Positions 1 through 48,884 of a stretch of DNA of 48,884 bases are shown here, one piece after another. Below the pieces are notes generated by a model, which was not told where the DNA came from, did no database searches, and saw only the letters and a program-made list of their open reading frames with translations. How positions within the stretch are numbered: position 1 is the first letter of the stretch; each line of letters opens with the position of its first letter. Source of the DNA: an uncultured bacterium (GTDB lineage Bacteria; Hydrogenedentota; Hydrogenedentia; Hydrogenedentales; JAEUWI01); assembly GCA_963977445.1 (NCBI GenBank), contig CAXBPH010000009.1, forward strand, positions 1 through 48,884. Reading direction: 5' to 3'. The position numbers and the translations under genes are program-made.

Positions 1-769
1 CGTCCATGCCCTTGTCGTATATCTTGATCTTTTCTTCCATGCTGAGATCATCCCACACCAGCATTTTTCGATCGCCGCCTACCATGATACGGCGGAGCTT
101 TACCGGGGCGAGCCAGTTGAGGTGTAGGTGGGCCATGAAGTTATCTTCATAAAAGAGCGTAACATAGGCCATATCTTCCAGGCCGGTGCCAAAATGGTCG
201 GCACCATGGGCGCTCACCGCCACGGGCAGGGTGGGCAGGAGGTAGTGAAGGATGGAGAAATCGTGGGGAGCCAGATCCCAGACCACGTTTACATCGCGCT
301 GGTAAATGCCCAGATTCACCCGGGCCGAGTCGTAGTAGAAGAGCTTACCCAGTTCCTCTTGCTCGATGGCCCGTTTCATCAATTGGACCGCACCGGTAAA
401 CAAGAAGGTGTGGTCCACCATGAGGACCCGCTTTTTTTCTGCGGCCAGCTCCACGAGAATGCGGGCTTCTTCGGCGGTGGTGGTCATGGGTTTTTCGAGA
501 AAGACGTGTTTGCCAGCTTCGAGACTGGCCTGTGCCAGTTTGAAGTGGGTGGAGACGGGCGTCGCGATGGCAATGGCATTGACCCGTTCGTCGACAATGA
601 CCGCTTCCGCTTCCGCCACATGGGCGTTGGGATAGGCCGTTTTGGCCAGCGTTCGTTGCCCTTCGTCGGCGTCGGCAATGGCAAAGAGGGTGCAATCCGG
701 GTTGCCATTAAAATTGCGCGCGAGATTGGGTCCCCAATATCCGAAACCGATCAGTCCCACATTCAGCAT
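1..769 (-). CDS. Gfo/Idh/MocA family NAD(P)-dependent oxidoreductase (3' end runs off the window)
   Basis: Manual translation from ATG at 769 gives MLNVGLIGFGYWGPNLARNF (Rossmann GxGxxG), later HVFLEKP and WDLAPHD. It is absent from the ORF track because the stop is outside the window. Confidence 0.88.
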   Translation of the reverse strand, partial: MLNVGLIGFGYWGPNLARNFNGNPDCTLFAIADADEGQRTLAKTAYPNAHVAEAEAVIVDERVNAIAIATPVSTHFKLAQASLEAGKHVFLEKPMTTTAEEARILVELAAEKKRVLMVDHTFLFTGAVQLMKRAIEQEELGKLFYYDSARVNLGIYQRDVNVVWDLAPHDFSILHYLLPTLPVAVSAHGADHFGTGLEDMAYVTLFYEDNFMAHLHLNWLAPVKLRRIMVGGDRKMLVWDDLSMEEKIKIYDKGMD

Positions 770-770
770 G

Positions 771-1913
771 CTACTCAACCTCCCTGTTGACGGCCTTCAG
801 TATACCATGGTCGACCAGTCCGTGGGCGATAGCCCGTGCAAGGACCCCATTGCCTGCGGGGGTGAAATGATAGTCCACCGGTGCCAGGGTCAGGGGGGTG
901 CCCCGATCGGCATCCCGGAAGTATGGGGTACAGTCAACTACCGGTATGCCCGCCGCTGCGACCCGGGGGAGGAGATACTCGTAAATGGGCTCTGATGGGG
1001 TATCGCCGTAGATTTGGACGAAGGTGGCTGACCAGGCCCAGACCAGCTGGATGTTTCGGGCGGTACACCAGGCGTCCATATCTTCCAAAACGTTCAGATA
1101 GACGTCTGCACGGGCGAGCACCACGGGATCGGGCTGAGGGAGGTGGTGCTTGAGACTTTGCAGGTTGCCCAAGGCACCGGGGAGCAACGCACCGTAGTCC
1201 ATGCCACCCGGAACTACGTAGCGGCTGGCATCGGCCACCGTTTCGTGGTCCAGCCCGTGGCCCCGATAGCCGGGAAAACGTGCGGTAAAATAGCTGTCCA
1301 GGAGCCATTCTCCCGTGGCACTTCGTGCTGCCCAAAGGGCCCCATAATTTAAGAAGGCCAGGGGCTCCGGGTCATAACCAATGAGTTCCTCGACGCTCTT
1401 GTTGCGCATTTCGTAAATGTCGTTGGCCACATAGGTCAGCACCACCACGTCCGGCTTCAGATCCGCTACATAGTGGCGGAGAATCCAGTATTCCCGATCG
1501 ATGCTGGAACCACCCCGCGCCGCATTCACCACTTCCACGGTATAGCCGGATGCTCGCAGCTGGCCTTCCAGGAGCACGGGATAGGTGTCTGGATTGTCCA
1601 CCAGGAAGCCATCCGTAATACTGTCGCCGAGGGAAACGATTCGCGTAATGCCCGGTGGTTTTTCTTTGGTAATTTCGGGGCCCCGAAAACCCAGGCTGTT
1701 GGTTTCCACCAGATAGGGGACCGACATCAACTCCATGGGAATCCGGCTGTTGGGGTGATACAGGCTCGTGTGATTCAGGGGCGTGGCATCAAAGAGGCCC
1801 AGGGGGCGATCGGTGCACAGGCGCACGGCTCCTTCCACCAACACCAACCCGGCGGCGCAGACTACGACACAGTAGGTGCAGTAGAAAAGCACGAAGCGCA
1901 ACGTTTTTACCAT
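771..1913 (-). CDS. Membrane-anchored SGNH/GDSL hydrolase family protein
   Basis: N-terminal TM segment, NSLGFRG, block I LGDSIT, YVANDI and C-terminal DYHF (DxH). Start placed at MVKTLRF; the track ORF begins at 1982. Confidence 0.8.
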   Translation of the reverse strand: MVKTLRFVLFYCTYCVVVCAAGLVLVEGAVRLCTDRPLGLFDATPLNHTSLYHPNSRIPMELMSVPYLVETNSLGFRGPEITKEKPPGITRIVSLGDSITDGFLVDNPDTYPVLLEGQLRASGYTVEVVNAARGGSSIDREYWILRHYVADLKPDVVVLTYVANDIYEMRNKSVEELIGYDPEPLAFLNYGALWAARSATGEWLLDSYFTARFPGYRGHGLDHETVADASRYVVPGGMDYGALLPGALGNLQSLKHHLPQPDPVVLARADVYLNVLEDMDAWCTARNIQLVWAWSATFVQIYGDTPSEPIYEYLLPRVAAAGIPVVDCTPYFRDADRGTPLTLAPVDYHFTPAGNGVLARAIAHGLVDHGILKAVNREVE

Positions 1914-2044
1914 ACAAACTCCTACAAAAGGCCAACGCACCGGCAGATTGACCACTATCGCCTGAAAAGCAGCCTTTGACACTTGGGAGCTGGAAGCTGG
2001 AAGCCAAATGACTTAGAAGATGTCCGAGATGAATCTTCGCTGAT

Positions 2045-2707
2045 TTAGACCCGCATGTCGGGAAAGTAATGAACTTCGATCAAGAGACACATGGTGTGCC
2101 AGAGGGCAATGTGTGCCTCCTGGATTACTTTCGTCGAATCTCCGGGGGCTTTAATGGCGATATCGGCGAAGGCCGCCATCTTGCCGCCCTTGGGGCCGGT
2201 CATGGAGACGGCCGTCGCGCCGTTGGCTTTGGCGGTGGACATGGCCATGAGGCAATTGTCGGCGTTACCCGAGGTGGAGAGGCCCAGCAATACATCGCCG
2301 GGCTTCACCAGGGCGTTCAATTCCTGCGCAAAGGCGATGTCGCGAATGGGATTGTCATTCTCGACCGCCGTCTTCAGGGCACCGTTGAAGCCCAGGGCCA
2401 CGGCGGAAAGGCCCGCTTCCAGATTTTCGGCCAGCTCATCACCAAAGGGGAGCCCGGCAAATTTACTTTTCAATTCGGGACTCAGGGGTCGCAGGCGTTC
2501 GAAGCTCTTATTGAGTTCCCCCACGATATGGAGGGCATCGCCATTGGATCCGCCATTGCCACAGGTAAAGAGGGTGCCGCCACCTTCATAACATTGAACG
2601 AGGGTGTCGTGGAGGGCCAGCAGGCCTTCCTGGCAGGGGCTGAGGTCGGGGCGTCGGGCCGTCAGGCCATTGAGAACATCTTGCTCCAGGGGGGAGAGGG
2701 TGGACAT
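2045..2707 (-). CDS. gmhA: SIS-domain phosphoheptose isomerase (GmhA-like)
   Basis: CGNGGSNGDALHIVGEL, GDVLLGLSTSGNA and IQEAH motifs. Start placed at MSTLSP. Confidence 0.75.
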   Translation of the reverse strand: MSTLSPLEQDVLNGLTARRPDLSPCQEGLLALHDTLVQCYEGGGTLFTCGNGGSNGDALHIVGELNKSFERLRPLSPELKSKFAGLPFGDELAENLEAGLSAVALGFNGALKTAVENDNPIRDIAFAQELNALVKPGDVLLGLSTSGNADNCLMAMSTAKANGATAVSMTGPKGGKMAAFADIAIKAPGDSTKVIQEAHIALWHTMCLLIEVHYFPDMRV

Positions 2708-2900
2708 GGGTAATTTCCTTCGAATTTTGGGAGCCACAGCAGATTAATGCGTCGAAAATCTTCAAAAGGGGCCAAAACGCCGCCAAAACCGAGGGGGAAG
2801 GCGGGAAAAAGAACGGACCCATTTCAGCCGCTAGTATAGCGCGTATCAACGGGTTAAGGCACCTCCCAAGTTTGTGAAGCGTAAAGCCGTAAAAATATAT

Positions 2901-2929
2901 TTGACAAAAGAACGGTCTTGCGCTATAGT
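2901..2929 (+). promoter_or_regulatory. sigma70-type promoter for the first DUF1559 gene
   Basis: TTGACA (2901-2906), 17-nt spacer, TATAGT (2924-2929), with an AT-rich UP-like stretch immediately upstream. Confidence 0.75.
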
Positions 2930-2935
2930 TTGGTT

Positions 2936-3256
2936 GTGAGGGCGTTACGGAAAGCGCAGGTTGACGTCAGAGGCCCCGGCTGATGACGATTAAACAGCAA
3001 CAACGCCCCCACGGGACCCGTTCCGGTGCACCGAGCCGGTCCCGCCTGACAGTTGAAGTCCCGCGATAGCCCGGACATGGCAGCAAGTCGGATTGGAAGA
3101 CGATTTAGCTGGCCGTCGGCCGGAGGCAACATACGGACCTTCGGGTCCAACCCGGGGCGGGTTGAGTCACAACAACGCCCCCATGTAGCCCCCGACTGGT
3201 TATCGCTTTTCACGTTGGTAGGTTAAGGAACAATTCAACACTCTGGAGTTACCCCT
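2936..3256 (+). promoter_or_regulatory. Long structured 5' leader (candidate riboswitch or attenuator, class not assigned)
   Basis: About 320 nt between the promoter and ATG. Contains a GGACC-TTCG-GGTCC hairpin (3135-3148) and a duplicated 14-mer CAACAACGCCCCCA (2998-3011, 3170-3183), each copy complementary to an upstream GGGCG tract. Confidence 0.4.
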
Positions 3257-4138
3257 ATGAAAAAGTCTGGTTTCACACTCATCGAATTGCTGGTCGTAAT
3301 CGCGATCATTGGTATCCTCGCCGCAATCCTGCTGCCCGCCCTGGCCCGTGCCCGGGAAGCCGCGCGTCGCACGAGCTGCCAGAACAATCTTAAACAGCTT
3401 GGCCTCGTCTTCAAGATGTACGCAAATGAGTCCGAAGGCGAAAGCTTCCCCCCCATGAAGGTCTATAACTGCCAGGATGATATCCAGGCCGTTAACGCCA
3501 TTTTTCAGGGCGAACTTATTTTCCCCGAATACTTGACCGACTGGGACGTACTCGTATGCCCAAGTGCCTCCGGCGGCGGCACGGCTGTTAAAATCTGGGA
3601 CGAAGGCAGCACGAACAGCCCCCTCTGGATTGATATCGTTGACTTCAGCAACAATGGCGTCGTTGAGCCCTGCGAAATCATCTCCGGTCCCTACTACTAC
3701 TATGGCTACGCACTTAGCGACACCATGTTTGAGACCACCGCAGACTTCGACAACTTTAAGCTTGCCGTCGAAGGCCTGAAGGACCTCATCGAAAACGTAG
3801 ACCCCAACGCGGTTTCCAGCGATTGGTTCCTGGAAGACATTTCCTCCAACCCAGTCCCAATTAACGGCACGGACACGGCCCTCCGCCTTCGTGAAGGTAT
3901 TGAGCGCTTTCTCATCACCGACATCAACAACGCGGCTGCCGGTGCACAGGCTCAGTCCACCCTGGTTGTCATGTTCGACGGTATCGCCGACAACACCTAC
4001 GACTTCAACCACATCCCCGGTGGTTCCAACGTTCTCTACATGGATGGCCACGTGGAATTCCTGAAGTATGAGTCCGCTTCTGCCGGAACCTTCCCCCTCA
4101 ATCAGGCCGGCCTCGACCTCTACGCTGCCGGTCAATAA
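3257..4138 (+). CDS. Prepilin-type N-terminal cleavage/methylation protein, DUF1559 family (paralog 1)
   Basis: [50 protein letters not shown] and C-terminal H-X9-DG motif [22 protein letters not shown] upstream. Confidence 0.93.
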
Positions 4139-4191
4139 TACAAATCGCCTGGTGTACATAGCTGGCTGAGCTGTCCTCAGCCGCCCTGCGG

Positions 4192-4228
4192 GGCCTGGTC
4201 CAACCGGACCAGGCCTCTCTTGGTTTTT
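4192..4228 (+). terminator. Intrinsic terminator after DUF1559 paralog 1
   Basis: Perfect 10-bp stem GGCCTGGTCC-AACC-GGACCAGGCC followed by a T-rich tail. Confidence 0.7.
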
Positions 4229-4277
4229 ATGTGGGGTCTACGATGGCGTTACCTTGCTCTGGGCACTCTATCGTGAT

Positions 4278-4306
4278 TTGACAGGCCTCACTCCGGGTGC
4301 TACTAT
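4278..4306 (+). promoter_or_regulatory. sigma70-type promoter for the uORF and DUF1559 paralog 2
   Basis: TTGACA (4278-4283), 17-nt spacer with extended -10 TG, TACTAT (4301-4306). Confidence 0.75.
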
Positions 4307-4342
4307 TAAGAATGCAATGTCATTAAGGATGGAATCTCGACC

Positions 4343-4618
4343 GTGAAACTGAGTGTGACGCAACGAAAAATGGCCCTGTTGGGTGTGGGACTGCTGCTGG
4401 CGGTCGCCATACTGCTGGGCGGCGTGCACCATCACGACGGGGACCATGGCTGCTGGTTTTGTCTGACCGCAGCCTTCTGTGTACTGGCTGTTGCCGTACT
4501 GGCACTCTTTGCGCCCAAGAACTACGCTACCCTTATTCACGTCGACGTGACCCCCATACCTTCCTGGTTTCTATGGGTCACCCATCGCCATCGGGGCCCC
4601 CCGGCACGCCACGGATAA
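4343..4618 (+). CDS. Small DUF2946/CruR-like leader peptide (putative metal-sensing ribosome-arrest uORF)
   Basis: 91 aa with a GTG start and AAGGA upstream. Hydrophobic segment, HHHDGDHGCWFC (His cluster plus CxxC), second hydrophobic segment, and C-terminal HRHRGPP. Confidence 0.7.
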   Translation: MKLSVTQRKMALLGVGLLLAVAILLGGVHHHDGDHGCWFCLTAAFCVLAVAVLALFAPKNYATLIHVDVTPIPSWFLWVTHRHRGPPARHG

Positions 4619-4859
4619 ATCTGTCGCGTATCCACGGAATAGCTATTCCCATGCATCAGCCCACATCCGCAGCAATTGCTGAAATCCGTCCCCGAGTAAT
4701 TTGACCCCCCGTCGAATATCTACGCTACCCGTGTAGCCCGGTGACCATCAGCATGCCCACCGCGGAAGAGTTGTGGACCGTTGCCCCTGCCATTCTGTGC
4801 GCGCGACCCCATCCCTTGTTTTGCCACCCTCAATTTTTCCCCGAATGGAGATCGTTACC

Positions 4860-5759
4860 ATGCGTCGCACTGGTTTTACCCTCATTGAATTGCTTGTCGT
4901 TATCGCCATCATTGGCATTCTTGCAGCCATCTTACTGCCCGCCCTGGCCCGTGCCCGGGAAGCAGCCCGCCGCGCCAGTTGTCAGAATAACCTCAAACAA
5001 ATGGGCATCGTCTATAAGATGTATGCCAACGAAGCACCCGGCGAGAAATTTCCGAGTATGAAAGTCCTCAATTGCGAAGACGATATCCAGCCCTGGAACG
5101 CCGTTTTCGACCCCAATCAGATCTATCCCGAATACCTCACAGATCTCGACACCCTCATTTGCCCCAGTAGCGCCAATGGTGCCACCGCACTCGAGCACTG
5201 GGACGAAGGCAAAACGCCCAGCCCCCTGTGGACAGAAATCGTCGGTTTCAGCAACAACGGCATTGTAGAGCCCTGCGAAATAAACGTAGAGCCTTACTAT
5301 TACTATGGTTACGCCCTGTCCGACACCATGTTCAAGGAGACGATAGACTTCACCAATTTTGAAGCCGCTGTTGAAGCCCTGGCGAATGTGGTTTCCAGCG
5401 GATTCATTGAAGCCGTCGACGCTGATTGGCCCATGGAAGACGACCTGGGCAACCCTACCCCGGTTGGTGGCCAGGCTACAGTATTGCGCCTCCGTGAAGG
5501 CATCGAGCGTTTCTTTATTACGGATATCAATAACGCGGCGGCAAGCAGCGTGGCGCAATCGGTTATCACGGTCATGCACGATGCCATTTCCGAGGAAGCC
5601 GCCCACTACAATCACGTACCTGGGGGTTCCAATGTGCTCTATATGGATGGACACGTGGAATTCATCAAATATACCGGTGCATTCAACGGAAAGTTTCCCA
5701 TAAATCATGCGGGTTTTGTGCTGCACGAAGCCGGTGAAGGGGGACACGTTCACCTATAA
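4860..5759 (+). CDS. Prepilin-type N-terminal cleavage/methylation protein, DUF1559 family (paralog 2)
   Basis: [34 protein letters not shown] and a His-containing tail [11 protein letters not shown]. Colinear with paralog 1 along its whole length. GGAG RBS before ATG 4860. Confidence 0.93.
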
Positions 5760-6037
5760 CGCAAACGACCCAGGGAATGTCCCCGGCTCTTCTGGCGTGG
5801 TGTCTTGCATCGCGCCGAGGCCGGGGGCACCCTGTTTTAAAGGGGATTGGTGTTCCTGGGGTAGAAAATAGCCCGCCCCGCCACGAATGGGAGCGGGGGC
5901 CATATTGGAGCTTCAAAAATAAAATTGTTAAATCGATAAGAATATTGGTACACTATGAACTTAGTGTCAGATACGTACTTCCACCAGTGCCTCTGATTTT
6001 CACCCCAATAATGCAAAAGAATACAAAGGATAAGAAT

Positions 6038-6238
6038 ATGCCTACAGGTACCGTAAAGTTCTTCAATGAAGCCAAAGGCTTTGGTTTCATCACGCCCGAC
6101 GGCGGCGGCGATGATCTGTTCATCCACATCTCCAACGTCAGCCCCTCCGAAGGAATCCTTTCGGAAGGTCAAAAGGTCTCTTTCGAGATCGGCCAGGGTC
6201 GTAAGGGACCGGAAGCCAACGAAGTGCGTTCGGCCTAA
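6038..6238 (+). CDS. Cold-shock protein (CspA family)
   Basis: 66 aa [32 protein letters not shown] with RNP1/RNP2 motifs. AAGGA RBS. Confidence 0.95.
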
Positions 6239-6551
6239 CCGACGCCTTTTCGGCTACAACAGTTTAATCCGTGTATCGTGTGGACAATCTGGTTCTATTT
6301 TAAACGTCTCATGTGTGCTTCGGTTCACATAGCGTTGACAGTTTGTTTGCATCGTCGACGACGAGTACTGCAGCATATCCTTAATTCTTAGAATATTGAG
6401 ACGGTCTGGTGGAGACCAACTTTTTGTTTTGGAAATAAATTTATGGTGCGGGGTTGCGACCAAGAGTGTGGGTAGTATTGAGCACTTGAATATCTCAAGC
6501 GCTCGACGATTCTCCATCAGCCCCGGCTGACGCGTACACCGGTTATTTTTT

Positions 6552-6590
6552 AAAAGGCCAGGCGGTAGATTTTCTACCGCCTGGCCTTCT
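6552..6590. terminator. Strong, possibly bidirectional, intrinsic terminator
   Basis: 16-bp perfect stem AAGGCCAGGCGGTAGA-TTT-TCTACCGCCTGGCCTT with an A-run on the left. Confidence 0.7.
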
Positions 6591-6641
6591 CTGTGCCTGG
6601 GGAGGGAAGGTCAATTTGCTTCGTTGGGCAATGGGGCATAA

Positions 6642-6946
6642 ATTGACCTGAAAATAGTAGATGTCGGGGTGAACAAGGCTACGGTGGCTTCCCACAACGT
6701 CGGTCATTCTCGTGGTGCCCCGGGTGTTGCTTTTGTTACCCTGGGCGGTGGTGAATATATTGACCTGAAAATAGTAGATGCCGTGGTGCCACCCGATCCG
6801 GTACTCCGGTTCGGGTGCCTTGAGCCTCGTTCACGGTATGGCTTGGGAGATGACTCGGAGTTGGCCTTGTTTCTTTTTGGGTGGATGTCGTGGTAAACAA
6901 GGCTACGGTGTGGTTCAATTATGTCCGTAGACCTCGTGGGTCAAGG
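6642..6946. repeat. Left mosaic repeat flank of the RAYT gene (REP/REPIN-like)
   Basis: ATTGACCTGAAAATAGTAGATG at 6642 and 6759, plus blocks re-used on the right flank (6675-6715 = 8059-8099; 6896-6946 = 7697-7747). Confidence 0.85.
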
Positions 6947-6989
6947 GTGAATCTTATAGCAGATACGGTAGCTTCATGAGGAACACGTC

Positions 6990-7559
6990 ATGGTCGTGCG
7001 CAGAGTCTATCGGAAGTCTCGGAGAACATTAAATACCGAAGGAGAGGCCCACTTTGTAACATTCTCCTGTTTCCAACGTCGTCCTTTTTTGTCTCGTGAC
7101 CGAACTCGGGAGTATTTCGTCGCGGGCATGGAGCGTATGCGCAGTCGGCATGAAGTCAATATCTGGGCCTACGTTGTTATGCCCGAACATGTTCACCTGC
7201 TAATCTACCCGGTGTACGCGGACTATAAGATGGAGAAAATTCTGGCCACGCTCAAGCTTTCCGTTTCTCGAAGAGCCCTCGGGTATCTACGAAAGCACAA
7301 TCCTGCGGGTCTGCGGCATCTAAGCACGGGGCAAGTGCACACGCCATACCGATTTTGGTTGGCTGGCGGGGGTTACGACCGGAATACGGTTTCCTTCGGG
7401 GCATTGAAAAATATGATCGAATATATTCACAACAATCCGGTACGACGTGGGTTGGCGCAGGACGCTTTGGAGTGGAAGTGGTCCAGTGCGCAAGAATGGA
7501 ATGCGGAAGGGGGTGGGCCACTGCGGATAGACAGGGACACCTTGCCACCGTTGAAGTAG
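6990..7559 (+). CDS. REP-associated tyrosine transposase (RAYT/TnpA-REP, Y1 HUH family)
   Basis: HFVTFSC, WAYVVMPEHVHLL (HUH), FW..GGYDR, EYIHNNPVRRGL (catalytic Tyr plus NPVxxG) and WKWSS. Confidence 0.88.
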   Translation: MVVRRVYRKSRRTLNTEGEAHFVTFSCFQRRPFLSRDRTREYFVAGMERMRSRHEVNIWAYVVMPEHVHLLIYPVYADYKMEKILATLKLSVSRRALGYLRKHNPAGLRHLSTGQVHTPYRFWLAGGGYDRNTVSFGALKNMIEYIHNNPVRRGLAQDALEWKWSSAQEWNAEGGGPLRIDRDTLPPLK

Positions 7560-7589
7560 GGATGGGGGGTGCGGACCATGTGGGCAGGT

Positions 7590-8126
7590 ATTAACCTGAA
7601 AATAGTAGATGTTGTGGTGTTCTTGGCCTGATTCACGTTTGGCCTGGGAAATGGTTCGGAGTTGGCCTTGTATCTCTTTGGGTGGACGGCGGGGTGAACA
7701 AGGCTACGGTGTGGTTCAATTATGTCCGTAGACCTCGTGGGTCAAGGCACCCGAACGTGCTGTTTGAGTCCATAGTGGTAGACCGGGAGGTGTGGGTGGG
7801 TCGGTTGTGTAATTTGGGGCGGGGGTGTTCTATAGGCACGATCGGGTGGCACCCGGGGTATGCTTTTGTTGTCCTGGGCGATGGGGCATGCATTGACCTG
7901 AAAATAGTAGATGCCGTGGTGCCACCCGATCCGGTACTCCCGGTCGAAGATCCGTCGCAGGAGGATTCGGGTGCCTTGAGCCTGGTTCATGGTATGTCTT
8001 GGGAGATGACTCGGAGTTGGCCTTGTATCTCTTTGGGTGGACGGCGGGGTGAACAAGGAAGGCTACGGTGGCTTCCCACAACGTCGGTCATTCTCGTGGG
8101 TCAAGGCACCCGGGGGTTGCTTTTGT
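7590..8126. repeat. Right mosaic repeat flank of the RAYT gene (REP/REPIN-like)
   Basis: Further copies of the 22-mer at 7590 and 7892. Inverted pairs GATCGGGTGGCACC/GGTGCCACCCGATC (7840/7918) and CGGGTGCCTTGA/TCAAGGCACCCG (7968/8101). Confidence 0.85.
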
Positions 8127-8166
8127 GGCCCTGACCGGTGGGGCTCGTTACCGGGAGTGGGAGCAG

Positions 8167-8976
8167 CTATGCCCGAATTCTAAACCAATTCGTGGCGAAA
8201 TCGACGAGTTCTTTCATAGGTAATAGCCTGCTTTCGGCGGAGCCCACCGACCCTTTATCGACAAAATGGGGATGGGCCTTTTCGAACTGACTTCCGATTT
8301 GGGGGAATTCGTCGGAATCGTAGTCACTATCGGAATACCAGACCCACGCGCGCTCACCATTCTGCATGATCGCAGCCCCTTTTCGCTTTCGTGGACGAAT
8401 GTCGGCAAGGCATTCTGATAGATGCAGCGATGTGTTTGCCTCGTGCCCGACTCCCAGGAGCAAGATTCGCGTATCACGTCGATACAGCGCTCCGAGCGGA
8501 GAATCCAGTCCAAAGGAATCTCCGAGTCGATGCGTCTGAAGTATATCTTCCGCATCGGGGCCTTTTGCGCAAAATGATAGTGAAGGATGGTCGCTCCGAA
8601 GGGTTCCGGGCCACGTCCGAAAACACGCTGCAATTCTCCCTAAGCGCGCGGTGGGCGTCGTGTGGGGGTCGAAGGGGGGCATGTTGTCACGAATGGTCTG
8701 GCACCAGGATGCCGGGACCGGTGGACATTCCCAACTGGCGGGGTCCGTGTAGTCCGTGGACTGGGCCGGCATAACGAGGGTGCCCGTTTCCCCCAAGGCG
8801 TTCAGCAGCGCCTGAATTACCGCGACTTCCGCCCCACATACCCATCCCATCGACGAAAGGGAGGAATGAACAAGGAGCGTCATACCTTCGTCAACACCCA
8901 ATCGCTTCAGGTCTTCGGTGAGGGAGCGTATCGTTCTGGGCTCGGGCGTCTGGTCAATCAAGGTGTCTAGCGTCAT
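8167..8976 (-). CDS. AAC(3)/YokD family N-acetyltransferase (Antibiotic_NAT)
   Basis: LVHSSLSSMGWVCG, TLVMPA, PPFDP..TPT, RSDHP..SF and ILLLGVG...NTSLHLSE motifs. Start placed at MTLDTLI. Confidence 0.88.
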   Translation of the reverse strand: MTLDTLIDQTPEPRTIRSLTEDLKRLGVDEGMTLLVHSSLSSMGWVCGAEVAVIQALLNALGETGTLVMPAQSTDYTDPASWECPPVPASWCQTIRDNMPPFDPHTTPTARLGRIAACFRTWPGTLRSDHPSLSFCAKGPDAEDILQTHRLGDSFGLDSPLGALYRRDTRILLLGVGHEANTSLHLSECLADIRPRKRKGAAIMQNGERAWVWYSDSDYDSDEFPQIGSQFEKAHPHFVDKGSVGSAESRLLPMKELVDFATNWFRIRA

Positions 8977-9058
8977 GGCGTCTTCATTCCCTGGGCCTTG
9001 GGACACTCGTTCGGCAAACCCCGGTGACGAGGCCCAGCAAGACGGCTATCCCGTTGTC

Positions 9059-10171
9059 CTATTTTCGCTTATCCAGCCCCTGGGCAATCGCCAGGAGAAA
9101 ATCCCGGTTGTCGGCCGTGACGTAACGCATCTCACCGCCCATGCGGTTGAAGCTCTTGTTGTAGCGGAGATAGTAGTCCGGATTGTCTGCGGGCGGCTCG
9201 CCCTGGGTCCAGTCCCAGTGGGACTCTTGCAGGTCGACGATGACCATGTAATGGTTGTCGATATGCTCGCCCTTTTGTATGGCGAGGTTCTGGGACATGG
9301 AAAGGGATTTTTCAAAGACCATGGGGGACATGACGGCGGAGCCGATGCTCATGTAGACGCCCCCATCGAGGTTGGCCACGTTTTGGGCGAAGGACAGAAA
9401 ATCCCGTTCCGCCGTGCGGCCAATACTGGCACCCTGGTTCATGGGGTGGACGTAAATAATGTCGTGGCCGATCATGGGGTGGCTGGTAAAGGGAACGCCC
9501 AGGCGATAGGCGGCACCCTGGAGGCCATATTGCTTGAAGGGGTGTTTTACGTCCATGAAGCCTGGCTCAAGTTTAAATCGTTTTACCACGTTCAAGAGAT
9601 CACAGGCGGCTGCGGCGGCTTCACCATAATCCTGATCCGCCGCTTTTTGGATTTTCTTGGTCAATTCATCAACAGAGGGAACGGTAAGCCCTTCGTTTTC
9701 CACCAGCGCGCCGACCGACTCGCCATAGCCAAGACCTTCGTAGGCACCGATGACGATGGCAAGGTTCAGGTAAAAGCCCGTCTCCTGCCAGGTGCCGAAT
9801 TCGCCCTGGGCCACGTTCGTGCGAACGTCCTCGCTGCTGTGTCCCTGGAAGGCGAACTCCCAGTCGTGGATGATGCCGGCACCGTTGGTGGCGAGATGGG
9901 TGACCCAGCCGTCTTCGATGAGTTTGATGAAGACGGGGGCAAGGCCATTTTTGATGGCATGGGCCCCAAAGGTGAGCATACGGGACTTACCCGCTTCCCG
10001 GGCGACGACGATACGGTCGATGGTTTCGTTGATGACGTTCTGAGACTTTTCATCAAAGGCGACCGGGGCTGTGTCGGGGGTGACGTGGTCTTTTTCGATG
10101 TAGACCTTGTCTTTCCGTTCGCTCAGCGGTTTGATATGGAGGGCATGTCGGTCGAATTGCGGATAGGGCAT
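9059..10171 (-). CDS. Conserved protein with a deoxyhypusine-synthase-like NAD-binding fold, function unknown
   Basis: LTFGAHAIKNGL...VTHLATNGAGIIHDWE and IGSAVMSP resemble DHS-like proteins. GGGA RBS upstream. Confidence 0.55.
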   Translation of the reverse strand: MPYPQFDRHALHIKPLSERKDKVYIEKDHVTPDTAPVAFDEKSQNVINETIDRIVVAREAGKSRMLTFGAHAIKNGLAPVFIKLIEDGWVTHLATNGAGIIHDWEFAFQGHSSEDVRTNVAQGEFGTWQETGFYLNLAIVIGAYEGLGYGESVGALVENEGLTVPSVDELTKKIQKAADQDYGEAAAAACDLLNVVKRFKLEPGFMDVKHPFKQYGLQGAAYRLGVPFTSHPMIGHDIIYVHPMNQGASIGRTAERDFLSFAQNVANLDGGVYMSIGSAVMSPMVFEKSLSMSQNLAIQKGEHIDNHYMVIVDLQESHWDWTQGEPPADNPDYYLRYNKSFNRMGGEMRYVTADNRDFLLAIAQGLDKRK

Positions 10172-10342
10172 GTTATGTCCCTTTCTGTTTCTTAGTGCGT
10201 GGTGTTCAAAAGGTCCAAAAATTCGCGGCGCGACGCTCTGTCGGAGTCACCGTCTGTGGGGGCGTTTTTTCCGAGAACGGGGCTGTCGAATTAGTCTAAA
10301 TGCACGATAAAGAATTGTCTGACACTGAAAACTCTGGCGGTA

Positions 10343-10556
10343 CGTCATTCCCGCGCACGCGGGATTCCAGAGGGTATCATCGGTTTTTATTTTCGCGTTA
10401 CTGGATCTCCGCCTTCGCGGAGATGACGGCAACGCACTTTCATTCTGCGCGGTAGACGACGTCGAATAAATCGACAGCCGCGCATGCGCGAATCCAGCGG
10501 GTATCATCGGTTTCTATTTTTGCGTTACTGGATCCCCGCGTTCGCGAGGATGACGG
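10343..10556. repeat. Two tandem REP-doublet elements of the GTCATTCCCGCG...CTGGATCCCCGC...GATGAC type
   Basis: Copy 1 spans 10343-10428 and a 5'-truncated copy 2 spans 10478-10556. Both share the internal spacer GGGTATCATCGGTTT.TATTTT.GCGTTA. Confidence 0.8.
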
Positions 10557-10701
10557 CCTTTGGCCTTTTTACATATTCTTGCTCCACTTGGAGTAAGTAG
10601 GCAATCCAAACACGAAGATGACGGGTGACCCGATAGGGCTATAGGCTCGCCCGTGGCCAAAATAATCTCACAGGGCAGACCGTATCAGGGCTGGTCACCG
10701 G

Positions 10702-11490
10702 CTATTTACCCGACGTGGCGATCGTTTTCAGCGCAAGGTCGAGCTTATCGGTGAGAATATAGTCTACACCCGCCTCATGGAGCAAAGAAATCAGGGGGGC
10801 GTCGTTTGCACCGAACCAATTCACCGTGACCCCATTGTCCTTGAGCTTTTTGACTTCGGCGACGATGTTTTCGTGACCGTCGCGCTGATGAAGCTGGATA
10901 AAGTCGCAGTTGTGCTTAATGGTGTCGTCAATATAAGCCGTCCGGTTTCCGGCCTGTCGGGTCATGTTGCAGACCTTTATTTCGGGGACTACGTTGCGCG
11001 CTTCGGCGATGTTTTCCAGGGTCGTTGCGAGGAAACACTGTTCGAGTCGGCCCATTTCGGCGATGAGTTGGGCGGATTTTATGGCGACGTCCGCGTCGTT
11101 CTTGAGGTGCACGTTGCAAAGCACGTTTTCCGGGATGGCTTCCAATGTTTCCCGGAGGGTGGGAATTCGGGTGTCTTTGAATTTGGGGTCGAACCAACCG
11201 CCTGCGTCGAGGGCCCGGAGTTCCGCGAAGGTGTGGCTGGATACGTTCCCGGTGCCGTTGGTTGTGCGATCGATGGTGGGGTCGTGCATGATGACCAGCT
11301 CGCCATCGCTGCTGAGGTTTACGTCGAATTCGATTTGCTGGGCACCCTTTTCCACGGCAGACGTGAATGCAGGAATGGTGTTTTCCGGCGCTACTGCCCC
11401 GTCACCCCGGTGCGCACAAATCTGGGCCGTTGCCACCAGAGGGAAAAGGAGGGTGACGGTTAAGGTGAGTATACGCGTGACTCTTTTCAT
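10702..11490 (-). CDS. Secreted glycerophosphodiester phosphodiesterase (GDPD family)
   Basis: Signal peptide, then AHRG, PENTIPAF, IEFDV, MHD.TIDRTT and ILTD motifs. Confidence 0.92.
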   Translation of the reverse strand: MKRVTRILTLTVTLLFPLVATAQICAHRGDGAVAPENTIPAFTSAVEKGAQQIEFDVNLSSDGELVIMHDPTIDRTTNGTGNVSSHTFAELRALDAGGWFDPKFKDTRIPTLRETLEAIPENVLCNVHLKNDADVAIKSAQLIAEMGRLEQCFLATTLENIAEARNVVPEIKVCNMTRQAGNRTAYIDDTIKHNCDFIQLHQRDGHENIVAEVKKLKDNGVTVNWFGANDAPLISLLHEAGVDYILTDKLDLALKTIATSGK

Positions 11491-11532
11491 TGCTTTTTGA
11501 CCTTTCAGGCACATTCAGAACGTAAACCGGCA

Positions 11533-11717
11533 AGGGTGCCACCTACACGCGCGGTCGCTTCGCGGCCAAGCTTGTGGGTGTCAAGCCCAGGTTCTGCCAC
11601 GCAAATTGATAGCTGAATAGCGAACGGTTCGGGATTCAAAACGGTCGTCATGCCGTATTCCCAGTGCCTCGCACCCACAAAGCCACTCGTACCTCGTGTC
11701 TGTGTAGGTGGCACCCT
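11533..11717. repeat. Intergenic element with perfect 16-bp terminal inverted repeats (REPIN/MITE-like)
   Basis: AGGGTGCCACCTACAC (11533-11548) pairs with GTGTAGGTGGCACCCT (11702-11717). Inner inverted repeat TTGTGGGTG/CACCCACAA (11572/11672). Confidence 0.7.
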
Positions 11718-11796
11718 CACAGTGTACTTTCTTTCGGAAACGTCGGCGGCTATGGCCTTTTTATCGTTCGACCGTCAAGCTCGCATCCGTGATGGA

Positions 11797-14436
11797 TTAA
11801 CCACCAATGGTCACGCTCAGTTTTTCGACTATCTCTGCTACCTGGGCCAGCGCTTCCGGAAGTTTTTCCGGAATCTTACCACCGGCCTGGGCCATGTCGG
11901 GCTTACCACCACCACCACCACCGACGATAGGCGCGACCTGTTTTACGATATCACCGGCCTTGATCTGCTTGATGAGATCGTTGGTAACGCAGACGTTGAG
12001 TGCAACTTTGTCGTCCGTTGCACTGCCGAGGACGATGATGCCCGAGCCCAGCTTGTCGCGCATCTTCTCGATGAGGGTCTTCAGGCCCTTACCGTCCTGG
12101 CCATCCACGTTTGCCGCGATAACCTTGATGCCGTTCACGTCCTGGGCCTGGTTCATCAAGTCATCGATGTTGCTCGCCGCTGCCGCCGCCTTCCACTTCT
12201 CCACTTCCTTGGCAAGTTTACGATTTTCTTCCAGAAGGGTCTTGACCCGGTCTTCCACCGAATCGAGGCTCGTTTTCAGTAGTTGGGCCGTATTGTTGAG
12301 CTGGCGGCCCTGCATCTGGATCGTGTCCACACTCGGCTCGCCACAAATGGCTTCAATGCGTCGAACGCCCGAAGCAATGGAGGCCTCCGTGACAATCTTG
12401 CAATAGCCGATGACGCCGGTGCGGGGCACATGGGTTCCACCACAGAGTTCCATGGAGAAATCGCCCACACTGACCACCCGGACGATATCGCCGTATTTTT
12501 CGCCGAAAAGGGCCATGGCCCCGGCGGCACGGGCTTCGTCCTGGGACTTGCTTTCAATCACCACGGGCTCGTCGCGACGGATGTAATCGTTTACCAGACG
12601 CTCAATCTTTTCCAGCGAATCCGTATCGATACCTTCGAAATGGGTAAAGTCGAAGCGCAGCCGGTCGGGGGAAACCATCGAACCGGCCTGGTGCACGTGC
12701 TCGCCGATAATATTCTGGAGGGCGGCCTGCAGGAGGTGGGTCGCCGTGTGGTGGTTCTCGGTTTGTCGGCGATTTAACGCGTTGGCCGTGGCCTCCACCT
12801 TGTCGCCCACCTTGAGCGCGCCACTCCGAACAGTGACCACGTGACAGAACAGGGTGCCGAAGACTTTCTTCACGTCCGTAACGGTGCCGTTTCCGTCGAC
12901 ACTATCGAGGACGCCCGTGTCGCCCACCTGGCCACCGGATTCGGCATAGAAGGGCGTCTGGTCCAGGATGACTTCGCCTTCCTGGCCCTCGGTCAATTCA
13001 TTGACAGAGGCACCCTCGCGAATAATGGCTTTGATGGTGGCTTTGCACTCGATGGTGTCATAGCCTTTGAAATCGGTGTCGCCGCAGGCTTCGTGGACGT
13101 TGCCGTAAACCGGTGCGATGGCCTCTTGGCCACTGCCCACAAAGCCGCCTCGTTCCTTCTGCTGCTTCATCGCATCATCGAAACCGGCCTGTTCATAGGG
13201 ATAGCCACGTTCTTCGAGGATGTCAATCGATATATCGGCAGGGAAGCCGTAGGTGTCGGAAAGGGTGAACACGTTCTTGCCGGCATCATAGCCGTTCATA
13301 GAGGTGTCGGTGGCGACGGGGAACATCTTGTCCAGCTGGAGCATGCCCCGGTTCAGGGTTTTTCCGAAGGACTCTTCTTCGGCGCGAATCGTTTTTTCGA
13401 TCTGAAGCCGTTTCTCCACGAGTTCCGGGTATTGTTTACCCATGAGCTCAATTACAGTGGGGGCAATCTTGTAGAGGAAGGGTTGGTCCAATCCCAAATC
13501 CCGCCCGAATCGCGCGGCCCGTCGAAGCAGACGGCGAAGCACGTAGCCCCGTCCTCCATTGCCCGGCAGGATGCCGTCCGCGATCATGAAACACAACGAC
13601 CGGGCGTGGTCCGCGATGACGCGATAGGGCACGGGATTGTCTTTGTAGGCCACTTCGGTCAGGGCTTCGGTGGCTTCGATGATGGGGAAGATACCATCCG
13701 TATCGAAGACCGTTTCCTTGTTTTGCAGGAGGGCGGCCAGGCGTTCGAGGCCCATGCCCGTATCGATACCCCGGTTTTTCAGGGGGAGGCGGGTGCCGTC
13801 GGGCTGCTGGTCGAACTGGGGAAAGACGAGGTTCCAGAATTCCAGGAAACGCTCTTTGGGGTCGTTTTCCGGGTCGGCGTTGGGGTCGATGTGTTCGCCC
13901 TTGTCATAGAGCAACTCGGAACAGGGACCACAGGCACCGGTATCTCCGGCCGGGCCCCAGAAATTGTCCGCGTCGCCGAGGCGATAGAGGCGCTTTTCGG
14001 GAATGCCGATTTCCTTGTGCCAGATATCATAGGCCTCATCGTCGTCTTTGTAGACCGTGGCGATGATGGCTTCGGGATCCAGTTTCAGGACTTCGGTGGA
14101 GAATTCCCAGGCCCACTGGATAGCTTCCCGCTTGAAATAGTCGCCGAAGGAGAAGTTACCAAGCATTTCGAAGAAAGTGAGGTGGCGGGACGTCTTGCCC
14201 ACTTCATCCAGGTCATTGGCCTTGCCACCGGCGCGCAGGCATTTTTGCGAGGTGGCGGCGGTGCGGTAGGGCACGGGCACTTCACCGGTGTAGTAGGGCT
14301 TGAACTGGACCATGCCCGCGCTCGTAAAGAGGAGGGTGGGGTCATTGCTGGGCACAACGGTATCGCTGCGCTCGACCACATGGCCGCGCTCTCTAAAGAA
14401 CTCGAGGTATTTAGCGCGGATTTCATCGCTTTTCAC
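11797..14436 (-). CDS. alaS: Alanine--tRNA ligase
   Basis: DPTLLFTSAGMVQFK, RHLTFFEMLGNFSFGDYFK, IDTGMGLER, HHTATHLL, ELCGGTH and GGGGGK.DMAQAGG. GTG start at 14436 with a GGAG RBS. Confidence 0.98.
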   Translation of the reverse strand: MKSDEIRAKYLEFFRERGHVVERSDTVVPSNDPTLLFTSAGMVQFKPYYTGEVPVPYRTAATSQKCLRAGGKANDLDEVGKTSRHLTFFEMLGNFSFGDYFKREAIQWAWEFSTEVLKLDPEAIIATVYKDDDEAYDIWHKEIGIPEKRLYRLGDADNFWGPAGDTGACGPCSELLYDKGEHIDPNADPENDPKERFLEFWNLVFPQFDQQPDGTRLPLKNRGIDTGMGLERLAALLQNKETVFDTDGIFPIIEATEALTEVAYKDNPVPYRVIADHARSLCFMIADGILPGNGGRGYVLRRLLRRAARFGRDLGLDQPFLYKIAPTVIELMGKQYPELVEKRLQIEKTIRAEEESFGKTLNRGMLQLDKMFPVATDTSMNGYDAGKNVFTLSDTYGFPADISIDILEERGYPYEQAGFDDAMKQQKERGGFVGSGQEAIAPVYGNVHEACGDTDFKGYDTIECKATIKAIIREGASVNELTEGQEGEVILDQTPFYAESGGQVGDTGVLDSVDGNGTVTDVKKVFGTLFCHVVTVRSGALKVGDKVEATANALNRRQTENHHTATHLLQAALQNIIGEHVHQAGSMVSPDRLRFDFTHFEGIDTDSLEKIERLVNDYIRRDEPVVIESKSQDEARAAGAMALFGEKYGDIVRVVSVGDFSMELCGGTHVPRTGVIGYCKIVTEASIASGVRRIEAICGEPSVDTIQMQGRQLNNTAQLLKTSLDSVEDRVKTLLEENRKLAKEVEKWKAAAAASNIDDLMNQAQDVNGIKVIAANVDGQDGKGLKTLIEKMRDKLGSGIIVLGSATDDKVALNVCVTNDLIKQIKAGDIVKQVAPIVGGGGGGKPDMAQAGGKIPEKLPEALAQVAEIVEKLSVTIGG

Positions 14437-14765
14437 GGTATTTCTCCATTTTTTGGCATGGGCAGGGGAAGCCTCTACTCTATCAAAGGAGGGGTTGTAT
14501 GTGCATCTTTTGGACAGGAAGGCAGGGATCGGGTGCTCCAGGCGACCCGAATTCGGGCCGGGCGAGCGGGAAGACTCCGCATAGCGTCGCAATTGACAGC
14601 CCCAGGGCATTCGCGTAGTCTGATCCTTTATATACCGTAGTGACGATGGACTGCACGAGGGGCGTCTGGCGGTCCAAGCATGGTAAACTGTTCTTAGAAT
14701 CTCCGGTAGTGTCATTCGGTGCGGCCGTTGGCGGTAGCGCTACAACAGACAAGGTTATTTATCTC

Positions 14766-17700
14766 GTGAAAAACAGGCGAATTCTGGTTCGGCCCTTCCA
14801 TGCCGTGATGTTGTTGATTGCGTTGTGCATCGAAGCGATAGTAAGCAGCCCGGCGGCGGTGGCCCAAGGCGCTCCCAAGCAGGCAAATGCCCCGGTCATA
14901 ACCGAAGGCGATGTCGTGGCCGTCAGCATGAGCGAAGACGGTGCGCCTACGGCCTTTTCGTTGACGTTGAACGCCACCGATGCCGACATGGACGCCCTTA
15001 CGTGGTCTATCGCGAGCCCGGCGTCCAACGGCACCGCTACGGCAGCGAGTGCCAACACAACGGCCACTATTGGCTATGCACCGACCAATAATTTCAATGG
15101 TTCGGACAGTTTTGGCGTGCAGGTGGATGATGGTAATGGTGGTACCGACCTTATTATCGTGAATGTGACGGTCACCCCCGAAAGTGATCCGCCGGCGATT
15201 ACACCCATTGGGGCCCAGGTCGTTGGTGAGAACGAGGTCCTCCTTTTTGTGGTAAGTGCCCCCGACCCGGATGGAGAAACGGCCGTATTGAGCGTTTCCA
15301 GCTTGCCGGATGGGGCCAGTTTCGACAGCGCTACCGGGGCTTTTTCCTGGACGCCCGATTTTGATGCTGCCGGCGTCTATGAAGGTATCGTGTTTACCGC
15401 CGTGGACGGTGGCGACGATACGGTCATGGTGACGGAGACCATAAGAATAACGGTCAACGACACCAACCGGGCCCCCCTCCTCAATGCGGTCTCTAACCGA
15501 GAGGTTCGGGAAGAGAGAACCCTCACCCTGACCTTATCCGGTTCGGATCCGGATGGCAACGCCCTGACCTTCTTTATGGAGATGTTACCGGAGAACGCGA
15601 CCTTTAATACGGCATCGGCAACCCTCAGCTTTACCCCCGCCTTGGGTGCCGCAGGAGATTACGCGGTACTGGCCGGTGTGCGTGACAACGGCGCGCCCAG
15701 CGCCAGCGCGACACAGGCCTTTGTTATCACCGTGACCGAACGGGATTTGGGTGCGGAACTCGAAGAAATCGCCGAAACCTTGCTCGACGGCATCGGAACC
15801 GGTGATACCGACGGCAACGGCTTCTTCGATTTCACCGAAGCCGAAGCCCTGGTTTCCGGATTGCTCCAGAGTCGCTTCGACGGGCTGGATACCAATAACG
15901 ACGGCTTCCTGTCCCGCAACGAGCTGCTGAATGCGGCACTGCGAAGTGATGAAGCCCTCGAAAGTGTCGCCCAGACCTTGTTGAGTGGATTCGCTGGTGG
16001 CGATGCAGACAAAGACGGAATGCTGAGTGAGACCGAGGCCATTGCGGTAACTTCGGCCCTGACGAGCCAACAATTTGCGGCCATCGACGCCGATGACGAT
16101 GGCTTCCTGACGGAAGTGGAGATTTCCACCGTGGCGACTGCCCGCGCCAGGCGTCTGGAAGAATCGGCAGAACGGCTGCTGCTGTTTTTTGGCGCTGCGG
16201 ATCTGGATGACAGCGGCACCCTCAACCGCGCGGAGATTGAGGCGGCCATTCCTGATTTGTTCCTCGGTGATTTTGAGAGCCTCGATCTAAATTTGAATGA
16301 CCAGGTTTCCGAGGCCGAACTGAATACGACGGCGTTGACGGGCGATAGTGCACTGGAATCGGCGGCAGAGCTCATTATGGAATTCTTCTACGACGCCGAC
16401 ACCAATATGGATGGTCGCGTGAGTCGTGAAGAGGCCGTGCGGGGCATTTCGACCTTGACCCTTCGCGACTTTATGGAGCTGGATCTTGATTCAGATGGAT
16501 TGCTCAGCCGGGAAGAAGTTTCCGTTGTCGCAGCTACTGGCGATAGGGATTTGGAATTGGCTGCAGAGGCGTTGCTGGCAGCATTCGCCACGGCCGACAC
16601 CAACAACAATAACGCCTTAAGCCGCGATGAAGCGTTGACCGTGGTGCCCGAATTGACCTTGGCCCAGTTTAACGAGCTGGACAGCAATGGTAACGGTTCC
16701 CTGTCAGAAGCGGAAGTCGCCACCGCTGCGGGCCTCAATGATCCGGTACCCATGACGCCTGTCATCGTTGAGGGGGTTGTCGTTGGCGGCACCACCGAGA
16801 CATCCGCGCTGGTGTATTGGAAAACCCAGGTGGACTCCGTAGCGACTGTGCGTTTTGGAACGTCTGCCGATGCCCTATCGCAGTCGGCTGCATCCAGTAC
16901 GGCGAGCGGCATCCACGAGGTTACCCTCGATGGATTGACCGCAAGCACGACCTATTTCCTCCGGGTTGACTCGGTGAACCCGGGCGACATCGCACTGGCC
17001 AGTACGAGTCGCATCTATTCCTTTACTACACGGTCTACGCCGGACACCTCGGAGCCCGTCTTCGTGGCACCACCCGTTGTGGCGGCCCTCTCCGATACGT
17101 CGGTACTCCTTTCCTGGGGTACCAACGAATTCGCCTTCGGGGAAGTCCTTTTAAGCGATGCGACGGGCAATAGGACTTACGAACCGCCCATGGCGAGTCG
17201 TGAGCAGAGCGTTGTCATCGAGAATCTGACGCCCGCGACGGACTACGCTCTGTTGTTGAGCGCCGTGGACACCTCCGGTAACCGTGCGACGGTCATGCTC
17301 GACCTGCGCACCCTGGCCACCCCCTACCTGGCTCCGGCCCGTATCGTTGATGGTGTGCTGGTGACCCATGTGTCGGATACCTCCATTTCCTTGCGCTGGG
17401 CCACCGATATTCCAGCAAGCACGGAAGTGGCCTTCAGCGAAGATGACACCCTTTCTCTGGTGCAGACCTTGCCGGGCCTGCGACGGGATCATTACATAAC
17501 GGTAGTGGGCCTCACGGCCGAGACGGCCTATAGGATCGAGGCGCGCTCGACCGATATGCTGGGTAACGGTGTGGCCCGTGGTGGTGCACAGACGGTGACG
17601 ACTTTCGCAGTGACGCCCGCCGACCCACTGTTCATCACGGCGGCACCACGCATTATCGCCACGACGGACACGTCGGCCATCGTCTACTGGAAAACGAGCA

Positions 17701-19151
17701 TCCCCAGTGACTCCACCGTCTCCTTTGGTATCACGGATGCAACGTCCCGGATCCAGTCTTCCAGCAGCTACGTCCTGGACCACCAGATAGTACTGACTGG
17801 GCTGCAGCCAGGCACCGGCTATCGGTTTAGCTGTCGTTCGACTACGCTGGATGGAAGCACCGTGACAGCCACGACCGTGGCAGAGCCGGGCCTGGATAGT
17901 GATACTATTCTTTACTTCACGACAAGCGCGACACCGGATGTTGTCGCGCCTCAGATAACGACCGGTCCGGAGGTGCTTGGCATCACAGACGAAGGCTTTA
18001 CCGTGCGCTGGACGACGGATGAACCCGCCGACAGTTATGTGCGCTATGGTCTGGAAGCGGGCATTGTGCGTCTGGATTTCCAGGACAACCGGTACACCAC
18101 CAATCATCTGGTTACCATTCGTGGGCTGGCACCTGAATCGGACTATCAGTTGATCGTGAACACGGCCGACCCCTCGGGCAATGGTCCCGCGTCGTCGGCA
18201 CCCATCAGCCTCACTACCGTCGCCTCATTGGACAGTACGGGACCGCAGTTCCGGGCCGAACCAACGGCGTCGTCCGTTCTCAGTACTTCGGCGGTGATTC
18301 GCTGGTCTACCAATGAAATATCGAGCGGCCAGCTGACCCTTATCGTCGCGCCCAACGAAACACACTCGATTCGCTCGGTTGCCCTGCCTGCTACGGCCCA
18401 GTCGCTGGTGCTGGGTAACTTACTGCCGAACACGACCTATGGATTTGTCGTGCGCGCCATCGACCAAAATCAAAATGAGACCGTCAGCACGACCGGGCAA
18501 TTTACGACCGCTGTTGCGAGACTGACGGTATCACCCACCCGACTGTTTCTGACCGCAGGCGATACCCGCAGGCTTACGGTGACCAGCGAAGATCCCAACG
18601 AAAACAGCTTCCAGTTTGTGTCCGAGAACAGCGCGATTGCCTCCGTCAGCACCACGGGATTGGTTACGGCGGAAGCGCCAGGATCAACCCGGATACTTGT
18701 GGCGGATACGGCGGGTGTTCGGGTAGTCACCGTGCCCGTCTCGGTCAGTGCGAGCAATGTGTCCGAAGACCTCAGCGGCTTCTTTACGCTGCTGGGAATC
18801 TTTCTGCTTCAAAACGGCGAGAGTGGCACGATTGGCCCCTGTTTCATCGCCACCGCGGCGGCAGGCACCCCACTCGCTCCCGAAATCGACGTGTTACGCC
18901 GTTTCAGAGACGACTATCTGCTCAGCAATGGTTTTGGAACCATGTTTGTGGATACCTACTATACGTTGAGCCCGCCCCTGGCCGATTGGATAGCCCTCCA
19001 TCCGGCCGCGGCACTTGTCGTGCGGATTCTGCTGATCCCCGTCTTGCTACTGATAGGTGTCTGGATGCAGTCTCCCTTACTTACGATGGTCCTGATACTG
19101 CTTTCAGGGTGGTCGTTGCGACGGGTGGGCCAGCGTCTGCGACGCACCTGA
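14766..19151 (+). CDS. Large cell-surface protein: signal peptide, cadherin/Ig-like domains, 10 EF-hand loops, 6 FN3-like repeats, Big_2-like domain, CFI-box-CTERM anchor
   Basis: Repeated DxxxDGxLSxxE loops, six ..TDTSAxVxW..T repeats, and C-terminal GPCFIATAAAGTPLAPEIDVLRRFRD...YYTLSPPLADWIA plus TM and basic tail. The GTG 14766 start is approximate. Confidence 0.85.
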   Translation: MKNRRILVRPFHAVMLLIALCIEAIVSSPAAVAQGAPKQANAPVITEGDVVAVSMSEDGAPTAFSLTLNATDADMDALTWSIASPASNGTATAASANTTATIGYAPTNNFNGSDSFGVQVDDGNGGTDLIIVNVTVTPESDPPAITPIGAQVVGENEVLLFVVSAPDPDGETAVLSVSSLPDGASFDSATGAFSWTPDFDAAGVYEGIVFTAVDGGDDTVMVTETIRITVNDTNRAPLLNAVSNREVREERTLTLTLSGSDPDGNALTFFMEMLPENATFNTASATLSFTPALGAAGDYAVLAGVRDNGAPSASATQAFVITVTERDLGAELEEIAETLLDGIGTGDTDGNGFFDFTEAEALVSGLLQSRFDGLDTNNDGFLSRNELLNAALRSDEALESVAQTLLSGFAGGDADKDGMLSETEAIAVTSALTSQQFAAIDADDDGFLTEVEISTVATARARRLEESAERLLLFFGAADLDDSGTLNRAEIEAAIPDLFLGDFESLDLNLNDQVSEAELNTTALTGDSALESAAELIMEFFYDADTNMDGRVSREEAVRGISTLTLRDFMELDLDSDGLLSREEVSVVAATGDRDLELAAEALLAAFATADTNNNNALSRDEALTVVPELTLAQFNELDSNGNGSLSEAEVATAAGLNDPVPMTPVIVEGVVVGGTTETSALVYWKTQVDSVATVRFGTSADALSQSAASSTASGIHEVTLDGLTASTTYFLRVDSVNPGDIALASTSRIYSFTTRSTPDTSEPVFVAPPVVAALSDTSVLLSWGTNEFAFGEVLLSDATGNRTYEPPMASREQSVVIENLTPATDYALLLSAVDTSGNRATVMLDLRTLATPYLAPARIVDGVLVTHVSDTSISLRWATDIPASTEVAFSEDDTLSLVQTLPGLRRDHYITVVGLTAETAYRIEARSTDMLGNGVARGGAQTVTTFAVTPADPLFITAAPRIIATTDTSAIVYWKTSIPSDSTVSFGITDATSRIQSSSSYVLDHQIVLTGLQPGTGYRFSCRSTTLDGSTVTATTVAEPGLDSDTILYFTTSATPDVVAPQITTGPEVLGITDEGFTVRWTTDEPADSYVRYGLEAGIVRLDFQDNRYTTNHLVTIRGLAPESDYQLIVNTADPSGNGPASSAPISLTTVASLDSTGPQFRAEPTASSVLSTSAVIRWSTNEISSGQLTLIVAPNETHSIRSVALPATAQSLVLGNLLPNTTYGFVVRAIDQNQNETVSTTGQFTTAVARLTVSPTRLFLTAGDTRRLTVTSEDPNENSFQFVSENSAIASVSTTGLVTAEAPGSTRILVADTAGVRVVTVPVSVSASNVSEDLSGFFTLLGIFLLQNGESGTIGPCFIATAAAGTPLAPEIDVLRRFRDDYLLSNGFGTMFVDTYYTLSPPLADWIALHPAAALVVRILLIPVLLLIGVWMQSPLLTMVLILLSGWSLRRVGQRLRRT

Positions 19152-19309
19152 GGCGGGTATAAAAATTCGAATTACGCAGCGCCAGTGCCCTTGTGGTACT
19201 GGCGCTTTCCTTTATCGGCTCTCCGCAGGGTGCTATAGTATCGCTCAATCCCTGCCCAGGTTTCGGGAATGGTCGGGAATCGTTTGCCTTTGGAGGAGTA
19301 GCACGGTTG

Positions 19310-19732
19310 ATGGAAGAGCGCGGTCGCATTCTGGCCCTCGACGTGGGTGATGCACGGACGGGTGTCGCCGTCACCGATCTGAGTCAGACGATCGTTTCGC
19401 CCCATGCAGTCGTCGCCGAAGGGTCCCGCGAAAAGGCCTTGGTCGCGCTGTGCACCATTATCGCCAAGGCGGAGCCCGTGCTCGTCGTTGCGGGGCTGCC
19501 ACTCCTGGAAAATGGGGACGAAGGGCCGCAGGCGAAAAAAGTACGCACTTTTGTGTCTATGCTGGCGGAGCGGATTGATGTGCCCATCGTCTTTGAAGAC
19601 GAGCGGTATTCCACGGTTGCAGCCGATGAAGTATTTCGGGCGGCGGGGGCGAAAGGTCGAAAACGCAAAGGGGTGATTGATAAAATCGCCGCAGCCCATA
19701 TTTTACAGAGCTATTTAGAACGGGTCGAGTAA
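19310..19732 (+). CDS. ruvX: YqgF/RuvX family pre-16S rRNA nuclease
   Basis: ILALDVGDARTGVAVTD, VAGLP, DERYST and IDKIAAAHILQSYL. GGAGG RBS. Confidence 0.95.
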   Translation: MEERGRILALDVGDARTGVAVTDLSQTIVSPHAVVAEGSREKALVALCTIIAKAEPVLVVAGLPLLENGDEGPQAKKVRTFVSMLAERIDVPIVFEDERYSTVAADEVFRAAGAKGRKRKGVIDKIAAAHILQSYLERVE

Positions 19733-19780
19733 ATCGAAGTTGCCGTGACACGTAGTCGCGCAATACATGCTGGTATGTCC

Positions 19781-20881
19781 ATGTCAAGTGAAGAGCAAAT
19801 ACAGGAAGCCCACCAGGAAGAACGACGCCGATTTCGATTTTGGCGATGGATGTTCTCTCTGTTCATGTATACCCTCGCGTTCAGCATCGTCTGTGTTGCC
19901 GCTGCGGCGGGCGTGGGCTATGTGCTCTATGACCACGTGACCGGAGAGGGGACGATGGGGCCTGTCGTGCCCATTGCCGTTCCCAAAGGGGCGACGGGAC
20001 GTGATATCGGCAACCTGCTCGTCGGTGCCGAATTGATTGAATACGAAGGCTTCTTTCGTCTCGCCCAACAACTCGACAAGTCCGGTGGCCTCATTCAGCA
20101 TGGCTACTATGAGCTCAACCAGGGACTGTCCGCCTCGGGCCTGCTAAAGCAATTACAGTCAGGGCCAACCCGGGGCCTTGAAGTGGATCGGGTCAAAGTT
20201 ACGATTCCCGAGGGCCTGGCCATCGCGCAGGTCGCCGAGATGCGCCCCGATGGGGAGGCCTATCGCGGGGGGGCGAGCAATGTGGAGCTCATCGCGCGCC
20301 TTGGACTCACGGTGGATACGCTGGAAGGCTATCTGATGCCGGACACCTATTTTTTTGACGAGGAGCCGCCCGCGCCAGAGCTCATAGAACGACAGGTGGC
20401 CCATTTTGAGACGACCTATGCCGCGTTGATCAAGGAAATTCCCGGCAGCGACGCGTTTGATATGAATTCCATCGTAACCATCGCTTCGCTGGTGGAAGAA
20501 GAGGCGCGGGTGGAGTCGGAGCGTCCACTCATTGCTGCGGTCATGTATAACCGTCTTGAGAAGGGTATGCCCCTCCAGATGGACTCGACCCTTCAATTTG
20601 CGTTGGGTAAATATGGTCAGCGCATGCTGAATGCGGACAAAGAAGTCGACTCGCCCTACAACACCTATCGCTATGCAGGTTTGCCTCCCGGTCCCATTTC
20701 CAGCCCGGGCGCGGCCAGTCTCCGCGCCGCCTTGGCTCCCGCCCAGGTGGACTACCTGTATTTCGTTTCTAATGCCGATGGAAATACCCATACTTTCAGC
20801 ACGACCATGGCGGAACATGAACGGGCCGTCGCCCGCTATCGCCGTGAGATCGCCGAGCAACGCCGGGCACTGGGTCAATAG
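19781..20881 (+). CDS. mltG: Endolytic peptidoglycan transglycosylase MltG
   Basis: N-terminal TM, VTIPEG, LEGYLMPDTY, ASLVEEEA, LQMDST, SPYNTY..GLPPGPI and YLYFV. Confidence 0.95.
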   Translation: MSSEEQIQEAHQEERRRFRFWRWMFSLFMYTLAFSIVCVAAAAGVGYVLYDHVTGEGTMGPVVPIAVPKGATGRDIGNLLVGAELIEYEGFFRLAQQLDKSGGLIQHGYYELNQGLSASGLLKQLQSGPTRGLEVDRVKVTIPEGLAIAQVAEMRPDGEAYRGGASNVELIARLGLTVDTLEGYLMPDTYFFDEEPPAPELIERQVAHFETTYAALIKEIPGSDAFDMNSIVTIASLVEEEARVESERPLIAAVMYNRLEKGMPLQMDSTLQFALGKYGQRMLNADKEVDSPYNTYRYAGLPPGPISSPGAASLRAALAPAQVDYLYFVSNADGNTHTFSTTMAEHERAVARYRREIAEQRRALGQ

Positions 20882-21062
20882 GCTCCTCCTGGAAATCGTT
20901 TGGGAAAGCTTCGGTACCCCATTGCCGGGTACTATGTGACGGGGATTGATGCGGCCCGCTTGAGCGCTGTAGTGGGTGTATTTCTTGACTCATCTACAAC
21001 GGGTTCTACGGAGCCAAAGTCCGTTGCCAGTTTCGAAGGACACGGGGCAGTTCGAACTTGGT

Positions 21063-21113
21063 AGTACGCGCGGGTTGAGTACGCGCGGGTTGAGTACGCG
21101 CGGGTTGAGTACG
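21063..21113. repeat. Short tandem repeat (AGTACGCGCGGGTTG)x3.4
   Basis: Three perfect 15-bp units plus a partial fourth, lying between convergent genes. Confidence 0.9.
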
Positions 21114-21146
21114 TGTTCTTGCACGTGGCGGGCGTTGCACCTATAC

Positions 21147-21185
21147 AAAAACGGTGCGCCCGACCCAAGTGGGTCCGGCGCACCG
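21147..21185 (-). terminator. Intrinsic terminator for the minus-strand adhesin gene
   Basis: Hairpin CGGTGCGCC.GACCCA-AG-TGGGTC.GGCGCACCG with an A-run on the left (U-tail on the minus strand). Confidence 0.7.
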
Positions 21186-21220
21186 ATCAACGGTCTTCAT
21201 TGGCGTGGGCTAATGGGTAG

Positions 21221-22558
21221 TTATTCTCCCCGTCGACGGTAGAATAATCCCGACCCAAGCATCACAATCAGCGTCAATCCTGCGAGGAAGATATCGCTGC
21301 TGTAATCGGCCATGGCCTTTTGTGTTGCGGCGGGCATGGGACAACCCTCACCTTCACCCTCGCCCTCCCCTTCGCCCTCGCCTTCACCACCGGTGTTGGA
21401 AGAGCGCATGGCGATGGTTACGGATTTGAGTTCGCCCGCGGCTACGTTCAGGGTCATCCGCTGTTGTTCAAAGCCTAAGGCGTTGACCACAACATCATAT
21501 TGACCTTCCGAAATGGCCGGGAAGGCATAGATGCCCTCTGTATTGTCTGTAATGGATTTGAAGGCACTTACCTCCAGATTCAACGAGGCGGTGTTGATGC
21601 GTTTCTGGTTCGTGTCCTGCCAGACCGTGCAAAACACCGAGGCGGCGAGGATGGAGGAACTCTTCACCAGTATGGGCTCAATAATCGAAGGACCATCGAC
21701 CCGGGCGTCCGCCTCACCGATACTTTCCACACCCCAGTAGTTTGACTGCATTTCAATGGACTCATCACGTTCATTGATGACAGCATTCCCTTCGATGGTC
21801 TTCAGGAAATCATTCCAGCCTGTTTCTGGATTTGTTTCATCGCCCAACGATTTGGTGGTCGGGGTTTCATCAATCGCACGAATGATGATTGCGGCGCCGG
21901 GCCGGGGCGGTGTGCCGAATTCTGCGGGAATATCCCCGAAGCTGCAGCGGCGAACGGTTGGTATTCCTCCGCCGATATCGATACCGACCCCCAGTGACGT
22001 GAAGCGACACAGGTCGATGACGGAGTTACCGGCCCGCGCGCCATCGGCGAGTATACCGGTTACGTCCCGAGCTGTCGTGCCTATAAAGTCAACACGGATA
22101 ATCCGCATCGCCACATTGTTCATGTCGAGCATATAGGTTTCGTCGTCCGCGGGCATCAGGGTCATACGCCGGATGATGCCTCCCTGGACACCGGTTACCT
22201 GGCCCATCAAGATGACGCCTTCGCGACTTTGGCCTTCCAGAATGACGGCGCCGCGCAGCAGTACGTCTTCCACATAGGTGCCATTGAGAAGTACCACCCG
22301 GGCGGGGAAGGCGACGAGGGGTTGGGCCATCATCAGGGCGTGCGCGATGGAGGCAAAGGGACTCAGCACCGTGCCCAGACCAGTTACATCATTGCCCGTT
22401 GGAGAGACGAAGAGGGTGTGGTTGGGGCGGGTCGGGTCGCTGGGGTCACTATTTTCCAGGAACTCTTCCAGGTTGGTGAGACCATCCAGGTCGAGATCCT
22501 CCTCGGCATCATCGAAGAGGGGGGCCAGCCCAAATTGAACTTCGAAGCTATCGGCCAT
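21221..22558 (-). CDS. C-terminal part of a giant surface protein (acidic Ca-binding repeat, DUF1565-like/beta-helix region, carboxypeptidase-regulatory-like domain, GEGE linker, TM anchor)
   Basis: DLDLDGLTNLEEF, FVSPTGND..G.GT..SPFASI, GEGEGEGEGEGEG and a TM segment plus RRR. It has no signal peptide and overlaps the upstream ORF in another frame. Confidence 0.7.
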   Translation of the reverse strand: MADSFEVQFGLAPLFDDAEEDLDLDGLTNLEEFLENSDPSDPTRPNHTLFVSPTGNDVTGLGTVLSPFASIAHALMMAQPLVAFPARVVLLNGTYVEDVLLRGAVILEGQSREGVILMGQVTGVQGGIIRRMTLMPADDETYMLDMNNVAMRIIRVDFIGTTARDVTGILADGARAGNSVIDLCRFTSLGVGIDIGGGIPTVRRCSFGDIPAEFGTPPRPGAAIIIRAIDETPTTKSLGDETNPETGWNDFLKTIEGNAVINERDESIEMQSNYWGVESIGEADARVDGPSIIEPILVKSSSILAASVFCTVWQDTNQKRINTASLNLEVSAFKSITDNTEGIYAFPAISEGQYDVVVNALGFEQQRMTLNVAAGELKSVTIAMRSSNTGGEGEGEGEGEGEGEGCPMPAATQKAMADYSSDIFLAGLTLIVMLGSGLFYRRRGE

Positions 22559-25500
22559 CGGGTAGTTCACACAGGGCCAGGCATTCATCGATATTCACTT
22601 CGTCTTCCGGCATATAGGTGATGGTGAAAATGGCGTTTTCAGTATTGCCGTTTTCCGCCTGATCGAAAATGGCGTTCGTGCCAATTTCCACCCTGACCAC
22701 GCCCGGGGCGGCAGGCGTAATTACCGCGTCATACCGGGTGGCATTCACCTGGGTGTAACTGAACAAGGTCGCGTTTGTGAGCGTAACCTGAGCGGGAACC
22801 AGGTTGGTCACGGGTTCGCTTATCAGAATTGAAACACTGATGGGCGAATTCACCGTGGGACTCGATTCGTCCGAACTGAAGCCAATCGTTGGCGGTGTGC
22901 TGTCGATCGTAAGTTCGTCCGTCGTTGAATCTGTTCCCATGTTGTTGGCGAGCGTGGTGGCCGTTGCCATTACATCATAGACGCCATCCGCCAATGGGGC
23001 CGGAACCGTTGCGGTCCAACTGTTGCCACTGACCGTGGCAGTGACGGTCTGGCTGCCCACCGCAACCGACACCGTAAGCGAGGTTCCGTCTGACAACGTC
23101 CCACTCAATGTTGGTGTCGTATTGCTGGTAACCAGGGAATCAACCGTTATGGTGGGCGTGGAGAGGTCAACCACCAAGGCTCCGGGGAAGTTTTCCGTCG
23201 CCATGAGATTCAGGCTGTTGGTGGACGTAATGGTTACGTCGTAACTGCCCTGACTAAGTGCGCTCGTGACATCGGCACTCCAGCTACCACCGACTACCGT
23301 TGCGGTATAGTCCGCACCGACCACCGAAATCACTACCGACGTGACCGTGCTTTCGCTTGTCACGGTACCGGTGAGCGTCGGGGTGGTGTCGCTCGTCACG
23401 ATATTGTTGATGGTCGCCGAAGGTAAGCGGGTATCGATTACCAATTCATTCGTCGTGTCATCAAAGCCCTCATTGCCGGCACTATCCGTACCGGTTACAA
23501 CGACGTCGTAGGTGCCATCGGCTAGAGCGGTGCTCACATCGGCGGTCCAGGTGTTGCCCGTGACGACGGCGAGATAGGTTACGTTGTCGACCGTAATTGT
23601 TATGGTAACCAGACTCGCGTCGTTCGTCGTGCCGGTCAACGTGGGCGTTGCGTCACCCGTCGTTTTAGTATCAACGGTAACTACGGGGGCGGTGTTGTCC
23701 ACCGTTACGCTGGACGAGGGGCCCGCAGCGCCGGCCACATTTCCCAATCCATCATTTGCCGTGCCTGCGGCTATGCTGATGCCGAGGCTACCGTCGCCGG
23801 AAATGGTGCCAATCGTTACGGTAGGTGTTGTCGTGTTGCCGCCGAATACGGATAGGGTACCTGTGGCACTTTCGGTGGAATTCAGCGTTAGGTCACCTGC
23901 TGTCAGGTTGACGGTGCTGGCTCCACTGTAGATGAGGTCGAAGGTTACCGGTCCACCGGCCACGATTGGGACGGAGGGACTACCGATGAGAATGGTCGGC
24001 GCGGTGTTGTCTACCGTGACCACTGCACTGGGGCCTGCGCCGGGTGCCGAGTTGCCGACGCCGTCTATGGCCGTGTCGGCATCGATAGAAATCCCCAGGG
24101 TACCGTCGCCGGCAATTCCACTCACCGTAACAGTCGGTGTCGCTGTGGTACCGTTTATTACCGTAATGGTGCCCGTCGCGGTCCCGGTACTATTCAGCGT
24201 TACGTTCGTATCCATCAAGTCGATATCGCTTGCACCCGTGTAGGTCACGGGGAAGCTGACCGGTCCCGTGGTGGTGAGGGATGCTGACGGGGTGCCGATG
24301 GCAAGGGTGGGGGCGGTGTTGTCCACCACAAAGGTTATGCCTGGGCCAGCAGCCAGCGCATTGTTTCCGGCGTTATCGGAAGCCGTGGCGGCCGCAATGC
24401 TGAAGCCGATGGTGCCGTCTCCTGTTATGGCGCTGATGGTCACCGTCGGTGTGGCGGTGGTGCCGTCTACAACCGATACCGTACCAACGGCATTGCCGGT
24501 CTTGTTGAGTGTAATATCCCCGGGGAGCAGATTGATGGTGTCGGCTCCGCTATAGGTGACCAGGTAGCTGACGGGGCCGGTTCCGGTGCTTGATTTACTG
24601 GGCGAGCCGATAGTGAGGGTCGGTGCCGCGTTGTCTACCGTGAAGGTTATGCTTGGGCCTTCCGCACCGGCACTGTTGCCGGCAGCATCGACGGCGGTTC
24701 CAGCGGCGATGTTGATACCAATAGTCCCATCGCCACTGATGCCGCTGATGGTGATGGTGGGTGTGGCCGTCGTGCCGTTGGTGACGTTTACGGTTCCCGT
24801 CGCAGTGCCTGTGGTGTTGAGCGATACATCACCCGTGGTGAGGTTAATCGTGCTCGCACCGGAGTACACAGGAGAATAGGTGACCGGGCCGGTATTGGTC
24901 ACGGTTTGGGAGGGTGACCCAACGGTAATGGTCGGTGGGGTGTTGTCGACCGTGGCGGTTGCACTGGGGCCGTCGCCATTTGCGATATTACCCACATTGT
25001 CAAAAGCAGTCTCGGGGGTGATGGAAATTCCAACGGTGCCTTCGCCGGTAATGCTGCTGATCGTGACCGTCGGCGTGCTCGTCGTACCATTCGTAACGGA
25101 GATCGTGCCGCTGGCCGTGCCCGTGGTGTTCAGCGTAACATCGCCCGTCGTCAGGTTTACGGTGTTCGCCCCGGAATACATCACGGGAAAGTCTACCGGG
25201 CCACTTTGGGTAGCGGTCGGGGAGGGAGCACCGATCGACATGACCGGGCCGGTATTGTCGACGAGTACGGTCGTGCTTGGCCCGGCGCCCGCGGCACTGT
25301 TGCCGGCAGCATCCGCTGCCGTACCGGCACCAATGGTGATGCCCAAGGTGCCATCACCGCTGATACCCGAAAGACTTACCGTCGGGGTGCTGGTCGTGCC
25401 GTTTGCCACCGAAAGGGAAGCCGTTGCGGTGCCGGTGGTGTTCAGCGTGATATCACCGTTGGTGAGATTAATAGAGCTTGCGCCCGTGTAGGTGACCGTG

Positions 25501-27998
25501 TAGGCGACCGGGTTCGTCGAGGTAGCGGTAGGCGTGGGGGTTCCTATAGAGACCGTGGGCGGGGTGGTGTCAAACGTAACGGTGCCATCGGATACCTTGT
25601 TGACGGAGACACCGGTATTGGGATTGGGACTGCTGGCAAGATCCTGGAAGGTGCTGACCCCTGCCTGGGGGATGATGGTGCCATCGCCGGGAACGTTGGT
25701 GATGGTCAGGACAAAGGTCTTGTTGTCCATGGACGGATTGGTCAAGGTATAGGTGGGTTCACCGGCCGTGCCCGTGTTAATAAAATCCAAGGAGTCTAGG
25801 CCGGTAATTTTCTCATCGGCCGAGACATCAAAAATGATGGGCGTGGAATTCGTCGGGTCGGCCTGACTGCCGTTGACGTCTACAAATAGTGTCGGTGGTA
25901 CAGATAATGTACCGCCTACGGGGCTGAAACGGGAGGTGTTGCCACTTACGGTTTCGGTCCAGTGGGCTTTGATTTGATAGCCGTCCAAGGCAGCAATATC
26001 TACGGGGACCATGAGGGTGCCCGTTGCCGTACTGGTTGCCTCCCCCACAAATATCTCAGCATCAGTGCCAAGGCCCGCATAGACTTGTACCAGATAGCCC
26101 GCGCCAGGTACATCGCTTAAGGAGACCATGTGGGGATAGCCGATAAGTGTGGTCGGCGGTGCCGGAGTCGCAATACCCCCATTCTCCGAGCCGAAATTAA
26201 AGCCGATAGGCGCGCTGGTGTTTCCGAATATGGAATTGTAGGTAATGGTTGTTTTGACCACGTTGCTGGTTTGACGGCTCAAGAAGACACCGAAAATTCC
26301 ATTATTCGAAATGACATTGGCGCCATTGAGGCTGCCGCCAATAATGTTTCCGGTTGCGTCGGCCCCGGGTGACGTGAGAAGAATGCCGTTGCCCCCGTTG
26401 CCCAATGGCGTCGTGCCATCGGCCTGGGTGCCGATTAAATTGCCTTCAACGATGTTGCCGTTGCTGGAAGAGATTTTGATACCAGAAGTGTCGTTGCCGG
26501 AAATCAGGTTGCCCCCGGTACCGGAGGCGTCACCGATCCGGGTGTTGTACGCGCCGAATTCGATGAGGATACCAACCGCAGAATCGATCGGATATTTTGT
26601 GTCACCAGCGCTGTTGGTGCCTATGTAGTTGTTCAAAATGCTCGTGTTTTTTTGCGTCGATCCGGTGAGATAGATATTGGCCGAATTGTGTGCCGCCACG
26701 ACATTGCGCCCGTTGACGGCATCGGAGCCAATAACGGTATTGTTAATCGAGTCCGGATCAGCAGAACCAGCGGAGATATAGATGCCGTATTGTCCGTTAC
26801 CAAAGCCGGTGGTCCCGTCGGCACCTAAACCGATAATGTTGCCAACGATCTTGCTATTGAGCGCCATTTCCCCCGTACCGATGGTTTGGATCTTGATACC
26901 TTGTCCATTGTTACCCGCAATGACTTGCTTTCTAATCGTCCCCTCAGTACCGATGACGGTCCCGGAGGCGGCATTGATCATAATGCCATTACCCATGTTG
27001 GGAATGCTGATGGTGCCGTCTTTGTTCAGGCCGATGTAGTTGCCATGAATTGCATTGTTGTCCGCAACACCAGTCGGAGCACTGGCTTGTATCTTGATTC
27101 CATCACCCGTCGCGGATAATCCATTACCTGAAATAACCTGAATTTCACTCGTCGACGGGCTGCCGATCATGTTGTTGGAGGCATTGCTGATAGATACGCC
27201 GCCACCAAAATTGGAAATGGCGGTTGTGCCTGAGCTGTCTACGCCGATGTAATTGCCGAAGACGTTGTTATTCTGGGCCGTGCCCGTGCCCGCGTCGGCT
27301 TCAATGATAATGCCGGCACCCGTATTACCGGAGATCACATTTTTTTCGCTGCCGCCCGTTGCTCCGACAGTATTCCCGGAGGAATTGTAGATGCGGATAC
27401 CTGCGCCGGAATTGCCCATGGCCGTAGCGCCATCGGTGCCGATAAAACAGCGACGAATCGTATGACCACTACTTGTGGGGCCCGTGATTCGGATGCCATC
27501 GTCCGTACCGTTGATAAGCGTGCAATCCAGGATCTGATAGTTGGTGGCTGTTCCGGAGAGCGCGATTCCGTAGGTTCCCGATTGGATAATCGTAATTCCC
27601 TGAATGACGCCGCCCATGCCCCCCTGGATATCAATCCCTGCATTGGTGGGATTGTCGCTGGAATAACTGATAATAACACTACCGCCACCATCAATGTTGA
27701 TGGTCGTCGTGATCACAGGCATATTATTGCCTGGTGAAAGGGTACCAATCGCCACATCGAAATCGATACTGCCACCACCGGAATTGTTGGCTGCGACTAT
27801 TGCTTCGTCCAAGCCAATACCGTTGGTGCCGGGAGTCATCTGGAGCGCCGTGAGGCTCGTGGTGTCACCACCATCGGGCGTGCCATTGACGACGTCAAAT
27901 GCCGTCGTATTCACCGTAATTGCCGCGCTATTCATCGCCAGGAGTAATCCTGACGCGATTGCAGCTTTTTTTGTCCAATTCCAGACACGTGACGTCAT
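22548..27998 (-). CDS. Giant secreted adhesin-like protein, N-terminal part (right-handed beta-helix repeats, then about 11 Ig-like repeats); probably frameshifted from 21221-22558
   Basis: Signal peptide, repeated NxIG...NVISGN beta-helix units, six ~104-aa DNTxPT..IGxPS repeats and three T..D.TPTLTG repeats. Confidence 0.85.
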   Translation of the reverse strand: MTSRVWNWTKKAAIASGLLLAMNSAAITVNTTAFDVVNGTPDGGDTTSLTALQMTPGTNGIGLDEAIVAANNSGGGSIDFDVAIGTLSPGNNMPVITTTINIDGGGSVIISYSSDNPTNAGIDIQGGMGGVIQGITIIQSGTYGIALSGTATNYQILDCTLINGTDDGIRITGPTSSGHTIRRCFIGTDGATAMGNSGAGIRIYNSSGNTVGATGGSEKNVISGNTGAGIIIEADAGTGTAQNNNVFGNYIGVDSSGTTAISNFGGGVSISNASNNMIGSPSTSEIQVISGNGLSATGDGIKIQASAPTGVADNNAIHGNYIGLNKDGTISIPNMGNGIMINAASGTVIGTEGTIRKQVIAGNNGQGIKIQTIGTGEMALNSKIVGNIIGLGADGTTGFGNGQYGIYISAGSADPDSINNTVIGSDAVNGRNVVAAHNSANIYLTGSTQKNTSILNNYIGTNSAGDTKYPIDSAVGILIEFGAYNTRIGDASGTGGNLISGNDTSGIKISSSNGNIVEGNLIGTQADGTTPLGNGGNGILLTSPGADATGNIIGGSLNGANVISNNGIFGVFLSRQTSNVVKTTITYNSIFGNTSAPIGFNFGSENGGIATPAPPTTLIGYPHMVSLSDVPGAGYLVQVYAGLGTDAEIFVGEATSTATGTLMVPVDIAALDGYQIKAHWTETVSGNTSRFSPVGGTLSVPPTLFVDVNGSQADPTNSTPIIFDVSADEKITGLDSLDFINTGTAGEPTYTLTNPSMDNKTFVLTITNVPGDGTIIPQAGVSTFQDLASSPNPNTGVSVNKVSDGTVTFDTTPPTVSIGTPTPTATSTNPVAYTVTYTGASSINLTNGDITLNTTGTATASLSVANGTTSTPTVSLSGISGDGTLGITIGAGTAADAAGNSAAGAGPSTTVLVDNTGPVMSIGAPSPTATQSGPVDFPVMYSGANTVNLTTGDVTLNTTGTASGTISVTNGTTSTPTVTISSITGEGTVGISITPETAFDNVGNIANGDGPSATATVDNTPPTITVGSPSQTVTNTGPVTYSPVYSGASTINLTTGDVSLNTTGTATGTVNVTNGTTATPTITISGISGDGTIGINIAAGTAVDAAGNSAGAEGPSITFTVDNAAPTLTIGSPSKSSTGTGPVSYLVTYSGADTINLLPGDITLNKTGNAVGTVSVVDGTTATPTVTISAITGDGTIGFSIAAATASDNAGNNALAAGPGITFVVDNTAPTLAIGTPSASLTTTGPVSFPVTYTGASDIDLMDTNVTLNSTGTATGTITVINGTTATPTVTVSGIAGDGTLGISIDADTAIDGVGNSAPGAGPSAVVTVDNTAPTILIGSPSVPIVAGGPVTFDLIYSGASTVNLTAGDLTLNSTESATGTLSVFGGNTTTPTVTIGTISGDGSLGISIAAGTANDGLGNVAGAAGPSSSVTVDNTAPVVTVDTKTTGDATPTLTGTTNDASLVTITITVDNVTYLAVVTGNTWTADVSTALADGTYDVVVTGTDSAGNEGFDDTTNELVIDTRLPSATINNIVTSDTTPTLTGTVTSESTVTSVVISVVGADYTATVVGGSWSADVTSALSQGSYDVTITSTNSLNLMATENFPGALVVDLSTPTITVDSLVTSNTTPTLSGTLSDGTSLTVSVAVGSQTVTATVSGNSWTATVPAPLADGVYDVMATATTLANNMGTDSTTDELTIDSTPPTIGFSSDESSPTVNSPISVSILISEPVTNLVPAQVTLTNATLFSYTQVNATRYDAVITPAAPGVVRVEIGTNAIFDQAENGNTENAIFTITYMPEDEVNIDECLALCELPDGR

Positions 27999-28578
27999 GA
28001 TAATTATTCCTCTTTTCCCTGCTCGTTCATCCGAGAAGGTATTGCATAACCAATAAGGCTATTTATCGGCCTGGTCCCGAGCGACTTTATCCGAATTACC
28101 CTGGGCGGGCAAGTCGAAGGACGCCTTCAATCCGGAACCTCAAGCGATAGTGTCGGTACAACACGTCGACACTCCGCCAACGATATATCACCCGGCCGGG
28201 CTGCCCCGTGCGCAACGTGCGTCTTCAGGCCCACAAGTACTCCACCCAAGTAAAGCATTTACCTCTGTAATGATAACATATGGATGGGGAGTCTGCATGG
28301 GGGGCATGGGCCAGGCACCTGTTTTTACGGGTCGGGAAGCTCCCTGTTATCAAGGGTGCGGGCATCGAACGGCCGATATTCCTCACCAATTGCGGAAATT
28401 GCGTGGTCGGTGATTTGAGCAAAACAGGTGCAGTAGTGGTGTTATCAAAATGTAAAAAGTGAAATATGCGGGAATTGCGGCACAAATAGTCACGGATTTG
28501 CCTCTTGCTGTTGCATTTTTGACAAACATTTGCGTATGCTCCCCATCAATTCCATGAAACCTTCAAAAGGAATTTCCA

Positions 28579-29583
28579 ATGGCCTGTGAAGCCACCGCCT
28601 ATGCCCGCGCCGGCCTGATCGGCAATCCATCCGACGGCTACTATGGCAAGACGATCAGCGTTGTCCTTCGGGAATTCGCGGCGAAAGTCAGTCTCTACGA
28701 AAGTCGGGAGATTGAGATTGTGCCCAGTCTTCAGGATCGCTCCATCTATAAGTCACCCAACGAACTCTATGAAGATGTGAAGAACAACGGATACTACGGT
28801 GGCATACGGCTCATGAAAGCCACGATATGCCGCTTTATCGAGTATTGTAAAGAGCAATCAATTTCCCTGGAAGAGAAAAACTTTTCCATACGCTATCGCT
28901 CGACCATACCCCGTCGCCTCGGGTTGGCCGGATCAAGCGCGTTAATTACGGCCACGCTCCGCTGTTTGATGGAATACTACGACGTAGATATCGATCCGAG
29001 GTTTCAGCCCAATCTTATATTGAGTGTTGAAGCGGAGAAGTTGGGAATTGCCGCAGGATTGCAGGATCGGGTAATCCAGGTATACGAAGGCTGCGTGTTC
29101 ATGGATTTTGACCGGGAACATATGGAGACCGAGGGCTTTGGCCGCTACGAGTCCCTGGATCCGGCCTTGTTGCCCCCTTTATTTATCGCCTATCGACAGG
29201 ATCTCAGCGAAGGGTCGGAAACCTTCCATAATAATATTAAAGCGCGCTGGGCCGCTGGCGATGCCGAGGTGGTGCAGGCGATGAAAGATTTTGGGTCCTA
29301 TGCGCAAGACGCGCGGGATTTAATCGTCGCGGGCCGTGGCCGCGAAATCGGGCCGCTGCTGGATCAGAATTTTGACCGGCGCAAGACGCTGTATACGCTG
29401 GATCCCCGTAACATCGACATGGTGGATAGAGCACGCTCCGTTGGGGCTCACGCAAAGTTTTCCGGCTCAGGCGGGGCGATTGTGGGGGTATACGACGATG
29501 AATCCACCTATGAAGCGTTGGTGGAGACCATGACGGAAGGTAATATTGCCGTCTTCAAACCCACTATACTTGCTTCCGAATAA
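28579..29583 (+). CDS. GHMP kinase, glucuronokinase-like
   Basis: YARAGLIGNPSDGYYGKTIS, IPRRLGLAGSSA (GHMP ATP loop), AGLQDRVIQVYEG and KFSGSGGA. Confidence 0.85.
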   Translation: MACEATAYARAGLIGNPSDGYYGKTISVVLREFAAKVSLYESREIEIVPSLQDRSIYKSPNELYEDVKNNGYYGGIRLMKATICRFIEYCKEQSISLEEKNFSIRYRSTIPRRLGLAGSSALITATLRCLMEYYDVDIDPRFQPNLILSVEAEKLGIAAGLQDRVIQVYEGCVFMDFDREHMETEGFGRYESLDPALLPPLFIAYRQDLSEGSETFHNNIKARWAAGDAEVVQAMKDFGSYAQDARDLIVAGRGREIGPLLDQNFDRRKTLYTLDPRNIDMVDRARSVGAHAKFSGSGGAIVGVYDDESTYEALVETMTEGNIAVFKPTILASE

Positions 29584-29611
29584 ACCGGTTTAACCATCAC
29601 GAGGTAAAGAT

Positions 29612-30310
29612 ATGGGCACGCTCTACGTTATCGCCACTCCGATTGGAAACCTGGAGGATATGACCCTCCGGGCTATTCGGTTGTTGAAAGAAGTGGATGC
29701 CCTGGTGTGTGAAGATACACGGATGACCCGCCGCGTTCTCGACCGCTATGAAATCGACCGCCCACGGACCATGTTCAGCTACCACGAACACAACGAGGAC
29801 CGGGCAGGTAATCGAATACTCGGCCTGCTCAACGAGGGCTGTGCGGTTGCTCTGTGCTCCGACGGCGGATGTCCCGGGGTGAGTGATCCGGGCTATCGAA
29901 TCATTCGCGACAGTATTGATGGTGGCCATGAGGTGGATGTAATTCCCGGTGCCACGGCCGTGACGACCGCGCTACTGGCCTCCGGTCTTTCTACGGCTAG
30001 TTTTACCTTCAAGGGATTTCCGCCGCGGAAGTCGGGCCAGCGTCAGCGTTTTCTCGCGGACGATCTCGACTCGCCCCACACACAGATTATTTACGAATCT
30101 CCCTTTCGCATCGGGAAATTGCTTGCGGACGCGTTCGAAGTTTTCGGTGATCGCCAGGCCGCCGTCTGCATTGAGCTAACGAAAAAGTTTCAAAAGGTAG
30201 AGCGGGGATTTCTGGGCGATCTGGCCAGGGATTTCGCCGACCGGAAGGTCAAGGGCGAGATTTGTCTGGTCATTGCAGGCAACAACGTGAAGTTTCGGAG
30301 AGAGGAATAA
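29612..30310 (+). CDS. rsmI: 16S rRNA (cytidine1402-2'-O)-methyltransferase
   Basis: LYVIATPIGNLEDMTLRA, CEDTR, SDGGCPGVSDPG, YESPFR, ELTKKFQ and KGEI. Confidence 0.96.
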   Translation: MGTLYVIATPIGNLEDMTLRAIRLLKEVDALVCEDTRMTRRVLDRYEIDRPRTMFSYHEHNEDRAGNRILGLLNEGCAVALCSDGGCPGVSDPGYRIIRDSIDGGHEVDVIPGATAVTTALLASGLSTASFTFKGFPPRKSGQRQRFLADDLDSPHTQIIYESPFRIGKLLADAFEVFGDRQAAVCIELTKKFQKVERGFLGDLARDFADRKVKGEICLVIAGNNVKFRREE

Positions 30311-30613
30311 GGGGTATAAGGGGAATGCACTTTAACTGGGTTGAAGTCATCGGGGGTGATGTAGTAAACTGGACCAGTTCTCAGGTCTTGAGAGTTAAGT
30401 TCGGGATTCACCCGGCAGGCGCAGCGTTCAATTATCGCGCCATTACACTGTGGTAACGCCGTGTGAAATTGTATCCATTTGAATGCGGCGCACCGTCATA
30501 TGGCGCGCTTTTGGGGGTTGTCCGTTTTGCCCGGCCGATAGACGGCCTTACTTGCTTGACGGCGGAATCTCCTCCGCTGTCGGTTCAATTAGCCACGAAC
30601 AGGAGTATTTTCA

Positions 30614-31027
30614 ATGGCTAAGAATGACGTAAATTTCAGTATAAACCTTGACAGCCCGATTGCCGTATACGTACAAATTGAGAACCTTGTGCAATTCGCC
30701 ATTGCCTCCGGCAAACTGGCACCCGGTGACACCCTGCCTTCCGTTCGTGACATGTCTGGCATGTTGGAAATCAACCCGAATACGGTTACCAAGGCGTACC
30801 GCGATTTGGAATTGATGCGATTGGTTCACACCCGTCGTGGTGTTGGCGTTACCGTATCCGAAGCCGCTCCTGGCCTTTGCACCGACACGGCGCATACCAT
30901 GGTTCAGGCGCACCTTCGTGATGCCGTGGCCGAATGTATCGCCAGCGGCATATCTGCTACCGACGTGCGGAAGTACGTGAAGCTCGCGATTGATACCAAT
31001 GCCCAGCCCTATGAAGTGCTGAGCTGA
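30614..31027 (+). CDS. GntR family transcriptional regulator (YtrA subfamily)
   Basis: VYVQI...IASGKLAPGDTLPSVR...INPNTVTKAYRDLE...RRGVG with a short C-terminal domain. Confidence 0.92.
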   Translation: MAKNDVNFSINLDSPIAVYVQIENLVQFAIASGKLAPGDTLPSVRDMSGMLEINPNTVTKAYRDLELMRLVHTRRGVGVTVSEAAPGLCTDTAHTMVQAHLRDAVAECIASGISATDVRKYVKLAIDTNAQPYEVLS

Positions 31028-31060
31028 TAATTATATTGGCAATACGGGGGGCGGGTTGAT

Positions 31061-31720
31061 TTACTCCGTTCCGCTTTGCCAACCATCTTTACCCACCAGG
31101 GGTACGAAGATGCAGTTGGTGTGGGCGGTCGGGTGCAACTCGCTCCCCCGTTTTACAATATGAATCAAGGTCTGTTTGCGCCGCTCCCCTACGGGACAGA
31201 CCAATCGCCCCCCCTCGCTCAACTGCTCAGGTAGTTGCGGCGGTACCCGGGGACTTCCGGCGGCAACGATTATGGCGTCATAGGGGGCACCGTCAGGAAA
31301 GCCCCGGCTGCCATCTCCCCAATAACACGTCACGTTCTGTATCCGAAATTGATGAAGACAGGACCGTGCCCGTTCGTGGAGCCATCGGTCCGCCTCTATG
31401 GTTATAACTTCCCGACACAGACCGGCCAGGATGGCAGTGTGATAGCCGGATCCCGTCCCGATTTCCAGGACGCGATCACTCGGGGCCAGGGCCAGCAGGG
31501 CCGTCATGCATGCGACCATATAGGGCTGGGAGATGGTTTGCCCATTGCCGATAGGCAGTGGTCGGTCGTCGTAGGCCTGAGGCTGGTAGTCCAGGGGAAC
31601 GAAACAATGACGGGGTACGGCATCCATGCGGGCAAGTAGCGCTTCGTCCGTAATGTCTCGATCACGCAACTGTCCCGTCACCATGGCGTGTCGCTGGGCC
31701 AGAAATTCATCTTCTCGCAT
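31061..31720 (-). CDS. pcm: Protein-L-isoaspartate(D-aspartate) O-methyltransferase
   Basis: VPRHCFV, AYDDRPLPIGNGQTISQPYMV, VLEIGTGSGY, APYDAIIV and FVPLVG. Confidence 0.96.
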   Translation of the reverse strand: MREDEFLAQRHAMVTGQLRDRDITDEALLARMDAVPRHCFVPLDYQPQAYDDRPLPIGNGQTISQPYMVACMTALLALAPSDRVLEIGTGSGYHTAILAGLCREVITIEADRWLHERARSCLHQFRIQNVTCYWGDGSRGFPDGAPYDAIIVAAGSPRVPPQLPEQLSEGGRLVCPVGERRKQTLIHIVKRGSELHPTAHTNCIFVPLVGKDGWQSGTE

Positions 31721-31787
31721 GGGCTACCTTTGACGCGGTTGTACCCTGCGACCGACGGTGCCGTCGCTTGGACTAGGAGTCTGACTC

Positions 31788-32042
31788 CTAGTAGCCGACC
31801 AGGACCAGACGAACAATATAGACGCTCGCAATCGCAGCGATTGGGGACCAGTCCATGGGGCCCATTGGGGGCAGGATGCGTTTCATGGCTTGGATAAGGG
31901 GATCAGTCGATTTTGGGATGAAAACCCAGACGCCACGAAACTCGAGTTCGAGGCGGCTTTCCAGCCAGCGGAGGAGCAGGGCCATCATGTAAAGGGTGAG
32001 GCTCGAAAACGCTATAGCGGCGAGGATGTGGGTGGCAGGCAT
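31788..32042 (-). CDS. YggT family membrane protein
   Basis: Two TM segments with TDPLIQAMKRILPPMGPMDWSPI. Start placed at MPATHIL, overlapping the thpR end. Confidence 0.8.
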   Translation of the reverse strand: MPATHILAAIAFSSLTLYMMALLLRWLESRLELEFRGVWVFIPKSTDPLIQAMKRILPPMGPMDWSPIAAIASVYIVRLVLVGY

Positions 32043-32614
32043 TTCAGGGGATACTCCTTCAAACAATGATAGACGGCGCCACCGCGCCGTAATTCGCTTC
32101 TCCATAGTGCCACAGCATCCACCCAAAAGTCATCTGATACCGGCGGGTTAGCACTCGCCAGCGCATCATGTAAGCCCTTGTGGGAGGCCCGTCCCCGCCG
32201 CAGTCGAAAGAGTGTGACATGGGAATGGAAGGCGCGCTCCTCCGATTTCAGCCCGATCTCTCTGGCTGCGGATCGAATCAAGGGCACGACGGCTCCCATA
32301 TCTCCCCGGAGGGTTCGGGTGCCCACCCAGACCCCATTGACCCGCTCTGAGGACGGATAGGCTTCGACACGGTCCAAGCCGAGTTGAAGGGCCGACACCT
32401 TCCCCAAGGGCTCCGTCAGGGCCTGGTCCAAGGTACCCAGGTTTTCATGGGTGATGTTGCCCAGGAATTGAAGTGTAATGTGAAAATTCTCCGGGGCGAC
32501 CCAGCTTGCCCGAAGGCCGGTCCGGCGGAAACGGTCCTGGAGTTCCGCCAAGTGGGTCCGAAGTGTCGTCGGCAGGGGGAGCCCGAGAAAAGCCCGAAAC
32601 CGCGCTTCACTCAC
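32012..32614 (-). CDS. thpR: RNA 2',3'-cyclic phosphodiesterase (LigT/2H family)
   Basis: RAFLGL, two HxT motifs (HITLQFLG and HVTL) and SELRRGGAVY. Confidence 0.92.
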   Translation of the reverse strand: MSEARFRAFLGLPLPTTLRTHLAELQDRFRRTGLRASWVAPENFHITLQFLGNITHENLGTLDQALTEPLGKVSALQLGLDRVEAYPSSERVNGVWVGTRTLRGDMGAVVPLIRSAAREIGLKSEERAFHSHVTLFRLRRGRASHKGLHDALASANPPVSDDFWVDAVALWRSELRRGGAVYHCLKEYPLKCLPPTSSPL

Positions 32615-33276
32615 CCGCCCGGTAGCGCCATATTTTCAATGCAGCAGGCCGGAATTCCTATATCGGCCACGACGACCCGCCCGAGATACTTTTGGGCCAC
32701 GGGGCTTTTGAAACCGGTCTTGGCCCATTGAAAGGTGACCGTCGTCTGCGCCTGAACACAGGCACCGCAGGGGGCACCCGAGTCTGCATCTAATCCGGAA
32801 GGCAGATCTACGGCGACCGTCTGTAGGGGGGGCCATCCGTCGATCATGGCGCGAGGCAGACCGCGCACTTCACCACGGATGCCGGTGCCCAGCAGGGAGT
32901 CCACCAGTATGGCGTAGTCGCCCAGTGCTTCCAGCGTATTGTTGACGCCGTCTAAATCCGTTACAACATCGATGGTGCCACCAAGTCGCAGATAGGCGTT
33001 GAGGAAGGTTTGGGCATCCCCCTTTATATCCTCCATCGCCGCGACGAGAAAAACGTGCACCTCCAGGCCGGCGAGCAGAGCCAGCCGTGCAACGACGAAC
33101 CCATCGCCGCCATTGTTGCCTTTTCCACAAATGACCGCCACGGGAGACTGATCGATTTCCCGGAAGACCGCCGTGCCCGCGCTGTTCATGAGCACGGCCC
33201 CAGGTATCCCAATATCCTCAATACAGCGGCGATCCGCCTCGCGCATCGCTGCTGCCGTCACAAATTGCGTTGTCAT
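32611..33276 (-). CDS. nnrE: NAD(P)H-hydrate epimerase (standalone YjeF_N)
   Basis: MREAD...LMNSAG, CGKGNNGGDG, VDSLLGTG, AVDLPSG, TVTF..K and DIGIP. Confidence 0.92.
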   Translation of the reverse strand: MTTQFVTAAAMREADRRCIEDIGIPGAVLMNSAGTAVFREIDQSPVAVICGKGNNGGDGFVVARLALLAGLEVHVFLVAAMEDIKGDAQTFLNAYLRLGGTIDVVTDLDGVNNTLEALGDYAILVDSLLGTGIRGEVRGLPRAMIDGWPPLQTVAVDLPSGLDADSGAPCGACVQAQTTVTFQWAKTGFKSPVAQKYLGRVVVADIGIPACCIENMALPGG

Positions 33277-33579
33277 GAATAAACTCCCCGGTACTTTGCC
33301 CTGTTGTCCACATCCTGACACTTCAGTATAAAAATGTCAAACAGGGCCTTCTTTCGATATATCCGGCTGCTGAATGGTGGGGTATAGCGCTGCGGTTGGG
33401 CATGGTTTGGGCCGTCGATGGTCCTCCCGTTTACGCATTGCGGTTCGGGACTGTAGTTCCACAATGGTCAGCGAAATAAGTAACATTTCTGCGGGGTTTG
33501 TGGTAACGTGAGTAGGTGTTTCGACACGATGACCGGGGTGCACGTTCATCTCGATAAACGGTTACAGAGGCGTTGAGTC

Positions 33580-36333
33580 ATGTTGCGATTTCAGTTACGT
33601 TGGTTTTCTATAGTTCTATTGACACTGCTCATTGCGGGATGTCCGCTGCTCAATATCGGAAACAACACCTTCACGAGCGCCGACCTATCCAATGACCGAT
33701 TTGTGGGCGACGGACCCGTAGCTGCCGGTGCGGAGAATGATGGCGCAACCGATGGGGGCGGGGGCGTGCCCCGGGTGGTCGTGGAGCCTGACGTTATCCG
33801 ACGGAACGGGGCGCTTCTTTACATTCTGAACCAGTTTCGTGGCTTGAGCATTGTGGATTTGAATTCGGATGCCCTGCTGGTTCAGGTGCCGATTAGCGGT
33901 ATTCCCCGTGACCTCTATTTTGTCGACAACACGGCCTATGTATTGGTAGGCAATGGGCGAAGCGTTGACGTTGCGGGCGATGCGATTGAAATTACCACCG
34001 CATCCCGTCTGATAGCCGTTGATGTCACGGAGCCTTCCGTGGCTTCCATTCAATCAGAAATTTCCCTGACTGGCGACCTGGTAGATAGCCGACAGGTGGG
34101 TGAAATTCTCTACGCCGTCACCGCAGATTACGGCTATGGATACTACGGTGAGGTTGATGGCGGGCGCAGCGCAGATTCGACATCGGGCACCACCACGGTA
34201 ACCAGTGTGAATCTTTCCGCCCCAACCGCCCTGGCTACGGTAGATTCCCTGGAATTCAGCGGTACCGGTCATGTAGTCCACGTAAACAACGAAGCGGCTT
34301 TCATCGCGACGAACAACTGGAATGCCAACAGCACGTCGATTGTCTACCTGGATATTTCCGACCCGTCGGGAACGATTCGCGAGGTAGGGACGATGGCCGT
34401 CCGTGGCTATATTGCCGATGCATTCAAGATGGACGCCTGGAACGGAGCGCTGCGGGTCGTGTCATCGGAATGGCAAGGTACCAATCAAGTCTTCGTGAGT
34501 ACCTTCGATTTGGCCGACCCCACCTTGACGCGATTGGCGGAACGACGTATTGAAGGGGCCGAAGGAGAAAGTCTGTTTGCAACCCGATTCGACGGTCCTC
34601 GGGCTTACGTAGTGACCTTTCTTGTTGTCGATCCCCTCTTTGTTCTGGATTTGAGCGATCCCGTCAATCCGGTCGTGCTGGGTGCCTTGGAGGTGCCGGG
34701 TTACTCGACCCATATTGAGGCACGGGGCGACCGTCTCATCGCCCTGGGCGTGGATACGGACAACGGTCGACAAATCACCATGAGTATTTTCGACGTTTCG
34801 ACCGCAGGGGCACCGACCCTCCTTGACCGCGTGAATTTTGGCGGGGACTGGTCCTGGTCGAACGCCTACGGCGACGTTAAATCCCTGACCATTCTGGATG
34901 ATGCTATTATTGTCCCCTTTTCCGGATGGAATGGCGGGAATGGTCAAGGTTTTGACCGGCTCCAGTTTATTGCCTACACGGGCGATACGCTGGACCTTCG
35001 GGGCACGGTGGATTTGCAGGGTAGTATACTTCGTTCCTTCGAGTATGACCGTCGTTTCTACGGCGTGACCACCGAGCAACTTGCCCGTATCGACGGGACG
35101 ACGCTGGATACCCTGGCCGTGGAAGCTACCGTGACCCTCGCGGAAAACCTGGTTGACTATCTGCCCGTATCTTCCGAGCTTTCGATAGAATTAATCTCCC
35201 CATCGAATGGCGACCAGCTCGTCATTCGAACGGTGGATGGGGGTGGGGGCACGCGCGGAGAGCTCCGTGTCGATAGCGGCTATTACCAGAACGCCTGGCT
35301 GTACGACGATACGCTGGTTGTTGTCGGCATCGTCTGGTCTGAGCAAGGGGGCTATCGGGTCAATTTGATAGACCTGAGCCAGCCCGATGCTCCCGTGCTG
35401 GCGGCCACGGTACCGGTGAAGGTGGATCCCTACTATGCCTATTATGGCTTTGATATCTACAGCGACGTCGGATTTCCGGAAGACGGTATTGCCGCGAAGG
35501 ACATCATTGGCTACCCCTATTACTACGGTGCTGCCGAAGACGCGGCCTTCCTGGTGGGTGACACGCTCGTCTTGCGATGCTTTGCATCCCGCTTTGACCG
35601 GGTGATCGGCACCGCAAACGCCTATCAGGGGCTGGCGTTGGTAAATCTTAAAACCGCCACGTGGACAAAGACCATCGGGTTGGGTGCGGAGAGTATCGTT
35701 TCCCTCAACGCGCGAGCGGATCGGTTGTATCTGAGCACAAAAAAATCTGCCGGAAATTCGTTGTTCAATCCGAAGGCGGCCTACTACATTCAGGAAATTG
35801 ATATTCTGAATGACCGAGAAGGAACGCCCGCGAATGTGCCCGGTGCCTTCGTGGACTATGATGGCGAAAGCGATTTATTGACGTTGCTCGACCATCAGTG
35901 GGGACTAAACGGGTCATTGACCACGAGTCTGGAGACGGTAAGGTGGAACGGTGATGGCCCGGTAAATGTCGCGGATAGTCTGGTTTTACCCGCGGGAAGT
36001 TACGGACATCGTGCCACTGATTCTCGTGTGTACGTTGAACAATACAATGAGGGCGGTCAGCTGTATCAGGTTTCTGTGTCGGCGTCGGGTGCGCTCTCTC
36101 TGGGCAAGGCACTTCAATACGGTTCCTATTATGGCTCCTTGATAGCCGTCGCGGGGGACCATGCCTTCGTGAATATTGGGGGAAGTGCGATTGCCCACTA
36201 TGTGTTCTCCGGAGGGAATGGCATGCTGGAAAGTTATGTCGAAGTGGCGGGATACCCGACGACGGTGCGTACTACCGGCGACATTGCCTTTTTTCCCGCC
36301 GGTTATTTCGGCCTGATTGCTGTGCCCTATTAG
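33580..36333 (+). CDS. Lipoprotein with a beta-propeller domain (Beta_propel-like)
   Basis: Lipobox LIAGC, VVEPDVI, FKMD...LRV and GESLFATRFDG.RAYVVTFLVVDPLFVLDLSDP..P..LGALEVPGYS. Confidence 0.85.
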   Translation: MLRFQLRWFSIVLLTLLIAGCPLLNIGNNTFTSADLSNDRFVGDGPVAAGAENDGATDGGGGVPRVVVEPDVIRRNGALLYILNQFRGLSIVDLNSDALLVQVPISGIPRDLYFVDNTAYVLVGNGRSVDVAGDAIEITTASRLIAVDVTEPSVASIQSEISLTGDLVDSRQVGEILYAVTADYGYGYYGEVDGGRSADSTSGTTTVTSVNLSAPTALATVDSLEFSGTGHVVHVNNEAAFIATNNWNANSTSIVYLDISDPSGTIREVGTMAVRGYIADAFKMDAWNGALRVVSSEWQGTNQVFVSTFDLADPTLTRLAERRIEGAEGESLFATRFDGPRAYVVTFLVVDPLFVLDLSDPVNPVVLGALEVPGYSTHIEARGDRLIALGVDTDNGRQITMSIFDVSTAGAPTLLDRVNFGGDWSWSNAYGDVKSLTILDDAIIVPFSGWNGGNGQGFDRLQFIAYTGDTLDLRGTVDLQGSILRSFEYDRRFYGVTTEQLARIDGTTLDTLAVEATVTLAENLVDYLPVSSELSIELISPSNGDQLVIRTVDGGGGTRGELRVDSGYYQNAWLYDDTLVVVGIVWSEQGGYRVNLIDLSQPDAPVLAATVPVKVDPYYAYYGFDIYSDVGFPEDGIAAKDIIGYPYYYGAAEDAAFLVGDTLVLRCFASRFDRVIGTANAYQGLALVNLKTATWTKTIGLGAESIVSLNARADRLYLSTKKSAGNSLFNPKAAYYIQEIDILNDREGTPANVPGAFVDYDGESDLLTLLDHQWGLNGSLTTSLETVRWNGDGPVNVADSLVLPAGSYGHRATDSRVYVEQYNEGGQLYQVSVSASGALSLGKALQYGSYYGSLIAVAGDHAFVNIGGSAIAHYVFSGGNGMLESYVEVAGYPTTVRTTGDIAFFPAGYFGLIAVPY

Positions 36334-36526
36334 CACCACAATTCGCTTGTTTTTTCTTCCTTGGGGGGGGAGCGGTTCACTGCGTTCCGATAGCGGTGTA
36401 GTCCCAAACGATTTGGACTGCATCTGGCCCGTGTGTTAGGGTCTTTGGGGGAGATCTCGGCAACGTTACAACTGGCCGCGCAGTGCACGCGGAGTTACTT
36501 CGGGACGCGTATCGAGGAACAAAAGT

Positions 36527-39343
36527 ATGGGATCCAGCGAGGGTTCATGGTCTGGGACTACATCGGTGGGAACATCGCTGCAGCTAATTACTGCGGGGAT
36601 CGTCGCGGTTGCGCTCATGCTCACACTGGGTATCGGCTATGTGACGACCGTCGCCGCCATGGAGCAGGAATCCCTGCGTGCGTTGCAGCATCTCATGGAA
36701 AGTCGATCGAGCGCCGACAGTTCCCAGTTCTTTCAGGCCGAAGACAATGTGCATCGACTTAAAGAACGATTGCTGGAGTCGCTCTCCGAGATAGACGATG
36801 ATTTCGCGGAGGCCGAATTTCATCGGCTCTTCCAGCCCTCGGAAGATGGACTCTGGCGGGTACGTCCCGCATTCGATGATTTTGCCCGTCTCCCCTCGCT
36901 CTATCTGCAACAGGATGCCCCGTTGACGCTCTCGCTATATAAACGGGCGGTCGTAAGCTATCAGCTTTTGGCTGAGCGGGGCCCCGCCATTGTGCCACCC
37001 TATTACTCGGTCTACATGGATTTTGTAGAGCGGGGATTGATGGTCTATTCGCCCTATGTGAACTGGGGCGCGGGTGCCACACGGGAAACAGACAACTACA
37101 ATTATCCCACCATGATTGGCTCCATGCCGGCGAACAATCCGGAACGGAAAAAATTCTGGACACCCGTATATTTCGATGAAGAAGCCGCCGTTTGGATGGT
37201 TTCCGTCATCGAGCCCCTGGATGTGGCGGGGGAGTGGGTGGGAACCGTGGGGCACGACGTCAAGATAGACTCCTTGATGAAGAGCAACCTCGCAGAGATT
37301 ATTGAGGGCACCTACAACATTATTCTGAGCCGGGAGGGCCAACTGATCGTACACCCGGATTTTACTGATCGTATTCAGGAGGCGAAGGGTGATCTGTCCC
37401 TCTCCACTCTGAATGACCCCGTATTGAGCCGCGTGTCGGAGATTGCTCAGGGGCTAACGGACTTTCCAACGATTGGTGAAGATCCGCTGGACCCTCAATG
37501 GTATGGTATCGCCAAAATTGATGGCCCGGATTGGTTTCTGGTTACGGTCTATCCAGAGCGCCTCGTTTTTCGGCGGGCTTTTCAAGCGTTGATACTGCCC
37601 ATATCCATCGGGCTCATCATATTGGTCATTGCGTTGGTCCTCATGAATCTAGCGGTTCGCCGCTCCATATTGCGTCCCCTCCAATTCATGGATGACGCCG
37701 TATATAACATGACGCAGGGCGTGCGCGCGGGTACAATTCCTATCGAGACAGACGACGAGTTTGGCCGGCTCGCGCGGTCTTTTGAGTCCATGTCGGAGCG
37801 ATTAGAGCGACGGGAGCAATCCCTTGAAGCGTCCCACCGGGACTGGGAACGTACGTTTGATACGGTCCCGGAAATGATCGCCATGTTGGATTGTGACACC
37901 CGCATCAAGCAGGCCAACAAGACCTTTCTGGAACGGCATGAGACCGACGCGGAAGGGTGCATTGACCGCAAGAGAATGTCCTTGCTTCACGACGGCGACG
38001 GGCCCGGGCTGAAAGAATGTCTGGCGCTGCTGCTGGCAACGCAGCGCCCCCAACATCTGGAGTTGCGCTTCGAAACAATTTCAGGCCACTTCGATATCAC
38101 GTTGGCACCCATGTTTGATGATAGTGGTGCGCTGGTTGGCATCGTGGAAGTCTCACGGGACATAACCGAGCAAATACATTTGGAAGAGCAGTTGCGTCAC
38201 GCGCAAAAAATGGATGCGGTTGGTCAACTTGCCGGAGGTATTGCTCACGATTTCAACAATTTATTGCAGGTGATACTGGGCTATACCGAGGGACTCCTCA
38301 TCGATCTGAAGCCGGAAGAAACTGGTTTCGAAGAATTGACCGAGACGCAGAAGGCGGCTGAGCGGGCCGCGGCCCTAACGCGACAGCTACTCGCGTTCAG
38401 TCGCAGACAGGTCATCGTGACGAAGTCGCAGGACTTGAATGAAATTGTGTCCGGAACGGTCAATATGGTCCGTCGACTCATCGGAGAGCATATCGATCTG
38501 TACTACATTCCGGCCCCGGAGGCGGCCATTGCCGATGTCGATCAAAATCAGATCGAGCAAGTGATTCTTAATTTGTGTATCAATAGTCGGGACGCCATGC
38601 CCGATGGCGGCGTACTTACCATCGAGTTGAAGACGATTTTTCTCGACGCAACGTTGGATCCCGTCCGGGGCGACCTCAAGTCGGGAGAATATGTACAGCT
38701 GATTGTTACGGACTCAGGAACGGGCATCCCTCCGGAGATTCAGGATCATATATTCGAACCATTTTTTACCACGAAGGAAACGAATAAAGGTACGGGACTT
38801 GGGCTCGCGACGGTTTACGGCATCGTACGACAACACGACGGCAGTATCGAACTTTACTCCGAGCCCGACCGGGGGACGACCTTCCGGGTATTTCTTCCCG
38901 TGTCTCCGGGGGCGGTGGGGACGGGCCTCAAAGACGTGGAGGTTGCGGTGTCTGGTGGCGATGAATGCATTTTAGTCGCGGAAGACGATGAGCAGATTCA
39001 ATTGCTTGTGAAGAAGGTCTTGAAATCTGCGGGCTACACCGTATTGGTGGCGCGGGATGGGGAGGAGGCGTTGAAAATTTACGAGTCCCATGGTTCCAAA
39101 ATCGATCTTCTTTTGCTGGATGTAATTATGCCCAAAATTAATGGAAAAGTGGTGTTGGAACGCATTCAGGAAGTCCGTCCAGACGTGCCCTGCCTGTTTG
39201 CCAGTGGCTACAGTCAAAATGCCCTTCACAACAATTTTAAACTACAGGCGGGTCTGAACCTGATTGAAAAGCCCTATAGACGCACCGACCTGCTGCAGAA
39301 AGTAAGGCGGGTACTCGAACAGCGAAATGGGGAGACGTCGTGA
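36527..39343 (+). CDS. Hybrid sensor histidine kinase (Cache-HAMP-PAS-HisKA-HATPase-REC)
   Basis: Two TMs around a Cache-like domain, GIAHDFNNLL (H box), NSRDAM, FEPFFTTK..KGTGLGL, and receiver LLDVIMP...KP. Confidence 0.95.
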   Translation: MGSSEGSWSGTTSVGTSLQLITAGIVAVALMLTLGIGYVTTVAAMEQESLRALQHLMESRSSADSSQFFQAEDNVHRLKERLLESLSEIDDDFAEAEFHRLFQPSEDGLWRVRPAFDDFARLPSLYLQQDAPLTLSLYKRAVVSYQLLAERGPAIVPPYYSVYMDFVERGLMVYSPYVNWGAGATRETDNYNYPTMIGSMPANNPERKKFWTPVYFDEEAAVWMVSVIEPLDVAGEWVGTVGHDVKIDSLMKSNLAEIIEGTYNIILSREGQLIVHPDFTDRIQEAKGDLSLSTLNDPVLSRVSEIAQGLTDFPTIGEDPLDPQWYGIAKIDGPDWFLVTVYPERLVFRRAFQALILPISIGLIILVIALVLMNLAVRRSILRPLQFMDDAVYNMTQGVRAGTIPIETDDEFGRLARSFESMSERLERREQSLEASHRDWERTFDTVPEMIAMLDCDTRIKQANKTFLERHETDAEGCIDRKRMSLLHDGDGPGLKECLALLLATQRPQHLELRFETISGHFDITLAPMFDDSGALVGIVEVSRDITEQIHLEEQLRHAQKMDAVGQLAGGIAHDFNNLLQVILGYTEGLLIDLKPEETGFEELTETQKAAERAAALTRQLLAFSRRQVIVTKSQDLNEIVSGTVNMVRRLIGEHIDLYYIPAPEAAIADVDQNQIEQVILNLCINSRDAMPDGGVLTIELKTIFLDATLDPVRGDLKSGEYVQLIVTDSGTGIPPEIQDHIFEPFFTTKETNKGTGLGLATVYGIVRQHDGSIELYSEPDRGTTFRVFLPVSPGAVGTGLKDVEVAVSGGDECILVAEDDEQIQLLVKKVLKSAGYTVLVARDGEEALKIYESHGSKIDLLLLDVIMPKINGKVVLERIQEVRPDVPCLFASGYSQNALHNNFKLQAGLNLIEKPYRRTDLLQKVRRVLEQRNGETS

Positions 39344-39385
39344 GGTGCAGTCGGGCAAATTGGCACCGCTTGCAGATGCTTCAAC

Positions 39386-39430
39386 TTGACACCGTACGCC
39401 CATTTCTGCTATTAATAACCATTATTAATA
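39386..39430 (+). promoter_or_regulatory. Promoter overlapped by a Fur/PerR-box-like operator
   Basis: TTGACA at 39386 and TGnTATTAA at about 39407-39415. Perfect inverted repeat TATTAATAA-CCA-TTATTAATA (39410-39430). Confidence 0.65.
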
Positions 39431-39444
39431 AGTAAGGAAATGCT

Positions 39445-39831
39445 GTGAACTCGCCCGTACAACGTATGACCCGCCAGCGGTCCGTAATTCTGGAGCAATT
39501 GCAACAGATGCGCACCCATCCAACGGCAGATGAGTTGTATGTTGCTGTTCGCCGCCAACTGCCCAATGTCAGTTTGGGCACCATTTATCGGAATCTTGAC
39601 GTACTGGCCCGATCGGGGTGTGTGCATAAGCTGGATTCAAGTGGTGGCCAGGCTCGATTTGATGCGGAATTGTCACCCCATCACCATGTGCGGTGTCGCG
39701 ATTGCGGCCGAATCGATGACGTGGCGATCACTCCGGAAATGACCATCCACCCGCCGAAAATAAGTATGCGGGGCTTTGAAATTGAAGATTATCGGGTTGA
39801 GTTTGAGGGGCGCTGTCCGGATTGCCGATAG
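39445..39831 (+). CDS. Fur family transcriptional repressor (PerR-like)
   Basis: RMTRQR..IL, HPTADELY, SLGTIYRNL, HHHVRCRDCG and C-terminal CPDC. Confidence 0.93.
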   Translation: MNSPVQRMTRQRSVILEQLQQMRTHPTADELYVAVRRQLPNVSLGTIYRNLDVLARSGCVHKLDSSGGQARFDAELSPHHHVRCRDCGRIDDVAITPEMTIHPPKISMRGFEIEDYRVEFEGRCPDCR

Positions 39832-39886
39832 CAGATCTGCGTAACGTAAAACACACCCATACACACCACACTGGAAAGTGATATTC

Positions 39887-40399
39887 ATGATTAGTCAGGC
39901 CATGCAAGACGCCTTTAATAAACAGATTAACGAAGAGCTATTCAGTGCATACCTGTATGCATCCATGGCCAATTATTTCGAAGACAAAAGCCTGAAAGGC
40001 TTTGCCCATTGGATGCGCCTCCAGTCCGAAGAGGAATTGGTACACACCCGTCGTATCGTTACGTTCATGAATGATCGTGGTGGTCGCGTACTCCTGGCCG
40101 CCGTCGCGGCGCCCCAAAGTGAGTGGGAGACACCGCTGTCGGTCTTCGAAGCAGCCTACGCCCATGAATGCCATATCAGCGGTTGTATCAATGCCCTTTC
40201 CACAAAGGCCATCGAAGAGAAGGACCACGCCAGTCATGCATTCCTGGAATGGTTCGTTACTGAACAGGTCGAAGAAGAGTCCAATGCGGACGAGATTGTT
40301 CAGCAGCTCAAGTTGATGGAAGGCGCGCCCGGCGGTCTGTTTTTGATGGATCGTGAGTTGGCCCAGCGTACCGCCGGCCCGGATACAACCAGCGCATAA
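39887..40399 (+). CDS. ftnA: Non-heme ferritin
   Basis: NKQINEELFSAYLY, QSEEELVH, HE and FLEWFVTEQVEEE ferroxidase residues. Confidence 0.95.
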   Translation: MISQAMQDAFNKQINEELFSAYLYASMANYFEDKSLKGFAHWMRLQSEEELVHTRRIVTFMNDRGGRVLLAAVAAPQSEWETPLSVFEAAYAHECHISGCINALSTKAIEEKDHASHAFLEWFVTEQVEEESNADEIVQQLKLMEGAPGGLFLMDRELAQRTAGPDTTSA

Positions 40400-40581
40400 T
40401 AACTATCTGACGACGATTCTCTTCGGGGGAGAATCGTATCTTTCGGTCATAGAGGTTTGTTAATTCGGGGCGCGCCTGTGACCAGATCAAACCATTACCA
40501 ACGCCCGTGCTGCACCCAGCGAAGGCATAGACACCACGACTGTATTTTTGCAACGAAAACAAACCTGAGGAAATTAAGTAA

Positions 40582-41175
40582 ATGAGCGTCCAAGTCACCC
40601 AGCCCGCACCAGATTTCACGGCGACTGCCGTCATGGCCGATAACAGCTTCAACGAAGACTACAGCCTCTCTGCTCTGCAGGGTAAGTATGTAGTTCTCTT
40701 CTTCTATCCCCTCGACTTCACCTTCGTATGCCCTTCGGAAATCATCGCTTTTGACAAGAAGCTCGCCGAATTCCAGAGCCGCAATTGTGAGGTTGTGGGT
40801 GTGTCCGTCGATTCTCATTTCTCCCACTGGGCGTGGAAGAATACCCCCGTGGAAAAAGGGGGCATCGGCAACATACAGTATCCCCTCGTCGCTGACCTCA
40901 CCAAGCAGATTGCCCGCGACTATGGCGTCCTGGTGAACGAGTCCATCGCCCTCCGTGGCCTGTTCCTCATCGACAAAGAAGGCGTCGTGCAACACGCCCT
41001 CGTTAACAACCTTCCCCTGGGACGTAATGTGGACGAGGCGATTCGTGTCCTCGATGCCCTTCAGTTCACCGAAGCCCATGGCGAAGTTTGCCCGGCCAAC
41101 TGGAACAAGGGTGATGAAGCCATGAAGCCTTCCGCCGAAGGTGTGGCCGAATACCTCGGCAAGCGCGCTTCCTGA
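40582..41175 (+). CDS. ahpC: 2-Cys peroxiredoxin (AhpC/TSA)
   Basis: FFYPLDFTFVCPSE and GEVCPANW motifs. Confidence 0.96.
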   Translation: MSVQVTQPAPDFTATAVMADNSFNEDYSLSALQGKYVVLFFYPLDFTFVCPSEIIAFDKKLAEFQSRNCEVVGVSVDSHFSHWAWKNTPVEKGGIGNIQYPLVADLTKQIARDYGVLVNESIALRGLFLIDKEGVVQHALVNNLPLGRNVDEAIRVLDALQFTEAHGEVCPANWNKGDEAMKPSAEGVAEYLGKRAS

Positions 41176-41191
41176 GCAGCAACTACCGATT

Positions 41192-41234
41192 AAAAAAACG
41201 CGCCGTGATTGAGTAATCAATCACGGCGCGTTTT
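41192..41234. terminator. Bidirectional intrinsic terminator
   Basis: AAAACGCGCCGTGATTGA-GTAA-TCAATCACGGCGCGTTTT between convergent genes. Confidence 0.85.
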
Positions 41235-41248
41235 ACTTAATGTCGGGG

Positions 41249-42487
41249 TCACGGAGTGCCGCAGGTCTGCTCCACTTCGATAATCACACCACGCAGTTCC
41301 AAGGTTGGAATGGCGCTGCACAGGGACACGGAATCCAGAGGATTGCCCGTAAGGCGAATGACATCATTGTTTCCCAGTCCTTCATTGAGTACGAGGGGGG
41401 AGAGGGAAGAGATCTGATTCATTTGCAGGGTCAGGATTTCGAGCTGGTTCAAGGGGGTGAGCGGCGCTACATCGATGATGCCGTTCGCCGAGAGTTGAAG
41501 TTCCCGGAGATTTATCAGGCGTCCAATGGGCTCAATATTCTCAAGCTGGCATTCGAAGAGTATCAGTGATTCCAACGCAATCAGGTTTCTGATGGCCCGC
41601 AGATCATAGATATCCGTAGCGGCGAGGTCGAGAAAGGTCAGTTTCGCGAGGGAACTCAACGCGGCGAGACCATTACCATTACCCTCGCCGTCCACCACAT
41701 CGCTCTGTCGAATGCCGGTAAAGGCCAGGGAAAGCTCCACCAACGCACGAAGCTGATCAACGGTGCGAATATCCGCCAGCTCGCTGTTTCGTTCCAGATT
41801 GAGCAATTCCAGTTTCAAGAGACTCGCGAGGGGGCGAATGTCCTCGATATGGTTGATACCCAGGTCCAGTTCCCGGAGGGTCGTCAATCCATTGAGTGGG
41901 GTCAAATTGGCAATATTGTTATTACGCAGGTTCAGGGCACGCAAGGCCCCCATGGTGGCGAGGGGGCTGATGTCGGCAATGTTGTTGCTCTCAAGATAGA
42001 GTTGCTGAAGATTTATGGCCTTATCCAGCCCGGCCAGGTTGGTTATTCCCGATTCGCTGCCATCAAAGGTGCGCAGGCCTTCCAGATCACCCACGCGGAT
42101 ACTGCCCAGAGGACGTTTCAGGGTGACCCGAAGCGCCGCATCCAGACGGGTATCCGGAAAGCGGATCACTTCCCGCACCGTGATCAGGTTTTCCACCACG
42201 ATATCATCGGTGCCCCAAGGCGTTTCCACTTCCAATCGGACGGTGTAAACGCCTCGTTTGGTATAGGTGTGGACCGGATTAATAGCGGTACTTACATTGC
42301 CATCGCCAAAATCCCATCGCCAGTGATTGATCGGCTGGCCGCCATCATTGCTCACATCGTGAAAGGTCACCTCCAGTGGGAGATCGCCGTCCGTAATCGA
42401 GGCGTCAAGTTTCGCGATGGGCAGGTAAAACTGGCAGCCGGATGAGAGCGTAAGCAGGCTCATCAGCAAGATACCGTAGACGCGCAT
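41249..42487 (-). CDS. Lipoprotein with a PKD domain and internalin-like leucine-rich repeats
   Basis: Lipobox LSSGC, WDFGDG...NPVHTY...G.YTV.L (PKD) and repeated L..L.L..N.I.DI.PL units. Start placed at MRVYGIL. Confidence 0.88.
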   Translation of the reverse strand: MRVYGILLMSLLTLSSGCQFYLPIAKLDASITDGDLPLEVTFHDVSNDGGQPINHWRWDFGDGNVSTAINPVHTYTKRGVYTVRLEVETPWGTDDIVVENLITVREVIRFPDTRLDAALRVTLKRPLGSIRVGDLEGLRTFDGSESGITNLAGLDKAINLQQLYLESNNIADISPLATMGALRALNLRNNNIANLTPLNGLTTLRELDLGINHIEDIRPLASLLKLELLNLERNSELADIRTVDQLRALVELSLAFTGIRQSDVVDGEGNGNGLAALSSLAKLTFLDLAATDIYDLRAIRNLIALESLILFECQLENIEPIGRLINLRELQLSANGIIDVAPLTPLNQLEILTLQMNQISSLSPLVLNEGLGNNDVIRLTGNPLDSVSLCSAIPTLELRGVIIEVEQTCGTP

Positions 42488-42644
42488 AGATAAGAAATCC
42501 TTTTGGGAGTCGATTATATGTCTTGATGCCGCCCTCGGTTGGCACGAATTGGCCAAAGGCGTTCGAGGGTGCGTCCCTAGTATAGGTATTTTGCCGAATG
42601 ATGTCATCTTTGTTCGCAGTGGGGGCACTTCGGTGGCAAAATGG

Positions 42645-42700
42645 TTGACAAGAATCCAAGGTCTTGTCACAATGAGAATGCTAACCTACCGATAGGTAGG
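42645..42700 (+). promoter_or_regulatory. Promoter with two palindromic operator candidates upstream of the acyl-CoA catabolic operon
   Basis: TTGACA (42645), 17-nt spacer, CACAAT (42668). Inverted repeats TGACAAGA-N8-TCTTGTCA (42646-42669) and CCTACC-GATA-GGTAGG (42685-42700). Confidence 0.55.
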
Positions 42701-42736
42701 CGGGGTTCGTAGCCCTTGCAGGAGGAGAGGTGGGTC

Positions 42737-43876
42737 ATGGATTTTTCATTGCCAGATGAGTTGATCATGTTACGTGACGCTGCCCGAGATTTTTCGGATA
42801 GGGAAGTGGCACCCTGCGCCCAGGATTGGGAGCGGGCCGGCCGATTTCCCGATGAAATGGTCCAAAAGCTTGGAGAGCAGGGGTTTATGGGGATTCTTGT
42901 TCCCGAAGCCTATGGTGGCTCAGGGTGCAATTACCAGGCCTTTGCCACCATTCTGGAAGCGCTTTCCCGACACGACGGGGGCCTTGCCCTGGCGGTCGAG
43001 GCCCACAACGGACTCGCCTGTCAGCATATACTCATCGCGGGCGACGAGGCACAGAAGCAGCGCTACCTGCCGCCCCTCGCGGCCGGGGAGTATCTGGGCA
43101 GTTGGTGCCTTAGCGAGCCCGGCTCGGGTTCCGACGCCATCGCCATGGAATGTACTGCGACACGGGACGGCGATGGGTGGGTCCTCAACGGCGCGAAACA
43201 ATTCATCACCAACGGGGACCGTGCGGGAATCTACGTCGTTATGACGGTTACCGATTCCCAGACCGTGCCCCGGGGTATAACGACTTTCGTGGTGGAACGG
43301 GGTACGCCCGGACTGAGCACGGGCAAGCCCGAAGAAAAACTCGGCATGCGCTCCTCGGACACCGTGGCGGTTATGCTCGATAACGTGCGCGTACCCGATA
43401 GCCACCGTCTCGGCGCGGTAGACCGGGGCTTCGACGATGTAAGAGCCGTTTTGGAACATGGCCGTGTCATGATCTCCGCCCTGTCCCTCGGTTTCGCCCG
43501 GGGTGCCCTGGAGGAATCGGGGCGCTATGCTCGGGAGCGTAAGGCCTTTGGCAAAGAACTTGTCGCCTTCCAACTTATTCAGGAAAAACTGGCCGATATG
43601 GCGACCCAGGTGGAAGCGGGACGGCTTATGGTCTACCATGCAGCCTGGCTGCTCGATCAGGGAACGTGCAGCGTGCAAAAAGCGGCCATGACCAAACTCT
43701 TTACTTCGGAGATGGCCACCAAGGCCTGTATGGAAGCTATTCAGATTCTCGGCGGCTATGGCTATCTTCGCGACTATAACGTGGAGCGATATATGCGCGA
43801 TGCCAAGCTTTGTGAAATCGGTGAAGGCACCAGTGAAGTAATGCGGATTCTTATCGCGAAGGACGTAGGCCTATGA
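42737..43876 (+). CDS. Acyl-CoA dehydrogenase
   Basis: WCLSEPGSGSD, LNGAKQFITNG, KLGMRSSDT, R.AFGK and IQILGGYGY...ERYMRDAK..EIGEGTSE. Confidence 0.96.
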   Translation: MDFSLPDELIMLRDAARDFSDREVAPCAQDWERAGRFPDEMVQKLGEQGFMGILVPEAYGGSGCNYQAFATILEALSRHDGGLALAVEAHNGLACQHILIAGDEAQKQRYLPPLAAGEYLGSWCLSEPGSGSDAIAMECTATRDGDGWVLNGAKQFITNGDRAGIYVVMTVTDSQTVPRGITTFVVERGTPGLSTGKPEEKLGMRSSDTVAVMLDNVRVPDSHRLGAVDRGFDDVRAVLEHGRVMISALSLGFARGALEESGRYARERKAFGKELVAFQLIQEKLADMATQVEAGRLMVYHAAWLLDQGTCSVQKAAMTKLFTSEMATKACMEAIQILGGYGYLRDYNVERYMRDAKLCEIGEGTSEVMRILIAKDVGL

Positions 43877-43942
43877 GCCCGAATGGCACCGAATTACGGA
43901 CAGTACCACACCCTTTGGCCGCGCGTGCCAAGGGGGTGATAC

Positions 43943-45568
43943 ATGAGTAATCCCGAGGCCACACTACGGGAACGATCAGAATCTATCGTTGCCCAGGAAG
44001 CGCAGATTCGCGAAGGGGGGGGCGCCCGTGGACGACAACGTCAGCATAGTCTCGGGCGGCTTGTGGCACGGGAACGGATTGACCTGCTCCTCGATGCCCC
44101 AGAGACCTTTCTGGAAATCGGGCTCTGGGCCGCCTATGAAATGTATCCGGAGGCGGGCAACATCGCAGCGGCCGGCGTCGTGGCGGGCGTGGGGCTGATC
44201 CACAATCGCCCCTGCATGATTATCGCCAACGATGCCACCGTGAAAGCCGGCGCTTTTTTTCCGCAGACCTGTAAGAAGCTGCTCCGCGCCCAGCGTATTG
44301 CCTTTGAGAACGCCCTGCCCATCATCTATCTCGTGGATTCCTCCGGCGTCTTTTTGCCCATGCAGGATGAGATTTTTCCCGACGAAGACGATTTTGGCCG
44401 TATCTTCCGGAATAACGCCGTCATGTCTGCTTCCGGCCTTCCCCAATACGCTGCAATCATGGGGAATTGTATTGCGGGTGGAGCCTACTTGCCCGTTTTG
44501 TGTGACAAAATCCTGATGACCGAAGGCAGCGGCCTCTATCTCGCTGGGCCTGCGTTGGTGAAAGCGGCTATTGGGCAGACGGCGGACCCGGAGGAGTTGG
44601 GTGGTGCGACGATGCACGCGACCATCAGCGGTACCGTCGATTTTAAAGAGCCCAACGACGAGGCCTGCCTGGCACGTATCCGGAATCTCGTGGACCTCCT
44701 CCCCGAAGCGAGATGGGGCTGGCGTGACAATGGCGGGGGCCATCGTGCCGGCTCCGATCCCGAGGGACTCTATGACCTTGTTGATCCCCTCGGCCGAAAA
44801 GAATATGACGGCCGGGCACTCATCGCGACCATTGTCGATGCGGGCTCGGTGAATGAATACAAGGCCGACTATGGACAAACCCTTATCACCACCTATGCAA
44901 AGATCGGTGGTTTTCCCGTTGGCATTGTGGCCAATCAGCGTAAGCGTTGTGAGACGGCAACGGGCGAAGTTCAGATTGGTGGCGTAATCTATGCGGACAG
45001 CGCCGATAAGGCCGCACGCTTTGTGATGGACTGCAATCACACCGGCCTCCCGTTGATCTTTTTACAAGACGTGGTGGGCTTTATGGTGGGCCGTGATTCG
45101 GAACAGGCGGGCGTCATACGGAGTGGTGCGAAACTCGTGAATGCCCTCAGTAACGCCGTGGTGCCCAAAATTACGGTGGTGGTCGGCGGCAGCTTCGGTG
45201 CGGGGAACTATGCCCTCTGTGGGAAGGCCTACGACCCACGCTTTATTTTTGCCTGGCCCAATGCGCAATATGCGGTCATGGGAGCGGCGCAGGCCTCCGG
45301 TGTGATATTCAGCATCAACAAACGCGCGGCTGAAGCCAAGGCTGCCGCGTCGGGCGAAGCCCTCGATCACGACGCGCTGGAATGCCTCCGCGAAGACGTG
45401 CACGCGGAGTATACGCGGACAACCGACATCCGCTATGGTGCCGCCCGGGGCTGGGTCGACGGAATTATTGCACCCCACGAGACGCGAGAAATACTCACCA
45501 CCTGCCTCGGCCTCGTAGCCCGGGAAACGCCGAAGAGTACCTACAAGACGGGCGTAATCCAGACCTGA
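43943..45568 (+). CDS. Acyl-CoA carboxylase carboxyltransferase (beta) subunit, methylcrotonyl/geranyl-CoA carboxylase-like
   Basis: ARERIDLLLD, ANDATVKAG, VDSSG.FLPMQDEIFPD, GNCIAGGAY, LGGATMH, GFMVG and SFGAGNYALCG. Confidence 0.93.
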   Translation: MSNPEATLRERSESIVAQEAQIREGGGARGRQRQHSLGRLVARERIDLLLDAPETFLEIGLWAAYEMYPEAGNIAAAGVVAGVGLIHNRPCMIIANDATVKAGAFFPQTCKKLLRAQRIAFENALPIIYLVDSSGVFLPMQDEIFPDEDDFGRIFRNNAVMSASGLPQYAAIMGNCIAGGAYLPVLCDKILMTEGSGLYLAGPALVKAAIGQTADPEELGGATMHATISGTVDFKEPNDEACLARIRNLVDLLPEARWGWRDNGGGHRAGSDPEGLYDLVDPLGRKEYDGRALIATIVDAGSVNEYKADYGQTLITTYAKIGGFPVGIVANQRKRCETATGEVQIGGVIYADSADKAARFVMDCNHTGLPLIFLQDVVGFMVGRDSEQAGVIRSGAKLVNALSNAVVPKITVVVGGSFGAGNYALCGKAYDPRFIFAWPNAQYAVMGAAQASGVIFSINKRAAEAKAAASGEALDHDALECLREDVHAEYTRTTDIRYGAARGWVDGIIAPHETREILTTCLGLVARETPKSTYKTGVIQT

Positions 45569-45638
45569 AAACCGGGTGCGTTGTGTAGGAGTTGTCTGGT
45601 CGACGGAAGAAAGACCGACTACAGAAGGAACGTGATCC

Positions 45639-46988
45639 ATGTCTCGTATCATTACGATTGGTAACGCTCAGGGATTTTGGGGCGATAGTATCGATGCGCC
45701 GGCACGGCTGCTGCAGCAACAGCCCGATCTGGAGTATCTGACCTTGGATTACCTGGCAGAGGTGTCCCTCAGTATTCTGGCGTTGCAGCAGTCCAGAGAC
45801 CCGACCGCGGGATTCGCGCGGGATTTTCTGCGTGTCCTGGAGCAAATTATACCCTTGTGGCAAGCTGGCAACCAGACGCGAATCGTGTGCAATGCCGGGG
45901 GACTCAATCCGGTGGGTTGTGCCGAGGCCTGCGCAAAATTGTTGAAGGAAGCAGGCGTCTCAAAGCGGATCGGCGTGGTTACGGGTGACGACGTGCTTTC
46001 CGACATCCAGGGTGATCCGGACAATGCCAACTTCCGCAACTGGGAGACGGGGGAGCCCATTAAAACGGTGCTTGACTCTCTCGTTACGGCGAATGCGTAT
46101 ATTGGGGCATCACCGGTCGCCGAAGCGCTTGCCTTGGGCGCGGACATTGTTATCACGGGGCGGGTTGCCGACCCAAGTCTTGCGGTGGGCATCGCCCAGC
46201 ACGAGTTTGGGTGGTCCACGACCGACTACGATCGACTGGCCGCAGCAACCATCGGCGGGCATCTTCTGGAATGTGGGACCCAGGTTTGTGGCGGTATTTC
46301 CACGGGATGGCTCGATCTTCCAGACCCCGCCAACATGGGATTCCCCTATATAGAGCTTGGCGACGATGGCAGCCTGATTGTAACCAAACCCGTAGGGACC
46401 GGGGGCGCCGTGACGGAATGGACCGTTAAGGAACAGCTTCTCTATGAGATTGGCGATCCAAAAAATTATTTGAGCCCCGATTGTCGGGTGAATTTTACGA
46501 CACTGCACGTAGACGACCTGGGTAGCGACCGTGTTCGGGTAAGCGGTGCTACCGGAACTAAACCCACGGACACCTACAAGGTGAGTGCAACTCACCGAGA
46601 CGGATATTGGGCCCAGGGAACCTTGACCCTCTTTGGCCGCGACGCTATAGCCAAAGCTGAGCGCTGTGGGGAGATTGTGTTCGAGCGTTTGCGCCAGGCG
46701 GGCTATGAGTTTCCACGGAGTAATGTGGAATGCCTGGGGGCCAATGCCGTTGCGGCAGGCGTACTGGAGCCGACTAGTGCGCTCGAGACGGTGCTCCGTG
46801 TGAGCGTGGCCCACGAAGACAAGGCCGCCGTCGAACGTTTTGCCAAAGAGCTCGCGCCCCTGGTAACCAGTGGGCCCCAAGGCACGACAGGCTACGCGGG
46901 GGGACGTCCGAAGCCGACGCCGGTCTTTGGCTATTGGCCCTGCCTGATTGCGCGGGAACAGGTAATTCCGAAGGTGATGATCTTGTAG
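45639..46988 (+). CDS. Acyclic terpene utilization AtuA family protein, N-terminal part (DUF1446)
   Basis: IGNAQGFWGD, DYLAEV, NAGGLNP, TANAYIG, GADIVITGRVAD, GHLLECG.Q..GG and EQLLYEIGDP..YLSPD. Confidence 0.93.
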   Translation: MSRIITIGNAQGFWGDSIDAPARLLQQQPDLEYLTLDYLAEVSLSILALQQSRDPTAGFARDFLRVLEQIIPLWQAGNQTRIVCNAGGLNPVGCAEACAKLLKEAGVSKRIGVVTGDDVLSDIQGDPDNANFRNWETGEPIKTVLDSLVTANAYIGASPVAEALALGADIVITGRVADPSLAVGIAQHEFGWSTTDYDRLAAATIGGHLLECGTQVCGGISTGWLDLPDPANMGFPYIELGDDGSLIVTKPVGTGGAVTEWTVKEQLLYEIGDPKNYLSPDCRVNFTTLHVDDLGSDRVRVSGATGTKPTDTYKVSATHRDGYWAQGTLTLFGRDAIAKAERCGEIVFERLRQAGYEFPRSNVECLGANAVAAGVLEPTSALETVLRVSVAHEDKAAVERFAKELAPLVTSGPQGTTGYAGGRPKPTPVFGYWPCLIAREQVIPKVMIL

Positions 46989-47029
46989 CGAAGAAATCTC
47001 CGAGACGGAATAATCTGAAAGGTAGTTAG

Positions 47030-48058
47030 TGGACATGATTTACATGATTGACAGGATGAATTTTTGTTTAGATTTAATTGGTCGCTTTTGTGAAGCTGAT
47101 TTGCCGATCGGGTGAACGTAGAAGTCGCGTTGAGCGTATTTGTGTTCATCTTGTAAATCCTGTAAATCCTGTCCAATAAAAGTATTGGCTTTTTGTTCAT
47201 TTCGAGTTAATATGGCGTTCGAAACAAGATTAGCAGGGTAGATAAGGGATCTTTTGAACGTTGATTACGCGGAGAGAGGGGATTTTCAAAATGACTGAAC
47301 AAAAAATGAATGCGTTGACCGAAAAAGTAATTGGCTGTGCGTACGCAGTGCACAATGAGCTGGGTACAGGGTTTCTTGAAAAAGCCTACGAAAATTCGCT
47401 GTCGATAGAGCTGCAAGAGCAGGGCATCGCGAGCATACAGCAGGTGGCCATGCCTGTGTATTACAAGGGAGCCCTTGTCGGTGAGTACTTCGCCGATCTG
47501 TTGGTAGCAGACACGTTGGTTTTTGAGCTCAAAGCGGTGCAGGAGATCTCTAAAATTCACGAAGTTCAGTTGGTGAATTATCTGTGTGCGACAGGAAAAG
47601 ATGTGGGCTTGTTGATTAATTTTGGCGAGTCTGTTCAGGTACGACGAAAGTATCGCGTTTTCCGGAGATAGGTGCAAGACAGAGTTCCAACTTGTCAAAC
47701 GTGTAAATCATGTCCTGTCTCCGAGTGGTTGAGCGACTCAAGAGGGAGGGGAGACCTTGTAAAGGACTTCTTGCTTTTTGTGCCTTTGAGAACGTTCTTA
47801 GACAGGATTAACATGATTAACAGGATGTTTTTGAAGTTGGTAATATCAATCGCCTGCTGCAGTTCGCTTGAACCATGCGGAAGAGTTTTGTGCATTTGCA
47901 AGGGATATTTAGACTGTTCGCCCCATCCTGTAAATCCTGTCAATCATGTCCAATAGTTGAGTGAGTGGTTGGCTCTGGATGACGTGGTAGCCTTGTGAGC
48001 GCGGGCCGAAGTTAAAAATCTTTGGGGCTTGCCAATATGAGACAGGATTAACAGGATT
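47030..48058. repeat. Array of triple 9-mer repeats (consensus (G/T/A)ACA(G/T)GATT) in mixed orientation around the GxxExxY gene
   Basis: Forward copies at 47030-47060, 47801-47827 and 48041-48058. Reverse copies at 47145-47175, 47688-47715 and 47924-47952. Confidence 0.9.
47291..47671 (+). CDS. GxxExxY protein (PD-(D/E)XK nuclease-like)
   Basis: VHNELGTGFLEKAYE (GxxExxY), YFADLLV...FELKA, QLVNYL and GLLINFG. Confidence 0.93.
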   Translation: MTEQKMNALTEKVIGCAYAVHNELGTGFLEKAYENSLSIELQEQGIASIQQVAMPVYYKGALVGEYFADLLVADTLVFELKAVQEISKIHEVQLVNYLCATGKDVGLLINFGESVQVRRKYRVFRR

Positions 48059-48148
48059 GCTTTTGAGGTTGGCGAGTACAAATTGCCATTGGTAAATTGG
48101 TTGCGCTACGGTGAACTCTGGAAGTCCTGCTCAAGAGGAAAGGATAGT

Positions 48149-48484
48149 ATGAGTCCAATGCATCTTTACGACATTGCGAATGCCCGAAGTGGCGACAAGG
48201 GCCGGGGTGCCAATATTGGCGTTCTCGCCCACAGTGACGGAGACTATGCGTTTCTCGTGGAACACCTCAGCGCGGCACGGGTCCAGGAATATTTTCACGC
48301 CATGAATCCGGGCGAAGTGGTGCGCTACGAACTGCCCAATCTCAACGCACTCAATTTCGTGTTGCCCACAATTCTCGACGGCGGCGGAAGTCGAAGTCTC
48401 CGAATTGATGCCCAGGGGAAAGCGCTGGGCCAGATACTCCTCGAGATGGAACTGACGAACAACCGTTCACTACGGGCGAACTAG
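48149..48484 (+). CDS. AtuA C-terminal-like small protein (partner of DUF1446)
   Basis: LYDIANARSGDKG..ANIGV, VVRYELPNLNALNFV...LDGGG..SLRIDAQGKALGQ. AGGA RBS. Confidence 0.88.
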   Translation: MSPMHLYDIANARSGDKGRGANIGVLAHSDGDYAFLVEHLSAARVQEYFHAMNPGEVVRYELPNLNALNFVLPTILDGGGSRSLRIDAQGKALGQILLEMELTNNRSLRAN

Positions 48485-48603
48485 GTCAGGACGAATGAAC
48501 AAGGATCGCCCCTGTTTATAGGGGTTTTGTGGTATACTTCACGTTGTGCGAGGTAGTGTCAATTATGGCGTACAACGAGGAGTAAAGTCTATGCGTTCCC
48601 TAT

Positions 48604-48884
<281 letters not shown>

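Follow-up and report, generated by a model that had tools for sequence, protein, structure and literature searches.

The window, a 48,884-nucleotide stretch from an uncultured bacterium of the Hydrogenedentota (contig CAXBPH010000009.1), contains two tandem genes for DUF1559 prepilin-like proteins, paralogs 1 and 2, with a small open reading frame between them that we refer to as the leader (Table 1). The initial annotation had described a TTGACA-17-TACTAT promoter, a 91-residue ORF with the order transmembrane segment, loop, transmembrane segment, HRHRGPP, and a second DUF1559 paralog downstream. All of these were recovered, the last through matches to PF07596 (DUF1559), PF07963 (N_methyl), and TIGR04294 (HX9DG) that each lie above the respective cut-off.

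Table 1. Features at the leader–paralog 2 locus (window coordinates; residue numbers refer to the leader)
Feature	Position	Strand	Details
DUF1559 paralog 1, tandem sister	3257..4138	+	293 aa; ORF plus Pfam/NCBIfam matches; no leader
Terminator-like hairpin and T-run, end of paralog 1 unit	4190..4226	+	12-pair stem (9 G-C pairs) followed by TCTTGGTTTT
Sigma-70-like promoter TTGACA-17-TACTAT	4278..4306	+	10/12 matches, TG extension
Leader ORF	4343-4618	+	91 aa, GTG start; CruR/CutF-like candidate arrest peptide
Leader TM1	residues ~10-27	+	hydropathy peak with 3 Lys/Arg ahead
Leader loop HHHDGDHGCWFC	residues 29-40	+	between two hydrophobic segments
Leader His3	4427-4435	+	invariant in genus
Leader CWFC	residues 37-40, 4451-4462	+	C37, W38, C40 invariant 9/9
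Leader TM2	residues ~41-57	+	hydropathy
Leader RGPP	residues 84-87, 4592-4603	+	within HRHRGPP, four residues ahead of stop
Leader stop codon	4616-4618	+	after HRHRGPP-ARHG
Spacer, leader to paralog 2	4619..4859	+	241 nt, C 35%, G 21%; sequence poorly conserved
Shine-Dalgarno TGGAG of paralog 2	4846..4850	+	9 nt ahead of ATG, invariant 9/9 genus
DUF1559 paralog 2, prepilin-type	4860..5759	+	299 aa; PF07596 E 2e-11, PF07963 E 5.8e-8, TIGR04294 E 1.5e-6
Strong hairpin after paralog 2, then GUUUU	5771..5834	+	-48.7 kcal/mol, z -4.8

Two promoter-like sites were counted in positions 3000-6300 against 2.5 expected, so the site taken alone does not exceed chance. Across all nine aligned genus loci, the -35 TTGACA is invariant and is followed 17 nt on by a TAnnAT -10 element. 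A hairpin at the place of the terminator-like structure behind paralog 1 is also visible by eye in the genus alignment. None of 200 shuffled sequences folded as well as the hairpin downstream of paralog 2, which is probably the end of the unit. A single transcription unit from 4278 to 5834, comprising promoter, leader, spacer, DUF1559 gene, and terminator hairpin, is the best explanation of these sequence features. The spacer had been called C-rich. This is true of the window, where GC skew stays below zero between about 4460 and 4960 and the spacer C/G ratio of 1.70 is the highest among the 45 leader cases used for the spacing analysis below, but it does not extend to relatives, in which the ratio is 0.95-1.46 (the other eight genus spacers) and the median of the 45 cases is 1.20. 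Spacers are 201-242 nt long. A search of positions 4150-5000 against Rfam at E ≤ 1 found no family, and reading through the ORFs of positions 1-12000 revealed no metal-homeostasis gene near the locus. In a search of sequencing runs, no RNA run was listed for the stretch, and one DNA run held a 0.05 share of its sequence words.

Each of the eight other genus genomes has a leader orthologue, with 39-56% identity; the ORF, whose lack of conservation was among the outcomes that the initial annotation named as refuting its reading, is conserved in nine of nine genomes. The GTG codon aligns with the starts chosen for the eight orthologues (seven ATG, one GTG). Residues H29, H30, H31, C37, W38, C40, T42, R84, P86, and P87 are invariant in the alignment, and their codons vary synonymously among the genomes. 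The Cys-to-Arg spacing in the genus leaders is 42-43 residues. Two Kyte-Doolittle peaks occur in nine of nine orthologues, and the membrane segments are predicted from this hydropathy. Acidic residues and the His3 cluster adjoin the CWxC motif in the loop.

The leader had been assigned to the DUF2946 (PF11162) class of CruR-like peptides, and this assignment stands in part. The window leader itself scored 17.5 bits (E 0.0072), below the 23.7-bit gathering score, with the match spanning profile positions 57-117, the C-terminal half of its 117; two unrelated transmembrane families scored slightly higher on it. PF11162 was nevertheless the sole Pfam family matched by more than one leader orthologue (eight of nine at E ≤ 1, best 2.5e-5). 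In a six-frame search, two orthologues reached the cut-off once neighboring in-frame matches were added, and 4 of 17 database relatives carry a precomputed PF11162 annotation. The class features are present as well: CxxC, RGPP, an N-terminal membrane segment, first position in the unit, and a long spacer. The gap from CxxC to RxPP is 43 residues in the window and 42-45 in all 45 cases, which had been chosen with a 38-52 residue filter; the norm reported for CxxC-RAPP in the family is 45 residues, give or take 1-2 (PMC9426467). Among the 45 cases, 23 have RGPP, 17 RAPP, 3 RPPP, and 2 RSPP, and the tail after the motif is 1-8 residues long. In other systems, RGPP has been reported to arrest as strongly as RAPP and to be refractory to EF-P (PMC12992588). 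Its motifs and profile matches make the leader a probable, though divergent, relative of the copper-sensing CruR/CutF (DUF2946) peptides. A further PF11162 match in the same genome, on contig C58, was discarded as spurious; judged from its sequence, it is an anti-sigma-like protein beside a sigma factor.

The closest point of reference is the prototype of PF11162, CruR (Bp2923), encoded upstream of bfrG in Bordetella pertussis (Roy et al. 2022, PMC9426467), whose arrest was toeprinted at Pro-Pro (PMC12992588). As described, CruR shares with the window leader its place as first ORF of the unit, an N-terminal export or membrane signal, CxxC, and Arg-x-Pro-Pro near the stop codon. The spacing between the motifs is similar (about 45 residues in CruR, 43 here), and both spacers have more C than G (162 nt in CruR, 241 nt here). 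The window leader differs in being shorter (91 versus 145 aa), in carrying RGPP instead of RAPP, in scoring below the Pfam cut-off, and in placing the candidate metal loop, with its invariant His3, between two hydrophobic segments. The target would also differ: a TonB-dependent transporter for CruR and a DUF1559 prepilin-like protein here. The second DUF2946-class system, CutF upstream of cutO in Rhodobacter capsulatus, is exported while being translated and works solely in cis, and its stalling exposes the ribosome-binding site of the gene that follows (Ozturk et al. 2023, PMC9973294; 2025 preprint, 10.1101/2025.02.05.636593). The initial annotation had credited CutF with CxxC and a RAPP-like motif; its description gives CxxxC and a proline-rich tail (PMC9973294). 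CutF further has a short stem-loop directly over the Shine-Dalgarno (SD) sequence, whereas the window leader has CWFC and RGPP, and the spacers here are 201-242 nt.

The association of leader and target was surveyed from both sides, with the prepilin motif variant FTLTELLVV (L082) and RDPP leaders counted in. Starting from the leader, 58 PF11162 places at E ≤ 0.01 were found in 133 genomes of the order, 46 of them with a CxxC...RxPP ORF. Such ORFs precede a prepilin gene in 41 of the 46, a count taken over related genomes and not over independent observations; the other 5 lie before ABC-transporter operons. By reading, the leader–prepilin layout is spread over 8 of the 13 families in the order, and most leaders of the order have His-rich stretches. 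The background in this genome is 0.2%: a prepilin motif occurs within 600 nt downstream of 151 of 69,826 open frames. The initial annotation had suggested looking for such ORFs ahead of DUF1559 genes in general. Of the 60 best matches to paralog 2, 46 are preceded within 600 nt by an ORF with an RxPP tail, and for 5 of the 60 no leader is detectable. With 41 of 46 against the 0.2% background and 46 of 60 from the target side, the pairing is not due to chance: leader and DUF1559 prepilin-like gene go together systematically. A second module lies in the same genome on contig C374, where a CAFC...RAPPA leader precedes a DUF1559 gene with a Met-rich tail. On contig C9, no RxPP-tailed ORF besides 4343-4618 was found.

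These data bear on another alternative, that the 5' leader of paralog 2 merely happens to contain an open frame. The chance-level count of promoter-like sites and the sub-threshold Pfam match would both agree with it. The frame and its motifs, however, are maintained through synonymous changes in nine of nine genomes, the layout recurs over eight families of the order, and of 18 matches to a loose regular expression across the whole genome, protein-like ones were seen, by reading, only in the 2 that precede prepilin genes. The comparative data already contradict a chance frame, and we regard it as extremely improbable.

The pairing had been taken to be undescribed. Fujiwara et al. (2025, PMC12992588) in fact list it in the source data behind their Fig. 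4B, where a DUF1559 domain-containing protein follows 112 RAPP uORFs and 68 AAPP controls, a 6.46-fold enrichment (adjusted p 1e-31); the DUF1559-linked RAPP peptides in these data are rich in His and Cys and have RAPP endings. This is the same pairing as the one found here. The main text of that paper makes no mention of DUF1559, pilin, or prepilin, and neither that text nor these source data offer an analysis of the targets. N_methyl, SBP_bac_10, and DUF1559 do not occur as terms in the three supplementary files to Roy et al. (2022, PMC9426467). Our literature search found no work that joins DUF1559 with arrest and no DUF1559 work on metals.

The target proteins carry features of their own that point to metal. 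Paralog 2 contains His249-x2-His252, Asp263-Gly264-His265, and the invariant His289. Across 41 aligned targets, H252, D263, G264, H265, and H289 do not vary, and conservation of H249 is 90% or higher; HExxH occurs in the tails of 22 of the 41, and HxxH ahead of PGG in 40. Cysteines C41 and C139 are invariant in the same set, with C72 and C101 at least 90% conserved. Paralog 1 is identical to paralog 2 at 193 of 299 positions (65%) and is without the extra ligands, having Asp at the position of His249, Tyr at that of His289, and the ending ...LYAAGQ. Among the roughly 35 HX9DG paralogues of the genome, the His-ligand residues are found only in the two that have a leader. A quick tree separated the 41 targets and 7 paralog 1 copies from 31 other paralogues of this genome (SH-aLRT 89), and paralog 1 nested beside the genus targets within the target clade (clade support 98). 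On these alignments, the putatively controlled genes are one DUF1559 clade with gained candidate metal ligands (His/Met249, His289, and HExxH-like or Met-rich tails), and the product of paralog 2 probably binds the same metal that the leader would sense. An AlphaFold2 model of paralog 2 had a pLDDT of 86.3. Its seven best structural matches, each of them a type IV pilin or pseudopilin, are weak (Z 3.9-5.0, rmsd 3.0-3.8 Å over 80-121 aligned residues); a Foldseek search against the PDB returned nothing at E ≤ 0.001.

The best explanation of the locus, to which we assign a probability of about 0.72, is that the leader acts as a nascent-chain metal sensor that sets expression of the DUF1559 prepilin-like gene in cis. 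The leader would insert co-translationally as a two-helix hairpin, with a short outward loop presenting the three invariant His, the acidic residues, and CWxC. The ribosome would pause at R-G-P-P, 43 residues past the Cys and four codons ahead of the stop. Occupancy of the loop by metal would then alter the duration of the arrest, and this duration would set expression of the downstream gene in cis, both steps being modeled on the family. By analogy with the family, the sensed metal would be Cu; Zn, Ni, or Co would be equally compatible with the His-rich motifs of the leader.

Arrest peptides of similar design sense things other than metal. SecM, MifM, VemP, and ApdA/ApdP are likewise small exported or membrane peptides with a C-terminal motif of the R-A/G-P-P type and cis regulation, but they are described as monitoring Sec/YidC, as preceding sec or yidC, and as having no conserved His/Cys metal loop (PMC12992588, PMC10951233). 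By the same logic, what the leader senses could be the force of membrane insertion or the capacity for oxidative folding (Sec/YidC, Dsb): insertion of TM2 or oxidation of CxxC would free the arrest and match the output of disulfide-containing prepilin to export and folding, as in SecM, MifM, and VemP. A hydrophobic segment does follow CxxC directly in nine of nine genus orthologues, the targets have four conserved Cys, and RAPP/RGPP uORFs are reported to be enriched before sec and DsbA/thioredoxin genes too (PMC12992588). Three target-type genes (L095, L096, and L118) have RGPP leaders but no CxxC, which would also suit such a sensor. Its needs do not include the His3 cluster and acidic residues beside CxxC or the His-rich leaders of the order, which are motifs of a metal type. 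Nor would it account for the restriction of the leader to the DUF1559 clade with extra ligands, when about 33 other prepilin-type paralogues of the same genome that share the export route have none, and the Pfam link is to DUF2946. We consider a sensor of force or redox state unlikely.

A different possibility is that the 91-residue product is a stable small membrane protein, such as a metal chaperone or a pilin-like assembly partner, in which RGPP has no regulatory role. Public collections list the leader gene as protein-coding, its two predicted transmembrane segments could serve as an anchor, and a functional partner would fit the pairing equally well if the pairing were all there was to explain. 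Across divergent leaders, however, RxPP is kept 1-8 residues from the stop codon and 42-45 residues from CxxC. Because this position and spacing are fixed while the intervening sequence is not conserved, the leader appears to be constrained by the geometry of the ribosome. CutF, moreover, is degraded after export and was reported to be undetectable in vivo (PMC9973294). A stable product is, in our judgment, quite unlikely.

If the leader is a metal sensor, its arrest could be read out in more than one way. As a rough division, we give about 45% to unmasking of the ribosome-binding site, as in CutF, and about 35% to Rho-dependent attenuation, as in CruR, with the rest left to other routes. As in the CutF system, the SD of paralog 2 is predicted to be paired in nine of nine genus members. 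The predicted pairing probability in the window is about 1 for three of the four GGAG bases and 0.00 for the third base; in the other eight members it is at least 0.61 at all four. The predicted energy needed to open the SD is 7.3 kcal/mol in the window and spans 7.3-13 over the nine. When the footprint of a stalled ribosome was imposed, this value fell from 7.3 to 6.0 in the window (1.3 kcal/mol); within the genus it fell by 1.1-3.9 kcal/mol in five of nine members, with no effect in four. Signs of an anti-SD at the stall site were weak or mixed: the stall zone ranked first as anti-SD in 11 of 45 cases, where 4.5 were expected, and its rank in the window corresponds to p 0.17. As to Rho-dependent attenuation, a rho gene is present in the genome (684 bits), and the C-richness of the spacer is pronounced in the window alone.

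Seen together, one monophyletic DUF1559 clade combines CruR/CutF-type leaders with conserved candidate His/Met ligands, and a ligand-free sister has no leader. The arrangement recalls Zur-type switching, known for instance from ribosomal protein pairs, in which a metal-binding and a metal-free paralogue alternate. As an analogy only, both cases involve close tandem paralogues, one with candidate ligands and one without; the Zur-type pairs are under repressor control, whereas here a nascent-peptide leader would act, and on one paralogue only. A joint reading, which is speculative and in our view rather improbable as a whole, would make the DUF1559 clade metal-binding pseudopilins whose expression is set by the leader, with the ligand-free paralog 1 as the metal-independent isoform in this genus. 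If that were so, a machine resembling those of type II secretion or type IV pili might present or cycle the proteins, a transition metal would be captured or handled at the cell envelope, and ribosome arrest, in place of a repressor, would operate the locus as an isoform switch that spares metal.

The leader and the candidate ligands offer a first functional clue, pointing to metal, for part of the large DUF1559 family, and they would bring a new class of target and a new phylum into the range of candidate nascent-chain metal sensing. That the clade binds metal is a specific hypothesis, accessible to bench tests. To our knowledge, DUF1559/HX9DG proteins have no assigned function. They are abundant in Planctomycetes and their relatives, and in the present lineage they occur in dozens of copies per genome, about 35 in this one.

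The 91-codon ORF upstream of paralog 2, a gene for a DUF1559 protein, appears to be in kind what the initial annotation had taken it for: a DUF2946-type arrest leader preceding a DUF1559 gene, and probably one that senses a metal. Rho termination and a metal-acquisition role for paralog 2, which that annotation also put forward, are possibilities. Leader and paralog 2 form one compact unit between the hairpin that closes paralog 1, the tandem sister gene, and the hairpin after paralog 2. Promoter-like sites of this kind are no more frequent than chance predicts (2 observed versus 2.5 expected); the −35 hexamer is invariant and the −10 hexamer is aligned in all nine genus loci (the window and eight other genomes). 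Between the −10 and the leader start, the genus alignment revealed a perfect 7-bp inverted repeat, ATTGAGA-N6-TCTCAAT, in two relatives (L006 and L007); it may be the operator of a further transcriptional regulator. Other members of the genus keep only part of the repeat, and it is not clear in the window.

Features of the leader–paralog 2 unit
Feature	Position	Strand	Basis or remark
Terminator-like hairpin and T-run	4190-4217 + T-run	+	closes DUF1559 paralog 1
Promoter-like TTGACA-17-TACTAT	4278-4306	+	site search
Leader ORF, 91 codons	4343-4618	+	ORF call
Spacer, 241 nt, C 35%, G 21%	between leader and paralog 2	+	base composition
Shine-Dalgarno TGGAG	4846-4850	+	sequence
DUF1559/N_methyl/HX9DG gene (paralog 2), 299 aa	4860-5759	+	profile matches
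Strong hairpin 3' of paralog 2	5771-5834	+	−48.7 kcal/mol, z −4.8

In the leader, two hydrophobic segments enclose HHHDGDHGCWFC; a short basic N-terminus comes before them and a basic tail ending in HRHRGPPARHG after them. A six-frame search recovered it from all eight other genus genomes at 39–56% identity. H29, H30, H31, C37, W38, C40, T42, R84, P86 and P87 are invariant in the nine-sequence alignment; the stretch from the cysteines to the arginine is poorly conserved in sequence and varies in length by at most one residue. Codons of the invariant residues vary synonymously among genomes; selection therefore acts on the peptide itself. Its GTG start lines up with the start chosen in each of the eight orthologues (seven ATG and one GTG). 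A five-codon mini-ORF (ATG...TGA, window 4329-4346) ends in a TGA that overlaps this start (GTGA), and in two relatives (L008 and L011) the start codon at that place shares the leader's reading frame, so species may differ in the true leader start or in a coupling arrangement. With a profile built from the nine leaders, only 17 protein clusters were matched among 5.8 billion; NCBI assigns two of these to 'Candidatus Hydrogenedentes bacterium'.

Membership of PF11162, the Pfam family DUF2946 of the copper-related leader peptides CruR (Bordetella) and CutF (Rhodobacter), had been proposed for the window ORF. Singly, the ORF fell below the cut-off (17.5 bits against 23.7, E = 0.0072), the aligned part being the profile's C-terminal half, where CxxC and RAPP lie. 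As a group, the orthologues fared better: PF11162 was the sole family matched by more than one of them (8/9, best E = 2.5e-5), and among the 17 database relatives, four have PF11162 as a precomputed annotation. The link is thus firmer for the group than for the window ORF. The family features described by Roy et al. 2022 (PMC9426467) include an export signal, a CxxC, a RAPP three residues from the C-terminus, a spacing of about 45 residues between these two motifs, and a place as first gene of the operon with a long spacer thereafter. The window leader has RGPP four residues before its end and 43 residues between CxxC and RGPP, and agrees with the other points. RGPP arrest is reported to be as robust as that at RAPP and resistant to EF-P, and in vitro CruR arrest occurs when its two Pro codons occupy the P and A sites (Fujiwara et al. 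2025, PMC12992588).

A second module was found on another contig of the same genome, C374 (locus L002, 1381-1743 and 1923-2867): a leader with CAFC...(44 residues)...RAPPA, at the Pfam cut-off, is followed 179 nt on by a DUF1559 gene. When PF11162 was searched against 133 genomes of the order, all 58 places at E ≤ 0.01 were inspected. An ORF with CxxC...RxPP was present in 46; the other 12 reflect stop codons, contig ends or spurious matches. A prepilin-type gene lies downstream of 41 of the 46 ORFs, at 86–331 nt in 39 cases, at 66 nt in one with a variant motif and, in the last, behind a second, tandem leader-like ORF. By inspection of the survey list, 8 of the order's 13 families are represented among the pairs. 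As background, 45 prepilin motifs occur in the 7.1 Mb of the window's genome, and such a motif follows within 600 nt for only 151 of 69,826 open frames of 50–300 aa (0.2%). The remaining five leader-type ORFs (L036, L060, L070, L073 and L083), three of which come from the genus of the window, are followed by a small membrane protein with an ABC-type ATPase, a further target class of this leader family. One contig (L063) carries two leader–DUF1559 modules in tandem, and in L068 two successive leader-like ORFs come before a single prepilin gene.

Because a survey seeded with the leader alone risks circularity, the DNA upstream of the best 60 matches to paralog 2 in the order was also inspected. 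This check, suggested in the initial annotation, proved positive: an RxPP-tailed ORF lies within 600 nt upstream in 46 of the 60. CxxC is combined with R[AGSP]PP in 39 of these and with RDPP, at 44 residues, in four (L108, L111, L112 and L120); three (L095, L096 and L118), two of them His-rich, have RGPP without CxxC. Among the same 60 matches, none of the nine copies of paralog-1 type has a leader, and the last five have no RxPP-tailed ORF within 600 nt upstream.

Alignment of 41 complete targets, the prepilin-type DUF1559 proteins encoded behind a leader, showed H252, D263, G264, H265 and H289 to be invariant and H249 to be at least 90% conserved. H-x-x-H precedes the PGG of the HX9DG motif in 40 of the 41. 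The tails carry [LFIV]HE in 31 targets, HExxH in 22 and H[SN][IM]E in five; four are Met/Gly-rich, the C374 type ending in ...GTMGMLGGGMVHP. Three targets with RDPP leaders (L108, L111 and L120) have Met at 249 and the tail LH(V/M)QAMG...H, and the fourth (L112) retains His249 with the tail HELAH. Within the window's genome, only the two leader-preceded proteins among about 35 HX9DG paralogues combine His249 with an LH tail. Paralog 1 shares 193 of 299 positions (65%) with paralog 2, carries Asp and Tyr in place of the two candidate ligands, and has AGQ as its last residues. In a quick maximum-likelihood tree of 79 proteins, the 41 targets and seven paralog-1 copies were split from all 31 other paralogues of the window's genome (SH-aLRT 89). 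The paralog-1 copies form a clade (support 98) nested next to the genus targets, which makes paralog 1 look like a recent duplicate in which the candidate ligands and the leader have been lost. AlphaFold2 models paralog 2 with confidence (pLDDT 86.3, pTM 0.83). Type IV pilins or pseudopilins make up all seven of the model's best structural matches, at the weak level of Z 3.9–5.0 (rmsd 3.0–3.8 Å, 80–121 residues aligned); Foldseek returned no match at E ≤ 0.001.

The pairing itself is not new in print. It had been thought undescribed, yet the Fig. 4B source data of Fujiwara et al. 2025 (PMC12992588) list 'DUF1559 domain-containing protein' among 30 classes enriched downstream of RAPP uORFs (112 versus 68, 6.46-fold, adjusted p 1e-31), with peptides, as far as those data present them, of the same character as our leaders. 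DUF1559, pilin and prepilin do not occur in that paper's main text; the accessible portion of Roy et al. 2022 mentions only 'a few' homologues in Planctomycetes and no pilin-like neighbours, and our literature search found no paper joining DUF1559 with arrest. New here are the RGPP, two-helix leader subfamily with three consecutive histidines (His3), the target-seeded survey, the presumed controlled genes as one clade with extra conserved candidate His/Met ligands, and the tandem sister without ligands or leader.

On the model of CruR and CutF, the leader would insert into the membrane during its synthesis, with the ribosome pausing at RGPP. Residue counts would then place the His3/CWFC loop 44–58 residues from the peptidyl-transferase centre and thus just outside the exit tunnel, at the membrane, with the second hydrophobic segment still emerging. 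The fixed spacing of the family argues that loop/tunnel geometry matters. Metal bound by the loop would make the pause longer or shorter; the sign differs between the prototypes, Cu relieving CruR arrest and inducing CutF arrest (10.1101/2025.02.05.636593). Inspection of the ORFs around the unit showed no metal gene. Copper would accord with family precedent and with the Met-rich tails of the C374 type, which fit Cu(I); Zn, Ni or Co would suit the His-rich loops and HExxH-like tails equally well. The Met/Gly-rich tail of the C374 target suggests a different metal or oxidation state from that of the window module. DUF2946 genes are present in a Caulobacter Zur data set (PMC4176598).

The pause could reach paralog 2 through CutF-like unmasking of the ribosome-binding site or through CruR-like Rho attenuation. 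Unmasking would agree with a Shine-Dalgarno sequence that does not vary among the nine genus members, is predicted paired in each of them (predicted opening energy 7.3–13 kcal/mol), and in the window's minimum-energy fold pairs with the codons immediately 5' of RGPP. In three of the window's four closest relatives, no segment is a better anti-Shine-Dalgarno than the stall zone (rank p ≤ 0.01), but in the window itself the rank p is 0.17, only 11 of 45 cases are at or below 0.1 (4.5 expected), and a stalled footprint takes only 1.3 kcal/mol off the predicted opening energy in the window and nothing in 4/9. The long window spacer with C in excess of G, and a rho gene in the genome, would suit Rho attenuation, whereas C-richness is weak in relatives (genus C/G 0.95–1.46) and many leaders of the order have spacers of only 71–120 nt.

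Beyond the AT-rich gap 3' of the unit, an ORF from window position 6039 (+) is cold-shock-protein-like, a name based on its sequence pattern only. Further on, two stretches with similar translations (...IDLKIVDAVVPPDPVL..., about 6669-6930 and 7682-8134) flank a 189-aa ORF (6990-7559) that presumably resembles a REP-associated tyrosine transposase; together they may form a repeat/transposase element.

Follow-up and report, generated by a model that had tools for sequence, protein, structure and literature searches.

Within the window, i.e. the whole stretch of 48,884 nucleotides that was analysed, an AT-richer segment of ~1.16 kb (46989-48148) splits atuA from its small C-terminal partner gene. 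The large N-terminal part of atuA lies directly upstream of this insert (45639..46988, + strand; PF07287, E 1.8e-143), and the gene encoding the AtuA ferredoxin-like C-terminal part is located at 48149..48484 (+ strand; PF23544, E 2.7e-30). GC content in 200-nt windows amounts to 0.38-0.50 across 46900-48199 compared to 0.54-0.64 in the flanking genes, and together with the profile matches this bears out the initial annotation, which had placed an AT-richer segment between the DUF1446/atuA gene and its C-terminal partner.

The insert carries one GxxExxY gene on the + strand (47291..47671) encoding a protein of 126 aa, as had been claimed from the sequence and as confirmed by matches to PF13366 (PDDEXK_3; E 5.5e-40, 136.8 bits at a cut-off of 22) and TIGR04256 (E 1.9e-40, 137.9 bits at a cut-off of 35), PF13366/TIGR04256 being the sole Pfam/NCBIfam match of the gene product. 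To our knowledge, no function is known for this large family, members of which occur in 100 of the 121 genomes sampled from the phylum, with 1-21 copies each. The catalytic set of the 126-aa protein is intact, comprising E30, D69 and E79-x-K81, and an alignment of 85 sequences shows invariance of E30, E79, K81, H90, Q93 and Y97 along with at least 90% conservation of D69. Homologous frames are free of interruptions in 79 of 80 cases. Searching the PDB sequences with the protein gave no meaningful match (best E 0.053). The AlphaFold model has a mean pLDDT of 94.3, and its best structural matches are PD-(D/E)XK proteins, i.e. 3ijm (Z 8.4), AF1548, R.SwaI, Cas4, Hjc and lambda exonuclease. The invariant residues, the model and its structural neighbours substantiate the earlier assignment of GxxExxY as PD-(D/E)XK-like: as modelled, the protein is a PD-(D/E)XK nuclease fold with an intact D...ExK set, and it looks active judged from residue conservation and predicted structure.

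Besides the gene, the insert contains six arrays of tandem ACAKGATT 9-mers in F (+ strand) and R (- strand) orientations, all six of which had been reported before and were recovered by our motif scan, R2 being degenerate. Arm F1 (47026..47060, array 47033-47057, +) is composed of the tandem 9-mers GACATGATT, TACATGATT and GACAGGATG with an outer flank, and its inverted partner R1 (47145..47179, array 47148-47172, -) is located 84 nt apart, the pair 47026-47060/47145-47179 being 86% complementary over 35 nt. Arm R2 (47679..47715, array 47689-47713, -) shows 2 mismatches in 19 fixed positions and forms an inverted pair with F1 (47031-47067/47679-47715; 37 nt, 78% complementary) that brackets the GxxExxY gene. 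Arm F3 (47798..47827, array 47802-47826, +), recognised by the tandem 9-mer motif and an inverted-repeat match, is separated by 96 nt from its inverted partner R3 (47924..47955, array 47925-47949, -), with 83% complementarity over 30 nt (47798-47827/47924-47953). Arm F4 (48036..48058, array 48042-48057, +) consists of two units only and is partnerless up to the downstream gene. The hairpin-capable F/R pairs suggested by the initial annotation, including F1 and R2 around the gene, are thereby recovered as inverted pairs with 78-86% complementarity, and F1-spacer-R1 and F3-spacer-R3 constitute gene-less units. The re-used sequence outside the motifs is confirmed as well: when 47676-47925 is aligned with 47912-48150, a ~238-bp block made up of R arm, spacer, F arm and spacer turns out to be present in two diverged copies, arranged in tandem at 47676..48150 (+) with start-to-start spacings of 236 and 240 nt. 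By eye, a candidate decayed F arm, ACAAGATTAGCAGGGTAGATAAGGGAT, can be read directly upstream of the gene (~47224-47254, +), lying below the scan thresholds. An Rfam search of 46800-48300 returned no match at E up to 1, and a promoter and terminator scan gave nothing above shuffles.

Scanning the 48.9-kb window for ACAKGATTNACAKGAT with up to one mismatch (<=1) resulted in 9 matches, every one within 47033-48057, compared to 0.02 expected from 100 shuffles, of which 0 reached 9. At the atuA sites of relatives, the segment can be recognised as an insertion. The same-genus genomes G003 and G007 have no insert and keep the two atuA parts overlapping by an ATGA stop/start, an overlap also present at the atuA junction of other genera (G011, G009). 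We show the ATGA overlap being the ancestral state and the segment having inserted between two genes that formerly overlapped; among same-genus relatives, it is not a fixed ancestral sequence. At the same junction, the same-genus genome G005 contains a 613-nt minimal F-gene-R cassette, and G004, also of this genus, a remnant R arm with other ORFs as cargo. The AtuA tree has the topology (G004,(G000,G005,(G003,G007))), and the history of the site is ambiguous, as it may have involved two gains, or one gain with a clean loss afterwards. The C-terminus of the AtuA N-part is equal in length to that of empty-site relatives; for the AtuA C-part gene, a comparison of N-termini reveals first codons unlike those of the empty-site alleles. 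A fixed ancestral spacer with chance repeats, i.e. no real feature, is already refuted by the excess of motif matches, the empty sites in same-genus relatives and the recurrence of the feature across phyla described below, and its likelihood is practically negligible.

The flanks of many GxxExxY genes confirm the suspected association with periodic inverted repeats. Using the single protein as query, 80 homologues of the close clade (52-65% identity) were sampled from more than 10 phyla including archaea, and a locus was scored as bracketed if its inverted repeat lay above the 95th percentile of shifted controls; cultured organisms with a gene of this clade include Pelotomaculum propionicicum MGP and Plebeiibacterium sediminum AAT. 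In this sample, 66 of 77 testable loci are bracketed compared to 10 of 270 controls, nearly all arms being of the ACAGGATT-type, and the F-gene-R form is found at 18 of the 80 homologous loci. Arrays accumulate near the genes, 212 being located within 700 nt (136 kb) compared to 21 in the far flanks (246 kb). The same holds for the wider family, for which arms consisting of other tandem 8-11-mers bracket 29 of 30 diverse loci (30 genomes of the phylum; controls: 6 of 105); four of the five other GxxExxY paralogues in this genome are likewise bracketed. Further GxxExxY-linked arm families are CACGAAG, CACAAAG and ACGCGAAT; CACGAAGAN likewise represents an arm family other than that of the insert. 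The arms have sharp conservation boundaries (105 arms). As had been anticipated, repeat type and protein clade correspond, each GxxExxY clade having an arm sequence of its own: on the protein tree the repeat class changes 10 times, compared to 15.7 times on average after shuffling and with none of 200 shuffles being as low, a clustering that would also follow from simple physical linkage. We show GxxExxY genes being very strongly tied to periodic inverted repeats and the same package of gene and repeats recurring across many bacterial and archaeal phyla; in the literature, we found no paper describing an association of GxxExxY with inverted tandem repeats. Separately, genes of TIGR02436, an unrelated small-protein family, sit in similar tandem 9-mer arrays in this genome, so that the arms could be part of a cassette system with another mover.

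Arms are also found without a gene. This genome contains 14 arms (<=1 mismatch) on 6 contigs and four two-unit arrays with only one cognate gene, and the orphan repeat doublets looked for on the basis of the initial annotation turned out to be gene-less arms dispersed at six further loci, mostly as F-spacer-R pairs. At C100 and C159, the intergenic regions of five relatives are 158-338 nt shorter and the motif is absent, the flanks being only 71-87% identical; at C57 the relatives' intergenic DNA is longer and unrelated. Comparing 15 spacers of this genome, we found no similarity to one another or to the GxxExxY protein, which speaks against spacers being gene deletion derivatives or mutual copies. 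The loops of 19 units in G010 are variable, sites nest inside each other, and synteny around these units is not kept in G013 and G014. As the gene-less loops share no similarity, the units do not look copied from one master element. A target-site duplication, the search for which the initial annotation had proposed, was not found in 54 F..R units (offsets 0-5, lengths 2-9; no |z| >2.5 compared to permuted pairs). The number of arms varies between 0 and 47 in related genomes. G010 has 47 intact arms and G027 has 21, their nearest GxxExxY proteins being 52% and 48% identical to the cognate clade, respectively, the latter flanked by a different 10-mer. This suggests that arms can persist, and even multiply, without a cognate-clade gene, unless the gene resides in unassembled DNA.

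Folded as single-stranded DNA, F1-spacer-R1 reaches a z of -4.9 compared to shuffles; the F3/R3 unit folded as RNA is no better than shuffles (z -1.3). The constant arm positions allow stems with 78-88% complementarity. At the variable positions, the partner arms do not co-vary (z -0.6 to 2.0), 30 of 120 position pairs are plain mismatches, and sense-strand wobble as a test for RNA pairing is not significant (16 vs 8). The hairpin picture borrowed from REP elements is therefore not backed. Using crude ORF calls (stop-to-stop, >=110 aa), the cassette gene located between co-directional host ORFs points in the same direction in 43 cases compared to 3 in the opposite one, and it is co-oriented with the upstream ORF at 63 of 75 loci (host baseline 105 of 152). 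In many cassettes, the gap between arm and start codon is just 0-45 nt, leaving no room for a promoter. The last arm unit does not generally serve as Shine-Dalgarno site, as this applies to 12 of 77 loci only.

The co-orientation with host transcription, the short arm-to-start gaps and the ability of the arms to pair fit an explanation acting at the RNA level, according to which what counts about the arms is mainly the long RNA duplex cut by RNase III, the cassette is tolerated or used to separate cistrons, and GxxExxY is a passenger or acts on RNA instead of moving DNA. The intervening sequence (IVS) that Coxiella burnetii carries in its 23S rRNA, being of the same build, is described in PMC4990558 as cleaved at the first tandem repeat by RNase III. 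All three pairing results, i.e. the lack of co-variation, the mismatches with non-significant wobble and the RNA fold of F3/R3, speak against it; moreover, RNase III needs no clade-specific arm sequences, and the invariant D...ExK set, as far as conservation tells, argues for a working nuclease. Overall, we consider this explanation unlikely.

Two further explanations regard the repeats as binding sites for a protein. The first, a decoy in which CAGGAT units titrate a GGA-recognising RNA-binding regulator of the CsrA type, is compatible with the units containing A-GGA-U and with a CsrA gene being present in this genome (C74). However, position 4 is not G in about 40-42% of the units, in which GGA is consequently absent, any transcript would contain half of the arms as their complement, and the GxxExxY-linked families CACGAAG, CACAAAG and ACGCGAAT are devoid of GGA. 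As a general explanation the decoy is rejected, and the initial annotation's alternative of CAGGAT units acting as RNA protein-binding sites appears very improbable. According to the second, the arrays are host regulatory or chromosome-structuring sites bound by a DNA-binding protein, GxxExxY being the regulator or a domesticated relative and presence or absence reflecting fast intergenic turnover. This would agree with arm conservation lacking a pairing constraint, with the persistence of arms in G010 and G027, where the cognate gene is missing, and with the paired three-repeat sites of Geobacter metallireducens, read as global-regulator sites in the report describing them (PMC2700814). The same arms and protein clade being present at unrelated loci in more than 10 phyla including archaea fits horizontal spread and not a host regulon, and the location of sites in operon junctions and nested in one another, the variation in arm copy number among related genomes and the invariance of the catalytic residues further count against regulatory sites, which we judge to be quite improbable.

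Our preferred reading, to which we assign a probability of roughly one half, is that the segment represents a small array of selfish cassettes belonging to a single widespread family whose basic unit is an inverted arm pair. An arm comprises ~31 nt, i.e. TTRG followed by three tandem 9-mers with the consensus ACAGGATT-W-ACARGATT-N-ACAGGAT, and an arm pair encloses either a short loop, a spacer of 80-170 nt or a GxxExxY nuclease gene. The insert comprises one gene-carrying unit and 2.5 gene-less units arisen in part from local duplication. The cassette gene would be largely or entirely devoid of a promoter of its own, its expression depending on host read-through transcripts. In this selfish-cassette model, the arms are presumably kept as arrays recognised by the PD-(D/E)XK protein that the cassette encodes; this protein might bind to the tandem units with several subunits and bridge two arms, making a perfect hairpin unnecessary. 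If the arms are cleaved, subsequent recombination or repair by the host could copy or reshuffle cassettes as well as arm pairs devoid of a gene. At the RNA level, pairing of the arms would probably create a long duplex that can be cut by RNase III as in 23S rRNA intervening sequences, and such cutting would make residence inside a transcription unit low in cost. Tying GxxExxY to a specific and easily synthesised DNA motif offers a direct biochemical handle on the function of this protein. If the protein moves the arms, this would represent a type of mobile element using a minimal PD-(D/E)XK nuclease, not a transposase or recombinase. Cassettes split operons, alter gene starts, as seen for the atuA C-part, and break assemblies, for which reason annotators should be able to recognise them.

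Among known systems, MITEs have terminal inverted repeats, are intergenic, and their gene-less derivatives outnumber the gene-carrying parents. The cassettes resemble MITEs and their parent transposons in having inverted ends, an intergenic place and an excess of gene-less forms, and differ by lacking a target duplication, a shared internal sequence and a transposase-family protein. The likeness to REP/RAYT proposed in the initial annotation holds in part. As in REPIN/RAYT systems, to the extent that they are described in PMC3116915 and PMC3337134, a single gene copy lies between short repeats of its own, these repeats also occur scattered over intergenic DNA as spaced inverted pairs, and the repeat type follows the protein clade. 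The likeness fails for the enzyme, which has a PD-(D/E)XK fold compared to the HUH Y1 (IS200/IS605-like) transposase of REPIN/RAYT, for the co-variation of partner arms, which the cassettes do not show, and for the loops of gene-less units, which are unrelated to each other here, unlike those of REPINs and MITEs; in addition, the arms are tandem 7-11-mers whereas REP is a single palindrome. According to the abstract on RAREFAN, REPIN-RAYT systems are mostly inherited vertically, in contrast to the spread of the cassette package across phyla.

Paired tandem-repeat sites of classes 1-3 on opposite strands were described in Geobacter metallireducens by Aklujkar et al. 2009 (PMC2700814), each with three to five tandem 7-9-mers, a variable distance between partners and tens of sites per genome; they are sometimes adjoined by transposons and were interpreted as sites for IHF/HU-type regulators. 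The cassette arms share with them the opposite-strand pairing of at least three tandem short repeats at variable distance; the Geobacter units TCTCCGTS[Y] and MTYCTGA are unlike the cassette units in sequence, and the passages describing these sites do not mention a link to GxxExxY.

Among the systems that have been studied, the 23S rRNA IVS with an ORF comes closest to the cassette. According to the description of the Coxiella burnetii element in PMC4990558, this IVS comprises 428 nt, is regarded by its authors as a selfish element whose origin they call unknown, and has terminal inverted repeats forming a 28-bp stem with an ORF in the loop, excision being performed by RNase III. Common to that description and the cassette are a small ORF in the loop of terminal inverted repeats (arms of 30-37 nt here), an ORF-side arm built from tandem repeats, three GACAGAT heptamers in the IVS being close to GACAGGATT here, and a co-directional location inside a host transcription unit. 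The IVS resides in 23S helix 45, the cassette between two protein genes and without an Rfam match; the IVS ORF encodes an S23p four-helix bundle, that of the cassette a GxxExxY nuclease-fold protein. RNase III excision, shown for the Coxiella IVS, is a prediction for the cassette, and dispersed gene-less arm pairs are a feature of the cassette lying outside the published IVS description. Tentatively, GxxExxY nucleases with clade-specific inverted tandem-repeat arms might form an undescribed class of mobile gene cassettes, found in the majority of genomes of this phylum and, beyond it, in more than 10 phyla, archaea among them, that possibly moves when the nuclease triggers copying into operon junctions and the loops of other such elements, with ORF-carrying 23S rRNA IVS and the Geobacter paired sites as members or relics. 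If the protein indeed moves the arms, the origin of ORF-carrying rRNA intervening sequences and of many intergenic 'paired tandem repeats' would be explained. With the package of gene and repeats recurring in many phyla, the nuclease gene framed by inverted 9-mer blocks appears to be a selfish DNA cassette of a kind that has received little description.

The segment separating atuA (45639-46988, PF07287) from the gene for the ferredoxin-like C-terminal part of AtuA (48149-48484, PF23544) is a real insertion-type cassette array of a family that is widespread and has gone essentially undescribed. The segment is 1.16 kb long with a GC content of 0.38-0.50 compared to 0.54-0.64 in the flanks, and its sole ORF (47291-47671) encodes a GxxExxY protein (PF13366, E 5.5e-40; TIGR04256 GxxExxY, E 1.9e-40). 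Around this gene we find six tandem-9-mer ACAKGATTN arrays, here called arms, which alternate in orientation (F or R) in the mixed layout F-R, gene, R, F-R, F. The two-unit 9-mer pattern occurs nine times in the window, all within 47033-48057, with 0.02 expected, and a ~238-bp arm-spacer-arm-spacer block, present in two diverged copies, makes up the last 470 nt of the insert. This confirms the initial annotation, which described a GxxExxY gene amid inverted 9-mer arrays in an AT-richer segment and whose inverted pairs are recovered by the repeat search. Further downstream, an ORF at 48604-48882 with a lipoprotein-like signal (…LALSGC) runs off the end of the window within a GEGEGE… repeat.

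A DNA search of 40 relatives located both atuA parts in several genomes. In G003 and G007, two genomes of the same genus, the two atuA genes overlap stop-to-start in an ATGA, and the identical overlap, read by eye, is present in G011 and G009 of other genera and is hence the ancestral state. These empty sites show the segment to be an insertion, as proposed initially, and not fixed ancestral sequence. A third genome of the genus, G005, carries exactly at the junction a minimal 613-nt cassette consisting of F arm, GxxExxY gene and R arm, its protein being 67-68% identical to that of the window. The junction of G004 contains a 1.16-kb insert with an R-arm remnant immediately 5' of the downstream start codon; on the reverse strand of this locus (L005, approximately locus positions 400-1480) at least two opposite-strand ORFs take the place of the GxxExxY gene. 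In all three occupied alleles the N-terminus of the downstream protein is three residues longer than in the empty alleles. The window and G005 proteins are nearest relatives in the GxxExxY tree (SH-aLRT 94), and the AtuA tree, (G004,(G000,G005,(G003,G007))) with G000 being the genome of the window, would be explained by either two gains or one gain with a clean loss. Directly 5' of the atuA start in G004 (L005, G004:C32, locus 2830-3040) lie long 8-mer arrays of GGCTGTAG/GATTGTAG with ~10 units and a CAACTGT 7-mer array with ~9 units.

Gene-less copies, a count of which the initial annotation had proposed, are dispersed in G000. Its assembly (7.1 Mb, 464 contigs, 94% complete) holds, at up to one mismatch, 14 arms spread over six contigs, mostly as F-spacer-R pairs with 85-170-nt spacers, and four further two-unit arrays, one on a seventh contig (C175); the window copy is the only cognate gene, i.e. 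of the GxxExxY clade tied to ACAKGATT arms. Allowing up to three mismatches gives 30 real matches compared to 7 in the reversed genome. The spacers show no similarity to one another or to the GxxExxY gene. At the sites on contigs C100 and C159, the intergenic region is 158-338 nt shorter and free of the motif in those relatives that keep both flanking genes, three at the first site and all five at the second. The intergenic C100 site (G000:C100:10960-11390, two ACAKGATT units) has different repeat families in two species, the orthologous G005 region (L111, G005:C236) carrying an inverted GTGGACNNN 9-mer array. At the start of one contig (G000:C420:1-118) six tandem TGGGACTTG units precede an inverted array; such arrays appear to break assemblies, which makes their copy numbers in draft genomes lower bounds. 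An unsupervised scan of G000 revealed further inverted tandem-repeat families, i.e. GTGGGACNN, a 10-mer and two 7-mers.

Arm counts in relatives (at most one mismatch; reversed-pattern control 0-1 per genome) range from 47 in G010, 25 in G021, 21 in G027, 7 in G020, 5 in G004, 3 in G008, 2 in G005 and 1 in G001 to none in G003 and G007. Among these, only G005 and G021 have a gene of the cognate clade (55% identity or more), which in G021 has arm hairpins on both sides. The best GxxExxY matches in G010 have identities of 52% and 47%, the second contains an internal stop, and both lack arrays; the best match in G027 (48%) has a related 10-mer at its flanks. Intact arms thus persist gene-free in 97%-complete assemblies, which counts against a simple gene-dependent model. 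All 19 units read in G010 share the arms and an inner GGAAGAG extension and differ in their loops; at loci L132-L150 of this genome the hairpin units are often nested in outer inverted arms of other families (GACAGGATAACTGGAT... or CACAGAGGN), an arrangement that resembles insertion of one element into another's loop.

The link between GxxExxY genes and repeats is general. Our search for related loci yielded 80 with proteins 52-65% identical to the window protein, in Planctomycetota, Acidobacteriota, Chloroflexota, Bacteroidota, Bacillota, Pseudomonadota, Nitrospirota, Hydrogenedentota, Methanosarcinales and others. To score bracketing, the 300 nt on either side of the gene were compared for their best ungapped inverted repeat, and the cut-off was set at the 95th percentile of 270 control windows displaced by 1.3 or 1.9 kb; three loci with a flank below 150 nt were left out. 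Above this cut-off are 66 of the 77 testable loci compared to 10/270 controls, the arms almost always being ACAGGATT-type tandem units, whose arrays number 212 in the 136 kb within 700 nt of the genes and 21 in the other 246 kb of these loci. The family (TIGR04256) is present in 100 of 121 genomes of the phylum with 1-21 copies each, and taking the best match from each of 30 of its genomes, 29/30 loci are bracketed compared to 6/105 controls, by other tandem 8-11-mers (CACAAAGGN, CACAGAGGN, CACGAAGNN, ACGCGAATGA, CACGGATGAA, CGCAGATGA). Among the five other GxxExxY genes of G000, one (C161) lacks flanking arrays, and four have CACGAAGAN, CACAAAGAA/CGCAAAGAA or CGCAAAGG arrays at their flanks. 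Repeat type also clusters with protein clade, with 10 changes on a quick, poorly resolved tree compared to 15.7 in shuffles (0/200 as low), a clustering that is alone no proof of recognition since gene and arms are physically linked.

Of the 80 loci, 18 have the gene enclosed by the arms and 7 have it between two tight arm-loop-arm hairpins, these being the dominant layouts; many forms are mixed, and 13 have no array by the regex used. The consensus of 105 strict three-unit arms is TTRG-ACAGGATT-w-ACArGATT-n-ACAGGAT, and conservation drops to background over 4-5 nt on the outer side of the arm and at once on its inner side. At the variable fourth position, partner arms match in 1.68 of 3 cases compared to 1.40 ± 0.15 for random arms, with co-variation z of -0.6 to 2.0 per variable position, and 120 variable-position pairs comprise 66 Watson-Crick pairs, 30 mismatches and wobbles on the sense (16) or only the antisense transcript (8). 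With partner matching only slightly above random, it appears to be the sequence of each arm that is conserved and not the pairing, an indication that a protein recognises the units more than that they form a strict hairpin.

The reading frame is open in 79 of 80 homologues; the exception (L077:2501-2857) has an in-frame stop eight codons before the match end and intact arms. Invariant residues are E30, E79, K81, H90, Q93 and Y97, with D69 conserved to at least 90%. The AlphaFold model of the window protein (pLDDT 94.3) shows a minimal PD-(D/E)XK fold with two N-terminal helices, its top structural matches, i.e. 3ijm (Z 8.4), AF1548, R.SwaI, Cas4, Hjc and lambda exonuclease, being generic superfamily members of which none stands out. 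The role of the nuclease in the cassette is inferred. With ORFs called crudely, the gene shares the direction of the upstream host ORF in 63/75 loci and of the downstream ORF in 51/66, compared to 105/152 for consecutive host ORFs, and where both neighbours share a direction it agrees in 43 and opposes in 3. In many loci an arm ends 0-45 nt 5' of the start codon. This arrangement, found in the window too, fits a gene that would have no promoter of its own and depend on transcripts of the host.

The proposal of a REP-like mobile system is supported by the insertion-type cassette and its dispersed gene-less copies; against it stand the apparently unconserved pairing, the gene-free arms of G010 and G027, and a search for target duplications at unit ends, which found none. 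A 2012 PD-(D/E)XK survey entered the GxxExxY family as 'Unknown', and a full-text literature search for GxxExxY, PDDEXK_3 and PF13366 returned nothing on function or repeats. Paired tandem-repeat sites in Geobacter metallireducens were taken as regulator-binding sites (Aklujkar et al. 2009, PMC2700814), with no link to GxxExxY genes in the passages describing them. In G000, outside the window, genes matching TIGR02436 (S23p-like, four-helix-bundle, 23S-IVS-protein family) also adjoin tandem 9-mer arrays, i.e. GTGGGACNN with an inverted partner (C194:7597-8444), GTGGACNNN/GACGTGGTG (C280:1-800) and GGGACTACA (C18:27900-28800), suggesting that another family of small proteins may rely on this type of cassette. 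The Coxiella 23S IVS, according to passages of PMC4990558, is a 428-nt selfish element with a 28-bp terminal stem; next to its S23p ORF stand three tandem GACAGAT heptamers, the first of which is where RNase III cuts. Its architecture, as described there, is that of the GxxExxY cassette with another ORF, and the cassette family is best seen as a selfish element of the IVS/REP kind.
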